A stretch of 64,000 bases of DNA from an uncultured Chloroflexia bacterium (GTDB lineage Bacteria; Chloroflexota; Anaerolineae; B4-G1; SLSP01): positions 1-64,000 of the forward strand of contig CAVVUS010000040.1 in the NCBI GenBank assembly GCA_963751345.1. The letters are read 5' to 3'. The notes under the pieces were generated by a model. It worked only from the letters and a program-made list of their open reading frames with translations. It ran no database searches and was not told the DNA's origin. Shown piece after piece: positions 1 to 64,000 of this stretch (position 1 is the stretch's first letter; every line of letters starts with the position of its first letter). The translations under genes and the position numbers were made by a program.

Positions 1-94
1 CGTGACCTTCCACGCTCTGCATCGGCCTTGGCAACTTGCCGGCCCTCTCGGACCTCAGTCTTGCCCGCAGTCGGATTACCTTCAGGTATCCTTC

Positions 95-123
95 ATCTTA
101 CCACGCCCCGCGGTTCCTGTCAA
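95..123 (-). promoter_or_regulatory. sigma70-type promoter (proximal of three tandem promoters)
   Basis: Minus strand TTGACA (123-118), 17-nt spacer, TGn-TAAGAT (100-95). Confidence 0.75.
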
Positions 124-199
124 GCGCTCCCGCGCTCTCCCTCCCCCCGTGGCTTGTAAGGTCCGCTGTGCTCCCGCGCCTCCGCGTCAGCACCTCAGC

Positions 200-227
200 A
201 GTCTACCACAGCCCGTCGCGCTGTCAA
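200..227 (-). promoter_or_regulatory. sigma70-type promoter (middle)
   Basis: Minus strand TTGACA (227-222), 16-nt spacer, TGn-TAGACT (205-200). Confidence 0.7.
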
Positions 228-323
228 GCCCTCCGCCCCTCGGCTTCCGGCTCCCGCTCCTCGCGCTGTCTCCCCTGCTGTTAAGCTCCCGTGTCTGGCT
301 TCGTCCCCCAGCCACAGCGCTGC

Positions 324-351
324 ATCATACCACGCCCCCCGGTACTGTCAA
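324..351 (-). promoter_or_regulatory. sigma70-type promoter (distal)
   Basis: Minus strand TTGACA (351-346, containing the recJ TGA stop), 16-nt spacer, TGn-TATGAT (329-324), followed by GC-rich discriminator GCAGCGC. Confidence 0.75.
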
Positions 352-2717
352 CCCCTATGCGCACTATTCGCCGAACTCGATGCATCTGCCTGCGACAACA
401 ATCCGCTCAGCAGGCGATCCTTGTCGGCGCGCACAAAGAAGCGCCGGTACGATGATGTCTCGGATAGGACGCGCTGAAGCTCAGCGGCACTCCGCGCCAC
501 CATCTCGGTATCCGTATCACCTCCTACCGCGAGCCGAAGCGCAAGATCGCCACCGCTTATCACGCGGATCATCCCCTTGGCCTCCAACCAGGCGAGTCCT
601 GCCCGTACCGCTGCCTCACGATGCCCCATCGCGGCGGCAAGCTCAGGCACGCCAGTCCACCCGTCCTTCTTGTTCAGCGCGTGCTTCGCCAGACCGGCAA
701 GATATGTGAGAAATGTGCCGGGCTCATCCAACCCGCCGGGCTGCCCCACAAGCACAACCTCCCTGGGTGCCACACGCTTGAGAGCCAGTATGAGAGGCTC
801 CAACCCGGGCGGGCTGCTCCAAATCACCAGCGTCTCTGCGGGCGTCAACTCGAGCCGACTCAATGCCGGCACGGCCTCGTCTACCCTCCCCTCAGCCCAG
901 ACCACGACCCCCGTCGAACGCGCCTCAAGCAGCGCGGCAAGCCGGATCCCAGCATCGACCGCGCCACGCCAGTCCCGGATCACCAACTCCTGTGGTATGG
1001 CGACGGGCTGGGTGGCGATCACCTCGTCGTGAGCACGAGCTTCCTGCCACACAAGCTGCACGCTCGTGACACCCCGATACGTGTTCACCCGTAGACTGAA
1101 TGCCAGATCGAAGCGTCCCTCAGGCAGTGCCGCCTCATCCCCACCCCACCACACGACCTCCCGCTTGTTCTCGTGCCGGTCCGTCACGGTGACGCGCAGA
1201 TGCCGCCCGGCCCGGCCTAACTTGCGCTTGGCTACAATCTCCAGATCCCGTGTCGCCAACACCAGCGGCGGATTCCCCGCACCAAAAGGGGCCAGGCGCG
1301 CCAGATCGGTCACCAACGGCAGCGTCAACTCGTCGAGTAGAAGGTAGCCGTGGATCTGCAGCCGCGGCACCTCAGCACGCTTGGCCAGTTGGGCAGACAC
1401 TGCGCGATCGAGACCCTTCCTGAATTCGGCAATGCGTTCGGGATCGATCGTGACACCTGCGGCCATCGCGTGTCCCCCAAATCCCTCCAGCAACGCCTGC
1501 TGCGAGGCGATCGCATCGGTGATATGGCAACCCTCGACGGAGCGGGCCGACCCGTGCGCCATCTCCCCAGGGGGAGAGGAGAGCAGAACGACCGGCCGCT
1601 GGTATCGCTCCACCAGCCGGTTGGCCACAATGCCGATGACACCCGCGGGCCATAGAGGATCAGAGAGGACCAGCACCGACCCCTTCAGGAGCTCCGGCTC
1701 CCGCTCCAACCTGGCCTCCGCCGCTGCATCCACCTGATCGCAGAGCAGCCTTCGCCGCGCGTTGAGGCTCTCCAACTCCGATGCCACGATCCGAGCCCGC
1801 GTCAGGTCCTCCGTCGTGAGGAATTCAACAATCGGGTTCGCATCGGCCAGGCGGCCCAATGCATTCAGCCGGGGCCCGATGGCGAAGCCGATATCCTCCT
1901 CATCCACGTTCGCAGGATCGACGCCGGCGGACTTGAGAAGCTCCTGGATTCCGAGCCGACGCGTTCGCCGCAGCTCCCGAAGACCCAGTTGCAGGAGATA
2001 CCGTGTATCGCCGGTCTGTTCTGCTACATCTGCGACGATGCCCAGGGCGACGAGGTCCAACAATCCCTCTGCGTCACCTACACGTCCCGCAGCACCGTAG
2101 GCTGCCTGCGCCACCTTGTATGCAACGCCAACCCCAGGCAGCGCACCGAGAGGATGCCCCTCGGGGAGCAGATGCGGGTTGACCACCGCGAAGGCGTCGG
2201 GCAACTGCTCCGGGAGTTCGTGGTGGTCGGTGATCAGCACATCGACACCCTCTGCCCGGGCATAGGCCACCGCCTCGTGGGCGTCAATTCCCGTGTCGCA
2301 CGTGATCACGACCCGCACACCCTTTGATAGCTCCTGTGCCAGCCACGGCACCTTGATACCGTGCGACTCCGTCGCGCGGACAGGTATATGGTGGATGACG
2401 TCGGCACCGAGATCCTTGAGCATCGACACCAACACAGTCGTTGCCGTCTGGCCATCGACGTCGAAGTCTCCCCACACACAGATAAGCTCGTGTTGCGCGA
2501 TCGCCTGCCTAAGGCGTGCGACGGTGGCCGTCACGCCAGGTAAAGCCTCCGGTGGCGCCGGCACATAGGCCGCCGGATCCAGGAACGCCTTGGCGTCCTC
2601 GACCGTACGAAACCCGCGCCGCACCAACGTCTCGGTCACCAGCGGATGGCCGCCGACGGCTTCGCGCAGCGCGCGAGGCACGACAACCGGCTCCGGATCA
2701 AGCCAGTGTTGGGTCAT
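348..2717 (-). CDS. recJ: single-stranded-DNA-specific exonuclease RecJ with extended C-terminal region
   Basis: DHH-family motifs GDFDVDG, TCDTG, ITDHH, GPRLNALGRL, GSARS, GGHAMAAG, LAPFGAGNP. Confidence 0.95.
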   Translation of the reverse strand: MTQHWLDPEPVVVPRALREAVGGHPLVTETLVRRGFRTVEDAKAFLDPAAYVPAPPEALPGVTATVARLRQAIAQHELICVWGDFDVDGQTATTVLVSMLKDLGADVIHHIPVRATESHGIKVPWLAQELSKGVRVVITCDTGIDAHEAVAYARAEGVDVLITDHHELPEQLPDAFAVVNPHLLPEGHPLGALPGVGVAYKVAQAAYGAAGRVGDAEGLLDLVALGIVADVAEQTGDTRYLLQLGLRELRRTRRLGIQELLKSAGVDPANVDEEDIGFAIGPRLNALGRLADANPIVEFLTTEDLTRARIVASELESLNARRRLLCDQVDAAAEARLEREPELLKGSVLVLSDPLWPAGVIGIVANRLVERYQRPVVLLSSPPGEMAHGSARSVEGCHITDAIASQQALLEGFGGHAMAAGVTIDPERIAEFRKGLDRAVSAQLAKRAEVPRLQIHGYLLLDELTLPLVTDLARLAPFGAGNPPLVLATRDLEIVAKRKLGRAGRHLRVTVTDRHENKREVVWWGGDEAALPEGRFDLAFSLRVNTYRGVTSVQLVWQEARAHDEVIATQPVAIPQELVIRDWRGAVDAGIRLAALLEARSTGVVVWAEGRVDEAVPALSRLELTPAETLVIWSSPPGLEPLILALKRVAPREVVLVGQPGGLDEPGTFLTYLAGLAKHALNKKDGWTGVPELAAAMGHREAAVRAGLAWLEAKGMIRVISGGDLALRLAVGGDTDTEMVARSAAELQRVLSETSSYRRFFVRADKDRLLSGLLSQADASSSANSAHRG

Positions 2718-2774
2718 CGGGTGTCCACCGAACAGCCGGCTAACCTTCGCAAGGTTTCAGCGCACCCCGAAACC

Positions 2775-2806
2775 AACAGCCGCCAGCGGCTGCTGGCGGC
2801 TGTTTT
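2775..2806. terminator. hairpin / intrinsic terminator between apgM and recJ
   Basis: Perfect 13-bp stem AACAGCCGCCAGC / GCTGGCGGCTGTT with 4-nt loop, then TT; T-rich tail also on the minus strand. Confidence 0.6.
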
Positions 2807-2834
2807 CGTCCTCATCGTGAACTGGTGAATCGTG

Positions 2835-4037
2835 CTAGGCGCCGAACTTGGTGAGCCGTTCGGCGTTAGCCATCATCAGGGGGAGTAGATCGGTGTGGCG
2901 GATATGCCCCATACCACCCGCCATACACGGGCGCTCGCCAAAGGCATCTACGTTGTCAGGGCGGATATGCTTCGACCACAGAAGCACCGGGAGCTCGTGC
3001 CAGGAATGCGACTTGAGGGCCGCGGGCGTGCTGTGGTCGCCGGTGACCAAGACCACGTCCGGGTTGAGCGCCAGAATGTCGGCGAGGGCCGCATCGGCCT
3101 CCTCAATAACGTGCACTTTGGCATCGAAGTTCCCGTCCTCGCCATAGCTGTCGGTTTTCTTCACATGGAAGAAGAAGAAGTCGTGGTCTGCCCAGTGTTG
3201 CCGCAGCGTCTCGACCTCGCTCGCGATGGTGTCGCCCGTCGGCAACACGGTCATGCCGACCAATCGCCCGATGCCACGGTACATCGGATAGGTCGCAATT
3301 GCAGCCAGTTTCATCTTGTACGTGTTGGGCATCTTGGGGATCGGTGGAACCTTGGCGATGCCGCGCAGGTTCATGCTGTTCGCCCGGGGTTCATTCGCCA
3401 GAAGCTTCCGGGCCTCCGACAACCAATGGTTGAGCAGAGACGCTGCCTTCTCGGCTCCGGGTTGCGTCGCTTCCACCGGCAGCGGCGGCACGCCCGTCAT
3501 CTGTGGATCGGTCTCCGTCAGACCACCCTCCAACCCCTCTCCACGCAGAACCAGAACGAACCGATACTCCTTCACCACCTCGACGAAGGTCTCAACGCCG
3601 GGCAGCTGGATACGCCGAAGCTCCTCCACCAGCCTCGCGCCCTCCTCAGTGGGGATGCGACCAGCACGCCGATCCGTGATATTGCCTTCAGCATCGACTG
3701 TGGCGAAGTTGCCGCGAGCCGCAAGATCCTTGTGACCCAGATCGAAGTCGATCCCCAACGCTTCAAGGACGCCGCGGCCGATCTCCCACTCGATGGGATC
3801 ATAGCCGAACAGCGCCACATGACCCGGTCCGCTACCAGGTGTAACGCCGGGGCGCGCCGATGTGCTCAGCCCTGTGATGCCTCTCTTTGCCAACGAATCC
3901 AGGTTGGGCGTGTGCGCCGCCTCCAACTCCGTCAAGCCCTGCGGGCCCGGCAGTCCACCGAGACCATCCATCACCAGCAAGACCATCTTGGTCGTGCCGG
4001 GAATGCTCAATTCGCTCATCAACTCTAGCTGATCCAT
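2835..4037 (-). CDS. apgM: 2,3-bisphosphoglycerate-independent phosphoglycerate mutase (archaeal-type)
   Basis: MDGLGG, TPNLD, PGSGPGH, DRRAGRI, HVKKTDSYGEDG, TGDHSTP, SHSWH motifs; ATG at 4037 with AGGAGG upstream. Confidence 0.9.
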   Translation of the reverse strand: MDQLELMSELSIPGTTKMVLLVMDGLGGLPGPQGLTELEAAHTPNLDSLAKRGITGLSTSARPGVTPGSGPGHVALFGYDPIEWEIGRGVLEALGIDFDLGHKDLAARGNFATVDAEGNITDRRAGRIPTEEGARLVEELRRIQLPGVETFVEVVKEYRFVLVLRGEGLEGGLTETDPQMTGVPPLPVEATQPGAEKAASLLNHWLSEARKLLANEPRANSMNLRGIAKVPPIPKMPNTYKMKLAAIATYPMYRGIGRLVGMTVLPTGDTIASEVETLRQHWADHDFFFFHVKKTDSYGEDGNFDAKVHVIEEADAALADILALNPDVVLVTGDHSTPAALKSHSWHELPVLLWSKHIRPDNVDAFGERPCMAGGMGHIRHTDLLPLMMANAERLTKFGA

Positions 4038-4126
4038 CCTAACTAGCCTCCTGTCGCCTTTCACATCGCATCTATAGCGCTATTGTACCCGCCAAGACCC
4101 GGTCCACAAACGCCCGCTTACCCATG

Positions 4127-4981
4127 CTAGAACTCGATCTCGCTTATCTGCTCGAAGTCAAAGGTGACGTCGTCGACTCCCTCCTGCAGCTCCCACTCGG
4201 CAGGCATGCTCTCGAGATCTCCGGCCTCCTCGCCACGCCCACAGTACGAACGGAAGACGCAATATCTGCACTTCTGCACATCGTCTGTCAGGCGGAAGTC
4301 ATCATCGCCCATTCCTGAGATCTGCTCGATCAGTCGCGTGAGATAGTTGTGGTCCGACCGGTACTGGTCATCGCCGTACACGAACCTCGCCGGTGATTGG
4401 GGGGCCTCGGGAAACCAGTAGATCATCTCAACGCTCGCAGGATGGATGGCCCCGCCACCGCTGAGTGCCTGGCCCGCCTCGACCAGCACAAAGGGATAGA
4501 CCCGCGACTGCAGTCGCCCGCGTAACCGGTCATCGGGCGTCCGCTTTGTCGAAGTCTTCCAGTCCAGAATCGTGGCCTTGTTCGAAGGCAGCAAGACCAA
4601 GACGTCATATTTCGCCATAAGGCGATAGCCTGCCACTCGCCCGGACAATGTGTACTCGGTGCGGATCAACGCCTGCTCGGATGCCCCGCCGAAACTCTCC
4701 ACCGGACGATAGACCAGCGTGTTCTGCCACCACCGTTGGAGCTCCGGGTCGTCCGTATGGCGCGCGATCAGGTCCTCGGGGACACCCAGCAGCCACTGCT
4801 GCACCATCCTGTGGTACGCCTGCCCGAGGATCATCCGTTGCTCCTGGGCCTCAATGGGCTCCGCCTCCGCAGCAGGCCACCGGAGCTCCATCAAGTAGCG
4901 AAGCTGGAAACGCCTATGGCATTCCACGAAGTCCTGGAGGCTTGCCTGACTGAACTGGAAATCGTCGGATAGGCCCATCAC
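4127..4981 (-). CDS. stand-alone PD-(D/E)XK nuclease with 4Fe-4S cysteines (AddB/RecB-like nuclease domain)
   Basis: FSQASLQDFVEC..RF..RY, G..YH, E...AKYD, ILDWKT, Q..Y and C-terminal CRYC....YC; acidic tail. Confidence 0.85.
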   Translation of the reverse strand: MMGLSDDFQFSQASLQDFVECHRRFQLRYLMELRWPAAEAEPIEAQEQRMILGQAYHRMVQQWLLGVPEDLIARHTDDPELQRWWQNTLVYRPVESFGGASEQALIRTEYTLSGRVAGYRLMAKYDVLVLLPSNKATILDWKTSTKRTPDDRLRGRLQSRVYPFVLVEAGQALSGGGAIHPASVEMIYWFPEAPQSPARFVYGDDQYRSDHNYLTRLIEQISGMGDDDFRLTDDVQKCRYCVFRSYCGRGEEAGDLESMPAEWELQEGVDDVTFDFEQISEIEF

Positions 4982-4991
4982 GCTTCTCCCC

Positions 4992-7247
4992 TCATCGATT
5001 CTGCTGCTCCCACCATGTCTGGAGAGCGATTACGGGCACCGCGGGCTGCGCGTTGCCACGTCTCCCCGTGTTCCACGTCACGCTCAGGGCCCGCCTGGCT
5101 CTCGTCACACCTACGAAGAGGAGCCGCAGCCTCTCGGCAGCGTAGTCCCGCCGAGCCGCCAACGTCGGCGAACCCTCGTCATAGTCAAACAGATCCGGAT
5201 TCTCCTCAAGCGCGGCCAACTGTGCCAACGCTTCCGCCTCGAGGTTGAGATGATCCCGTATATACCAGGGCTCGGAGATGAAGGTATCCTGGGGCAGCGC
5301 TGAGGGAAAGTTGTAGTCATTGACCGAGACAAGATAGACCTTGTCCCATTCCAGACCCTTGGCCTTGTGCATCGTCGTCACGACTACCTGACCTCTGTAT
5401 ACATCCGGATCGAAGCCTGTGTCGGCATCGGCAAACCCGATGAAGCGCCGCTCATTACGCGCGATCACGGCCAACTCCTCCGTCAGCTCCGGAAGCCGCC
5501 ACTCAGGGTTGCTGTCGCCCGCCTGGCGCAGAGCAAGCGCCAGTTTGTGAGCGATCGCCAGGTCGGACGGCTCACGAAAGAGATCCTGCGACAGGGTCAG
5601 GACAAGCTGATCGATCGGCAGCGCTGTCGCGCCCTGCCAGCGACGGACGAGATCCCGGAAAGCGGTCAGATGATCGTGAAGCTCCGGGGTCCAGCCGGTC
5701 TCGCTTGTCAGCCCGTCCAACCAGTCGCGCCCGGCCCGCGGCCAGATGTAGTCTTCGACGCGAAGACACTGCCCAATCAGCTTCGTAATCGCCTGAATCT
5801 CCTCCATCTGGGCGGCATCACCCCGCTCATCGCGGCGCCAAACCCTGTAGACCGTGGACAGCTTGCGCGCAGAGGTGGGGTCGGCCAGGTAGTGGACGAC
5901 GTTGCCAAGGGCGCCGGCAGCCTCGCGGGTTGACGGCGTGCTTCGCAGTAGCTCGACGTGGGGTATCTGGGCGCGTTTCAGCGCGTCGGAGATCTCAAAG
6001 CCACGAAAGTTCCGGGGCACCAGGATGGCCACCGTCTGATCCGGGTGCTCCTCCACCCACCCTCCCGCGGACTTGACGACGGCATCTATTTCCGCCTGCG
6101 GTGCAAAACCCCGCGCGACAAAGCGCACTTCGCCCGGATTATCGTCCGGGTTAGGCTGTGGGTCGCCGCGCGGCGTGGGGGCGATGTAGGGCGTCCCCAG
6201 GGCGTTGCGCAGCCCTGCCACCGGATGCTCATCCCTCGTCCAGTCAATCAGGGCATTGGCCAGATCGATGATGCTCTGCATGGATCGACCGGAGTTTGGC
6301 AGGTCGCGCTTCAGAACATCAGCCTCTTCGAGGAAAGCGCGCAGATACTTGGGATTCGCCGTGGTAAAGGTCTCATAGATGGCCTGATTGGGATCTCCTA
6401 CACGCACCCAGTTGCCTTCAGGCCCGACAAGCTCTCTGAGGATCACCTCCTGGAGACGGCTGCTGTCCTGCGCCTCGTCCTCCAGCACGTAGGGCCAACG
6501 ATGGCGGAGCCGTGCCAGGAAGGCCGGATCCAGGCGCAGGGCCTGCAGGGCCAGCCGGATGAGATCATCAAAGTCAACAGCGCCCCGATACGCAAGTGCG
6601 CGTTGGTAATCCGCATAGACCGAGCAACCCATCTCAAGCAGCGGGAGCTCATCAGGAAAGTTGTCGAGCATATAGCGCAGCATCGCCGGCGTGATCTGCA
6701 GATCCTTCGCCTGCTTGATCAAGGCGGTCGCGATCCCTACAACCTGATCGGGCCAACGACTGTTCCGCACCCTCTCCGCCTGCCATGCTTCCAGGTCGGG
6801 AGCAAAGTGGTCGTCCGCCATTTCAGGATGGGACTGCAGCCAGGCCACAGCGGCATCCTTCAGCATGCCCGCTGAGGCACGCTCGTCGATGATGCTGAAG
6901 TCGTCCGATAGGCCCACCAGTCCGGGGCGCTCCCGGACAATGGTATGGGCCAGTCCGTGGAGTGTCCGGACCCGGTATCCGACACCCGGCAGCAGCCCAC
7001 TGTCCTGGATGAAACTCCCCACACGCATGGCGAAGTTGGTGACAGCAGAGTTCACCAGAGTGACGATCAACACCTCCTGATCGTCGCCAAGGTCTCCCTC
7101 CGCCACCAGCTTCGCGGCCAGAGCGGAGAGTGTCCACGTCTTGCCACTCCCCGGGACGGCAGACACCCCCATCTTCCCGCCCGTGTAGGCGAGGACCGCC
7201 GCCTGCTTTGGACGCGGCTTGAACCCAAGACGCACTGCGTCGCTCAG
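4992..7247 (-). CDS. ATP-dependent SF1A (UvrD/AddA-like) DNA helicase without nuclease domain
   Basis: Q motif PKQ, Walker A AVPGSGKT, DEAQD, VGDPNQAIY, TMHKAKGLEWD, ERLRLLFVGVTRAR. Start is either CTG 7247 (GGAGGT 6 nt upstream) or GTG 7235. Confidence 0.9.
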   Translation of the reverse strand: MSDAVRLGFKPRPKQAAVLAYTGGKMGVSAVPGSGKTWTLSALAAKLVAEGDLGDDQEVLIVTLVNSAVTNFAMRVGSFIQDSGLLPGVGYRVRTLHGLAHTIVRERPGLVGLSDDFSIIDERASAGMLKDAAVAWLQSHPEMADDHFAPDLEAWQAERVRNSRWPDQVVGIATALIKQAKDLQITPAMLRYMLDNFPDELPLLEMGCSVYADYQRALAYRGAVDFDDLIRLALQALRLDPAFLARLRHRWPYVLEDEAQDSSRLQEVILRELVGPEGNWVRVGDPNQAIYETFTTANPKYLRAFLEEADVLKRDLPNSGRSMQSIIDLANALIDWTRDEHPVAGLRNALGTPYIAPTPRGDPQPNPDDNPGEVRFVARGFAPQAEIDAVVKSAGGWVEEHPDQTVAILVPRNFRGFEISDALKRAQIPHVELLRSTPSTREAAGALGNVVHYLADPTSARKLSTVYRVWRRDERGDAAQMEEIQAITKLIGQCLRVEDYIWPRAGRDWLDGLTSETGWTPELHDHLTAFRDLVRRWQGATALPIDQLVLTLSQDLFREPSDLAIAHKLALALRQAGDSNPEWRLPELTEELAVIARNERRFIGFADADTGFDPDVYRGQVVVTTMHKAKGLEWDKVYLVSVNDYNFPSALPQDTFISEPWYIRDHLNLEAEALAQLAALEENPDLFDYDEGSPTLAARRDYAAERLRLLFVGVTRARRALSVTWNTGRRGNAQPAVPVIALQTWWEQQNR

Positions 7248-8920
7248 AGCTGTACCTCCGCCCGGACCGTTCCGGCCCGTTCGTGACGCGCGATCAGCTT
7301 CACGGTTCCCCCATCGGGGGCACGGACCACCCATTCGACTTTGATCCGGTCCTCCGTCTCATCCTCCGCACTCATGAAGGCATCCTTGTAAGCGCGGCCC
7401 TCCAGTTGTCCAAGCTCCTCGCGCGGCTTTCCGGTCTCAAGCGTAGCCCCCTCCGGGAGCTCGATCTCACAGACAAGCCCGCGTATGACCTTCTTTTCGA
7501 GGGCCTTCTTCGTCACGTACGAGGGGAGCCAGCCCGTGTTGTGCACCACAAGACGGACACGATAAGCGCCATCCCCCAAAGACTTCGCTGACACCTCAAA
7601 GAGCTCGAGCCGCGGCGAAATCAGCAGCGCCCAAACCAGCCACCTCGGGAAGAGAGCCACTTCCTTCTTCACAAATTGCTTTGGAGGGTTGCGGAATGCA
7701 TACACGTGGTCCCACCCACCTAGCTCAATCGCCCCAAGTTGTGGATGATCGTACGGATACCAGTCGACGTAGCCCTTGCCGTCCAACACCTCATCGCTCC
7801 AAGCGAGCATCTTTAGGTCATCCTCCAACGGATGCTCGCGGTACCAATCGATGAACTTGTAGTCCTCGATCCCGGCCTGTCGCTGCGGACTCCAGATCTC
7901 GATCGTCCAGCCAAACGTGCCCATCTGCTCGTAGAGCCAGGTGTCGAAGCCACCGGTGATGATTTCCTTGGGATGGTACCGGAAGTCGTGAAAGACCGAC
8001 ACGTTCGGATAGCCGGTGATCTCCGTGCCCTTCTTGCCGATCTTCTCATAGGTCCACAGGTCCTGAACCGGGAACTCCTTGTCATCCCGATCGTCGTAGG
8101 GCCGCAGCATCACACCGGCGTAGGTATGGAACGCCACGCCACCTGTGATGTTGTGATGATCCGCCACAAAGTGAACCAAGGCGCGCGCCTCGGGCTCCGA
8201 TACCGGGTACGGGCCCGCGCCGCGTTGCTCGTTCTCCTGCCGCCAGTGCTCGGGGAAGTTGCGGTTGAGGTCCAGGCGTTCCTTTTTGGGTTGAAGCGTG
8301 ATCGTCACGCCATCGTAGTTGTCGACCTTGCCCTCCGGCAGGAGACGGTAGTATGTCCCACCTGTTTCGATCGGGTCGCGTCGCACCATCAGCCTGGAAT
8401 CTTCCGTGCAGACCTTCCATGGCCCGTTCGGATCGGCGATCCGCATGGTCAGCATCCGCCCATCACCGTCCATATCCTCCACCACCAGGCCGCCGATGGG
8501 CTCCTCGTCGTAGGGGTAAGGACGCGTGCTCGACCGAACGTACTTGGGCTTGTCTGCCAACGCCCACTCGGCACCATCGGGGTTCACCCGCGGCACGATG
8601 TAGTAAGCACGCGTATCCAGCACACGCGTCACGTCGGGATCGTCACCGTAGCCTGACACCAGGTAGTCGATGAAATAGAGGCATGCCGTCGAGGGTGAGA
8701 CCTCAGTCGCGTGGATGTTACCGTCAACCCAGAAGGCCGGCTTCTCGCGGTCGGATCCGGTCTCGACGTTGGTCACCACAGCGATCCAGATATCGCGCCC
8801 CTCGTAACTCTTGCCGAGGCTATCGAGGCGCACGAGACCCGGATACTCCTCGGCGTAGGCCCGCAGGTGTCGGGTCAGATCATCGTAGCGGTAGAAAGTG
8901 TCGAACGAAACATCGGGCAT
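7244..8920 (-). CDS. M14 family zinc carboxypeptidase
   Basis: HATE (HxxE), NPDG, DLNRNF, FHTY, TIEIW motifs; no signal peptide. Confidence 0.88.
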   Translation of the reverse strand: MPDVSFDTFYRYDDLTRHLRAYAEEYPGLVRLDSLGKSYEGRDIWIAVVTNVETGSDREKPAFWVDGNIHATEVSPSTACLYFIDYLVSGYGDDPDVTRVLDTRAYYIVPRVNPDGAEWALADKPKYVRSSTRPYPYDEEPIGGLVVEDMDGDGRMLTMRIADPNGPWKVCTEDSRLMVRRDPIETGGTYYRLLPEGKVDNYDGVTITLQPKKERLDLNRNFPEHWRQENEQRGAGPYPVSEPEARALVHFVADHHNITGGVAFHTYAGVMLRPYDDRDDKEFPVQDLWTYEKIGKKGTEITGYPNVSVFHDFRYHPKEIITGGFDTWLYEQMGTFGWTIEIWSPQRQAGIEDYKFIDWYREHPLEDDLKMLAWSDEVLDGKGYVDWYPYDHPQLGAIELGGWDHVYAFRNPPKQFVKKEVALFPRWLVWALLISPRLELFEVSAKSLGDGAYRVRLVVHNTGWLPSYVTKKALEKKVIRGLVCEIELPEGATLETGKPREELGQLEGRAYKDAFMSAEDETEDRIKVEWVVRAPDGGTVKLIARHERAGTVRAEVQL

Positions 8921-8968
8921 TGTCAGTCTCCTTATTTCGTGCCAAATGGTAAGCAGGGCCGAGCGGCC

Positions 8969-11253
8969 TCAGGCCTGGCGCAACACCCGCTGGAAAGCAC
9001 GTAAGAGCACGCCTTCCTGCTCGTACCCCTGCTCTGATAGCTCGCTTAGGCCAAGGTAAAGCGCGTGACGACAGCGGCGCAGCAGGCCCAGAACAAGCCT
9101 TAGTAGTGTCTCCTGGCGCAACGCAAACTCGTCCGCATCGGTCCACACCCGGCCCTGGACCCATCGCCTGCTCAGGACATAGGGGTGTGTCAACGGTTGG
9201 TACAGACGCTCCCACCACCCCTGCCCGCCGACGTTGAGCCAGAATTGAATGTCCACCGGGCGATTCGCGAGCAAAAAAGTATAGGCTGGCGCGAGCAGCA
9301 CGGCGTCTTCCGGCTCTGACTGCCAGAGCTCAAGGTACTGAGCTGCGATCACGCCCTGCTGCACCATCTCAAGGTATTCCTGGCCGAGAGACTTCCCCTC
9401 GGGCAAGTCCGAGAGGCCGGGCCCCCGGCCATCGTGCCCTGCGGAGATCCACCGGAACTTCTGAATCGACTCGATCAGCATCGCTGCGGCCCGCCCGGCG
9501 TCAGAGTCCTGGTAGAAACCAAACCCAGGCTGAGAGAGCACCTCACCGAACAGCCTGGCCAGGACGTGGTCAAGGGGCGCCACGGACCGCTGTGGGGCCG
9601 GCCCATCGGGACCTCTTGCCCGGTCACCTTCGACGTCCGCGTCACGCGTTTCGTCCTCAGCGGGCGCCCTGTAGCTCTCAATCCACCGGCGCAGCTTCTC
9701 ATACCGTTCGCCAAAGGCGAAGGTAATGCGCTGCTGCATGTCAGGGTTGATCTCGTCAAAGGCGCCCAACTCGAGCTGTCCCTCTCGCGGCCGGTAGACG
9801 ATACTGGAGAGAAGTTGTGCCCTCACAAGATCCAGGTCCGCAATGGCGTGACGAAGCGCATAGGTCACGTCGAACTTGGATGGCACGATCTGCCACTGCG
9901 GGTGGGCTAGCGCCGCCAGCGTCAGCAGCGTCTGGGTCGCCGGTTCGTCGCGCAGCGCCCTCGATGGACGATGTGACCGCGTGGGCACATCGTATTGGGC
10001 GAGGCGGTTCGCAAGAGAGAAACGTAGAGCATCGGTGAGAAAGGGAGCCAGTACCACGATGTTGCCCGGCCGGATCCCTTCGTCGTGCACCAGGTTGCGA
10101 ATCTCGGAAGCCACCCAGTCGAGCATCTCAGGATGGAACCGATGGTGCCCAAAGTGCAATTCGCGCCGAGCCTCAGCAGCGACCGTCAGGCCGGTGTCGA
10201 CGTCGTCGTCCGCGCCGTTGCAGGGGCTTCAGGGCCGCATCCAGGTCCTCGCGGTAGGCAATGCTGCTCCCCTCATTCCCCGCCACGGGCTTCAATGTCT
10301 CCGACAGCACGTGGCTGAGACTTGCCATCGCGGGCGACACGACGAACGACTGCGTTAGCTCTACCGTCTCATCACACAGATCTCGAAGCATCCACGCCAC
10401 TTTTGGGATCCGCACCCAGGAAGCTGCGGTACCCCGCGCCCCGATCAAAGACGACGAGGGCTGACCTCACCGAACCCAGCCAGGTGTAGAGGATGTCGTG
10501 CGCGACCGGGGTATCCTCCTCGACATTGTCGACGATGAGATGCCGGTAGGTCTGGGTGAGGTAATCCCTGCATAGCGGCTCCTCCCAGAGGTGCTCAACG
10601 AAGAGCGCCATCTGGAGGGAGAAATCGAGCAGGTTGTGTTCCAGGCAGTAGGTGCGGAACTGCATCGCGCAGATCTGCGCCTGATCGTAGATCCTTGCCT
10701 GCGACAACTCCCCCATCCACGCACCCTTCAGGCGCTCGGCGATCTCCGTGGGCGGAAACCCCACCACCGCCGACTTGTTGAGGTTGTCCAGGATCTGACT
10801 GTAGAGGCGGCTGCGGTCGATGGTGATCGATTCGAAAAAGCCCTCCCGTTCGATCAAAGGGCCGACCACGCGCGCTACGTAATATTGTGCCGTCTCCAAC
10901 GTAAGAAAAGCGGGGCGTGACTCAGGATCGGCGAAACCGGCGTCCTCGGCAACCAGGGGCCAGAAGAGATCGATCATGCGGCGCGCGAGTCCGCCGATCG
11001 TGGCCACGGTCACGAGTCCGCCCGCGGCCAGGTCGGGCTGCCGCAGCGCCTCGTCATAGGGTCGCGCCAGGGTCCGCTGGGGTGTGATGACGAGTACCTC
11101 ATCTGCCCGAACGCCGGTGTCCAGAAGACGCCGCAACCTCGCCACGGCGGCCGTTGTCTTACCGGTTCCCGCGGCACCTTCGAGGAAGCTCCGTCGCGAG
11201 GGAGGTGCCTCGACCACGGTACGCTGCTCGGGTGTAAGTGCGAACTCCGTCAT
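8969..11253 (-). CDS. degenerate SF1 helicase-like protein (AddB-type partner subunit), apparent frameshifts near 10410 and 10200
   Basis: LTPEQ Q motif, Walker A GAAGTGKT, altered Walker B IVDNVEED, C-terminal LLRRCRHALYLGLSELS. Reconstructed from three consecutive ORF pieces (10372-11253, 10173-10448, 8969-10159). Confidence 0.75.
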
Positions 11254-11278
11254 CCTTTGTCTCCCCGTCGCTGCGAAC

Positions 11279-11292
11279 AGAACGACTGTTCC
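11279..11292. promoter_or_regulatory. LexA-like SOS box GAAC-N4-GTTC
   Basis: AGAACGACTGTTCC lies just downstream of the -10 of the helicase operon promoter, over the likely transcription start. Confidence 0.6.
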
Positions 11293-11294
11293 AT

Positions 11295-11322
11295 ATTGTA
11301 CCTGCGCAACGTCGCCTGGCAA
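11295..11322 (-). promoter_or_regulatory. sigma70-type promoter of the helicase/nuclease operon
   Basis: Minus strand TTGCCA (11322-11317), 16-nt spacer, TACAAT (11300-11295). Confidence 0.6.
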
Positions 11323-11332
11323 CCAACAAGCA

Positions 11333-11394
11333 ACCTTCCGGGTTGCTTAGTGGTCAGCTTCACAAGCGGGTACTGCATTCAGCAACCCGGAAGG
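11333..11394. repeat. REP-like inverted pair, family A, copy 1
   Basis: CCTTCCGGGTTGCT ... AGCAACCCGGAAGG; the same arms recur at 12542-12607. Confidence 0.75.
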
Positions 11395-11479
11395 ACAAGG
11401 AAGAAGGGAACGGGCAGAATTCGTAATTCAGATAGAATAGGGGGCAGCACACCGGAACCGCACAAGAGAGGACAGTGAG

Positions 11480-12538
11480 ATGCCGACTGAGACAATGACC
11501 CCGAAGGAGCGCTGGCTTGCAGTGCTGCAGCGCGAGACGCCCGACAGGCTACCGATGGACTACTGGGCGACGCCCGAGGCAACGAGCAAGCTGATGGCCC
11601 ATCTCGGCGTGGCCACCGAGGCCGAGATGTATGACCGGCTGCATATCGACTATCTGGTCAACGTGGGCCCACGCTACGTCGGGCCGGCTCTGGCGCCGGA
11701 TGTCGACATCCATGGCATCCACTACAGGGACGTCGACTACGGAACCGGCGTCTACCGCGAGAGCATCGATCATCCCCTGGCGCGCTTCGAGTCTGTCGAG
11801 GAGATCGAGGCCGCATACACCTGGCCATCGGCGGATTGGTTCGACTATTCGGTCATCCCGGGCCAGATTGCAGGACGGGAGGATCACGCCGTTCGCGGCG
11901 GTGGCTCGGAGCCCTTCCTCACCTACTGCAGCCTTCGCGGCCTGGAGCAGGCCTACATGGATCTGGTCATCAACCCGGAGATGGTCCACTATTGCCTCGA
12001 TCGGCTCTTTGACTTCGCGTATGAGAACACGACCCGGATCTACGAGGCCATTCCGGGGCGCGTCAACGTCTCGTATGTCGCCGAGGACATGGGATCACAG
12101 GAATCGCTGCTCTTCTCGCCTAAACAGATCCGCACCTTCCTGATTCCGCGAATGAAGCGGATGATCGATCTGGCGCACAGCGCCGGCGCGTTTGTCTTCT
12201 TCCACAGCGATGGCTCTGTCCGCAAGATCATCCCGGATATGATTGAGGCCGGGATCAACGTGCTGAATCCGATACAATGGCGCTGCACAGGCATGGGGCG
12301 CAAGGGGCTGAAGCGGGATTTCGGAGCTCAGTTGGTCTTCCACGGGGGTGTGGACAACCAGCAGACCCTCCCCTTCGGCACCGTGGACGACGTCCGCGAG
12401 GAAGTGCTGGCCAACATCGAGATTCTTGGGAAGGGCGGTGGTTACATCCTCGCGCCCTGTCACAACATCCAGGCCAACACCCCGCCCGAGAACATCGTGA
12501 CGATGTACGAGACGGGGTATCAGAGCGGATGGGCGTGA
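11480..12538 (+). CDS. uroporphyrinogen decarboxylase (URO-D/MtaA-CmuA) family protein
   Basis: MTPKER..A.....PDRLP N-terminus, EDMGSQ, FHSDG, LNPIQ, FHGGVD.Q..LPFGT, GGGYILAPCHNI. Confidence 0.85.
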   Translation: MPTETMTPKERWLAVLQRETPDRLPMDYWATPEATSKLMAHLGVATEAEMYDRLHIDYLVNVGPRYVGPALAPDVDIHGIHYRDVDYGTGVYRESIDHPLARFESVEEIEAAYTWPSADWFDYSVIPGQIAGREDHAVRGGGSEPFLTYCSLRGLEQAYMDLVINPEMVHYCLDRLFDFAYENTTRIYEAIPGRVNVSYVAEDMGSQESLLFSPKQIRTFLIPRMKRMIDLAHSAGAFVFFHSDGSVRKIIPDMIEAGINVLNPIQWRCTGMGRKGLKRDFGAQLVFHGGVDNQQTLPFGTVDDVREEVLANIEILGKGGGYILAPCHNIQANTPPENIVTMYETGYQSGWA

Positions 12539-12541
12539 CCT

Positions 12542-12607
12542 TACCTTCCGGGTTGCTGCGCAGAATCACGGCGAGCAGCCCGCCTGCGGGTAGCAACCCG
12601 GAAGGTA
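12542..12607. repeat. REP-like inverted pair, family A, copy 2 (between convergent genes)
   Basis: TACCTTCCGGGTTGCT ... AGCAACCCGGAAGGTA, a 16-bp perfect inverted repeat. Confidence 0.75.
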
Positions 12608-12625
12608 GTCCCTAGTCGGAATCTC

Positions 12626-14059
12626 TTACTCCCCGTTGTGCCAATAGAGATCCCACCCCAGGTACGTCGTGATGGCCTCGTTCAGAACGCTCGCTACGTG
12701 ACCGCGCGCGACAGCCGTGTGGTGCTCAAAACCGTTCCTGCACATAGTCTTCAGCAGCCCCTGGAGATGGGGTATTCGTAGCACCGCGGCGCCTCCCTGA
12801 AAATCACCCACGGGATCATCCGTGATATCACCCTCGCCGAGGTACGCCTTCATCACACCCAGGGGATCGTCCGTGGAGACGCGGAAGAAGGTCATCGGGC
12901 CGGGTGCAGCCTGCCCTTTCACCGCGCCAAAGCAGCTATCGGGGCCCAGTGTGGCGCCGAGCACGTCGAGGTTCGAGATCTCGACCTCACCGCCCATGAA
13001 ACTCTTGGGGAAGTTGCTGCAGTGGGTATTGATGCACACGTCACGATCATCGCCGTAGTTGTTGTTCCAGTCCTGGAATGCCGGCGGATTCCCCGAGGCC
13101 AGCAACAGAGCGTACATCGAGACCGCCCCCATCACGTCCACCTCGCAGGCACTGGGCATCAGGCGATCACCCATCATCGCCATCGACACGCAGGTGGCGC
13201 ATCCGTAGTTCTTCTGGATGGAATCCCAGCACTCCACCGCACTGGCGTCACATTCGTTCTCATCCATCCACCGATCCATCTTCACAGAGAGCTTGGCCTG
13301 TTTGAGAATATTGGCACCGAGAATGGTGTCAGGGATACGGCCATAATCGCGGATTGCTGCCAGCTTCGTCCGGACGGCGGGATCATCATCGTCGAGGGAT
13401 TGCGCCCCGAAGATGATCTCCGAGAGATCGACGGGCACGACAGTGATGCCCGCAGTCTGCAGCAGCTTCTCGCTATACCGCACCGTTTGGAACGCAGCGG
13501 GTCGAGCACCAATGGCGCCGACACGTGCGTGGCGCAGACCATTGACCACGCGGCAGACAGCGGCAAAGAAGTCCAGATCACGGGCGAACACCTCGCTCGC
13601 CAGCGCCTCGGTATGGTAGGTCGTATCGGTGAACGGGATGCCGTACTGGTAGAGGTTATTGCATACGGAGAGCTTTCCACAGAAGGCGTCCCTGCGCTCC
13701 GACACGGAGAGCTTGTCGACCTCGTCGTCGCACGCCTGAACGAGTACCGGGACATCGAGTCCAGACAACTCCAGCGTCTGCACAACTCCGAGTTCGTCGC
13801 CGAAGTTGGGCAGCACGACGATCACACCATCGATGCGCCCGGCGTTGTCGCGGAAGAGCTGAGCCGCAAGCTTGGCGTGCTCACGCGTCTCGATCGCCCC
13901 GCAGGGCGTCGCCTCCTCAGGCGTGATGACGTAGTCATAGCCTTTGCCGTCGAGAATGCGCAACAATTCGTGCCGCGCGTCGCGGGCCAGCTCGGCGTTG
14001 AAGAAACCGCGCGTGCCAACGATCAATCCGAAACAGGTCCGCTTATCCATGATACGCAT
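12626..14059 (-). CDS. L-fucose/L-arabinose isomerase family protein
   Basis: LPNFGDE, RRDAFCGKLS, ACEVD, NTHCSN, GFEHH motifs. Confidence 0.85.
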   Translation of the reverse strand: MRIMDKRTCFGLIVGTRGFFNAELARDARHELLRILDGKGYDYVITPEEATPCGAIETREHAKLAAQLFRDNAGRIDGVIVVLPNFGDELGVVQTLELSGLDVPVLVQACDDEVDKLSVSERRDAFCGKLSVCNNLYQYGIPFTDTTYHTEALASEVFARDLDFFAAVCRVVNGLRHARVGAIGARPAAFQTVRYSEKLLQTAGITVVPVDLSEIIFGAQSLDDDDPAVRTKLAAIRDYGRIPDTILGANILKQAKLSVKMDRWMDENECDASAVECWDSIQKNYGCATCVSMAMMGDRLMPSACEVDVMGAVSMYALLLASGNPPAFQDWNNNYGDDRDVCINTHCSNFPKSFMGGEVEISNLDVLGATLGPDSCFGAVKGQAAPGPMTFFRVSTDDPLGVMKAYLGEGDITDDPVGDFQGGAAVLRIPHLQGLLKTMCRNGFEHHTAVARGHVASVLNEAITTYLGWDLYWHNGE

Positions 14060-14082
14060 CGGTCTGACCTCCTCTGTCCGTT

Positions 14083-14565
14083 CTATAGCAGGGCTTCGAT
14101 CTCAGGAGCGATCTCTTCAGGCGTGACGTTCGAGGCAAAGCGCTTCAGCACCTTACCCTTTCGATCCACGAGAAACTTGGTGAAGTTCCACTTGATGGCC
14201 TTCGTCCCCATGATTCCGGGCGCTTCTTCTTTCAGGAATACGAAGAGCGGATGGGCATCAGCCCCGTTGACGTCGATCTTGTCGAACATCGGGAAGGTGA
14301 CACCGTAGTTCACCTGACAAAACTGTTGGATGTCCTCAGCCGTGCCGGGTTCCTGGTTCCCGAACTGGTTGCACGGAAACCCCAACACCTCGAAACCGCG
14401 CTCGCGGTAGGTCTCAAAGAGCTGCTGCAAGCCCTCATACTGCGGGGTGAAGCCGCACTTGCTCGCCGTGTTCACGATCAAGAGTACCTCGCCCTCATAG
14501 TCCGCCAGAGACTTGGGCAATCCCATGAGTGTCGTCGCACTGAAATCATAGACTGTGTCTGCCAT
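14083..14565 (-). CDS. glutathione peroxidase family (Cys-type)
   Basis: VNTASKCGFTPQY, LGFPCNQFG.QEPG, KWNFTKFLV. Confidence 0.93.
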   Translation of the reverse strand: MADTVYDFSATTLMGLPKSLADYEGEVLLIVNTASKCGFTPQYEGLQQLFETYRERGFEVLGFPCNQFGNQEPGTAEDIQQFCQVNYGVTFPMFDKIDVNGADAHPLFVFLKEEAPGIMGTKAIKWNFTKFLVDRKGKVLKRFASNVTPEEIAPEIEALL

Positions 14566-14598
14566 TTGGCCTCCTGACTGGGTAACGTGACCGCCATC

Positions 14599-16150
14599 CT
14601 ATACTTGATGCAACAGATCTTTCAAGGTCGGGTAGAGTTGACTATACAGCGCGTAGCGCTCATCGTAGCGTACCGAGCGCTCTGGGTCCGGTTCGAACCG
14701 GCGCACCAATTTCACACTTGCGGATGCCGCCTCCGCGATGTTGCCGAAGCATCCTACGCCGGCACCGGCCAGCAGGGCCGCTCCCCAGCACGCCGCGTCG
14801 GTGACAGACGGGGCAACGACCGGAATCCCGATCACATCGGCCTTGAGCTGCAACCACAGATCCGAGCGTGCCCCTCCGCCAATGGCGCGGAGTTCGTCAA
14901 TCGCAACCCCACCGGCGCGCAGCAAGTCGAGGTTGGTCCGCAGTTCGAACGTGAGGCCCTCCAAGATCGCCTTTGCCACCTCTGTCTTGGTCGTGTTGAA
15001 GGTCAACCCCAGGATCGCGCCTTTCGAGGCGGTGTCGAGAGTCGGCGTGCCGCTGCCGGCGAAGTGCGGCAGAAGCAGCAGCGATGTCGGGTCGGGCGAG
15101 GCATTCTCAAGCAGAAGGTCGTAGGCATCGCGGGCCGTCGCGACCCGCGCCAGCTTGGCGACCCGCAATAGCAGCTGCAGACGCGAGCTCCTCGCGTCCA
15201 TAGGTGTCACGATACCAGCGCAGGAGCAGCCCCCCGCTATGGTTGAGCGTCATTGCGAGAAACAACCCTGGCACCGCGTGCGCGTAAACGGAGATGTTGC
15301 CCGCGTAGAGGGTCTCATTCACCACCGGTGCTGCCAGCGCAACCTCAACGACCTCCGCCGTGCCGGTAGAGACCACGGCGAGACCGGGCTGGACCAGCCC
15401 CACGCCCAGCGCGCCGCAGGCCTGATCATGACCCCCTGTGACGACCATCGGCGGCTTGGCAAAGCCGAGATCTGCCGCCAAGTCCGCCCGTATTGGCCCT
15501 ACAAGTGTACCGGAAGGAGCCACCCTCGCCAACCGCGATCGGTCGAGCTCCAGCACACCCAGAACATCGCCGGACCACGCATCGTCGCGCAGAGCGTACA
15601 TCTGTGTCCGCGAGGCCAGGCACCGGCTAACCACCGCCTCGCCCGTCATCTTTCGCACGATGAAATCCTCGTAGAGCAGGAAATGCGCTGCTCGGGTCCA
15701 GAGATCTGGCTCATGCTCACGCAACCACATCAGCTTGGGCAGTGTGTTAATCGTGTGGATGGGCATGCCCGTAAGTGTGAATAGGGTTCGGGCGCCGAGC
15801 TGCGCCTCAAGCTGCTCATTCTGAGGTGACGTCCGCGTATCCATCCCCAGGATGGCAGGGCGCAGCGCACGTCCATCGGCGTCCACGGGAATCACTGCCT
15901 CGCCCTGGACTGAGAGCGCAATCGCCTCAATCTCCTCGCCGCAGGCCCATTCCATCGTCACAGTCGCGATGACCTCGCGCATCGCATCCTGTGCCAGGCG
16001 CCAAACCTCCTCGGCGTCCTGCTCCGCCCAGGTGGGCCGGGGCATCTGAACGCCGTACTCGCGGCGCGCGCTCGCGATTGCCGTGCCGTCCTGCTCAAAG
16101 ACCATGGCTTTGCAGCCTGTCGTACCAATATCGAGACCAAGTAGACGCAT
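14599..16150 (-). CDS. FGGY family carbohydrate kinase (xylulokinase-like), frameshift near 15190
   Basis: [24 protein letters not shown] in ORF 15107-16150; [19 protein letters not shown] in ORF 14599-15210. Confidence 0.85.
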
Positions 16151-16167
16151 GATCCCTCCAGTCTCGC

Positions 16168-17508
16168 CTACAGCCTATCTACCGCCGCCAATAGCTCCAA
16201 CTCCCCGATCTCCCCCGCCATCCACCGATCCTGCAACCGCCGCAGCGTGAGGAGCATCGACGGCTCGGCTAACGCGACGTCGTCGAGTGTCACCGGTGTA
16301 TCCATCGGCACATCCCTCACCAGCCGCGCGCCCTTAGCCAGACCGATGGGCAGCAGCCGTTCCTCCCTGGCCACCTCGTAGCGGTCGATCAGGCCATAGT
16401 ATGTCGTGCCCCCGATGCCGTCGAGGACATCTCCGGGCCTCAGATCCTGTTTCGCCACGGCAAAGACTTCGGAGACCAGCCGATCGAGCGGCACCATATT
16501 CGACATCCCGCGGATGACGAGCATCGCGCAGGTCAGTGGCACCTCAATCGAGCACAGGTGATAGGGGCGAAAGAGGGTGTAGTAGGGACCGTCCCCCATG
16601 TCACGCAAGACCATCGCATCACGAAGCCGAGGGTGGTCGGTCCGCACGACGAGGAAGACGCCGGGTGCCACCTTACCCACGCCGAAGTCGACGACACCCA
16701 TTCGGTTGAGGATCCCGCCGTCTTCCCTCAAGCGATATACTTTCTCCAGGATCTCCCGGTGCGTCACGGGACCGTGCATCCCACGAACATCGGGGACGAG
16801 CCCCGTCGCATTGGAAACGGCAGCCATCTCCACCATCGTCTTGCTGCCGTCGACGAACTCGATCAGCATAGTGGGGGTGAGGCCACGGCGGGCAGCCTCC
16901 TTGGCCCACGCCGCGTCCGTCGGCTTCGCGTGGCGGTCCAACGGGTTGTTCTTGCCCTTCCCCACGGCCACAATCGTGAAGCCCAGCGCGTCCGCGAAGT
17001 CGTAGAGTTCTTTGCAGGCTGCCGGTTCGTCCCCGGCGGCGAGGGCATAGTGAACGCCCTTGCGCTCCGCATACCATCGAAGCACAGGGCCGACCGTGAT
17101 GTCAGTCTCGACGTTCATCATCGCGATCTGTTTGCCGGCCCGCGCCGCAAGGAGGACGGCCCGCGACCCGATCTCCGGCACGCCGGTCGCCTCCAGGAGA
17201 ACATCGATCTCCGACATCTCTGCCACGACGCGGTAGTCGGTCGTGTAGACACGCTTCCCCGCCCGCGCTGCAGCGTCGGCCTCGTCTGCCGTCTTCGCCT
17301 CGACCACCTGGGCATTGACCTGGGCGATGGCGTAAGCCGACCGAGCTCGGTCCGAGTCGATGTCCGCCGTCACGACAACCTCGACCCCCTTCATCATCCG
17401 CGTCTCGGCGACCACGTCCGTGCCCATCTGCCCCGCGCCAACGAGCCCTATCCGCACCGGACGTCCTTCGGCCTCCCGGGCCTCCAATTCGGCATTCAGA
17501 CCTATCAT
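16168..17508 (-). CDS. NAD(P)-dependent oxidoreductase, homoserine-dehydrogenase-like with C-terminal SAF domain
   Basis: GAGQMG Rossmann motif, [49 protein letters not shown]. Confidence 0.8.
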
Positions 17509-17521
17509 CTCTTCGTGCTCC

Positions 17522-18583
17522 TCATTCCGGTGTGATAACGACTTTGAGACCCTTGCCGGTCGACGCGGCCTCAAAGGCCCTGGAGACGTCGGCAAGAGGG
17601 AAGGTGTGCGTGATCAGAGCATCGGCCGGAATCAGGCCGCGACGCAGCACGTCTAGCGCCAGTGCGTGCATCGTGGGATGGTAGGAGAAGGCACCCACGA
17701 CCTCGATCTCGCCGTAGTGAATGAGGTTGCCATCCAGTGTTGTCATTGAGTTGGCCTTTGGCAGTCCCCCAAAAAGGACCACCCGTCCGCCCTTGCGGAC
17801 CGCGCGCACCGCCTGCGCCTGCGTCGCCGCGACAGGGTTGGCACAGATGATGGTATCCGCCCCGCGGCCCTCCGTGTGCTCTCGCACCCAGGCCACAAAA
17901 GCGTTCCCCACCATGTCTGTCATAGCATCGGGCCCGAAATCCCGTGCAAACGCCAATCGGGTCGCACTAGGTTCCGAGATGATGACCCGCGCTCCCCGCG
18001 CCTTAGCGATGGCAACGTGCAGACATCCGATTGGGCCTGCCCCCATGACAGCGACGGTGTGATCGACATCGGTCCCTGCCTTGTCGTGACACGCCAGCAC
18101 CGAGCTCATGGGCTCCGCCAGGGCCGCGTGGAGACTCGAAAGGCCCGATGGAATGCGATGGACGATGCCGAGGTCCAGCACCTCACGCGTCAGGGCCATC
18201 CTCTCCGCGAATCCCCCGGGGTAACCGGGGCTGATGCCGAGGAAGTGCAAGCTATCGCAGAGGTTGTAGAGCCCGCGGCGGCAGTAGAAACACGTACCGC
18301 AGTGGATATCGGGCGCCACGGCCAGCCGGTCGCCAACGGCGTAATCCTGAGCCCCCGGCCCCGCGGCGATGACAGTACCGGCCACCTCGTGGCCGGCGAT
18401 GATCCCCTGCAGTCCCTCGATGCTTCGCTCGCCCGCAGTTGGGCCCTCACGCCAGCGTCTCAGATCAGATCCACATACGCCGCACGCCTCGACGGAGAGC
18501 ACCACCCCATCCTGCGGCACCTCTGGCTCGGGCGCCTCCTGCACAATGTACGTCTGCTTGCCGACCAGGAACGCTGCCTTCAT
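17522..18583 (-). CDS. zinc-dependent polyol/sugar dehydrogenase (MDR family)
   Basis: [34 protein letters not shown]. Confidence 0.88.
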
Positions 18584-18596
18584 CCATCTGCCTCCA

Positions 18597-19196
18597 TTAC
18601 TTGAGCATCTGTCCGACTGCCCCACTCGGGTGGGTCGCGCCGAACGCTTCCTTGGTGTACCCGCGCAGCTGCAGCAGGAGAACGCAGAGGGCGTCACCGG
18701 CCGCGCCACCCACCAACGAGCTGCCTGTGGCTATCAGGCCGTAGGGGTCCACGTCGCCCACAGTCCGCACGCAGTAGACAGCATCGCTCATCTCGGCAAG
18801 GGGCGAGGTGGGGCTCTCGGTCTGGGCTATGACGCGTGCCCCCCTGCGCTTGGCGATGTCAACGAACTGGTTGACCTCGGCGCTCTGACCGCCCTTGGAG
18901 ATCACGTAGAGCACGTCGCCCTCCTTGATGGCGCCCGCCCCTCCGTGGAGTGCATCTGCCGCACTGATACACAGCGCCGGGGTGCCGACGCACGACAGGA
19001 GATGTGCGAATCGCTCGGCCATCGCGTGGGACGTTCCCGCACCCGTCACCAGGACGTGGCCAGGGCAATCCAGCAGCAGTGCCACCACCGGGACTATCCG
19101 CTCATCCATCTGTTCCACCAGCGCGGCGATCGCAGCCGCCTCACGGGAAATCACGTTCTTGGCTCTCCCAATCAGATCATCGCTTTCCACTTGCAT
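18597..19196 (-). CDS. SIS-domain sugar-phosphate isomerase (KpsF/GutQ-like, no CBS domains)
   Basis: [31 protein letters not shown]. Confidence 0.8.
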
Positions 19197-19340
19197 ATCC
19201 TTTCTGGTTTCCCTCCGTGGTATCACGGGTCGAGGGAGTGTCAAGGAAACAGAACTCGACGACGTTGCGCCCGCCTCCGAATCGCAGTACACTGGGCGGG
19301 ACCGGGTCACCAAGGGAGCGAGTGCGGAGGCGACGGAAGG

Positions 19341-21497
19341 ATGGAACCGATCAGCTTTGACAAGACTTGCTACTGGGTAGACGGCAGACCCACCTATCTC
19401 AACTCGGGCGAGTTTCATTACTTTCGCGTGCCGAAGCCAGACTGGCGCCGTCGCATGGAGCTCTTCAAGAAGGCGGGAGGAAACTGCCTGGCGACGTACA
19501 TTCCGTGGCTGATCCACGAGCCCGGCGAGGGCACCTTCGTCTTCGACGCGGGGGATGGCATCACAGACCTGGAGGCTTTTCTCCGTGTGGCTGCCGACGT
19601 CGGACTGTACGTCACCGCCCGACCCGGACCGTATCAGTACTCAGAGCTGATCTACGGCGGCCTACCTGAGTGGCTCTTCAAACGCTATCCCGAGGTGCTG
19701 GCGCGGACGCCAGAAGGCGATCCCTTCGGCCTCCCCTCCGTCTCCTACCTCCATCCGGTCTTCCTCGAGAAGGTCGTCGCGTGGTTCGATGCAGTCTGCC
19801 CGATCCTGGCCCGGCATACGCTGAGCAAGGGTGGCCCCATCGCTTTCACCCAACTCGACAACGAACTGATGGGTATCCACATCTGGTTCGGCGGACTGGA
19901 CTACAACCATGAATCGATGGGGATCGGGGTGCCCGGCGGGCGATACCCACGCTTCCTGAAGGCGCGCTATGAGGGCATCGCCAAGCTCAACACCGCCTAC
20001 GGCACGCACTACGCCGCGTTCGACGAAGTGCGGCCCATTCCGACCGACGATGTGCTGACAGGCAGCCGTTCTGCCATCCTCTGGCGGCGCGACTACTTCG
20101 ACTTCTACCGCGACGCCACGACGGCGTACGCACTGACACTCCGGGATCTGCTTCGCGAGCGCGGCATCGACACGCCGTTTATCCACAACTCCGCTAACCC
20201 CTCCATGAACGCCTACTTCGTGGAGATGGCGGGCGCGCTTAGCGACAATTTCCTCCTCGGCTCCGATCACTACTACAACCTCAGCCAGAGCTGGCCGCAG
20301 AACAACCCCACCCCACAATACGCGCGAAACGTCTTTCTCTCCAACGAGGAACTACGCCTGCTCGGCTATCCCCCAACAGTCCTGGAGCTTCCCAGCGGCA
20401 GCGCATCCGACTGGCCTCCCATCACGGCCCACGACGCCAAGGCCTGCTATATGACGAACCTCGCGTATGGGATGAAGGGGCACAACTACTACGTCTTCAC
20501 CGGCGGGCCGAACCCGCCCGGTGTGGGTGAGACAACCGACCTCTACGACTACGGTGCGCCCATCGGCCCCAGCGGACAGGTGCGCCCGCTGTATACGGCG
20601 CAGGCCGAGTTCGCCCGGTTCATCGCGGACCACGCCTGGCTGACGCAGGCCGGGCGCGCGCACGACTGCCGGATCGGCATAAGCTTTGGGTACGCCCGCG
20701 CCGAGCGATACTGGCGAGAGCGCGGCGACTTCCTTTTCTCGGCCAGCGATGCATGGCACTTCCTCGATGAGGGACTACTGACCACGGCGTTTTGCGCCGG
20801 TCTCAGCCCGAACTGCGTCAATCTTGACGCCGACGAGTGGGTGGCGGATGTGGAGACACCCCTTCTGGTCGCAGCCTCAGACTGTATGGCGCGCGCCCAA
20901 CAGGAGCGCATCGTGCACTTTCTCGAGAACGGCGGGCGGGCACTGATCACGCCGCTGCTTCCAAGGTTCGACGACGATCTGGCGCCGTGCACCGTGCTTG
21001 CCGATTTCATCGGTGCGCCGACCTGGCGTCGCAGCGCCCAGACCGTTATCCGCGTCCTCGTTGAGGGCCCGCATCAGACCGTGTCGAACGTCCTCAAGAA
21101 CGAGGTCTTCTTCGCCGACACACTTCCCGATGAGGCCGAGGTCTGCGGCATCGACGAGCGTACCGGTTCGCCGCTGGCGTGGCAGGTGTCCACGCCCGGA
21201 GGGGGCACCGTGATCGTGTTGGGGCTGGCGTGGGATCACCGGAAAAACGAGCAGGCCGAAATGCTGTTGGCCATCGCCGACCGCTTGGGGCTGCAGCGCA
21301 GGGTGATCTGCTCCAACCCAAACATCTGGACCTCGCTGCGCTTCTACGGCAGCCAGGGCGTGCTCTTCCTGATTAACCTATTCTCAACGCCTATGGAGGC
21401 TGAGATCAGCTATCGCACGATGGCCGGCGGGCACGTTGACCTGGGGGAGCACCACGTGGGGGCGATATCGGTTCTAGCGCTGGAGGTAACAGCATGA
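19341..21497 (+). CDS. beta-galactosidase-like glycoside hydrolase (GH35/GH42 clan)
   Basis: SGEFHYFRVP, TYIPW..HEP.EG, ARPGPY, QLDNE, NYYVFTGG.N, YDYGAPI. Start 19341; the ORF-track N-terminal extension overlaps the SIS gene. Confidence 0.85.
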   Translation: MEPISFDKTCYWVDGRPTYLNSGEFHYFRVPKPDWRRRMELFKKAGGNCLATYIPWLIHEPGEGTFVFDAGDGITDLEAFLRVAADVGLYVTARPGPYQYSELIYGGLPEWLFKRYPEVLARTPEGDPFGLPSVSYLHPVFLEKVVAWFDAVCPILARHTLSKGGPIAFTQLDNELMGIHIWFGGLDYNHESMGIGVPGGRYPRFLKARYEGIAKLNTAYGTHYAAFDEVRPIPTDDVLTGSRSAILWRRDYFDFYRDATTAYALTLRDLLRERGIDTPFIHNSANPSMNAYFVEMAGALSDNFLLGSDHYYNLSQSWPQNNPTPQYARNVFLSNEELRLLGYPPTVLELPSGSASDWPPITAHDAKACYMTNLAYGMKGHNYYVFTGGPNPPGVGETTDLYDYGAPIGPSGQVRPLYTAQAEFARFIADHAWLTQAGRAHDCRIGISFGYARAERYWRERGDFLFSASDAWHFLDEGLLTTAFCAGLSPNCVNLDADEWVADVETPLLVAASDCMARAQQERIVHFLENGGRALITPLLPRFDDDLAPCTVLADFIGAPTWRRSAQTVIRVLVEGPHQTVSNVLKNEVFFADTLPDEAEVCGIDERTGSPLAWQVSTPGGGTVIVLGLAWDHRKNEQAEMLLAIADRLGLQRRVICSNPNIWTSLRFYGSQGVLFLINLFSTPMEAEISYRTMAGGHVDLGEHHVGAISVLALEVTA

Positions 21498-22627
21498 AGT
21501 TTCAGTTTCGCCCCACCGTGGTCGACACAGACCTGGAGATTACGAACTACGCGCAGACCTGCCTTGTCGACCTGGACAATGACGGACACCTCGAATACAT
21601 CGTAGGGCAGCAATACGGCGACGTGTACTGGTACAAGACGACGGACCAGGGTCGATGGGTGCGCCATCTGCTCGGCACGGATTCGCCGTCAGACGTCGGA
21701 GCAGTGGCTATTGACGTCGACGGCGATGGTTGGATAGATTTCGTCGCCGGTGGCGCCTGGTACCGGAACAGCCGTGATCCAGACGTCCCATTCACGCGCA
21801 TCGTCTTCGATCCGGGGCTCGCGGGCGTCCACGATGTGGTCGCCGCCGATATCGACGGCGACGGTCGGATCGAGGTGCTCACAATGTCCGACCAGAACGA
21901 CCTGAGGTGGTACAAGATCCCTGACAACCCCGTCCAGCCTTGGCCCGTGCATCGCATCGGGAAAGGGGTGCACGCAGGACTCTCCACCGGCGATCTCAAC
22001 GGCAACGGCTATCTCGATGTCGTCCGGACCGATGTCTGGTTCGAGAACGTGGACGGAACCGGCACCCGCTGGCTCGAACACGCCATCGGCCCCAACACAC
22101 CGCCGCCCCCCGACTTCCAGCCCTACTTCGCCTTTGACGCCACCTATAGTCACGTGTGCGATATGAACGGCAGCGGCGCCAACGACGTTGTCTTCACCGA
22201 CGCGGAAATCCCCGGTGGAAAGATATGGTGGATGGAGAACGTCAATGGCACAGGTTTTGCTTGGAAGCGGCACGACGTCTACGTCTGGAACCCGAGCCGT
22301 GAGCCGCGCCGCGGCGCCTATCACAGCCTCTACGTGGGCGACCTCGATGGCGACGGCGACCTGGACATCTTCAGTTGCGAGATGGAAGCCGTCGGTGGCG
22401 CGGCACCACCCCGTTGGTACATCTGGGAGAATCTGGATGGGCGCGGAATCACGTGGCAGGAGCACGTGATCCTCGACGCCAACCTGGGAGGCCACGCCGC
22501 CGTTCTAGGTGACCTGACAGGCAACGGGCTGCTCGACATCGTCTCGAAGCCATGGCTGCCGCGAGCCGAGAACGCCGTTGGTGGCAAGATGTACGTGGTC
22601 TTTCTGGCCAATGTTAGTGAATCCTGA
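21494..22627 (+). CDS. FG-GAP/VCBS-repeat beta-propeller protein, no signal peptide
   Basis: Seven DxDGDG-like blades (DLDNDG, DVDGDG, DIDGDG, DLNGNG, DMNGSG, DLDGDG, DLTGNG); ATGA overlap with the upstream gene. Confidence 0.8.
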   Translation: MKFQFRPTVVDTDLEITNYAQTCLVDLDNDGHLEYIVGQQYGDVYWYKTTDQGRWVRHLLGTDSPSDVGAVAIDVDGDGWIDFVAGGAWYRNSRDPDVPFTRIVFDPGLAGVHDVVAADIDGDGRIEVLTMSDQNDLRWYKIPDNPVQPWPVHRIGKGVHAGLSTGDLNGNGYLDVVRTDVWFENVDGTGTRWLEHAIGPNTPPPPDFQPYFAFDATYSHVCDMNGSGANDVVFTDAEIPGGKIWWMENVNGTGFAWKRHDVYVWNPSREPRRGAYHSLYVGDLDGDGDLDIFSCEMEAVGGAAPPRWYIWENLDGRGITWQEHVILDANLGGHAAVLGDLTGNGLLDIVSKPWLPRAENAVGGKMYVVFLANVSES

Positions 22628-22636
22628 GGAGGATCG

Positions 22637-23644
22637 ATGACCCACGACACATCCCCACTGCAGTGGGGGCTACTATCTACGGCGCGCATCAACAGCGCCC
22701 TGATCGAACCGATACGCAGAGCGGAGCGAAGCGCCCTGACCGGCGTGGCGAGTCGCAGTTTATCACGCGCCAAAGCCTACGCCGACGAGTGGGGCATCCC
22801 CAAGGCCTACGGCTCCTACGAGGCGATGCTTGCCGACCCTGCGATCGACGTCGTCTACATCTCGCTCCCTAACTCGATGCATATCGAGTGGGCGGTCAAG
22901 GCCGCCGACGCCGGGAAACACGTCCTGTGCGAGAAGCCGATGGTTCAGACAATCGCGGAGTTCGACGAGCTCGAGGCTGCAGCGGAACGCAACGAGGTCA
23001 CGATCTTCGAGGCCTTTATGTATCTGCACCACCCGCAGACACTCAAGGCCCAGGAGATGATCGCTGCAGGCAAGATCGGCCGCCTCCAGCTTATACGGAG
23101 CTGGTTCAGCTTCTATCTGCCGCCGGAGGAGTCGTCGAATATCAGACTCAATCCCGACCTCGCCGGTGGCTCCATCTGGGACGTCGGCGTCTACCCGAAC
23201 AGCATGGCAATCACGATGGCCGACGCCCGGCCTGTCGATGTGTGGGCACAGCAGACGGTTGGCGAGACCGGGGTCGACGTCACGATGATCGGCCAGCTGC
23301 GGTTCTCGAGCGCCGTCAGCGCCCAGATTGCGTGTGGCTTCCGAATGCCCTTTACGGAAGGGACCGTGATCGTTGGCGACGAGGGCATCCTTACAATTCC
23401 CCATCCCTGGAAGCCGAGTCTCGACGGCACGACAGCCGAGCTGCGCTATGCTCCACGGGCAGGCATAGAAAGGGTCATCGACGTCGACGACTTTGATCCC
23501 TACCTCGGCGAGGTGCACGCGATGGAGGCGTGCGTCCTGGACGGCGCCGACCCCGTGGTGCCACTGACGCGCAGCCGCGACTTCCTGCGCAGCGTGCTCG
23601 CGCTCTACGAATCCGCGCGCACGGGGAAGGTCGTCGCGGTGTGA
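22637..23644 (+). CDS. Gfo/Idh/MocA family oxidoreductase
   Basis: WGLLSTARI, DVVYISLPN..H, GKHVLCEKP, GGSIWDVGVYP. Confidence 0.9.
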   Translation: MTHDTSPLQWGLLSTARINSALIEPIRRAERSALTGVASRSLSRAKAYADEWGIPKAYGSYEAMLADPAIDVVYISLPNSMHIEWAVKAADAGKHVLCEKPMVQTIAEFDELEAAAERNEVTIFEAFMYLHHPQTLKAQEMIAAGKIGRLQLIRSWFSFYLPPEESSNIRLNPDLAGGSIWDVGVYPNSMAITMADARPVDVWAQQTVGETGVDVTMIGQLRFSSAVSAQIACGFRMPFTEGTVIVGDEGILTIPHPWKPSLDGTTAELRYAPRAGIERVIDVDDFDPYLGEVHAMEACVLDGADPVVPLTRSRDFLRSVLALYESARTGKVVAV

Positions 23645-23753
23645 GCAGCTCTCACTTTACGGAGAATCGAGCACGAGTCCCCGGCGTTGTCTGCCAGGGT
23701 TCCGCAAGAGTTCGTCATTCTTGCATTTTGGATATTAGCATTCTGGAGTGTCT

Positions 23754-25862
23754 ATGACCCTTCCACTCGATTACGAAGAACGCGTCTACGCCGGTGTGCT
23801 CGGCAAGATCATCGGTGTCTATCTGGGCCGCCCGTTCGAGGGTTGGCCCTATGGCCGCATCACGCACGAGCTCGGCGACATCAACTACTACGTCCACGAG
23901 CAACTCGGCAAGCCGCTGATCGTCACCGATGACGATATCTCCGGCACCTTCACCTTCGTCCGCGCCCTTGAGGACTACGGCAATGACCGGGGAATCACGC
24001 CTGCCCAGATCGGGCAGACTTGGCTGAACTATCTCATCGAGGAGCGCACGGTGCTCTGGTGGGGTGGGATGGGCAACTCCACGGAGCATACCGCCTACCT
24101 GCGGCTGAAGTCGGGCATCCCGGCGCCCCGCAGTGGCTCGATCGCACTCAACGGCCAAGTCGTGGCCGAACAGATCGGGGCGCAGATCTTCATCGACGGC
24201 TGGGCGATGGTGGCGCCCGGGGACCCCGCGTTTGCCGCAGACCTCGCGCGCCGGGCCGCCAGTGTCAGCCACGACGGGGAGGCCATCTACGGGGCGCAGG
24301 TCCTCGCGGCTATGGAGGCGCAGGCCTTTGTCGAGCCCAATCTCGATGCCCTGATCGATACCGGCCTCCGCTTTATCCCGAAGGACGCTGTCATCCACCG
24401 GATGATCGGCGAGTTGCGCGAGCTCCGGGTCCGCGAGGACGACTGGCGGGAGGCGCGGAGCTGGCTCGATGCTCACTACGGCTACGCCATCTACGGCGGC
24501 AACGTCCACATGGTGCCCAACCACGGCTTGATGATTCTGAGCCTGCTCTACGGCGACGACGACTTCCAGAAGACGCTGATGATCGTCAACACCTCGGGCT
24601 GGGATACTGACTGCAACAGCGGCAACGTCGGCTGCCTCATGGGCATCAAGAACGGGCTCGCGGGGCTCGCACAGGGCCCAGACTACCGCGGCCCGGTGGC
24701 CGACCGCCTCTACCTGCCCACTGCCGACGGCGGGCGCGCCGTCACCGACGCCGCAAGTGAAACTTACCGCCTCGTCAACAGCGGGCGCGGCCTGCAGGGA
24801 CTCGCCCCGCTGCTGCCGAAAGGCGGGCCACGCTTCCACTTCGATCTACCAGGGGCGGTTCAGGGGTTCGTGCCCGACAACGCAACGGACGCCCGCGGAA
24901 CGCTGCGACTGGAAAACGTCGAAGGGCATAGCGCAGCCGGGCACCGGTCGCTGGCGCTGCACTTCGAGGGCGTGGCCACGGGCCGGGTCGCCCGCGCCGG
25001 CACGGCGACCTTCCTCACGCCCGAGGCAGCACAGATGCCCGGATATGGCCTGATCTGCTCCCCCACCCTCTACGCAGGACAGACCGTGCGAGCGCGGGTC
25101 GAGGCCGGCGCAGCCAACGCCAAGCCGGTCACCTGCAATCTCTACCTGCGGATGTACGGCTCGGACGACGTCCCCATTACCCGGCGCGGGCCGCAGGCCG
25201 TATTAGGGCCGGAGGCCGCGCACGATTTCGTCTGGCCGATCGACGATACCCAGGGCGCCCCGATCGCGGAGGTAGGGCTGGAGGTGCACTCGGCTTCTCG
25301 AGCTGACGGCACCGTCTACCTGGACACGCTGACCTGGGATGGCACCCCGGACGTCACGCTGACACTGCCGCCGCACGGCGGCACGATGTGGACGCGGGCG
25401 TGGGTGGACGCCGTTGATCACGTGTGGTTTGGACCGTCGATCCGCATCAGCCAGGACCGCGGCACGGGCCTGCTCATCCAGGGCACGCGTGAATGGACCG
25501 ACTACGAGGTCGAGGCCACCATCAGGCCGCACCTGGCGCGCCGCACGGGTATCGCAGCACGGGTCCAGGGCTTGTCGCGGTACTACGCGCTCCTGCTGTG
25601 CGACGATCGGAAACTCCGGCTCGTCCGGGCGCTCGACGGCGAGAGCGTCCTGGCCGAAGTAGACTATGAGTGGCAGCTCGACGAGCAGTACGATCTGCGT
25701 CTCTCCGTTCGCGGGACATCGTTGGAGGCCCGGGTCAATGACGAACTCATCGCGACGGCCGAGGTCCCTCTCGAACCGCTCGACTGCGGGGCCATTGCCC
25801 TCGTCTGCGATGTGGGACGTATCGACGTTGGTCAGGTCCGCGTTCACGCAAACGGGGGTTGA
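23754..25862 (+). CDS. ADP-ribosylglycohydrolase family protein with C-terminal beta-sandwich region
   Basis: GVYLGRPFEGW, VTDDD, GAQIFID, GWDTDCNSGN motifs. Confidence 0.82.
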   Translation: MTLPLDYEERVYAGVLGKIIGVYLGRPFEGWPYGRITHELGDINYYVHEQLGKPLIVTDDDISGTFTFVRALEDYGNDRGITPAQIGQTWLNYLIEERTVLWWGGMGNSTEHTAYLRLKSGIPAPRSGSIALNGQVVAEQIGAQIFIDGWAMVAPGDPAFAADLARRAASVSHDGEAIYGAQVLAAMEAQAFVEPNLDALIDTGLRFIPKDAVIHRMIGELRELRVREDDWREARSWLDAHYGYAIYGGNVHMVPNHGLMILSLLYGDDDFQKTLMIVNTSGWDTDCNSGNVGCLMGIKNGLAGLAQGPDYRGPVADRLYLPTADGGRAVTDAASETYRLVNSGRGLQGLAPLLPKGGPRFHFDLPGAVQGFVPDNATDARGTLRLENVEGHSAAGHRSLALHFEGVATGRVARAGTATFLTPEAAQMPGYGLICSPTLYAGQTVRARVEAGAANAKPVTCNLYLRMYGSDDVPITRRGPQAVLGPEAAHDFVWPIDDTQGAPIAEVGLEVHSASRADGTVYLDTLTWDGTPDVTLTLPPHGGTMWTRAWVDAVDHVWFGPSIRISQDRGTGLLIQGTREWTDYEVEATIRPHLARRTGIAARVQGLSRYYALLLCDDRKLRLVRALDGESVLAEVDYEWQLDEQYDLRLSVRGTSLEARVNDELIATAEVPLEPLDCGAIALVCDVGRIDVGQVRVHANGG

Positions 25863-25887
25863 CTTTTCGCCCAGGTTATGCTAGAGT
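25859..25887 (+). promoter_or_regulatory. sigma70-type promoter of the citrate synthase operon
   Basis: TTGACT (25859-25864), 17-nt spacer, TGn-TAGAGT (25882-25887). Confidence 0.7.
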
Positions 25888-25908
25888 CTTACCATTATCA
25901 GCAACACG

Positions 25909-25992
25909 ATGAGCAACGTTATGATCCTACTTCTGGCTAGCCGACAGCCTAATAAGCCTCAGCCTATGCCACCCTCCACGCGGGGCGGTTGA
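25909..25992 (+). CDS. putative attenuator leader peptide MSNVMILLLASRQPNKPQPMPPSTRGG (27 aa)
   Basis: Short ORF between promoter and terminator; its stop codon lies within the candidate antiterminator strand. No clear SD. Confidence 0.55.
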   Translation: MSNVMILLLASRQPNKPQPMPPSTRGG

Positions 25993-26025
25993 TGCTTTAC
26001 AACTAGCCACCACCTGAGCCAAATC

Positions 26026-26059
26026 AACCAGCCTACCGCAAGTAGGCTGGTTTTCGTTT
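26026..26059 (+). terminator. intrinsic terminator (attenuator) in the citrate synthase leader
   Basis: 11-bp perfect stem AACCAGCCTAC / GTAGGCTGGTT, loop CGCAA, followed by TTCGTTT. Confidence 0.8.
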
Positions 26060-26205
26060 ACGTGAGAGTAGGCGAGGGGTCAGGGCTTGATGTGACGGGA
26101 GGAGAGAGATGTCGATGGGACTACGCGCAGATTCTATGGAGACAGCCACAACCCGCGCTTGCGGGGCTTCCAGAGCCCTCGAGGACACCTCAGAGGACGC
26201 GCAGG

Positions 26206-27363
26206 ATGCAGCAGCCGATGCCGATACGCATGACGGTCACGCCCGCCATCCACGAGGGGCTCGCAGGCGTCGTGATCGGCCACAGCAAAATCTGCGCCGT
26301 CAACGGTGAGCAGGGGACACTCAGCTATCGCGGCTATGATATCGGTGAGATGGCATGTCATGCCAGCTTCGAGGAGACCGTCTACCTTCTCTGGTACGGC
26401 GACCTGCCCACGCAGGACCAACTCACAGACTTCACCGGGAGATTGGTCGCCGAGCGTGAGATCGAGGATGCGGTGTGGCGCATTCTCACCTTGCTCCCGA
26501 CAAACGTCGAGCCGATGGACGCCCTGCGTACCGCCGTGTCGGCCCTCTCGTGTGCTGAGGAGAACAGCAGCACATCGAGCGCCGCCGCAAATGAGGAACA
26601 GGCCACGCGCCTCGTCGCCAGAGTGCCCACGATCGTAGCGAATTACTATCGCCACCAACATGGCCTGGAGCGCATCCATCCGGATCCCACGCTGGGTCAC
26701 GCCGCGAATTTCCTCTATATGATCCACGGGGAGACGCCGACCGGGATGACGGTGAGTTCCATGGATCTGGCGATGCTCTTGATGGCAGAACACGGCTACA
26801 ACGCGTCAACCTTCGCCGCGCGCGTCACCGCAGCGACGCTGGCCGACATGTATTCGGCGGTGACGACGGCAGTTGGTACACTCAAAGGTCCCTTGCACGG
26901 CGGCGCAAACCGGCGGGCTATGCAGATGATGCTGGAGATTGGGGACGCGGCCAACGCGGAGAGCTACATATCGGACGCACTGGCGCGAAAAGAGCGCATC
27001 ATGGGCTTTGGGCACCGCGTGTACCGCGGCGCACCCGATCCTCGTTCGGCCTATCTGCGCGGTCGCCTCTACGAGCTGTGCGCTGAGATGGGTGACTTTC
27101 ACTTCTATGAGCTCGCCACGGCCATCGCGGAGACCGTAGAGGCGAAGAAAGGCCTCTACCCCAACGTCGATTTCTACGCAGCGCCTGTCCTTTATCTTCT
27201 CGGGATCCCGCTGTCACTCTTCGTGCCTGTCTTTGCCGCCAGCCGAATACCGGGCTGGACGGCTCACGTGATGGAGCAGCAGACGAACAACCGCATCATC
27301 CGGCCGCTCTCTGCCTATGTCGGGCCGGAGAACCGGACTTATCTCCCAATTGAACAAAGGTAG
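26206..27363 (+). CDS. gltA: citrate synthase (Si-type)
   Basis: YRGY, EHGYNASTF, GPLHGGAN, GFGHRVY, DPR, YPNVDFY, RIIRP. Start uncertain: ATG 26206 or 26230, or ATG 26109 (strong GGAGGAG SD) with a frameshift near 26240. Confidence 0.9.
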   Translation: MQQPMPIRMTVTPAIHEGLAGVVIGHSKICAVNGEQGTLSYRGYDIGEMACHASFEETVYLLWYGDLPTQDQLTDFTGRLVAEREIEDAVWRILTLLPTNVEPMDALRTAVSALSCAEENSSTSSAAANEEQATRLVARVPTIVANYYRHQHGLERIHPDPTLGHAANFLYMIHGETPTGMTVSSMDLAMLLMAEHGYNASTFAARVTAATLADMYSAVTTAVGTLKGPLHGGANRRAMQMMLEIGDAANAESYISDALARKERIMGFGHRVYRGAPDPRSAYLRGRLYELCAEMGDFHFYELATAIAETVEAKKGLYPNVDFYAAPVLYLLGIPLSLFVPVFAASRIPGWTAHVMEQQTNNRIIRPLSAYVGPENRTYLPIEQR

Positions 27364-27379
27364 GCCCAGGAGGGCAACG

Positions 27380-29320
27380 ATGGGACAAACACTCGCCGAG
27401 AAGATCATCGCAGCCCATCTTGTCGAGGGGGACCCAGCCATGGTTCCCGGACACGAGATCGGCATCAGAATCGACCACACGCTAACGCAGGACGCTACAG
27501 GGACGATGGCCTGGCTGGAGTTTGAAGCGATGGGCATTGCAGCGGTGCGCACGGAGCGTTCGGTAAGCTACGTCGATCACAATATGATCCAGGCCGACTT
27601 CCGCAACGCCGACGACCACCGCTATCTTCAGACGGTGGCCGCTCGCTATGGGGCATACTTCTCCCGACCGGGAAACGGCATCTGTCACCAGGTGCAGTCA
27701 GAGCGCTTCAGCGTGCCCGGCAAGACGCTGTTGGGCTCGGATAGCCACACGCCCAACTCGGGCGGGCTGGGTACGCTGGCCATCGGTGCCGGCGGTCTGG
27801 ACGTGGCCGTGGCGATGGGTGGCGGGCTATTCTACACACCGATGCCTACCGTGGTCGGCGTCAAGTTGACCGGCGCGCTCCAGCCCTGGGTCACGGCAAA
27901 GGAAGTGATTCTGGAACTGCTGCGCCGCTTGACGGTCAAGGGCGGGGTCGGCAAGGTCATCGAGTATTTCGGCCCCGGCGTCGCGGGGCTGACCGTCGAC
28001 CAACGCACAACCATCTGCAATATGGGCGCCGAGCTTGGCGCGACATCGTCGATCTTTCCCAGCGACGAGCAGACGCGCCGCTATCTCGTCGGCCAAGGCC
28101 GCGAGGATGATTGGCAGCCCCTCAGTGCCGATCCCGATGCAATCTACGCAGAGACTATCGAGCTCGACCTCGGCGACCTGGAGCCGCTCATCGCGCTGCC
28201 CTCGATGCCCGACAAAGTTGTGCCGGTCAGGGACGTCGCCGGACTCCCCGTCGCCCAGGTCTGCGTGGGGTCGTGTGAGAACTCGTCGTACGAGGACCTT
28301 ATGACTGTGGCCGCTATCCTCAAGGGCCGGCAGGTACATCCCTCGCTCAGTATGACCGTCACGCCAGGCAGCAAACAGGTTTACGCGATGGTCGCCAAGA
28401 ACGGCGCCCTCGCAGATATGATCTCCGCCGGGGTGCGGGTGCTGGAATCCGCCTGCGGCCCGTGCCTCGGGATGGGCCAGGCCCCTGCCAGCGGGGTCGC
28501 CTCACTACGCTCGTTCAACCGCAACTTCAAAGGGCGCAGCGGCACGGCCGATGACTCCGTCTATCTCGCCAGCCCCGAGACGTGCGCCGTGACCGCGCTG
28601 ACCGGCATCATCACCGATCCACGCCACTGGGGTACGCCTCCTCAGGTCTCACCGCCCGCTGCCTACCTCGCCGACGACAACATGATCGTCCCGCCGGTAT
28701 CACCGGAGGCGGCTGCGCAGGTCGAGGTGATCCGCGGTCCGAACATCAAGCCCGTGCCGATCGGCAAGCCATTGCCCGATAGCCTTGAGGGCAAGGTCCT
28801 GATCAAGGTCGGCGACGACGTGACCACAGATCACATTATGCCCGCGGGGGCCGAGATCCTGCCGCTGCGATCGAACATCCCGGCCATAGCCGAGTATGTC
28901 TTCTACCGCGTGGACCGCCAGTTCGTGAAGCGCGCGAAGGATTGGGGGGGTGGCATCATCGTGGCCGGGGACAACTATGGCCAGGGATCCAGCCGGGAGC
29001 ACGCAGCGCTGGCGCCGATGTACCTTGGCGTCACCACCGTCATCGCCCGGTCCTTCTCGCGCATCCATTATGCTAACCTGATCAACGCTGGGATCGTGCC
29101 GCTGATACTGGATGATCCCAGCGACTATGACACGCTGGAGATGGGCGACGAGCTGGTGATCCCAGGGCTGCGCGAGGCCCTCGAGAACGGCAAGCCGGTC
29201 ACCGTCGAGAATCGCACCAAGGGCGTGACCTACACCGTCACCCCCGACTATTCGGACAGGGAGCTGGCCAATCTGCTGGCTGGCGGCCTGCTTGCCCACA
29301 TCCGGGCGACGGAGGCATAG
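27380..29320 (+). CDS. acn: aconitate hydratase (short anaerobe/Aquifex-type)
   Basis: TQDATG, SYVDHN, GICHQV, GSDSHT, GSCENSS, ACGPCLGMG, RSFNRNF.GR, TTDHIMPAG, GQGSSREHAA. Confidence 0.9.
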   Translation: MGQTLAEKIIAAHLVEGDPAMVPGHEIGIRIDHTLTQDATGTMAWLEFEAMGIAAVRTERSVSYVDHNMIQADFRNADDHRYLQTVAARYGAYFSRPGNGICHQVQSERFSVPGKTLLGSDSHTPNSGGLGTLAIGAGGLDVAVAMGGGLFYTPMPTVVGVKLTGALQPWVTAKEVILELLRRLTVKGGVGKVIEYFGPGVAGLTVDQRTTICNMGAELGATSSIFPSDEQTRRYLVGQGREDDWQPLSADPDAIYAETIELDLGDLEPLIALPSMPDKVVPVRDVAGLPVAQVCVGSCENSSYEDLMTVAAILKGRQVHPSLSMTVTPGSKQVYAMVAKNGALADMISAGVRVLESACGPCLGMGQAPASGVASLRSFNRNFKGRSGTADDSVYLASPETCAVTALTGIITDPRHWGTPPQVSPPAAYLADDNMIVPPVSPEAAAQVEVIRGPNIKPVPIGKPLPDSLEGKVLIKVGDDVTTDHIMPAGAEILPLRSNIPAIAEYVFYRVDRQFVKRAKDWGGGIIVAGDNYGQGSSREHAALAPMYLGVTTVIARSFSRIHYANLINAGIVPLILDDPSDYDTLEMGDELVIPGLREALENGKPVTVENRTKGVTYTVTPDYSDRELANLLAGGLLAHIRATEA

Positions 29321-29324
29321 ATAG

Positions 29325-30359
29325 ATGGCACAGACTATCTATCCGGTCACGCTCATACCCGGTGACGGCATCGGCCCGGAGGTCACAGGCGCCGCACGAC
29401 GCGTCCTCGAGGCCACAGGGGTGGCCTTCGCATGGGACGTTCAGGTTGCCGGCGCTGAGGTCGTCGAGACGGAGGGCACCCCTCTACCCGAGAGAGTCTT
29501 GGATTCGATCCGGACCAACGCCGTGGCCCTCAAGGGCCCTATCACCACGCCGGTGGGCTCAGGATTCCGCAGCGTCAACGTAGCGATACGGAAGGCGCTT
29601 GACCTCTACGCCAACATTCGTCCTGCCGTGACGATGCGCGGGCTACCAAGATCGCGACCAGACGTGGACCTGGTCGTCGTCCGTGAGAACACTGAGGGGC
29701 TTTACGTCGGCATCGAACACGAGGTCATCCCCAACGAGGCCGCCGAGGCCATTCGCATCATCACCCGTAGGGCAACTGAGCGCGTCGTCCGGTTCGCCTT
29801 CGAATATGCTCGCAGGAACCGGCGCCGCCAGGTCACGGCAGTGCATAAGGCGAACATCCTGAAGATCACGGACGGGCTTTTCCTGCGGGTCGCGCGCGAG
29901 GTGGCAGCGGATTACCCGGACATCGCCTTCAAGGATATGATCGTAGATGCTATGTGCATGCAGTTGGCACTCCAGCCGGAGGCCTACGATGTGCTCGTGC
30001 TTCCCAATCTCTTCGGCGACATCGTGAGTGATCTGGCTGCAGGGCTGGTGGGCGGACTCGGCGTCGTCCCCGGCGCCAACATCGGCGAGGACCTCGCGGT
30101 CTTCGAGCCGGTTCATGGGTCTGCCCCCGACATCGCCGGGCAGGACCTTGCCAATCCAACGGCAGCCATCCTCACCGGCGCCCTGATGCTGCGCCACCTG
30201 GGCGAACTGGAGGCGGCGGTGAGGGTTGAGGCCGCCATCGCTGCGGTCATCGCTGCCGGCGAGGTCGTCACGCCGGATCTCAAACCCGGGCGGCCCGAGG
30301 CCGTGGTCGTCGGCACCCAGGCATTCGCCAACGCGGTCATCCAGCAGTTGGAGAGATGA
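29325..30359 (+). CDS. icd: isocitrate/isopropylmalate dehydrogenase family, most likely NAD-dependent isocitrate dehydrogenase
   Basis: [60 protein letters not shown]; follows citrate synthase and aconitase. Confidence 0.8.
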
Positions 30360-30363
30360 ACTT

Positions 30364-31846
<1,483 letters not shown>

Positions 31847-31862
31847 GGAGCGGTTAGCACAG

Positions 31863-31910
31863 CCAGGCGTCAGGAGAGAGCATCCGCTTGTTTCCGACGC
31901 CTGGTCTTTT
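31863..31910 (+). terminator. probable terminator after guaB
   Basis: CCAGGCGTC ... GACGCCTGG stem followed by TCTTTT; lies between convergent genes. Confidence 0.5.
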
Positions 31911-31940
31911 GATCCAAGCTGCTTACGATGGCACGGCGGG

Positions 31941-34307
31941 TTAGGGAGTATAGGGCGTTGTCATCAACACGACGGGCAAATACACCTGCAGCGGGTTGAC
32001 CAACGCCACCGCCTCCACCGTACGCGGAACACTCACGCGATCATCCAGCAGCGCTGTATTTCGGACCGCCAGCGGCCCCGTTACTTGGTCCGACACCCGC
32101 AGTTGGTACGTCAGCGTTACCGGCTCGCTCTTCATCACCGTCCCGGTCCACGTGATCACGTTCCCGCTGTGACTTGGCGTGCCGGACGAAGCCCACAACG
32201 AGCCATCCACGTAGTCGGTCATCGCCGGCAGCGTGTCCGCCACCAAGACGCCGGGTAACGCCGCAGTACCGGAGGTCACCAACGTGAGCTGGTAGCTCAA
32301 TGGATCACCAGGCAGTGCGAGTGAGGGAGTCACCCACTTCGATGACCCGGTGAGCCCCAACCACAACTCGTCCGCACCGATGTCGAAGCGCGAGATGCCG
32401 TCTCCATTACCGTCGACGGGCCGAGGTTCGCCCTCGAAGTCGTGATCCGGCACGAAGGTGTCATCACCGGCGTCGATCAGGGCCGAATCCGGTCTGAGAT
32501 GGAAGTCACCTGTGCTGGCATCGACGAACCCGGGATTGATGGACAGGTCATGCACACCAGGCGCGATCCCCGCGTAGTCGGTCTCGTTGTCCCATAGATC
32601 GTTGTAGTCGAAGGCGACACCACTTGTGTCCCTCACATGGATCCCCACGCCATGCTCAACTAGGGCATTGTTCCCTGCCCACACAATCGCGCTGTTTCGG
32701 ATCGCCATCCCTGCAGCGACTCCGACCCTGCCGCCATTGGCGCCCTCAACGCCCGCAACCGTCCGGTAGAAGGTGTTGTTGAGCGCCCGAACATGGCCTC
32801 CTAGAACCTCCAAAGCTATGGCGTTTCCCCCGTCAGAGGTCTGAAATCCGCCGCCACCCGCTAACGACCAAACCACGTTGTTGGACACTGTGCCCAGCGT
32901 GACAGAGGTGAGTCTGATGCCGTCGACGCTCCCTCCCCTAATGTCCTTCCACCAGCCGCCGTGGGAGAGTTGCCGGTAGCCATCGCCGCCTCGCAGGTTC
33001 GTGACGACGCTGGCATCGATATCCAAAACATCGACGGAAGTAGCATCAATGCCAACCACTTCCGTCCAACCACTAAGATCGCGAACGGCGTTGCCGGTTA
33101 TGCTGACATCACTGCTCGACGTCACAGAGATGCCCTGAAGCGTGCCACTCGAGGTGCGACGAACCGAGTGCAGACCTTCCAACACGGTGTCCACGATCCT
33201 GACGACGGCATCCCCTTCAGACGCGATACCAACGATATGACCGGCGTTACTCAATGACAGTGAAGTGATGACATTCCGCTCCAGATAGGTGTCGGCGGTC
33301 CCAGACGTATGAATGCCATACACCGGTCCTATGTCCGCAGAGACGGCAGCGACCTGGTTGTCCAACGCAGTGACTGTGCCGCCCGCTGCTTCGACTCCTG
33401 TCACACCACCAGAACCCCACGAACCAACACAATCTGGGGATAGTCGCTCCACAAGATCGGTGATTTCCGAGAATCTGACAACCAGGTCCGTGTCACCCTC
33501 CGCGCGAATGCCGACCGCAGCACCAGCTCCCTCGCATATGTTCGAGAGGCCAGGCCCCACCTCTGGTGTATAACCCGAGTAGCCGCCGGTGATCCGCGAG
33601 ATCGTCGTCCGACTGATCACAACCGAACCGGTACCATCTACGTAAACGCCGAAGCCAGCGCCTCCCTTTCCCACTGGCGAGTCCAAGATGCCGCCAGCCC
33701 CATCCCCTCCCTTGATGTTGTGGATCTGAACCTCCGTCAGTTCGAGGACACCTTCGCCCGTGAATCGCACTCCTATAGCCGCACGACCACTTGCCTCGAC
33801 TTCATTGCCATCAGCCCCCACAATGTCACCGACGATGCAATCGTTGATCGCGAGGTCACTGTCGAGCAGGTCGATCCCGACCGTCGCGCTCGTCGGCGAC
33901 GTAGCGCTGTTCACGGTGAACCCTACGAGCGTCGCAGAGGTCACGCCGATGGCCGTGATAGCTGGGCTTGCGGGTGACCGTATTGCTGTCAGATCCGGAC
34001 CTTCGACCGATGTCAGGTTCACGTCGCTTTTCAGGGTCACCTGCTCTGAATAAGTGCCCGAGGAGACCAGCACGGTGTCGCCCGAAGCCGCGGCATCGAT
34101 ACCGTCCTGGATGGTAGCATAGTCACAGGTCGGTGGCCCTTCCGGGCACACCACGATCGTGCCCTCCGGCGCAGCTGCCGCCACCCACACCAGGAGGAAC
34201 GCCAACAGCCCCGCTGAGATCACACCCGTCAGCGCGATTCGGTGGAGGGCATATCGGCGTACAGCTATTAACACTTCGCCGGAACTTCGAGGAATTCGCA
34301 CGATCAT
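31941..34307 (-). CDS. secreted beta-helix (pectin-lyase-like) protein with anchor-Q-like region, DUF11-like domain and C-terminal YLP motif
   Basis: Hydrophobic signal ending VAAAA, YATIQDGIDAA..GDTVLV..GTY.E, Gly-rich beta-helix repeats, PGFVD...GDFHLRPDSALIDAG, DIGADE, VYLPVVL at the C-terminus. Confidence 0.75.
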   Translation of the reverse strand: MIVRIPRSSGEVLIAVRRYALHRIALTGVISAGLLAFLLVWVAAAAPEGTIVVCPEGPPTCDYATIQDGIDAAASGDTVLVSSGTYSEQVTLKSDVNLTSVEGPDLTAIRSPASPAITAIGVTSATLVGFTVNSATSPTSATVGIDLLDSDLAINDCIVGDIVGADGNEVEASGRAAIGVRFTGEGVLELTEVQIHNIKGGDGAGGILDSPVGKGGAGFGVYVDGTGSVVISRTTISRITGGYSGYTPEVGPGLSNICEGAGAAVGIRAEGDTDLVVRFSEITDLVERLSPDCVGSWGSGGVTGVEAAGGTVTALDNQVAAVSADIGPVYGIHTSGTADTYLERNVITSLSLSNAGHIVGIASEGDAVVRIVDTVLEGLHSVRRTSSGTLQGISVTSSSDVSITGNAVRDLSGWTEVVGIDATSVDVLDIDASVVTNLRGGDGYRQLSHGGWWKDIRGGSVDGIRLTSVTLGTVSNNVVWSLAGGGGFQTSDGGNAIALEVLGGHVRALNNTFYRTVAGVEGANGGRVGVAAGMAIRNSAIVWAGNNALVEHGVGIHVRDTSGVAFDYNDLWDNETDYAGIAPGVHDLSINPGFVDASTGDFHLRPDSALIDAGDDTFVPDHDFEGEPRPVDGNGDGISRFDIGADELWLGLTGSSKWVTPSLALPGDPLSYQLTLVTSGTAALPGVLVADTLPAMTDYVDGSLWASSGTPSHSGNVITWTGTVMKSEPVTLTYQLRVSDQVTGPLAVRNTALLDDRVSVPRTVEAVALVNPLQVYLPVVLMTTPYTP

Positions 34308-34392
34308 CTCCTTTAGACGCTACGTATCCGAATATGGCTCTGGAGGACCCGCAGCTGCCCACCCACATCGCAGCTACTATCCCGCAGGCATC

Positions 34393-34421
34393 ATGATATG
34401 ATCCAGACGCAGAAGTGTCAA
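34393..34421 (-). promoter_or_regulatory. sigma70-type promoter for the secreted protein
   Basis: Minus strand TTGACA (34421-34416), 17-nt spacer, TATCAT (34398-34393). Confidence 0.6.
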
Positions 34422-34531
34422 ATACGTCTAGCATCACAGCGGATTCCCCGTATGAACCCAGTTGGAGGCTCTGAGGCACTCGACGCTATGTATCGCGTCG
34501 GTGAACCGATGAAGGAATCGGTGGAAAGTTA

Positions 34532-35565
34532 CTACGGGCCCTTATCTCCCAGCAACCCGTGCCGTACCAACGCCGCTTCTGAGACGCCGGCTCCACGGCC
34601 GCGCGAATCGCGGGGTTGGCGTATCCCACCCACCCAACGTCCGGCGCCACGTCCAGCAGCGCGTCGAGCGCGCCCCCCGTCCGGCGCGGTGATCACAACG
34701 CCCAGCTCCTCCGCAATCAGCGCGGTGCAGATGTCGTAGGGATGGCAGCAGAGGCCCAGCGCCAAGCCCTTGGCGGCGAGCAGGGGCTCGGTCAGGGGCC
34801 GGAGGTCGGCCACGAAACGATCGTGGCCCGCCATCAACTCGTAGAGCTGCCCGCCCGTCGAGATGTATTGGTCCTCGAAGCAGAGCGCCTTGCCACGCTG
34901 GACAGGTCCCAGGACCTGGGCGACCACCTCATCGTCCACCGCGGCAAGCACCTCCCTCGCGCCCGGGAAGAAGCGAGCAACCGTAGCGAAGCCGTGGGCG
35001 ATCGACGTCGCGCGCGAGGGCTGTAGCGTGAGAGCCAACCGTTCCCCGGTCAGTCTGTTCAGTCGCTCGGCCTGAACACCCTCACCCCGCACGGCCCACA
35101 CCTGGTCCGTCAGATGCTGCTTGACCAGCGGCACCTCGGTCTGGACGGCAAAGGCGATGTCCTGCAACGATGTCGCCGCGCCTCGATTGAGCGCGACGCC
35201 GGTCAGGATCCAGGCGCTGCGCTTCTGATACATGAGGCCGCGGGTACCGTCGATAGGGTCGACGATCACGCGCCAGACGGCATCGGCCTCGTCGGTGCCG
35301 CGGGGCAGGACGACCTTTCCGCCGTCCGGCAGCCCTTCGGCAATCAGCACCAACGGCGCCAGCGGTGCGACGTCGGCCTCGAACGCCCGAATCAGTTCCT
35401 CTTCGCTGATGCGGTCAATCGCATAGATCGTGTCGCCTTCTTCGTCGTGCGCGATCTCCGAGAGCTCGTGGACCGCCGACGCCTCGGTCGCGGCGACCAC
35501 GGCGTCGCGCATCCGGTCGTGGATGCGTCCAGGATCGGCCGGATCAGGGTGTGTACGTCGGGCAT
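34532..35565 (-). CDS. inositol monophosphatase-like (FIG superfamily) protein, frameshifted near both ends
   Basis: [27 protein letters not shown] motifs; ATG 35565 (MPDVHTL) has a GGAGG SD but is in another frame. Confidence 0.7.
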
Positions 35566-35588
35566 TGTGTATCCTCCACCATCGATAT

Positions 35589-35622
35589 AGTTGCCGGGGA
35601 CTGCGGAAAGTCCCCGGCAACT
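35589..35622. repeat. perfect 14-bp palindrome (REP-like, related to family B)
   Basis: AGTTGCCGGGGACT / AGTCCCCGGCAACT with 6-nt loop. Confidence 0.7.
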
Positions 35623-35660
35623 TGAAGACAAAGCTTCCGCGGCCGCGAGTTCTACGCCTC

Positions 35661-35709
35661 AGGTGCCAGGCACTCGCGCCTCGGAAGGCGTCGAAAGTGC
35701 CAGGCACCT
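35661..35709. repeat. REP-like inverted pair, family B, copy 1
   Basis: AGGTGCCAGGCACT ... AGTGCCAGGCACCT; each arm is itself palindromic (GTGCC-N-GGCAC). Confidence 0.75.
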
Positions 35710-35722
35710 ATATCGCCTTTTC

Positions 35723-35750
35723 TTGACATGACCCTAGCAGGATATAAGAT
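35723..35750 (+). promoter_or_regulatory. sigma70-type promoter for kdgK-eda
   Basis: TTGACA (35723-35728), 16-nt spacer, TAAGAT (35745-35750). Confidence 0.65.
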
Positions 35751-35795
35751 GGGTCTGCCGCTGTCAAACCACCTAGCACACACAAGGAGTGAGCT

Positions 35796-36827
35796 ATGAA
35801 GAAAGTAGTCACCTTCGGTGAGATTATGCTGCGACTTGCGCCACCCAACTTCCTCCGGTTTGTCCAGGCCCGGAGCTTTGACGTCATCTATGGGGGGGGC
35901 GAGGCCAACGTCGCCGTGTCGGCGGCCAACTTCGGCCTGCCCGTCGAGTATGTCACACGCCTGCCCAAGAACGACATCGGCGATGCCTGCCTCAACTACA
36001 TCCGCCAGTTTGGTGTCGACACGCACTACATCGTTCGTGGCGGCGATCGCCTGGGCATCTACTTTCTCGAGACCGGCGCAGTGCAGCGTGGCAGCAAGGT
36101 CATCTACGACCGCGCGGGCTCGTCATTGGCGACGATTGAGCCCGGGATGGTCGACTGGGACGCGGCCTTCGAGGGCGCCGGATGGTTCCACTGGACCGGG
36201 ATCACGCCCGCGATCTCCGAGGGCGCTGCAGCCGTCTGCCTGGAGGCCGTCAAGGCCGCCAAGAAGGCAGGGCTCACGGTCTCGTGTGACCTCAACTACC
36301 GCAGCAAGCTGTGGAAGTGGGGAAAGAAGCCGGGCGAGGTGATGGAGGAGCTTGTCGCCCACAGTGACGTCGCTATCGGCAACGAGGAGGACGCGGACAA
36401 GGTCTTCGGCATCCGCGCGTCCGAGGTCGACGTGACCAAGGGCAACGTCGAGGCCGAGGCTTACGTTTACGTCTGCAACAAGCTCAAGGAGCGCTTCCCG
36501 AACCTCCAGACCATTGCCATCACGCTGCGCGGGTCTCTCTCCGCGAGCCACAACACTTGGAGCGCAATCCTCTGGGACAACGGCGAGGTCTTCACGGCGC
36601 CCACTTACGACATCACCCACATCGTCGACCGGGTCGGCGGCGGGGACAGCTTCATGGGTGGCCTGATCTACGGGCTGCTCACCTATGAGAGCAAGCAGAG
36701 CGCCATCGACTTCGCAGTAGCGGCTTCCGCGCTCAAACACACCATCGTGGGCGACTTCAACCTGGTGAGCGTGGCCGAGGTGGAGAAGCTGATGGGCGGC
36801 GACGCGTCGGGACGCGTCAGTAGATAA
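35796..36827 (+). CDS. kdgK: 2-keto-3-deoxygluconate kinase (PfkB family)
   Basis: FGEIMLRL, GGGEANVA, RLGIYFLE.G, YDR, DLNYRSKLW, DRVGGGDSF; adjacent to eda. Confidence 0.88.
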   Translation: MKKVVTFGEIMLRLAPPNFLRFVQARSFDVIYGGGEANVAVSAANFGLPVEYVTRLPKNDIGDACLNYIRQFGVDTHYIVRGGDRLGIYFLETGAVQRGSKVIYDRAGSSLATIEPGMVDWDAAFEGAGWFHWTGITPAISEGAAAVCLEAVKAAKKAGLTVSCDLNYRSKLWKWGKKPGEVMEELVAHSDVAIGNEEDADKVFGIRASEVDVTKGNVEAEAYVYVCNKLKERFPNLQTIAITLRGSLSASHNTWSAILWDNGEVFTAPTYDITHIVDRVGGGDSFMGGLIYGLLTYESKQSAIDFAVAASALKHTIVGDFNLVSVAEVEKLMGGDASGRVSR

Positions 36828-36878
36828 GGATTAGCACACCTGATGAGTGAGGCCCGCAAGGGTCCAAGGAGGTACAGC

Positions 36879-37553
36879 ATGGCTCGTTTCGACCGCTTGA
36901 CCGTATTGACGACGATGATCGACGTGGGGCTGGTCCCACTCTTCTACCACGACGACGTCGAGATCTGCAAGAAGGTGATTCACGCGCTCGCCGAGGGCGG
37001 CGCCCGCGTCGTCGAGTTCACCAACCGGGGCGACCTCGCGATGGAGGTCTTCAAGGAATTGGTGCCCTACTTCGCCAAGGCGGCGCCCCAGGTGATCATG
37101 GGAGTCGGCTCGATCGTCGACGCGCCCACCGCGGGGATCGCGATGTCCTACGGCGCCAACTTCGTCGTGGGGCCGATGCTCCACGCCGACGTCGCCAAGG
37201 TCTGCAACCGCCGCAAGGTGCCCTACATGCCCGGCTGCGGCACCGTCAGTGAGATCTCTGCCGCTGAGGAGCTGGGCTGCGAGATCTGCAAGGTCTTCCC
37301 CGGCACCCAGGTCGGCGGGCCGGGCTTCATCAAGGCCGTCGCCGCGCCGATGCCGTGGAGCAAGCTGATGCCCACGGGCGGCGTCTCTCTGGAGGAGGAT
37401 AACATCAAGGGCTGGATCTCCAACGGCGCCGTCTGCGTCGGCATGGGCAGCAAGCTGGTCCGCAAGGACTGGATCGCGGCGGGTGACTATGCCAAGATGA
37501 CCGAAGGCGTTCGCCAGGCCCTCCAGTGGATCCGCGAGGCGCGCGGAAAGTAA
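36879..37553 (+). CDS. eda: KDPG/KHG aldolase
   Basis: EFTNRG, GVGSIVD, GANFVV, PGCGTVSEI, KVFPG, MPTGGV, VGMGSKL. Confidence 0.88.
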   Translation: MARFDRLTVLTTMIDVGLVPLFYHDDVEICKKVIHALAEGGARVVEFTNRGDLAMEVFKELVPYFAKAAPQVIMGVGSIVDAPTAGIAMSYGANFVVGPMLHADVAKVCNRRKVPYMPGCGTVSEISAAEELGCEICKVFPGTQVGGPGFIKAVAAPMPWSKLMPTGGVSLEEDNIKGWISNGAVCVGMGSKLVRKDWIAAGDYAKMTEGVRQALQWIREARGK

Positions 37554-37584
37554 CAGATTTCCGGGCGAGGTGACGGGACTATCT

Positions 37585-38654
37585 ATGGACACTATGACAA
37601 GCCACGAGCGCTTTGCGCGTATGTACGCGCACCGGGAGGCCGACCGCGTGCCTGTGATCGATTCACCGTGGGGTGCGACGATCGAGCGATGGCACCGCGA
37701 GGGCATGCCCGAGGACACGAACTTCGTCGATTTCTTCGACCTCGACAAGATGGCGCACATCGGCGTCGACAACAGCCCCCGCTACCCCGCCAAGGTGGTC
37801 GAGGAGACCGACGAATACGTGATCACCACGACGGGCTGGGGCGCGACGCTCAAGAACTGGAAACACATCGCCTCGACCCCCGAGTTCCTCGATTTCAAGA
37901 TCGACGGACCGGATGCCTGGCAGGAAGCCAAAGCGCGCATGACCCCCACCCCGGATCGCATACCGTGGGACCACCTCAAGGCGAATTACCCCACCTGGAA
38001 AAGGGAGGGGCACTGGATCGTCGGGGGGCTCTGGTTCGGCTTTGACGTCACGCACTCGTGGACCGTCGGCACCGAGCGGCTGCTGATGGCCTTGCTGGAC
38101 AATCCCGAGTGGTGCGTCGATATGTTCAACCACTTCCTCGACGTCAACATCGCGCTGCTCGACCAGGTATGGGACGCCGGTTACACCTTTGACGAGGTCA
38201 ACTGGCCGGACGATATGGGCTACAAACAGAACCAGTTCTTCTCGCTGCGAACCTACCGCAAGCTGCTCAAGCCCGTGCACAAGCGGGCCGTCGACTGGGC
38301 ACACGCCAAGGGTGTGAAGGTCCGCCTCCACTCGTGCGGCGACGTCCGCCCGTTCATTCCCGAGCTCGTGGAGATCGGCGTCGACGCGCTGAATCCGCTG
38401 GAGGTCAAGGCCGGGATGGATCCCGTCGCGATCAAACGGGAGTTCGGCGACCGGCTCGTCCTCCACGGAGGGATCAATGCCGTGCTGTGGGACGACAGGA
38501 GGCGATCGAGGCCGAGATGCGCCGGGTCATCCCAGTGGTCAAGGAGCAAGGGGGCTACATCTTCTCATCCGACCACTCGGTACCATCGGACGTGAGCCTG
38601 GAGAACTTCCGCACCATCGTGGAGCTCGCCAAGGAGCTGGGAAGCTACGACTAG
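37585..38654 (+). CDS. URO-D/MtaA-CmuA family protein, frameshift near 38495
   Basis: MTSHER....[35 protein letters not shown]; the C-terminal [12 protein letters not shown] is in a second frame. Confidence 0.82.
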
Positions 38655-39475
38655 ACGGTGACACAAGTCAAGTGCCCGGCACCTTTCAAGCGTGCCGGGC
38701 ACTCTGGGAGAAAAAGCCTCTGAGACGCTACGCCTGCGGTGCCAGCGACCTCGGCAGCCACCGCGGCACCGACGATCCCGGCCTCGTTCAGGAGCTGCGC
38801 CGGAACCACCTCGGCCTCGACGGTGAGGATCTCAGCGAACTTCGACATCTTCTGACTGGCCCCACCACCCAAAATAAAGAGATCCGGCCAGAACAGCGCC
38901 TCAATGCGCTGCAGATAGCGGTTGAAACGTTTCGCCCAGTCGCGCCACTTGAGCGAGTCACGCTTGCGTGCCGCATCAGACGCCTGCCATTCCGCCTCCA
39001 GGCCGTCCATCTCGATGTGTCCTAACTCCGTATTGGGGACGAGCACACCGTCGGTAAAGAGCGCCGTGCCGAGGCCCGTGCCGATGGTAATGATGAACAC
39101 GACACCGTCGCGCCCGCGCCCGGCGCCGAAGCGCATTTCAGCAATCCCGGCAACGTCGGCATCGTTGAGCACGCGCACAGGACAACCCGTGGCCTCTGCA
39201 AAGATCCCGGCAGCATCTGTGCCGATCCAGGACCGATCAACGTTGGCCGCGGTCCGTGCCACACCGTGCTGGATGACCGCAGGGAATCCTGCGCCAACGA
39301 GACCGTTCCAGTCGAAGTGCTTCGCGACCTCGCCGACGACCCCGGCAACATCCGCCGGTTTTGCGCCGTCAGGGGTCACTATGCGATATCGCTCGCCGAT
39401 CATCTCGCCCTTCTCAGTGTCGACAGGCGCACCCTTGATGCCGGAGCCGCCTATATCTATTCCCAGGATCTCCAC
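38651..39475 (-). CDS. ppgK: polyphosphate glucokinase (ROK family)
   Basis: [58 protein letters not shown]. The 3' end reads through a REP and may be over-extended. Confidence 0.85.
38671..38703. repeat. REP-like inverted pair, family B, copy 2
   Basis: AGTGCCCGGCAC ... GTGCCGGGCACT, a perfect 12-bp inverted repeat. Confidence 0.7.
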
Positions 39476-39582
39476 GCACTTGCCTCCTTCTGGGTCCATG
39501 ATGGCTCGACGTCCGCCGATTGGCGTCGACATCAGCATGTAACCCGTGTCGAGCCCAGTATATTCAACGAGACCACCAAGTC

Positions 39583-39618
39583 AAAAAAGACCCCCCGAGT
39601 CAGCGACCCGGGGGGTTT
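39583..39618 (-). terminator. intrinsic terminator after the RRM gene
   Basis: GACCCCCCG / CGGGGGGTT stem with an A6 tract (U-tail on the minus strand). Confidence 0.75.
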
Positions 39619-39644
39619 GTGCACACCTGAGAAAGGACGTGAGA

Positions 39645-39995
39645 CTACCAGTCCCGGCGACCGCCGCCGCCACCACCACCGCCACCGCCGCTACCGCGAC
39701 GCTGGCCACGGCCACCACCACCGCCGCCACCGCCACCCCCACGGCCGCCCTGCTGTCGTGGCTGAGCTTCGTTGACTCGCAGGTTACGACCGTCGTGCTC
39801 CTTCTGATCCAGAGCCTCTATCGCGGCCGCACCTTCTTGCGCGTTGGGCATCTCTACAAAGGCGAACCCGCGGGAACGCCCCGTATCCCGATCCGTGATG
39901 ACGTTCACTTCAGCGACTTCGCCATAGGCCTCAAATAGCTCGCGCAGTTCGTCCTCGTTTGCCTGATACGACAGATTACCGACATAGATCCTCAT
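39645..39995 (-). CDS. RRM RNA-binding protein with glycine-rich tail
   Basis: RNP2 IYVGNL, RNP1 [14 protein letters not shown], poly-Gly C-terminus. Confidence 0.93.
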
Positions 39996-40244
39996 CTCTC
40001 ACCGCGTCCTTTCAGACTTCAGAAATACTGTAGCCGCGACCGTCACAACTTACGGCTCACCTTCTATTGTACACGTAGATTCAGTTTCTGCAACTCGGAA
40101 TAACCAACGGGCCCAATGCTCACTCTACCGACGCTTGACTGGGTGGCAAGCCGAAGGCCAGAGGCCGGCCGACAGTCGACAGTCGAGGCGCCTTGGCTTC
40201 TGCCCATCATGAGGTAGAATCATAACCCCGTGAGGAGGTGATCC

Positions 40245-41871
40245 GTGACAACCAAATACATATTCGTCACCGGCGGCGTGGTCAGTTCTCTCGGGAAAGG
40301 CATCACTGCTGCATCATTGGGACACGTCTTGAAAGCTCGTGGCCTGAACGTCTCAATTCAGAAGCTCGACCCCTATCTGAACGTCGACCCCGGCACGATG
40401 GCGCCTTACCAGCACGGTGAGGTCTTCGTGACCGAAGATGGAGCTGAGACCGATCTCGATCTGGGACACTACGAGCGGTTCATAGATGAAAACCTGGGCA
40501 AGCTGAATAACGTAACCACCGGCCAGGTTTACAACGAGGTGATCACGCGCGAGCGCAGAGGCGACTTCCTGGGCGGCACAATCCAGGTCGTCCCCCACGT
40601 CACAAACGAGATCAAGCGCCGCATCATCCGCGCGGCGCAGGAGCTGAAGGCGACGGTTGCCATCACCGAGATCGGCGGGACCGTCGGCGATATCGAGGGA
40701 CAGCCCTTCCTGGAGTCGATCCGGCAGATGCGCAACGATGTGGGACGCGAGAACGTGCTCTACATCCACATCACGCTCGTGCCCTATCTCAGCGCAAGCG
40801 GCGAGTTGAAGACCAAGCCAACGCAGCATAGCGTGCGCGAGCTTCGCGGCATGGGCATCCAGCCGGACGTCATTGGCCTTCGATCGGACCTCCCGATCGA
40901 CCGGGAGACACGGGAGAAAGTCGCGCTCTTCTGCGACGTTGACAGCGAGGCCGTCATTCCACTCCTCACGGCGCGCAGTATCTATGAAGTCCCACTGATG
41001 CTCGAAGAACGAGGGTATGGGCGATCTCGTCGTCCGACGGCTCGGCCTTACGCAGATGATACAACCGCCACTTCTCGACGAATGGTCAGCAGCCATAGCC
41101 AAACTCAAGGCCGAGCAGCCCAAAGTACGGATCGCGCTAGTGGGTAAGTACGTTGAGCTCCACGACGCCTACATGAGCGTGCGCGAGGCCCTGATTCACG
41201 CCGGTCTGTATCACGACTACGAGATCGATATCGACTGGGTGCACAGCGAGGATCTGGAGCGAGGCAAGAGCCAGGATCGCTTGCTCCAGGCTGACGGCAT
41301 TGTGGTGCCCGGCGGGTTCGGCTACCGGGGCATTGAGGGCAAAATCGTGGCCGCCAGGATTGCGCGGGAGAACCGGATCCCTTACCTGGGGCTCTGCCTC
41401 GGCATGCAGGTTATGTGCATCGAGCTGGCTCGCCATACCCTCAACAGCGACGTGCCGAACAGCACCGAATTCGAGCCAAAGACCGCCCATCCCATCATCT
41501 CCCTGATGCCGGACCAACACGCCATCGCCGACATGGGCGGCACAATGCGCCTGGGCAGCTACCCTTGCCAACTCACACCCGGCACGAAAGCACGGGCAGC
41601 CTACGGCACGGATGAGGTCTTGGAGCGCCACAGACATCGCTTCGAGTTCAATAACGCTTACCGCGACCTACTCCACGAGGCAGGGCTAGACTACAGCGGC
41701 CTATCGCCGGACGGCAGGTTGGTCGAGATCTCAGAGATGAGGGATCACCCGTGGATGGTCGGTAGCCAGTTTCATCCCGAGTTCAAGTCGCGGCTGCAAC
41801 GCCCCCATCCGCTCTTCAGGGATTTCGTGGAGGCGGCGATCGAGCGAAAGAAGGAGAAAGAGGGGGCCTAG
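40245..41871 (+). CDS. pyrG: CTP synthase, frameshift near 41015
   Basis: [36 protein letters not shown], then [38 protein letters not shown]. Confidence 0.95.
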
Positions 41872-41889
41872 CGGCCGTCGTTCGCTTCC

Positions 41890-41922
41890 CAGCCTCCCTC
41901 CCCCGGCGGGGGAGGGAGGCTG
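41890..41922. terminator. GC-rich hairpin between convergent genes
   Basis: Perfect 15-bp stem CAGCCTCCCTCCCCC / GGGGGAGGGAGGCTG with 3-nt loop; no U-tract. Confidence 0.55.
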
Positions 41923-41931
41923 CATCCCGAG

Positions 41932-42843
41932 CTATTCCGCTAAGCGTACCTCGTACTTCTTCGCCATGAAGTCCGGGTAATAGGACTCCTTCGCGCGACG
42001 AAGGCCGGGCTCCCCGAGGTCCTGCTCCATGCCGATGTGGGTGGCCTCGCCCTGCCATCGCTCGGCGTAGGACTTGGTCATCATCGGGTAGATCCCCTTG
42101 AACTCAGGGTTAGCCTTTTCCACATGCATCACGGCCGTGCTCTCGTTCAGGAGCTCGCCCAGCGCGATGGCCTGGACCTGGCCCTGGACGAGGAGTGCGC
42201 CGCCATCCATCCCGAGGGCGTCGTAGTTGTTCATGACATCCAAGATGCCCGCGAACTCGTGCTGGAGGCTCAGGTCGTCCTCGCACAGCCGCTGCTCGCA
42301 CCAGACCTCGGCCAGGGCGATGCACTGCGGGACGAGGTCGGCCGTGATAGGCTGGTATTCAAACCGGTAGTAGCGCATGAACTGGTTGATGTGATTACGC
42401 TTAGCGCTGTACTTCCGGCCAGGGAACTCCGCAAGGTCCTCGGTCCGGTAGACGTAATCGAAGTGGTCGCGCGTCTCGGTCGTCGTGAACCGCTCGTCGC
42501 CATCCACCTCGTCGGCCAGCCGCTGTCCGGCCCGGGCAATCACCGGCGCCTCGACACCCCGCTCGTTCCTCATCCACCGGAGAAAGCGCTCTGCCACATC
42601 AGCTCGCGGCGCAGACCCGATAGGCGGGTATCCGAAGACACTGCCTTCCCGCTCATTGGCCACCAGGAGCACAAGATCGTCGCAGATCGACCATTCGTAC
42701 CGGTAATGGGATCGCCAGAGATAGAAATTATTGAACGTCAACTCCGAGGTCACGGTCTGGAACTGCCAGATCCTCGGATGCAGCACCTCGCGGTCCTCAA
42801 GACCGAGGCGCTTGAACTCGGGAAAGATTGGAACGTCGCCCAT
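41932..42843 (-). CDS. stand-alone DUF2156 (MprF synthase-like, aminoacyl-tRNA-dependent transferase) domain protein
   Basis: SELTF.N.YLW, DYVYRTEDL..FPGRKY..KRNHIN.F, HVEKA....GIY, EQDLG.PGLRRAK.SYYP. Confidence 0.8.
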   Translation of the reverse strand: MGDVPIFPEFKRLGLEDREVLHPRIWQFQTVTSELTFNNFYLWRSHYRYEWSICDDLVLLVANEREGSVFGYPPIGSAPRADVAERFLRWMRNERGVEAPVIARAGQRLADEVDGDERFTTTETRDHFDYVYRTEDLAEFPGRKYSAKRNHINQFMRYYRFEYQPITADLVPQCIALAEVWCEQRLCEDDLSLQHEFAGILDVMNNYDALGMDGGALLVQGQVQAIALGELLNESTAVMHVEKANPEFKGIYPMMTKSYAERWQGEATHIGMEQDLGEPGLRRAKESYYPDFMAKKYEVRLAE

Positions 42844-42861
42844 CTATAGGCCTCCTCGCGA

Positions 42862-43503
42862 CTAGACACGGCGCTGCGCGTGGGCTTGCAGCCACGCCAG
42901 CAGCCGCTCGTAACTCGTAATCTCCAGGTCGGCAGGCGTCTCGTGTGAGTCGGTGCCGTAGAAACAGGTCATGACGCCGGCGCGCACACCGGCAGCGATA
43001 TCCAAGTCTCGATCCCCGATTGCCAGGCACTGCAACGGCGTCAGCCCGTGACGGTCCAGGAGCGCCAGGATTGAGGCGGGGTCGGGCTTCCGCGGGAACG
43101 GGTCGTCCTCGGTGATGCAATCCGCGAAGAGCTCCGTGAGCTCGTGGGCCACCAGGAGGCCCTCCAACGACGCCCGCGCCCGGTGTGTCACCACGTAGTT
43201 GGCCCCGCCCACCGCTACGACGTAGGCGCACACCTGCCGGACGAAGGGAAACGGCGGCTGGAGCTCAGGTTCAGTCTCCTCGTACGCTTTCTCGAATCTC
43301 GACGTTACCTCGCCGGCGTCAAGCCCGTAGGTCGCGGCCACGGTCCGCAGCGCGTAGGCCGTCGTCTGCCGGAAGAGCCCCATCAGCCAGTCCGAGGGCG
43401 CGGGATGGCCGAGCGAGGCCAGCGCACGTCCACACGCCGCCACAACCGCCGGATACGTATCGAAGAGCGTCCCACCTGCATCCCAGATCAGGTGGGTGAT
43501 CAA
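42862..43503 (-). CDS. HAD-IA family hydrolase
   Basis: WDAGGTLFDTY (motif I, second Asp replaced by Gly), VTHR, RKPDP, IGDRDLD. Confidence 0.8.
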   Translation of the reverse strand: MITHLIWDAGGTLFDTYPAVVAACGRALASLGHPAPSDWLMGLFRQTTAYALRTVAATYGLDAGEVTSRFEKAYEETEPELQPPFPFVRQVCAYVVAVGGANYVVTHRARASLEGLLVAHELTELFADCITEDDPFPRKPDPASILALLDRHGLTPLQCLAIGDRDLDIAAGVRAGVMTCFYGTDSHETPADLEITSYERLLAWLQAHAQRRV

Positions 43504-44260
43504 GGCACGTCCGAGACCAGCAAACCCGGCTCGCCGAGCGGCTTCTGGGCCACCACGGTGCCATCGGCCCGGACGACGAAGGCGCCGCCAAACGACCCAT
43601 CATCCGGCAGATCCCGGCCATCAGCCAGGTAATTGACCATCAACGCCGGTGCTTCGACCGCCCTGACCCGCGCCGCGTAGGCGGGCATTTCCTCGGCATC
43701 CCACCGCGCCTGGCTCACCCCTCCACCCGCGAAAGAGCGTGCGAAAGGGAAGATCAGCCAGTCCGGCGCCAGCGCCCGTACTTGCACGAGCACGGCGTCG
43801 TCAAAGAGATCACCGCAGATCAGGAGGGCCACCGTACCCCATGGCGTGGCAACAGCGTCGACCCTCTCGCCCTGGCGATAGACATCGGGCAACGCGGCTG
43901 GGCCGTGCCATTGCGGGTTGATCCGTCGGTAAGTGAGCCGTAGCTCGCCGTCGGCGTCGATCAAGACCGCCGAGTCGTAGAGGCCACCTCCGGCGCGCTC
44001 CAGCAGCCCAAAAGCGCGTCCACACACCAAGCGCCTTCGAGAGCGCGCCGACCACGTCGGTCGCGGCACCGGGAATCGCCCGGCCCAGCGAGAGGTCGTG
44101 CACGGGATCGTCGGTGTTGCTCAATCCCGTAAGCACAGCCTCCGGAAACACGACCAGCTCTGCGCCCCGATCCGCAGCCTCTCGCAGCAGACCGACCATG
44201 GAGGCCAGGTTCGCCAGCCGGGTCCGCGCCGACGCGAACCACGCCAAGCGCGACCCTCAC
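43500..44260 (-). CDS. carbon-nitrogen hydrolase (nitrilase) family protein, frameshifted
   Basis: LVVFPEA.LTG, YDSAVLID..G, YRRI, LICGD across ORF pieces; GTG start at 44260 directly after the glyQS stop. Confidence 0.75.
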
Positions 44261-44262
44261 GC

Positions 44263-47282
<3,020 letters not shown>

Positions 47283-47299
47283 TTACCAGTCCTCTGTCG

Positions 47300-48094
47300 T
47301 TACGATTGTGACCTTTGCACCAGCATCCGTAGGCTCCCGGGACGGTACTCCAGATGATGCGTAATGTAGTGTTGCATCACGCTGGCCAACTCTGCAGCAG
47401 CGCCTTCGGGAAACGGGAACTGCTTGACCTCTTCATAGGTTCGCCGCTGCAGGGCTTGCAGCCACGATAGCGCGCTCGGCGAAAGCTGCCTAACGCCGGG
47501 CTCCTGACGGCTCGCCTTGAAACAAGACGCGCAGAGAGCTCCACCCCGCTCGGGATCGATGCCGTAAGGATTCCGGTCCGTGGGACGGGGTCGCAGCTCC
47601 TGAGCGCACAGTTCAGCGTCTCCGTCGCCAACGCAAACGTGCCACTCAGGCCGAAACCCCGCCAGCGTCAACACTCGCTGCTCATACCACCGCACCAGCA
47701 GTTCCGGTGTCTCGTCTCGCTCCAGCGCCGACAGCGTCCAATCGAGCAGCTCGTAGAGCCGCTCGTCAGCCTCACGCTCGAAGAAACGCACGACCAACTC
47801 CCCCACGTAACGAGCAAGTGTGCCGCGCTCGAAGTCATCCTGTAGGGCCGGGCGTAGGACTTCCGCCTCGGCCTGGCTGATGATGTCCCAGGAGTTCTGC
47901 ACGCGCGAGACAAGCATCTTTGTCCGCGCGAAAAGCTCCAGATGACCGGCTTTGCGCGACCGCGGCTTGCGCGTCCCCTTGGCGAGGAGATCGACACGCC
48001 CCTCAGGCGTCAGGCAGACGATCACGCGGTCGGCCTCTCCGTAATCTCGCCGACCGAGCACAATCCCCACAACCTGGTAGAGTCTCGAACGCAC
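47300..48094 (-). CDS. recO: DNA repair protein RecO
   Basis: GIVLGRRDYGEADR, AKGTRKPRSRKAGHLELF, Zn-finger CV..C / GGALCASC; upstream of glyQS. Confidence 0.9.
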   Translation of the reverse strand: MRSRLYQVVGIVLGRRDYGEADRVIVCLTPEGRVDLLAKGTRKPRSRKAGHLELFARTKMLVSRVQNSWDIISQAEAEVLRPALQDDFERGTLARYVGELVVRFFEREADERLYELLDWTLSALERDETPELLVRWYEQRVLTLAGFRPEWHVCVGDGDAELCAQELRPRPTDRNPYGIDPERGGALCASCFKASRQEPGVRQLSPSALSWLQALQRRTYEEVKQFPFPEGAAAELASVMQHYITHHLEYRPGSLRMLVQRSQS

Positions 48095-48147
48095 CGTTTC
48101 CCCAATCTGTGTTGACGCCACGCTTGCTCGTCCACACAATGTCCTCG

Positions 48148-48156
48148 ATTATACCA
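48148..48156 (-). promoter_or_regulatory. extended -10 promoter of recO-glyQS
   Basis: Minus strand TGG-TATAAT. Confidence 0.6.
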
Positions 48157-48262
48157 CGGCGAGCCAGCTCAGGCCCTGGCTATGCTGAGAGGCGGGGGCA
48201 GGCTCGTCGATCCAGGTACAGGTTTGCCGCCCCAGGTGTCCGGCAGCCAGAGGTCTCAACGT

Positions 48263-48775
48263 TCAGACGTCTCTCATCTCCCGACGCCCAACCCTTGACA
48301 ATGCCTTCCTCAGGGCGTTGACCGACTCAGGCTCCGCCCAATCGGTCAGGCTTAGGCGATGACCCTCGGAATCGGTAGCCCACAGGCGGGCGAGCGGATA
48401 GACGTCGGGCGGCGTGTCCTCAAATCCCTCCGTCTCGACATCAAACGCGGCGACATCATCCAGAGCCAGGGTCCAGGCACTTCGTTCGCCGACCAACAGC
48501 CACGCCCTGGACCGCTGCACCTCGCCGCCGTCCGGAAGCCGTTCCAGCGATCCCCGATCGACCAGCGGTATCGTCACGGCCAGTATGCTCGCGATGACAA
48601 CTCCTAGCACCACCAGTCCCACGGTGACCGGCCACCGCGCCGGGCTCGGTGAAGGCAGGACCAGCCCAACCAGACATAGGATGCCGATGAGCACGCCAAT
48701 CAGGATCTTTACAAGCGGGTTCCTCCTCTGCCAGGTGACCCGACTATGGCTCTCCTCGGTAATATCGATGTGCAT
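48263..48775 (-). CDS. hypothetical membrane protein (two TM helices)
   Basis: Two hydrophobic segments; GGAG SD upstream. Confidence 0.65.
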   Translation of the reverse strand: MHIDITEESHSRVTWQRRNPLVKILIGVLIGILCLVGLVLPSPSPARWPVTVGLVVLGVVIASILAVTIPLVDRGSLERLPDGGEVQRSRAWLLVGERSAWTLALDDVAAFDVETEGFEDTPPDVYPLARLWATDSEGHRLSLTDWAEPESVNALRKALSRVGRREMRDV

Positions 48776-48860
48776 TCACAACTCCAATGGTGCTCAAACT
48801 CAGCAGTGTAGTATACCGCACCTCACTTGATCAGCAACGCAGTCAGCATATAATAGAGGT

Positions 48861-51367
<2,507 letters not shown>

Positions 51368-51569
51368 ATCACCGGCCCTACGGATCCTTCTGAGGCCCGG
51401 GTGTCGGGATCCCACCGGCCTGGCTGGGTTCGCCATCCCTCGCCCTCTCTGGGTCTGTGATGACCGATTCATCAGGTCTGGACACCCGCTACCCTAACGC
51501 GTGGATCACGCTATCATATGCCCTGGGTCTGGCGGGCCAAGATCGTGGACACGAATGCGAGGAAGTGAC

Positions 51570-52091
51570 ATGAGCCTTTTCACAGGTACAGTAGGTAGGG
51601 GACCCCTTATTCAGCGCCATCGCGGGTATGTCGCCAATGATCTACAGTGGATCGAGGGCAGTCTGGAGACGCTGGGGAATCCCCACGACTACATCAATCA
51701 GGACGGACTGGACGTGTTCACACTGGATGATGCACGGATCTCGCCCTGGTCCTTCACCGGTCTACCGAACAGCCGTTCGGCGCAGATCATCGTGCGGCGG
51801 GAGAGCACCCAGTTTCTCATCTTCACCGATGAAGAGACGGTGACGCAGTTTCGCGAGCCTCCTCGCACGGAGACCCTGATCTTGAACTCGCCGCTCGCCA
51901 TCCTGCGGGGTCGCTTGCCGTTCCTCAGCGACGCCGGAGTCGCGAACTTCATGGATTTCTGGAAGGGCGACTTCGTACCGGTCATGGAGGTCCAGATTCA
52001 CTACCTGGCACCCAGCGCAGCCGATATGCCGCCGCGCGCCCGTCTGCTCTACATCAACAGAAGAGCGATCCAGAGCTACGTCGCTGTCTAG
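51570..52091 (+). CDS. hypothetical protein
   Basis: ORF with GAGG SD and typical codon usage, between ligA and the Cys-rich gene. Confidence 0.6.
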   Translation: MSLFTGTVGRGPLIQRHRGYVANDLQWIEGSLETLGNPHDYINQDGLDVFTLDDARISPWSFTGLPNSRSAQIIVRRESTQFLIFTDEETVTQFREPPRTETLILNSPLAILRGRLPFLSDAGVANFMDFWKGDFVPVMEVQIHYLAPSAADMPPRARLLYINRRAIQSYVAV

Positions 52092-52097
52092 GCCATA

Positions 52098-52472
52098 GTG
52101 AGAACGGCAGATGGGCGCGAGTGCCCCTACTACTACGCGGATGCGCACCGCATGGCCAGGCTCCGTGAGGTCTGTCACCTCCTTGACGGGACCACGGACA
52201 GCGCGCAATGGACCTCGCGGCTCTGCGCGTCGTGCCCCACCCCGGACATAGCGAAGGCAAACCGGTGCGAGACAATGGTGCTGCACGCCCGAATCGGCAG
52301 GCCCCAATGGCGGTTCTGGGCTCGGCAGCGGATGATGGTTACGGCCACCTGCACCAGGAGCGGCGGGCCGGTCCGGGACCCTATGGTCGGATGCGGCCTC
52401 TGTCACCCGCCCCTGGAGTTCGTCGTCCCTCCCGATTCCGATACCCCAGAAGCAAAGGAGAGAGAAGCATGA
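52098..52472 (+). CDS. small Cys-rich hypothetical protein (putative metal-binding)
   Basis: Eight Cys including CASC and CGLC; ATGA overlap with mtnP. Confidence 0.7.
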   Translation: MRTADGRECPYYYADAHRMARLREVCHLLDGTTDSAQWTSRLCASCPTPDIAKANRCETMVLHARIGRPQWRFWARQRMMVTATCTRSGGPVRDPMVGCGLCHPPLEFVVPPDSDTPEAKEREA

Positions 52473-53344
52473 TGGAGAAAGTCGCGGTTGGCGTCATCGG
52501 TGGCTCCGGGCTCTACCAGATGGACGGGCTGGAGAACATCCGAACCGTCGAGATCGATACCCCCTACGGCAATCCCAGCGATGCCATCGTGATCGGTGAG
52601 ATCGAGGGTGTCGCGGCGGCATTTCTGCCGCGGCACGGGCGCGGCCACATCCTTACGCCGACAGAGGTACCGTACCAGGCAAACATCCACGCTCTCAAGC
52701 AGCTAGGGGCGAGCCGAATCGTCAGTGTGTCCGCATGTGGTTCTCTTCGCGAGCACCTGGCGCCCGGCGACATCGTGATACCTGACCAGATATTCGACTT
52801 CACTAAGCTGCGCAAGAGCACCTTCTTTGGTGACGGGCTCGTCGCCCATGTCTCGGTCGCTGACCCCTTCTGCTCGCAGCTCTCCGAGGCACTCGCGGTG
52901 GCAGTTGAGGCTTCTGGCGGTCCGGTACACCGGGGCGGGACCTACATCACCATCGAGGGGCCACGCTTCAGCACCAAGGCCGAGAGCCGTGTGTTCCGTG
53001 CGTGGGGGATGGATGTCATTGGTATGACGGCCAGTCCCGAGATCTTCCTCGCCAGGGAGGCCGGGATGTGCTACACGACGATGGCGCATGTGACCGACTA
53101 CGACGTCTGGCACGAGTCCGAAGATCCTGTTACCGTCGAGATGGTCATCCGCCAACTCAACGCCAACGTGCATCTCGCGCAGGACGCTATCCGCAGGCTC
53201 ATCCCGCAACTGGCAGGCACGACCTTCACCTGTGAGTGCGGAGGTGCGCTGGCTACGGCTCTGATCACCGACCGAAGCCGGATTCCCGATGCGACCAGGC
53301 GCAAGGTCTCCCTCCTGACCGGCTCCTCTCTGAGCGAGGCCTGA
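52469..53344 (+). CDS. mtnP: S-methyl-5'-thioadenosine phosphorylase
   Basis: IGGSGLY, TPYGNPSD, FLPRHG.GH, SACGSL, EGPRFSTKAES, GMT..PE..LAREA, VTDYDVW. Confidence 0.92.
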   Translation: MMEKVAVGVIGGSGLYQMDGLENIRTVEIDTPYGNPSDAIVIGEIEGVAAAFLPRHGRGHILTPTEVPYQANIHALKQLGASRIVSVSACGSLREHLAPGDIVIPDQIFDFTKLRKSTFFGDGLVAHVSVADPFCSQLSEALAVAVEASGGPVHRGGTYITIEGPRFSTKAESRVFRAWGMDVIGMTASPEIFLAREAGMCYTTMAHVTDYDVWHESEDPVTVEMVIRQLNANVHLAQDAIRRLIPQLAGTTFTCECGGALATALITDRSRIPDATRRKVSLLTGSSLSEA

Positions 53345-53400
53345 CCGACCTCCAAAGCATGGGCACGCGACCGATCTCTCGCCGGAGCGTCTGGCACATC

Positions 53401-56049
53401 ATGTCAGACACGACGGTGAGCACACTCCTCTTCGCCGCGGCGGCGCTCTTCATGGCGGTAGGGCTCGTCACGCTGCACTTCGCGCCCAGCCCCCAGGGGC
53501 TTGACGTCTGGCATCTCCTGGCGGTTGGACTGGGCTGGGCGATCGCCTGGGGCGGTAGTGCGCGGCTTCTGAGCTCGCGCCGGGCAGAGTTCGATCGTAT
53601 CCTCCTGCCGCTCGTCGCGCTGCTCACCGGATGGGGACTTCTGATGCAGGCGCGTTTGGCGCCCGCGATGCTCTACCGGCAAGTGCTGTGGCTGCTGATC
53701 GGGTGCGGTGTGATGTGCGCAGCCGCGCTGACTCCCGGGCTCGCCCGACTGCTCCGCCGCTACCGCTATACGCTCCTGACAGTGGGAATCCTCCTGCTTG
53801 GGGCGACCCTCGTCTTCGGCGTCAACCCCTCCGGCTACGGTCAGGAGTTGTGGCTGGGCGCATTTGGTGTCTACGTGCAGCCATCGGAACCGCTCAAGCT
53901 CCTGCTGGTCATCTACCTGGCGGCTTACCTCTCCGATAAGCGAGACCTGCCAAAGACTAAGGCCGCAAACCGCCCTATATGGATGGCCGTGCTGGGGCCG
54001 ATGGCGGCCATGGTCGGCCTGGCGCTTCTTCTGCTGGGTTGGCAGCAGGACTTGGGCGCGGCGCTGCTCTTCTACCTCACGTTCGTGATGATGGTCTTCC
54101 TCGCGTGGGGGAACGGTTGGTACGTTCTGCTGAGCTTGGTCTTCTTCCTGCCGGTTGGTCTGGCGGGCTACCTGCTCTCTGCCAGGGTCGCCCTTCGCGT
54201 CAGCATCTGGCTAAATCCCTGGGCGCCCGCACAGGCCGATCGCGCTTTCCAGATCCTTCAATCGCTCTTCGCCTTTGGCGCGGGGGGACTTATCGGCCAG
54301 GGGCTGGGACAGGGCGCCCCCGGCTTGATCCCGGCGGTGCACACGGACTTTGTCTATGCGGCCCTCGCCGAGGAATTCGGGGCGTTTGGCACCATCGCAG
54401 TTCTCCTGTTGATGGCAGCCGTCGTCTACAGGGGAATCCGACTGGCGCAGCGGTCCGAATCCACGTTCGAATCATTGGTTGCAGGAGGGATCGCGGCCCT
54501 GATAGGCATTCAGACCTGGGTCATCGCGGGCGGCAACACCAAGCTAATCCCCATCACCGGCGTCACGTTCCCTTTCTTGAGCTACGGAGGCTCCTCACTT
54601 CTCACGATGCTGACCGCGGTAGGCCTCCTCCTGAATCTGTCGGCCCCCCACGCGCTGCCGCTCAGTCTGACGCTCGAGCCGAGTGCGAATCGGCCGCTGA
54701 GAGACACCGCCGGTCGCCTCGGCCAGGGCATGCTTATTCTGTTCGGGAGTCTCTCTCTGATCACCGGCCTGTGGTCATTGGTCCGCTCGCGAGAGCTACA
54801 GCAGTACCCCAGCAACCCACGGATCGTCCTCTCCGAAAGTCGCATACAACGGGGGAGAATCCTCGACCGTAACGGCAACAGCCTCGCAGACATCGTCCTG
54901 GATGACCAGGGCTACGTCACCCGGAGCTACCCGCTGCCCGAGGCCGCGCCGGTCATCGGGTTCTCGACGCTGGCTTACGGCACCGACGGCATCGAGGCGG
55001 CCTGCGATGCCCGGCTGCGTGGCGACGTCGGCTTGTCGGCGTGGGAGGGGTTGCGCCGGAGTCTGCTCCATATCGACCCGATCGGCCGTGACGTGCGGCT
55101 TACCATTGACGCCCGTCTTCAGGCGTACGCAGAGGATCGACTCCATGATCTTACCGGCGCCGTGGTCCTGGTAGATGCCCGTACCGGTGAGATCCTGGCG
55201 CTCGGGTCGTCGCCGGCCTACAACTCGGCAACGGTGGCAGAGGTGTGGCCGGAGCTGAGCGCCGCCGCGAATTCGCCCTTCCTCAATCGTGCGACACAGG
55301 GCCTCGCTCAGCCCGGCACGAGTCTCCAGCCTTTTATCCTGGCCTCGGCACTTCAGCAGGAGCCAACCCTTCAGCCGGCGGAACCGATCACGCAGTCTGT
55401 GACCTTCAATGGCATCACGGTCGCGTGCAGCGGTGTGCCCGCCGACGGCAGTTGGGGCGCTGCACTCAGCTCGGCCTGCCCCGCTCCCTTCAAGCAGGCA
55501 GCGCGCGGGATGGGCAGCGCCGCATTCACCGAAAGCCTCGCCCGCTGGGGATTCCTGGACGCGCCAACCCTCACCCTACCCACCGTGGCCTCAGACCTCC
55601 AGGAGCGGCCGCTTGAGCCTGCTGAGGAGGCCCTCGGGCAAGGGAACCTCCTGGTTACTCCCTTGCAGATGGCGCAGGCGATGGCCGCACTGGGTAACGA
55701 TGGGGTCCGTCCCGACTTGAGCGTACTGGACGCCCCACTGGACGGGTGTACGCCAACCGCGCCATCGTCCGGCGCGGGCGTCCGCGTAATAGACGCGGAG
55801 ACGGCGGAGCAGGTACGGCAGATGCTGGATACGTACCCTGGCGCCGTGGGGCACCTCGGCACATCTTTCGCCGGACCCGATCGCCAGCAAGCATGGTTCG
55901 TCGGCCTGAACTCAGCAAGCGTGCCACGCTATGCCGTCGCCGTCCTGATCGACCACATGGAGGATCCACAGCTCGCCGCAGAAATCGGCACGGATCTTCT
56001 CAGGCTGCTGCCCGAGCTCCAACGCACTGAGGCCACCGGCCCCGACTAG
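53401..56049 (+). CDS. FtsW/RodA (SEDS) glycosyltransferase fused to a degenerate penicillin-binding transpeptidase domain
   Basis: SEDS motifs QPSE..K, QDLG, PAVHTDF, PITGVTFPFLSYGGSS in frame with PBP motifs RGRILDRNG, LTIDARLQ, TGEILAL.S.P, LNRATQG, GQG.LLVTPLQMA. Confidence 0.85.
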   Translation: MSDTTVSTLLFAAAALFMAVGLVTLHFAPSPQGLDVWHLLAVGLGWAIAWGGSARLLSSRRAEFDRILLPLVALLTGWGLLMQARLAPAMLYRQVLWLLIGCGVMCAAALTPGLARLLRRYRYTLLTVGILLLGATLVFGVNPSGYGQELWLGAFGVYVQPSEPLKLLLVIYLAAYLSDKRDLPKTKAANRPIWMAVLGPMAAMVGLALLLLGWQQDLGAALLFYLTFVMMVFLAWGNGWYVLLSLVFFLPVGLAGYLLSARVALRVSIWLNPWAPAQADRAFQILQSLFAFGAGGLIGQGLGQGAPGLIPAVHTDFVYAALAEEFGAFGTIAVLLLMAAVVYRGIRLAQRSESTFESLVAGGIAALIGIQTWVIAGGNTKLIPITGVTFPFLSYGGSSLLTMLTAVGLLLNLSAPHALPLSLTLEPSANRPLRDTAGRLGQGMLILFGSLSLITGLWSLVRSRELQQYPSNPRIVLSESRIQRGRILDRNGNSLADIVLDDQGYVTRSYPLPEAAPVIGFSTLAYGTDGIEAACDARLRGDVGLSAWEGLRRSLLHIDPIGRDVRLTIDARLQAYAEDRLHDLTGAVVLVDARTGEILALGSSPAYNSATVAEVWPELSAAANSPFLNRATQGLAQPGTSLQPFILASALQQEPTLQPAEPITQSVTFNGITVACSGVPADGSWGAALSSACPAPFKQAARGMGSAAFTESLARWGFLDAPTLTLPTVASDLQERPLEPAEEALGQGNLLVTPLQMAQAMAALGNDGVRPDLSVLDAPLDGCTPTAPSSGAGVRVIDAETAEQVRQMLDTYPGAVGHLGTSFAGPDRQQAWFVGLNSASVPRYAVAVLIDHMEDPQLAAEIGTDLLRLLPELQRTEATGPD

Positions 56050-56095
56050 TCCCCAGATATCATAGTCAGTTTCTAACTCTGCGCTAGTTTTTGGT

Positions 56096-56123
56096 TTGAC
56101 AAGCCTTCATTTTCTAATATCAT
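56096..56123 (+). promoter_or_regulatory. sigma70-type promoter of the response regulator operon
   Basis: TTGACA (56096-56101), 16-nt spacer, TATCAT (56118-56123) in an AT-rich intergenic region. Confidence 0.6.
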
Positions 56124-56250
56124 AGAGTTAGAGTGTAGACGGACTCTGTCTGAACCCTGAACTCATCTGTACGTCTTGCCTGGCCGGGTTGAGGGACTGC
56201 CTTTGCCTGGCCGGTGATCGCCACCTAGCAGAGCTGTCGAGGAGCACGAT

Positions 56251-56952
56251 ATGAGCGAAACGATCCTTCTGATTGAAGACGATGAGGCACTGGCGCAGCT
56301 TGTGCAACTCCTGTTGGAACGCGCCGGGTACACCGTTCAGGCAGCGAACAGCGGCGAAGCTGGACTCAAGCTCGCTCGTGAGAGCCCACTGAATCTGGTC
56401 CTACTCGACATCCTGATGCCCGATATGGATGGATGGCACGTCTACGAGGCGCTCCGACGAATCACGGATGCGCCGGTGCTCTTCCTGACGGCCCTGGGCG
56501 ATGAGCACAACATTACGTACGGCCTGGGACTTGGGGCGGATGACTACATCGTGAAGCCCTTCGGCTACAAGGAGCTCGTAACCCGCGTCAAAGCCGCGCT
56601 TTCGCGCGCCCGGCGCGCACGTGGCGAGCAGACGGTTTTTGAAACGGGCACGCTCCAGGTCAACCTTGACACCCATGAGGTCAAGATCGACAGTCGCGAA
56701 GTCAGCCTTACGCCTACAGAATTCCAATTGCTCTCCGCGCTCGTCCAGGATGCCGGCCGTACCGTCACCCACGACACACTGCTCCGGCGGGTTTGGGGAC
56801 CCGAGTACTCAAATCGGCGTGATTACCTGAAACTCTACATCTGGTACCTGCGCCAGAAGATCGAGAAAGACCCACGTGACCCCGAGCGGATCATCAGCGA
56901 GCGCGGCCAGGGATACCGCCTGGTCGTCGAGCCGCAGGAGGTCGAGGCATAG
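56251..56952 (+). CDS. OmpR/KdpE-family response regulator (no adjacent kinase)
   Basis: LLIEDD, LLDILMPDMDG, FLTA, GADDYIVKPF, winged helix LTPTEF.LL, LRQKIE.DP, G.GYR. Confidence 0.93.
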   Translation: MSETILLIEDDEALAQLVQLLLERAGYTVQAANSGEAGLKLARESPLNLVLLDILMPDMDGWHVYEALRRITDAPVLFLTALGDEHNITYGLGLGADDYIVKPFGYKELVTRVKAALSRARRARGEQTVFETGTLQVNLDTHEVKIDSREVSLTPTEFQLLSALVQDAGRTVTHDTLLRRVWGPEYSNRRDYLKLYIWYLRQKIEKDPRDPERIISERGQGYRLVVEPQEVEA

Positions 56953-56955
56953 ACC

Positions 56956-59389
56956 GTGCTCCTCATGGAAGTGCTCCAATCGAGGGAGACCTGGCACTTC
57001 GACATCCGCTCGGCCATCATCGGGGCCATCCTCGCCTGGATCGTGGTCGGCGCTCTCTACAGCCAGCGTGTGGTCGTGCGCCGGGTTGCTCGCAACGTCT
57101 GGGAGCCGATCGCAGCTTGGCGCCGTAGGCTCAGGGCCAGCCAGGGAGAGAAATACGCAAGAGCCTTAGAGGAGACGCTCAGGCGTCTCCTGTTGCTTGA
57201 ACCCACGTCACCAGACCTCGTTCTCAGGTCACCTACGTACCAGGCGCTCGCCCCGCTGCCGACAAGTGTGGCAGAGGCTGCAACGGCCCCCCGTACCATG
57301 AGCGTGCCGCAGGCCGCGCTGCTGGCCGGGCATAACAGACTCGTTCTCACGGGAAGGCAGGGAACCGGTCGCACGTCAGCACTCATCATCACCGCGCGAG
57401 AGCTGATGAGCGCGGGGCGCGGCGAGGCCGATCGCCAGGCGCAGCGTCTGCCGGTGTGGATTGACCTGGCATGCCTCCCGCAGGCCAAGGTAAAGCGGAA
57501 GACGACGCCGGTGGACCAGCTTGTGGAGCTGGCGACAGCGTTTCTTCCGGAGGTGCTCCCATCGTGGCTCTCCCAGCGTCTGCGGCGGGAGCCGTGCGCC
57601 ATACTCATGGACAACTGGGAAGCATTGACCCAGGATCAGCGCATGCAAGTCGCCGGATGGATCCGTGACGCCAACGAGAGCTTCGACGACGTCGTCTGGA
57701 TTGTAGCGAGCGCACCGGAGGGCTACGGCCTGCTCGTAGAGGCAGGCTTCGTGCCCATCGAGCTTCGGACGGGCCTGGACAGGGCCAAGGTGTCTGGCCT
57801 ATATCAAGCCTGGCGCGAACTACTTGCCAAGGACGGTGCCCAGAGTGATGACGAGATCCCGGACGCCATCCTTGAGGCTGCGGATGCCGGGGCGCCCCTC
57901 TGGGAGCTTCACCTGCGATCGCTCGTGCATCTTGAGACCGGCGAGCTGCCGGAGCGACCGGTCGAAGTCATCGATCGCGCACTGCAGCTCAAAATGGAAG
58001 CCGTTGACCTCGGCCGCATGCCCGAGGATGCTGCCGTCCAGGCAAGGGAGATCGCTCTATTGGCCATGGTGAAGCTCGCCGTGGCGGAGCGGCTGGAGGG
58101 CCATGTCCTCTCGGAACAGGTGCTGCGCAGCACTATCGTGGCAAGTATGCCACCGAAGCCTGATCACGCGCGGCGATTGGAGGCCACGGTTCACAAGCTC
58201 TTGACCACGAGTGGTCTGCTGCGCGCAGAGGGCAAGGATTGGCGGATCGCGCATGGGATATGGGCGGACTACCTGGCGGCAATCCATATGGCCGAGAGCG
58301 AGGAGGGGAATGCCGAGGTCGAGGAGCACCTGGATGACCCGACCTGGGACATGCTTACTGAACTCTACGCAGGGATGGCAGATGTTGGGGCTATGGTCCA
58401 GACGCTGGCCAACCAAGCCGCAGTAGAGGCTGATGAGTGGCCCTTGCTGCGGGCGGCGCGCTGGGGAGTCTCGGCCGACCCGGGACAGCCCTGGCGCAAA
58501 GCTCTCAACAAAGTGCTCGCCCAGGCTTTCATGCGTGAGACGCTGGATACGAGAGAGCCGGCTGGAGCTCACCCACGCACTGGCATCGGTCGCCGGCGAT
58601 GGGGCACGGGCGTTCTTCGTTCGAATGCTGCGACAGTCGGCCCCAGGTCTTCGCGCCGCATCACTGCGTGGATTGGGCTGGTGCGGCGAGACCCACGATA
58701 TGGCCGTTCTCGCTGCGGCGCTGCGCGATCAGGACCAGGGCATTCGCGAGAGCGCCGTCAAGGCGCTGCGGGATCTGGGCACCCCTGGCGCCGTCGCTTA
58801 TTTGGTCGAGAGCCTGCCCCAGGTGGACGAGACGCTGATGCCCGTCATCGCCGAGGCCCTTGCAGCGTCACCGGAGGGCGAACGAGCTCTCGACGAAGCC
58901 GTCAGACACCCAGATCTTCTCGTGCGACGGGCGGCAGCCCTCGGTCTCGGTCACGTCAGTGACGCTTGGGCGAGAGAACGGCTGTTGGAGATTGCGCGCG
59001 AGGACGCGGAATGGCTCGTGCGCTCAGCGGCAGAGACGGCCCTGCAGAGGCTCGACGAACACGCACAACGCCAGGTCAGGATACCGCCGCAGCCGCAGCC
59101 CGACCAACTCGACTGGCTCATGGGATGGGCAGCCCGCCAGGGCAGCGGGTTGGGCGTCGGAGACGCGGCCATGCAGATGTTGGTGCGCGCTGCACGTGAA
59201 GGCAATGTCGACGCCAAGGTTCTGAGCGCTCTTACGCTGGCCCAAATCGGCAGAGAGGATGATCTGCGGGCATTGGAGCCCCTTCTGGGAGATCCGGATC
59301 TCGCTGTGAGCCAGACAGCAGCTTGGGCCACTCGGAGGATTAGGAAGCGCTATCGGCTCGCCGAGACGCTGATGACATCGGGCGACTGA
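56956..59389 (+). CDS. membrane-anchored NACHT-like P-loop plus HEAT-repeat protein, frameshift near 58555
   Basis: N-terminal TM, LVLTGRQGTGRTS, RLPVWIDL, ILMDNWE, YLAAIH, then HEAT repeats (IRESAVKAL, VRRAAALGLG, VRSAAETAL). Confidence 0.72.
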
Positions 59390-59437
59390 TATGCGCGGCG
59401 TATTGGGCGGACGAGCCGGTTCGCCCGCGCGCGAACG

Positions 59438-60235
59438 TTACGCCGTCTCAGGCTGCCAGGTGACTACGTGTCCATCCCCGGATAGGATCTCGCGGGCCAG
59501 TGCCATATAGGCCACGGCGCCCTGCGAACGTGGTGCATAGCAGACGCCGGGCTCCCCGTAGCTCGGTGCTTCGCTCAGGCGCACACTTCGGGGAATGACC
59601 GAAGCGAAGACGCGCTTTGGGAAGTACCGTCGGACCTCCTCCACAACTTCGTGCGCCAGCGATGTGCGTCGATCGTACATCGTCATCACGACCCCACGAA
59701 GCGCCAGGTTCTTATTGAGGGCACGCTGCACCAATGTGATCGTGTGCGTGAGCTGGGTCAAGCCCTCAAGCGCGAGATACTCGCACTGGACCGGGACGAT
59801 CACGCCCTGAGCTGCCACCAAGGCGTTCACGGTGAGCACACCCAGGCTGGGGGGGGAGTCAATCAAGAGATAGTCATAGCCCTCGACCGACGCCAGAGCT
59901 GTCGCAAGTCGTGCCACCCGCAGATGCGCAGGCTCGGAGTTCAGCTCAACCGAGGCCCCGGCCAGACCGGGCGTGCTGGGCACCAGCGACAGGCCGTCCC
60001 ACCGCGTGGCCCGCTCGATCTCGGCAATCGAGGTATCCCCGACGAGCGCATCATAGATCGAGGAGTCCAGCGAGCGCGCGTCCAGGCCCAGACTCGTCGT
60101 GGCATTGCACTGAGGATCGATATCGACGACCAGCACACGAAAGCCCCAGCCCGCCATCGCAGCAGCCACGTTAACGACGGTCGTGGTCTTGCCCACACCG
60201 CCCTTCTGGTTCGCGAACGCATAGCGTAGCGTCAT
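59438..60235 (-). CDS. parA: ParA/Soj family ATPase
   Basis: ANQKGGVGKTTT, DIDPQCNAT, IDSPPSLG, PVQCEYLALEG, IPRSVRLSEAPSYG. Confidence 0.92.
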   Translation of the reverse strand: MTLRYAFANQKGGVGKTTTVVNVAAAMAGWGFRVLVVDIDPQCNATTSLGLDARSLDSSIYDALVGDTSIAEIERATRWDGLSLVPSTPGLAGASVELNSEPAHLRVARLATALASVEGYDYLLIDSPPSLGVLTVNALVAAQGVIVPVQCEYLALEGLTQLTHTITLVQRALNKNLALRGVVMTMYDRRTSLAHEVVEEVRRYFPKRVFASVIPRSVRLSEAPSYGEPGVCYAPRSQGAVAYMALAREILSGDGHVVTWQPETA

Positions 60236-60242
60236 CTCTTGG

Positions 60243-61151
60243 CTACAGGTCCCCGCGCAGATGGAGACCCCGGCAGATCTCCACGTCAGCCGAACCGGGT
60301 ACCCCTTCGGGCCCAACCCGCGCGACGGATCTGGACGCCAGGCATGCAGCGAAGTGGGCCGCCTGCACGGGGGGGACTCCTGACGAAACGGTGTCAAACA
60401 GCGCCGCCGCAAAGATGTCGCCGGCACCGGTGGGATCGACCTCCGCTACCTGCAGCGCCGGAAAAGGATTCGGAACGCCATCGAGGAAGACGATGCCGCC
60501 CCTGGCCCCCATCGTGACGACAAGCAGGTGGGTCAATCCGGCTATCCGCTTGGCTTTCTGCCAGTTCCCCTGGACGTCATCCAGGCTGAATACTACCGCT
60601 GATGCCCTGTGCAGTGCGGCTTCCTCGACACACCACGCATGGGGATGCACTCGACCCTCGCCGTTCTGGGACCGCATCCATCCCTGAGGCGTGATACCGA
60701 CAAAGGTGCGATCCGAGAAGGATGTGATCAGATCCGGACTGCACTCGCCAATGACCGGACCGATGTGCGCGACGCGTGGGCTTCGCCAGCTCGCGGGCAC
60801 TGACGCCCCGGAGAGGGGACTGGCCAGTCCGTGGACGCGCTGAGAGCGACTGCCATTCACGTAGGTGTTCGTAAAGGTCGTCGTCATGGCGGCTCGCTCG
60901 CAGGACACGGAGATCGAACCGTTGAATATGGAGAAATCAAAGTCTGTGCCGGCGCTCGTCAGAATCCCGACGGAACGACGAAGCGCAGCCACCGTCAACG
61001 CAGCATACGATACCGTTCCCCCGATGGCATACGTATCATCGGACAGCACGTCGTGTGTGACGTGACCGATGGCCAGGTAGTCGAGGGGCGCTACCACCCC
61101 ATCACAGTCCGTGGGGATATGCCATACGTCAACTGGCACCGAGGCGAGCAA
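60243..61151 (-). CDS. PfkB family carbohydrate kinase
   Basis: IGHVTHD, GGTVSYAA, TPQGWMR, VTMGARG, DPTGAGDIFAAA; start uncertain. Confidence 0.8.
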   Translation of the reverse strand: MLASVPVDVWHIPTDCDGVVAPLDYLAIGHVTHDVLSDDTYAIGGTVSYAALTVAALRRSVGILTSAGTDFDFSIFNGSISVSCERAAMTTTFTNTYVNGSRSQRVHGLASPLSGASVPASWRSPRVAHIGPVIGECSPDLITSFSDRTFVGITPQGWMRSQNGEGRVHPHAWCVEEAALHRASAVVFSLDDVQGNWQKAKRIAGLTHLLVVTMGARGGIVFLDGVPNPFPALQVAEVDPTGAGDIFAAALFDTVSSGVPPVQAAHFAACLASRSVARVGPEGVPGSADVEICRGLHLRGDL

Positions 61152-61186
61152 TTGCAGACATGATGCTGGCCATCGCGGCCATCATC

Positions 61187-62174
61187 CTACCGCTTATCGG
61201 TTTCCGACTTGGATACGGGGATAATCGTCACAGCACGATCCCGCCCGTTGCCGACACTCTCAGTGGAAACCCGATCGTCGTCACGCAGAACGATATGGAT
61301 GATACGTCGTTCGTGAGCGGGCATCGGACGAAGGCGTACCGTCTGCCCTTCCTCCACCGCCTGATCAGCCTTCGCCTGCGCCATCGACTCTATGCTCCGG
61401 CGACGGCGTCTACGATAGCCATCAGCGTCGACCACGACATTGTAGTCACCATCGAGACGATGGTATATCAGTGCACGGAAGAGGTACTGAACGGAGTGCA
61501 GATTTCGCGCACGCGGTCCGACCAGCGCATCCGCATCCTTGCCGGAAAGAGAAACCCAGAGCGTCGGGCGATCCTCATCGATCCATTCCACAGTTGCCGT
61601 GACATCCATACCCGGAAGCATATGGGCCATGATGTCCTCAGCGATGGTCTGTCAGCCGGTCACGGTCCAGGCCATCAGACACAGGTGTGCTCTGTGGGGG
61701 CACCGCCTGACGCGGTCTAGGCTCGCGAACCGTCTCGGCACCCCGATCAGAACGGCTTGGGGCTTCCGTTTCGCCACCGACGGGCGCCGTCTTCGGAGCG
61801 ACAGGTGCTGATCTCTCAACGGCAACCGCAGCAGCTGGGGTTTCACCGGCGGCGACCGGCGACACAACCGGAGCGGCTTCCTGAACTGGCTCCGGCATCT
61901 CCGGCGCCTGTGGCTCCGTCGCGGTTGTCTGCACGGCGGCTGCAGGACCGGATGCCGGTCGGGCCGCGGGTGCCTCCATCGTCACCGGTCGCTGCGGAGC
62001 ACGCACAAGGCGCACCTTTGCCTCACGTGACCCGATGCCGAGGAACCCGTGACTGCCTTCATCCAGGACCTCGATCTCTACCTCATCACGCGTCGCCATA
62101 AGCCGGGTCAGCCCGACAATGATCGCTTCCTCTACTGAGGGGGCCGACACCTCAACTGAATCATCTGATCCCAT
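61187..62174 (-). CDS. jag: RNA-binding protein Jag/EloR (KhpB), frameshift near 61640
   Basis: Jag_N domain (SVEEAI..GL..L...EIEVLDEGS.GFLGIG), low-complexity linker, KH domain, R3H domain (PMPAHERRIIH). Confidence 0.88.
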
Positions 62175-62299
62175 CTATACATCCTCCTGCACACGTAATG
62201 GCACCCAAGTGCCAATCCGGAGTACGATTCATAGCCTGGCCATAACCGTGACGGACTAGCTGACACTACCGCCGCCTGAGGGCCCGTCCACCTACCGTC

Positions 62300-63079
62300 T
62301 TAGCCCTTCGAAGCCGCTGCTCGCTTCGGCGACCTCTGGGGAGCTTTCTGGCTCCCCGAATCATTCGTAGGTGCAGCCGTCGCGTAGTGCCGCCGGAAGA
62401 GGAAATACTGCAGAACGCCGACCAGGTTCGAGATCAAGAAGTAAATGGCCAGCCCCGATGCATACGTGGCCGAGAAGAACCCGGTCATCAGTGGCATCAT
62501 AATCATCATCTGCTTGCTCATCGCTGCCGCCTGTGGATCTGCAGAAGGCGGCGTCAGCAGCTTCTGATAATACCACGAGGTGATCACCACGAGCACGGGC
62601 AGCACGTAGAACGGATCCGGCAACGCCAGGTCCAGCCACAGGAATTGGCTCCGCAGGGGGAGCAGCGTGCTGAGGCTTGGGATCCACCGGTAAATGTCAC
62701 TGGGCAGCGCCAGCAGTTGCAGCGGCGTGGCAGCCAGGACGCGGATGATCGCCTGATACAGACCGATCATCAGAGGAAGCTGGATGACCAGCGTCAAACA
62801 CCCGCCGAGGGGGTTGATGCCGGCCTCACGGTACAGCTTCATCTGCTCCTGGGACAGCTTCTCCCGATCGTCTTTGTATTTCTTCTGAAGCTCATCCAGC
62901 TTCGGCTTCAGCTCCTGCTGCTGCTTAGCGCCCTGCTGCTGTTTCAGCTGTAGCGGCGTGAGGGCCAACCGCAGAAGCAGGGTCACCATAGCCACGGCAA
63001 CGATCGTCTGCTGACCGAGAAACTTGTAGAGCAGCAGCATTAGGTTGATAACGGGTTGTATCAGGACAGCATTAAACAC
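62300..63079 (-). CDS. yidC: membrane protein insertase YidC/Oxa1
   Basis: TLLLRLAL.PL, ELQKKYK, MKLYREAGINPLGGCL, QLP....LY, FLWLDL..PD, GLAIYF..SN. Confidence 0.93.
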   Translation of the reverse strand: MFNAVLIQPVINLMLLLYKFLGQQTIVAVAMVTLLLRLALTPLQLKQQQGAKQQQELKPKLDELQKKYKDDREKLSQEQMKLYREAGINPLGGCLTLVIQLPLMIGLYQAIIRVLAATPLQLLALPSDIYRWIPSLSTLLPLRSQFLWLDLALPDPFYVLPVLVVITSWYYQKLLTPPSADPQAAAMSKQMMIMMPLMTGFFSATYASGLAIYFLISNLVGVLQYFLFRRHYATAAPTNDSGSQKAPQRSPKRAAASKG

Positions 63080-63117
63080 GATGCAATCTCCTAGTCAGTT
63101 CATCAAGTCCGGTGCAC

Positions 63118-64000
63118 TCAGTTCGCGGCCGCTGGTTCTGGTGCCGACCATAGCAGATTACCAGTGGCGAAATCGAAGGCCTGAATACGTTCCTGGACCA
63201 AGATGGGCATGGTGTACAGCCGTTGTTCGTCTGCCACAAGGTCACCTGGTAGACGCCCCGGATTGTCGGGATGCGTTCCCCAGTTCTGATCCAGTGTGCC
63301 CGTCGCCGTATCTGATCGCGTAAACGAGACCTTTTTCATAGCCCGCGACGTATAACAAGGTGCCGTCGGGGTTCAACGCGGCGCGACCATGAACGACGTC
63401 TCCCACTGCAACCGGTGCATTCCAGACCATCGTCTGCGTCGCGACATCGACTGCATAGACGTTACCGCTCACATCAGCAAAATAGAGCACGCCGTTGTCC
63501 AGCACCGGCGTCGCCCAGAGCCAATCACTGGCATCGAAGGTCCACGCGATCTCGTGCTTGGCAATGTCGACGCGATAGAGATGGGAGGCAAAGTCGCCCA
63601 GCCAGAGATCACCGTCGGCGTAGACCGGCGTCATGGCGATGGCGCCATCGAACTCCAAGCGCCAAAGCTCAGCCCCGGTCGCCATGTCGAGAGCATAGAG
63701 ACGGTGGTCCAGGGAGGCGACATAGGCAACACCGTCGATGACAACGGGGGTCGCCCACACACGGTCGTGTGTTGCGAATTGCCAGACCTCGGTCCCGTCC
63801 TCCAGGTTGAGTGCGTAGACTTTCCCATCACCGTTGCCGATGACAAAAAGCCCGTTGGCCACCGCGCCGGAGCCCACATACTGGCCGCCCGCCCCTGGGA
63901 AACTCCACAGCTCATCGGGGACCTCGGTTGCCGAGGTTCCAAGCTTGAGCGCATAGACAGTGTGGTCTGAAAACCCGGCGACCAACAGTAATCCGTTGTC
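63118..64000 (-). CDS. PQQ-like beta-propeller repeat protein (5'-partial, frameshift near 63315)
   Basis: Repeated ATPV....YVAS.D..LYAL...TG...W units; runs off the window end. Confidence 0.8.

Follow-up and report, generated by a model that had tools for sequence, protein, structure and literature searches.

Amino-acid operons of Escherichia coli, among them trp, his, leu, thr, pheA and ilv, are controlled by leader-peptide attenuators. In trp, the more stable of the two alternative structures is the terminator, not the antiterminator, and the choice between them is therefore kinetic. To our knowledge, leader-peptide attenuators control the last, pathway-specific steps of amino-acid synthesis and belong mostly to Proteobacteria and Actinobacteria. 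The principle of leader-peptide attenuation is set out in PMC1183508. Like the E. coli type, the locus described here has a promoter-proximal short open reading frame (ORF), four RNA segments that could pair as 1:2, 2:3 and 3:4, an intrinsic terminator ahead of its first enzyme gene, and a stop codon at which a terminating ribosome would mask segment 2. It differs in lacking a match to an Rfam leader family, in having scattered Pro and Gln codons instead of a tandem run, in its targets, which are a central-carbon branch (citrate synthase–aconitase–isocitrate dehydrogenase) or citrate synthase–proBA, and in its host phylum, the Chloroflexota.

The mgtA leader of Salmonella carries a comparable reading frame, mgtL, which is rich in proline codons. 
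Its counterpart in the mgtCBR leader of Salmonella, mgtP, is likewise a Pro-codon-rich leader ORF, and PMC3641672 reports that low amounts of tRNA-Pro carrying proline raise downstream transcription in an attenuation-like manner, that consecutive Pro codons are conserved and that replacing the Pro codons was the defining experiment. The leader studied here resembles both in being a short ORF rich in Pro codons (here by codon counts only). The genes that mgtP and mgtL control, however, serve Mg2+ transport and virulence instead of proline synthesis or the supply of carbon to it; neither leader is described as having classical terminator hairpins arranged as here, and no sequence relationship is expected.

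In Bacillus subtilis, proBA and proI have Pro-specific T-box leaders. The logic is the same, in that uncharged tRNA-Pro relieves a terminator before proline biosynthesis genes, but T-box RNA binds tRNA directly without a leader ORF, and no T-box match occurs at our leader. Bacillus citZ-icd-mdh and citB are under the control of protein factors (CcpC, CcpA and CodY), as is gltA in E. coli. There too, the same enzymes are regulated as a unit by the need for 2-oxoglutarate and glutamate, but through DNA-binding proteins at promoters, whereas the control point here would be a terminator in the 5′ leader. TnaC and SpeFL are metabolite-sensing arrest peptides that act through Rho, with a conserved peptide binding its ligand in the tunnel. 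As is proposed here, the translation state of a short leader ORF decides whether transcription continues; our locus differs from them in its intrinsic terminator and in the little conservation of its peptide.

The locus lies in a stretch of 64,000 nucleotides from an uncultured Chloroflexia bacterium (contig CAVVUS010000040.1), hereafter the window. We read it as a classical ribosome-mediated transcription attenuator that responds to the charging of tRNA-Pro (and tRNA-Gln), and give this reading a probability of roughly 0.55. Judged from its sequence, the leader is most likely a novel case of an already known mechanism, ribosome-mediated attenuation. Searches of the literature outside subscription journals found no paper on such a leader before citrate synthase.

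Organization of the locus

Upstream of the citrate synthase–aconitase–isocitrate dehydrogenase operon lie, in order, a promoter, a short ORF and a strong terminator (table 1). The features named in the initial annotation of this DNA are present at the positions given there.

Table 1. Positions of the leader features and operon genes in the window.
Feature	Position	Strand	Details
Sigma-70-type promoter	25859-25887	+	-35 TTGACT 25859-64, 17-nt spacer, -10 TAGAGT 25882-87
Leader ORF, 23 codons, MILLLASRQPNKPQPMPPSTRGG	25921-25992	+	stop TGA 25990-92; equivalent ORF open in 11/11 genomes
Segment 1, 5′ strand of leader hairpin (GGCUAGC, GACAGC, UCAGCC, GCC.CC)	25935-25973	+	consensus fold
Segment 2, GCGGGGCGGUUGAU, contains leader stop codon	25980-25993	+	pairs with segment 1 or segment 3
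3′ strands of the two outer helices of the leader hairpin (GCUUUA, CUAGCC)	25994-26008	+	consensus fold
Segment 3, AUCAACCAGCCUACCGC, terminator 5′ strand and loop	26023-26039	+	antiterminator partner of segment 2
Intrinsic terminator, 11-bp stem AACCAGCCTAC/GTAGGCTGGTT, loop CGCAA, then UUCGUUU	26026-26059	+	-17.7 kcal/mol
Shine-Dalgarno GGGAGGAG (26097-26104) and citrate synthase ATG (26109-11)	26097-26111	+	conserved
Citrate synthase (type II)	26109-27363	+	TIGR01800, 486 bits, cut-off 421
Aconitate hydratase (650-aa type)	27317-29320	+	NF005558, 957 bits, cut-off 612
Isocitrate dehydrogenase-like enzyme (Iso_dh family)	29325-30359	+	best NCBIfam model isocitrate dehydrogenase, 425 bits, below cut-off 510

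The promoter has an extended -10 element (TG at 25879-80; TGcTAGAGT, 25879-87), and transcription would start near 25894. It is the sole promoter-like site on the + strand between 23000 and 31000, and the arrangement of TTGAC(A/T), a spacer of 16-17 nt and a -10 element is found in the window and in its relatives L001, L002, L003, L005, L008, L012, L014 and L015. Judged from the window alone, these features are not beyond chance: 8 kb of it contain two promoter-like sites, with 1.3 expected, and three terminator-like sites, with 2.9 expected. The element rises above chance through conservation, since the promoter–ORF–terminator unit also stands before citrate synthase in 10 further genomes.

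The initial annotation had allowed that the hairpin might only terminate the transcript of the upstream hydrolase gene, with gltA having a promoter of its own beyond 26060. This proposal is contradicted by the locus itself, as the hydrolase gene ends at 25862, inside the -35 box, and the promoter comes after it; the upstream gene also varies among loci, and no + strand promoter-like site was found between terminator and citrate synthase in the window, L003, L005 or L014. The same evidence bears on a second arrangement, in which the unit would be an independent gene for a small RNA or small protein with its own terminator, and citrate synthase would be expressed separately. Such a gene would account for the unit having its own promoter and terminator and for its G+C content of 49-56%, against about 67% in the flanks. 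It is nevertheless highly improbable, given that in 11 genomes the unit keeps its place immediately before citrate synthase, on the same strand, whereas the genes upstream of it vary, that the peptide has no family match, and that the promoter-free interval between the terminator end and ATG 26109 is just 49 nt in the window. The window contains no tRNA or tmRNA genes.

Distribution among Chloroflexota

A genome scan confirmed 592 citrate synthase loci, of which the best 80 supplied the relatives. In searches of these with nhmmer and a covariance model, the window and 10 other Chloroflexota genomes (L001, L002, L003, L005, L014, L015, L012, L004, L008 and L010) each had the element immediately upstream of citrate synthase, on the + strand, and neither search found further copies elsewhere in the window or the 80 loci. 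Identity is 76-78% for the leader DNA where it is 72-73% for citrate synthase at the protein level. The distant members L004, L008 and L010, which score 16-22 bits with the covariance model of the close clade, keep the ORF, stop site and terminator rather than the hairpin sequence. A scan for ORF and terminator units before citrate synthase found none outside Chloroflexota in those of the 80 loci with at least 300 nt upstream; its T-run rule missed L002. The upstream unit of L010 has an ORF and a terminator, but a 2:3 duplex no better than shuffles.

The leader precedes citrate synthase–aconitase–isocitrate dehydrogenase in eight genomes and citrate synthase–proB–proA in L014, L015 and L012; these three relatives tie the leader to proline synthesis. 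L011 also has citrate synthase–proB–proA, on a contig that begins inside citrate synthase and so lacks the leader region.

The leader open reading frame

A leader ORF of 27 codons starting at ATG 25909 (MSNVMILLLASRQPNKPQPMPPSTRGG, 25909-25992) had been described for this locus. The ORF exists and is conserved, but the conserved start is ATG 25921, giving 23 codons: the upstream ATG is in frame only in the window and L001 and was rejected, whereas ATG 25921 is invariant in five of five close relatives and forms an invariant island amid variable sequence. The frame itself is free of internal stop codons in all 11 genomes, as compared with 3 of 22 cases for the other two frames. Translation would end at a common GGN-stop site in 10 of the 11, with TGA, TAA and TAG all used there; in the exception, L003, one extra G shifts the stop six codons downstream. 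Insertions and deletions within the ORF are mostly multiples of three, such as a 6-nt deletion in L002 and the alternation of CGA-CCU, CGA-CAG-CCU and CGC-CAG-CAG-CCU among leaders.

Shine-Dalgarno sequences before the leader ATG are weak or absent in most genomes (window, L001, L002, L010 and the L014 clade), and L004 and the second ATG of L008 alone have good ones. Counted by codon position, variable columns number 10/13/11 of 22 for the close clade and 12/7/11 of 22 for the proBA clade, without three-base periodicity in either, and the leader peptide itself is therefore not under protein-like selection. The missing periodicity fits a leader peptide, yet it gives no positive evidence of coding. 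NCBIfam and Pfam gave no match at E≤10 to the nine of 11 leader peptides scanned, a set that omitted L001 (nearly identical to the window) and L010 (under 20 aa).

The leader hairpin

The 1:2 pairing originally proposed, of ACCCTCC (25971-77) with GGGGCGGT (25982-89), was correct in its strings and forms the tip of a larger hairpin, in which 25935-25973 pairs with 25982-26008. Segment 1 lies inside the ORF (codons 5-18, including R8 Q9 P10 N11 K12 P13 Q14 P15), and segment 2 is the best conserved block of the leader. Over hairpin and terminator, 89.7% of cells in the alignment are paired. Three pairs in the outer helix, and four overall when the terminator is included, are kept through changes on both sides, for example GGCUAG/CUAGCC versus GGUUAG/CUAACC in L003 and L005. 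In the antiterminator, the five close sequences hold no compensatory change. The stability of the leader hairpin is not above that of shuffles (z -0.29); for the full leader with terminator z is -2.05.

A small molecule or RNA-binding protein that acts on this hairpin could also set the terminator/antiterminator switch, leaving the small ORF incidental. The weak Shine-Dalgarno sequences and the substitutions without periodicity agree with this, as do the blocks CGACAGCCUAA and GGGGCGGUUGAUGC, invariant at every codon position in the close clade, and the motif AGCC, which occurs seven times in about 130 nt. We consider such a switch unlikely, because what is kept between lineages is the ORF, with its start, stop position and multiple-of-three indels, while the distant hairpins differ in sequence and 1:2 register; all three stop codons are used at one site, and the hairpin is not unusually stable. 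No riboswitch-type aptamer core conserved independently of the reading frame was found across the distant members. Rfam gave no match at gathering scores in the whole window, and at E≤10 the interval 25700-26300 gave four chance-level matches, none of them to a leader, riboswitch or T-box family.

Terminator and antiterminator

The terminator, whose stem pairs 26026-36 with 26042-52, is present with a T run in all 11 genomes at -17.7 to -25.6 kcal/mol. It begins 26-39 nt after the ORF stop (17 nt in L003). For the competing 2:3 pairing, the strings first noted, GGCGGTTGAT (25984-93) and ATCAACCAGCC (26023-33), proved correct, and the pairing extends further: GCGGGGCGGUUGAU (25980-93) pairs with AUCAACC-A-GCC-UA-CCGC (26023-39) over 14 bp at -21.6 kcal/mol. 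By comparison, 500 dinucleotide shuffles of segment 2 gave -11.5 ± 2.4 kcal/mol, with a fraction of 0.002 (about 1 of 500) reaching the duplex of the window. Across the 11 genomes the 2:3 duplex ranges from -18.5 to -25.4 kcal/mol and beats shuffles in eight (fraction as good ≤0.026), the weaker fractions being 0.068 in L012, 0.102 in L015 and 0.156 in L002. Differing terminator loops are accompanied by a matching segment 2, as in L008 (GGGGUUUGG/CCAAACCCC), L010 (GGGGGUCCGG/CCGGAACCCCC) and L014 (GGGCCGGU/ACCGGUUC); the antiterminator complementarity is re-created by other sequences in the distant lineages.

The core of the attenuator reading is thus supported by a reading frame and terminator kept in 11 of 11 genomes, by the re-creation of the antiterminator complementarity, by the lack of another + strand promoter-like site before citrate synthase in the window, L003, L005 and L014, and by the variation of the upstream genes. 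As first put forward, with 1:2, 2:3 and 3:4 pairings controlling citrate synthase, aconitase and isocitrate dehydrogenase, the model stands in this core on comparative grounds; its start codon and its roles for Arg and for an ILLL run do not.

Folding with a ribosome on the leader

Equilibrium folding of the full leader was calculated for the 11 genomes with a ribosome placed at each codon. Full-length window RNA keeps the terminator at every ribosome position, as is the case in 8 of 11 overall, and the terminator is lost only in L003, L005 and L010. For the window, no clean switch emerges at equilibrium, so that switching would have to be kinetic. A second model was used because the equilibrium model cannot show the switch; here transcripts were cut before segment 4. 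In 9 of 11 genomes, pairing of segment 3 in the cut transcripts is high with the ribosome mid-ORF and lower with it on the last codons or stop. From mid-ORF to stop it falls from 0.72 to 0.20 in the window, 0.72 to 0.35 in L001, 0.64 to 0.32 in L002, 0.91 to 0.47 in L005, 0.64 to 0.33 in L014, 0.62 to 0.35 in L015, 0.70 to 0.33 in L012 and 0.92 to 0.56 in L010. L004 has no ribosome-dependent change and L008 a small one only, and the cut window transcript without a ribosome already favours the antiterminator (0.70).

Proposed mechanism and candidate amino acids read

In the proposed mechanism, transcription would begin at the conserved promoter and produce a 23-codon ORF lying within the hairpin of segments 1 and 2, with its stop codon in segment 2. 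Segment 2 could alternatively pair with segment 3, the 5′ strand and loop of the terminator. A ribosome that reads the whole ORF would cover segment 2 at the stop codon, the 3:4 terminator would form, and most transcripts would stop near 26059. A ribosome paused within codons ~4-16 (R Q P N K P Q P) would instead mask segment 1 and leave segment 2 free; the freed segment 2 would capture segment 3 as it emerges, no terminator would form, and RNA polymerase would enter citrate synthase–aconitase–isocitrate dehydrogenase. Without translation, 1:2 and 3:4 together are predicted to be the most stable fold. The anatomy, its conservation, the complementarities and the gene links are observed; that the ORF is translated, where ribosomes stall, which amino acid is sensed and in which direction regulation runs are inferred.

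The codon content of the leader suggests proline. Of 254 leader residues 48 are Pro, whereas the same DNA gives 25 and 16 when read in its two other frames, and window genes have 5.9%; Gln makes up 20 of 254, against 3 and 5, and 2.8% in window genes. CCT accounts for half of the leader Pro codons but for 10% of Pro codons in window genes, and the Pro and Gln codons are placed where stalling would favour the antiterminator. Most likely, Pro codons (rare CCU/CCA) are the regulatory ones, with Gln as a second signal, although frame 0 is not the Pro-richest frame in L015 or L010, and although CAG-CCU resembles the CAGCCU of the terminator and some Pro/Gln codons may serve RNA pairing. The initial annotation had taken Pro, Gln and Arg codons, as members of the glutamate family, to be sensed. 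This is only partly right: Pro and Gln are enriched, but the counts give no support to Arg, which is not enriched (22 of 254; other frames 17 and 16; background 6.4%), or to Glu, which is depleted (3 of 254). Its alternative of an ILLL run as a branched-chain sensor was rejected, for L003 has MTPNMV, L002 MMSIHGL and L005 MALTLV instead.

The same anatomy would be expected of a ribosome-mediated attenuator that reads no specific amino acid and reports translation capacity or ribosome–polymerase coupling, with slow Pro codons setting the timing. In keeping with this, the leaders share no conserved run of one repeated codon; their Pro codons are dispersed, as PxP, and number just 2-3 in the proBA clade. 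We doubt this explanation, as most lineages have an excess of Pro and Gln in the frame that would be read and the proB–proA tie of one clade is hard to explain without a link to proline. Less probable still is that the nascent peptide (R-Q-P-x-K-P-x-P ... G-stop) arrests the ribosome in response to a metabolite, like TnaC or SpeFL, and not through tRNA charging. Across lineages one finds an R-(Q)-P motif with spaced prolines after it, and a Gly as the last residue ahead of the stop; XPP motifs occur in 5-6 of 11 leaders, including those of the window, L001, L002, L003 and L004 (PPV). Amino-acid conservation beyond these few residues is low, however, a ribosome arrested at the stop would cover segment 2 and so promote termination, and RNA pairing also accounts for the GGU before the stop.

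With tRNA charging as the signal, scarcity of charged tRNA-Pro or tRNA-Gln would lead to more of the enzymes producing 2-oxoglutarate, from which glutamate, proline and glutamine derive; the cell probably raises the enzymes of the citrate synthase operon on proline or glutamine shortage. Most bacteria make Gln-tRNA from Glu-tRNA by amidation, so that Gln codons could report glutamate and nitrogen status together. More tentatively, and at slightly less than even odds, a Pro/Gln-decoding leader peptide may govern entry into the oxidative TCA branch in Anaerolineae-type Chloroflexota, and the proline pathway in a sister clade; the boldest form of this view would make R-Q-P-x-K-P-x-P a metabolite-sensing arrest peptide.

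A textbook type of device would thereby have been found in a poorly studied phylum, before the enzymes that supply the carbon skeleton of the glutamate family, 2-oxoglutarate. If the reading is true, leader-peptide control would be seen here for the first time in a TCA-branch operon and, by way of an intrinsic terminator, in proline biosynthesis. Confirmation would mean that the charging of tRNA can directly determine how much flux enters a central-carbon branch and that proline and glutamine join the amino acids read by classical attenuators, and would make covariance model R1 an easy marker for annotating such operons in metagenome-assembled Chloroflexota genomes.

The genes behind the terminator

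The isocitrate dehydrogenase-like gene is the last of the operon, as the next gene lies on the opposite strand. At the other end, GGGAGGAGAGA-ATG before citrate synthase is kept in five of five close relatives (with one base different in L005), and the ATG equivalent to 26109 opens the citrate synthase frame in L001, L002, L003 and L005. In the window, one extra base near 26231-26236 breaks the frame of ATG 26109; the body of citrate synthase follows the frame of 26062, in which ATGs occur at positions 26206, 26218 and 26230.

The leader and its operon

The leader ahead of citrate synthase consists of a promoter, a small open reading frame (ORF) and a terminator, and the strings and coordinates reported for it in the initial annotation were all correct on re-reading of the window sequence. 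The G+C content of the leader region is 49–56%, against ~67% in the flanks. The citrate synthase, aconitase and Iso_dh-family genes form the operon, since the next gene lies on the opposite strand. Only 49 nt separate the T run of the window terminator from the conserved SD-ATG (26097–26111), and the rival proposal that gltA has its own promoter downstream of the hairpin gained no ground: in the window and three relatives (L003, L005 and L014), the stretch from terminator to citrate synthase is free of + strand promoter-like sites.

Features of the leader region and operon in the window
Feature	Position	Strand	Details
Sigma-70-type promoter	within 25859–26059	+	TTGACT, 17-nt spacer, TGcTAGAGT
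Short ORF	25909–25992	+	
Leader hairpin (1:2), 5′ strand	25935–25973		within ORF
Leader hairpin (1:2), 3′ strand	25982–26008		holds stop codon
Segment 2	25980–25993		can pair instead with 26023–26039 (terminator 5′ strand and loop)
Terminator hairpin (3:4)	26026–26059	+	11 base pairs, then UUCGUUU
ADP-ribosylglycohydrolase-domain gene, upstream	ends 25862		end within −35 box of leader promoter
Citrate synthase, first gene downstream			TIGR01800, 486 bits
Aconitate hydratase, 650-aa type, second gene downstream			NF005558, 957 bits
Iso_dh-family dehydrogenase, third gene downstream			best model isocitrate dehydrogenase, 425 bits, below model cut-off

By themselves, the window features are not beyond chance. 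An 8-kb scan of the window found two promoter-like sites where 1.3 are expected and three terminator-like sites where 2.9 are expected, and the leader hairpin is as stable as shuffled sequence (z −0.29). No Rfam family matched the window leader.

Distribution among relatives

The genome collection was scanned once with the citrate synthase protein, and the best 80 of 592 confirmed candidates were used as loci (L numbers). The closest relative among these is L001, a Chloroflexota metagenome-assembled genome whose citrate synthase is 97% identical in protein sequence; L002, L003 and L005, labelled Anaerolineae, follow at 72–73%. Leader DNA identity to the window is 94% in L001 and 76–78% in L003, L005 and L002. 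Leader DNA thus equals the neighbouring citrate synthase protein in conservation, a level seldom met between genes.

A covariance model built on these five close sequences (the window, L001, L002, L003 and L005) was run over the window and the 80 loci. The five score 125–168 bits, and six further loci (L014, L015, L012, L004, L008 and L010) score 16–29 bits. Together these matches place the element ahead of citrate synthase in 10 further Chloroflexota genomes among the best 80 of 592 loci; every match is on the + strand and immediately upstream of citrate synthase, and the window gives a single match. Those of the best 80 of 592 loci with at least 300 nt of upstream sequence were also scanned for a small ORF that stops shortly ahead of a terminator; this returned the same Chloroflexota set only, L002 being missed owing to the T-run rule of that scan. 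The element is absent in L009 and L016, where citrate synthase identity is 59–60%. The gene upstream of the leader varies among loci.

The small ORF

The start originally chosen, at 25909, has to be abandoned, as no sequence but the window and L001 has an in-frame ATG there. All five close sequences share the ATG at 25921, although the bases flanking it vary. Read from this ATG or its counterpart, all 11 genomes keep an open frame, of 18–28 codons, whereas the other two frames of that span lack stops in just 3 of 22 cases. In 10 of the 11 the stop falls at one common GGN-stop site, as TGA, TAA or TAG according to lineage; the exception is L003, where a G run is one G longer and the stop is thereby pushed six codons further downstream. 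Indels within the ORF are mostly multiples of three across the 11 leaders (L002 has a 6-nt deletion), and the R-(Q)-P motif is spelled CGA-CCU in L004, L008 and L010, CGA-CAG-CCU in the window clade and CGC-CAG-CAG-CCU in L014. On this comparative reading, a leader peptide would be expected to look just so, with an open frame and fixed ends in otherwise drifting sequence.

The variable columns fall evenly on the three codon positions, which counts against a protein-like gene, and a profile search of nine of the 11 leader peptides against NCBIfam and Pfam gave no family match; that the open frame is an independent small gene is highly improbable, and that it encodes an arrest peptide only slightly less so. 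The Shine–Dalgarno sequence before the leader ATG is weak or missing in most members, which is the main weakness of the case for the putative ORF. A switch set by a ligand or protein, with the ORF incidental to it, is an unlikely reading.

Alternative pairings and ribosome position

Folded together, the five close sequences give a consensus of one long hairpin with the terminator after it; across the two, 89.7% of cells are paired. Four pairs have changed on both sides and still pair, three of these in the outer helix of the hairpin (for example, GGCUAG/CUAGCC versus GGUUAG/CUAACC). The antiterminator (2:3) in the window comprises 14 pairs at −21.6 kcal/mol, against a mean of −11.5 ± 2.4 kcal/mol for shuffles of segment 2, of which a fraction of 0.002 of 500 (~1) equals the observed duplex. 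The fraction of shuffles matching the 2:3 duplex is ≤0.026 in 8 of 11 leaders; the weaker cases are L012 (0.068), L015 (0.102) and L002 (0.156). Within the close clade the 2:3 pairing is 90% intact and shows no compensating change. Comparative support for 2:3 comes instead from distant lineages, because their terminator loops differ and each is matched by its own segment 2; the partners are GGGGUUUGG with CCAAACCCC in L008, GGGGGUCCGG with CCGGAACCCCC in L010 and GGGCCGGU with ACCGGUUC in L014.

For the 11 leaders, the ribosome was modelled as a 27-nt footprint set along the leader ORF and the RNA was folded. At equilibrium the full-length leader keeps its terminator at every ribosome position in 8 of 11, the window included, and loses it only in L003, L005 and L010. 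Since the full-length RNA keeps the terminator wherever the ribosome sits in these eight, the switch cannot be thermodynamic; that of the E. coli trp attenuator is likewise not known to be thermodynamic. In a second model the transcript stops just short of the terminator's 3′ strand, the moment of choice. Here segment 3 is mostly paired to segment 2 when the ribosome is mid-ORF and is freed when it occupies the last five or six codons or the stop, with a small change in L008 (0.62 to 0.49) and no ribosome-dependent change in L004.

Segment 3 pairing in cut transcripts by ribosome position
Leader	Mid-ORF	Last codons or stop
Window	0.72	0.20
L001	0.72	0.35
L002	0.64	0.32
L005	0.91	0.47
L014	0.64	0.33
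L015	0.62	0.35
L012	0.70	0.33
L010	0.92	0.56

Even with no ribosome placed, the antiterminator is favoured in the cut window transcript (0.70), and the complete window RNA with 1:2 plus 3:4 is much more stable (−47.3 kcal/mol). A state in which lack of translation leads to termination therefore rests on folding order and on 1:2/3:4 stability.

What the leader may sense

Residues were counted over the 11 leader peptides (254 residues), with six window genes as background. Judged against the other frames and this background, the read frame is rich in Pro and Gln and poor in Glu, and shows no excess of Arg. Of the Pro/Gln/Arg tract in the initial annotation, the counts support Pro and Gln as candidate sensed residues, but not Arg; the branched-chain alternative falls, as the ILLL run is not kept in relatives.

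Residues encoded by the leader ORFs
Residue	Read frame	Other two frames	Six window genes
Pro	48	25 and 16	5.9%
Gln	20	3 and 5	2.8%
Arg	22	17 and 16	6.4%
Glu	3	0 and 9	5.6%

CCT makes up half of leader Pro codons versus 10% of Pro codons in window genes, and the central Arg codon is in most cases CGA, a codon that accounts for 7% of Arg codons there. Window codons 8–15 (RQPNKPQP) fall within the zone where, in the folding, a stall frees segment 2. The Pro codons stand in PxP spacing, not in tandem, leaders of the proBA clade (L014, L015 and L012) have only 2–3 of them, and in L015 and L010 frame 0 is not the Pro-richest. Part of the Pro/Gln codon pattern may stem from RNA pairing, as the terminator strand contains CAGCCU too. 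An attenuator without specificity for any amino acid is improbable, to the same degree as a ligand- or protein-set switch.

The leader precedes citrate synthase–aconitase–IDH in the window, L001, L002, L003, L005, L004, L008 and L010. In the proBA clade the leader-borne citrate synthase is followed by proB (glutamate 5-kinase) and proA (glutamate-5-semialdehyde dehydrogenase), with a citrate synthase–proB gap of 13 nt in L014, 28 nt in L015 and 420 nt in L012; L011 has the same three genes on a contig that starts inside citrate synthase. This arrangement joins a Pro-codon-rich leader to the proline pathway, and of all the arguments on what is sensed it is the strongest.

The most likely reading, with a probability of roughly 0.55, is a classical ribosome-mediated attenuator that senses the decoding of Pro and probably Gln; ribosome-mediated attenuation of any kind is distinctly probable. 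Slowed decoding of Pro, and probably also of Gln, would yield more citrate synthase, together with aconitase and IDH or with proBA. The proposed manner of working is that of the trp, his and leu attenuators, although their Rfam models are unmatched by the leader. Proline sensing through a leader ORF, as proposed here, is described for Salmonella mgtP in PMC3641672, where, unlike the citrate synthase leader, it controls Mg2+ transport and virulence genes. No leader-peptide control of citrate synthase or proBA was found in the literature searched, whose scope excluded older subscription-journal attenuator work, and the sections consulted of PMC2965389 and PMC4833913 do not mention it.

Further features of the loci

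In L003 (2765–2786), the extra G in the segment 2 G run carries the leader stop into the outer helix, on its 3′ strand. Either the assembly has a homopolymer error here, or the variant is real and its geometry altered. L010 carries a second unit upstream of its leader (2489–2690), with a promoter-like TTGACA-17-TAGAAT, a 23-codon ORF (2546–2617) ending GSG-stop as the downstream leader does, and a terminator (2654–2680) whose 3′ half matches the tail of the window terminator. This unit has the look of a tandem duplicate, but shuffles match its 2:3 complementarity and its folding does not depend on ribosome position. In L008 (2752–2902), a second strong terminator (2862–2894, −26.4 kcal/mol, T8) with no ATG-started small ORF ahead lies between the leader terminator and citrate synthase, and may be a second, different control element. 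The citrate synthase–proB gap of L012 (4195–4613) holds a G+C-rich hairpin directly after the citrate synthase stop, and proB may be separately controlled there.

L009 has two tandem citrate synthase copies, since the C-terminal end of one is encoded directly upstream of the other (2600–2760); the downstream copy has its own promoter-like site without the leader element. Seven Acidobacteriota loci (L054, L056, L059, L067, L073, L075 and L079), with citrate synthase homologues 41–42% identical to the query, share a near-identical terminator-like hairpin, GAGGGGCGG...CCGCCCCUU and then a T run, ~140–175 nt ahead of the citrate synthase-like gene. The hairpin has no small ORF ending shortly before it; it may mark where the upstream gene ends, or be a leader element of another sort.

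In L001, L002, L003 and L005, citrate synthase is in frame with the conserved SD-ATG at 26109. The window sequence is one base longer within a small divergent stretch (26231–26236), which throws this ATG out of frame: its ORF stops after 66 aa, at 26309, and the body of the enzyme lies in a different frame that has ATGs at 26206, 26218 and 26230. The extra base could be an assembly indel or a recent frameshift, or an internal start could be used. Before the enzyme domain, the window (26109–26230) and the same four relatives encode an N-terminal extension of ~35–45 residues, loosely conserved as MS..G.ADS.E....
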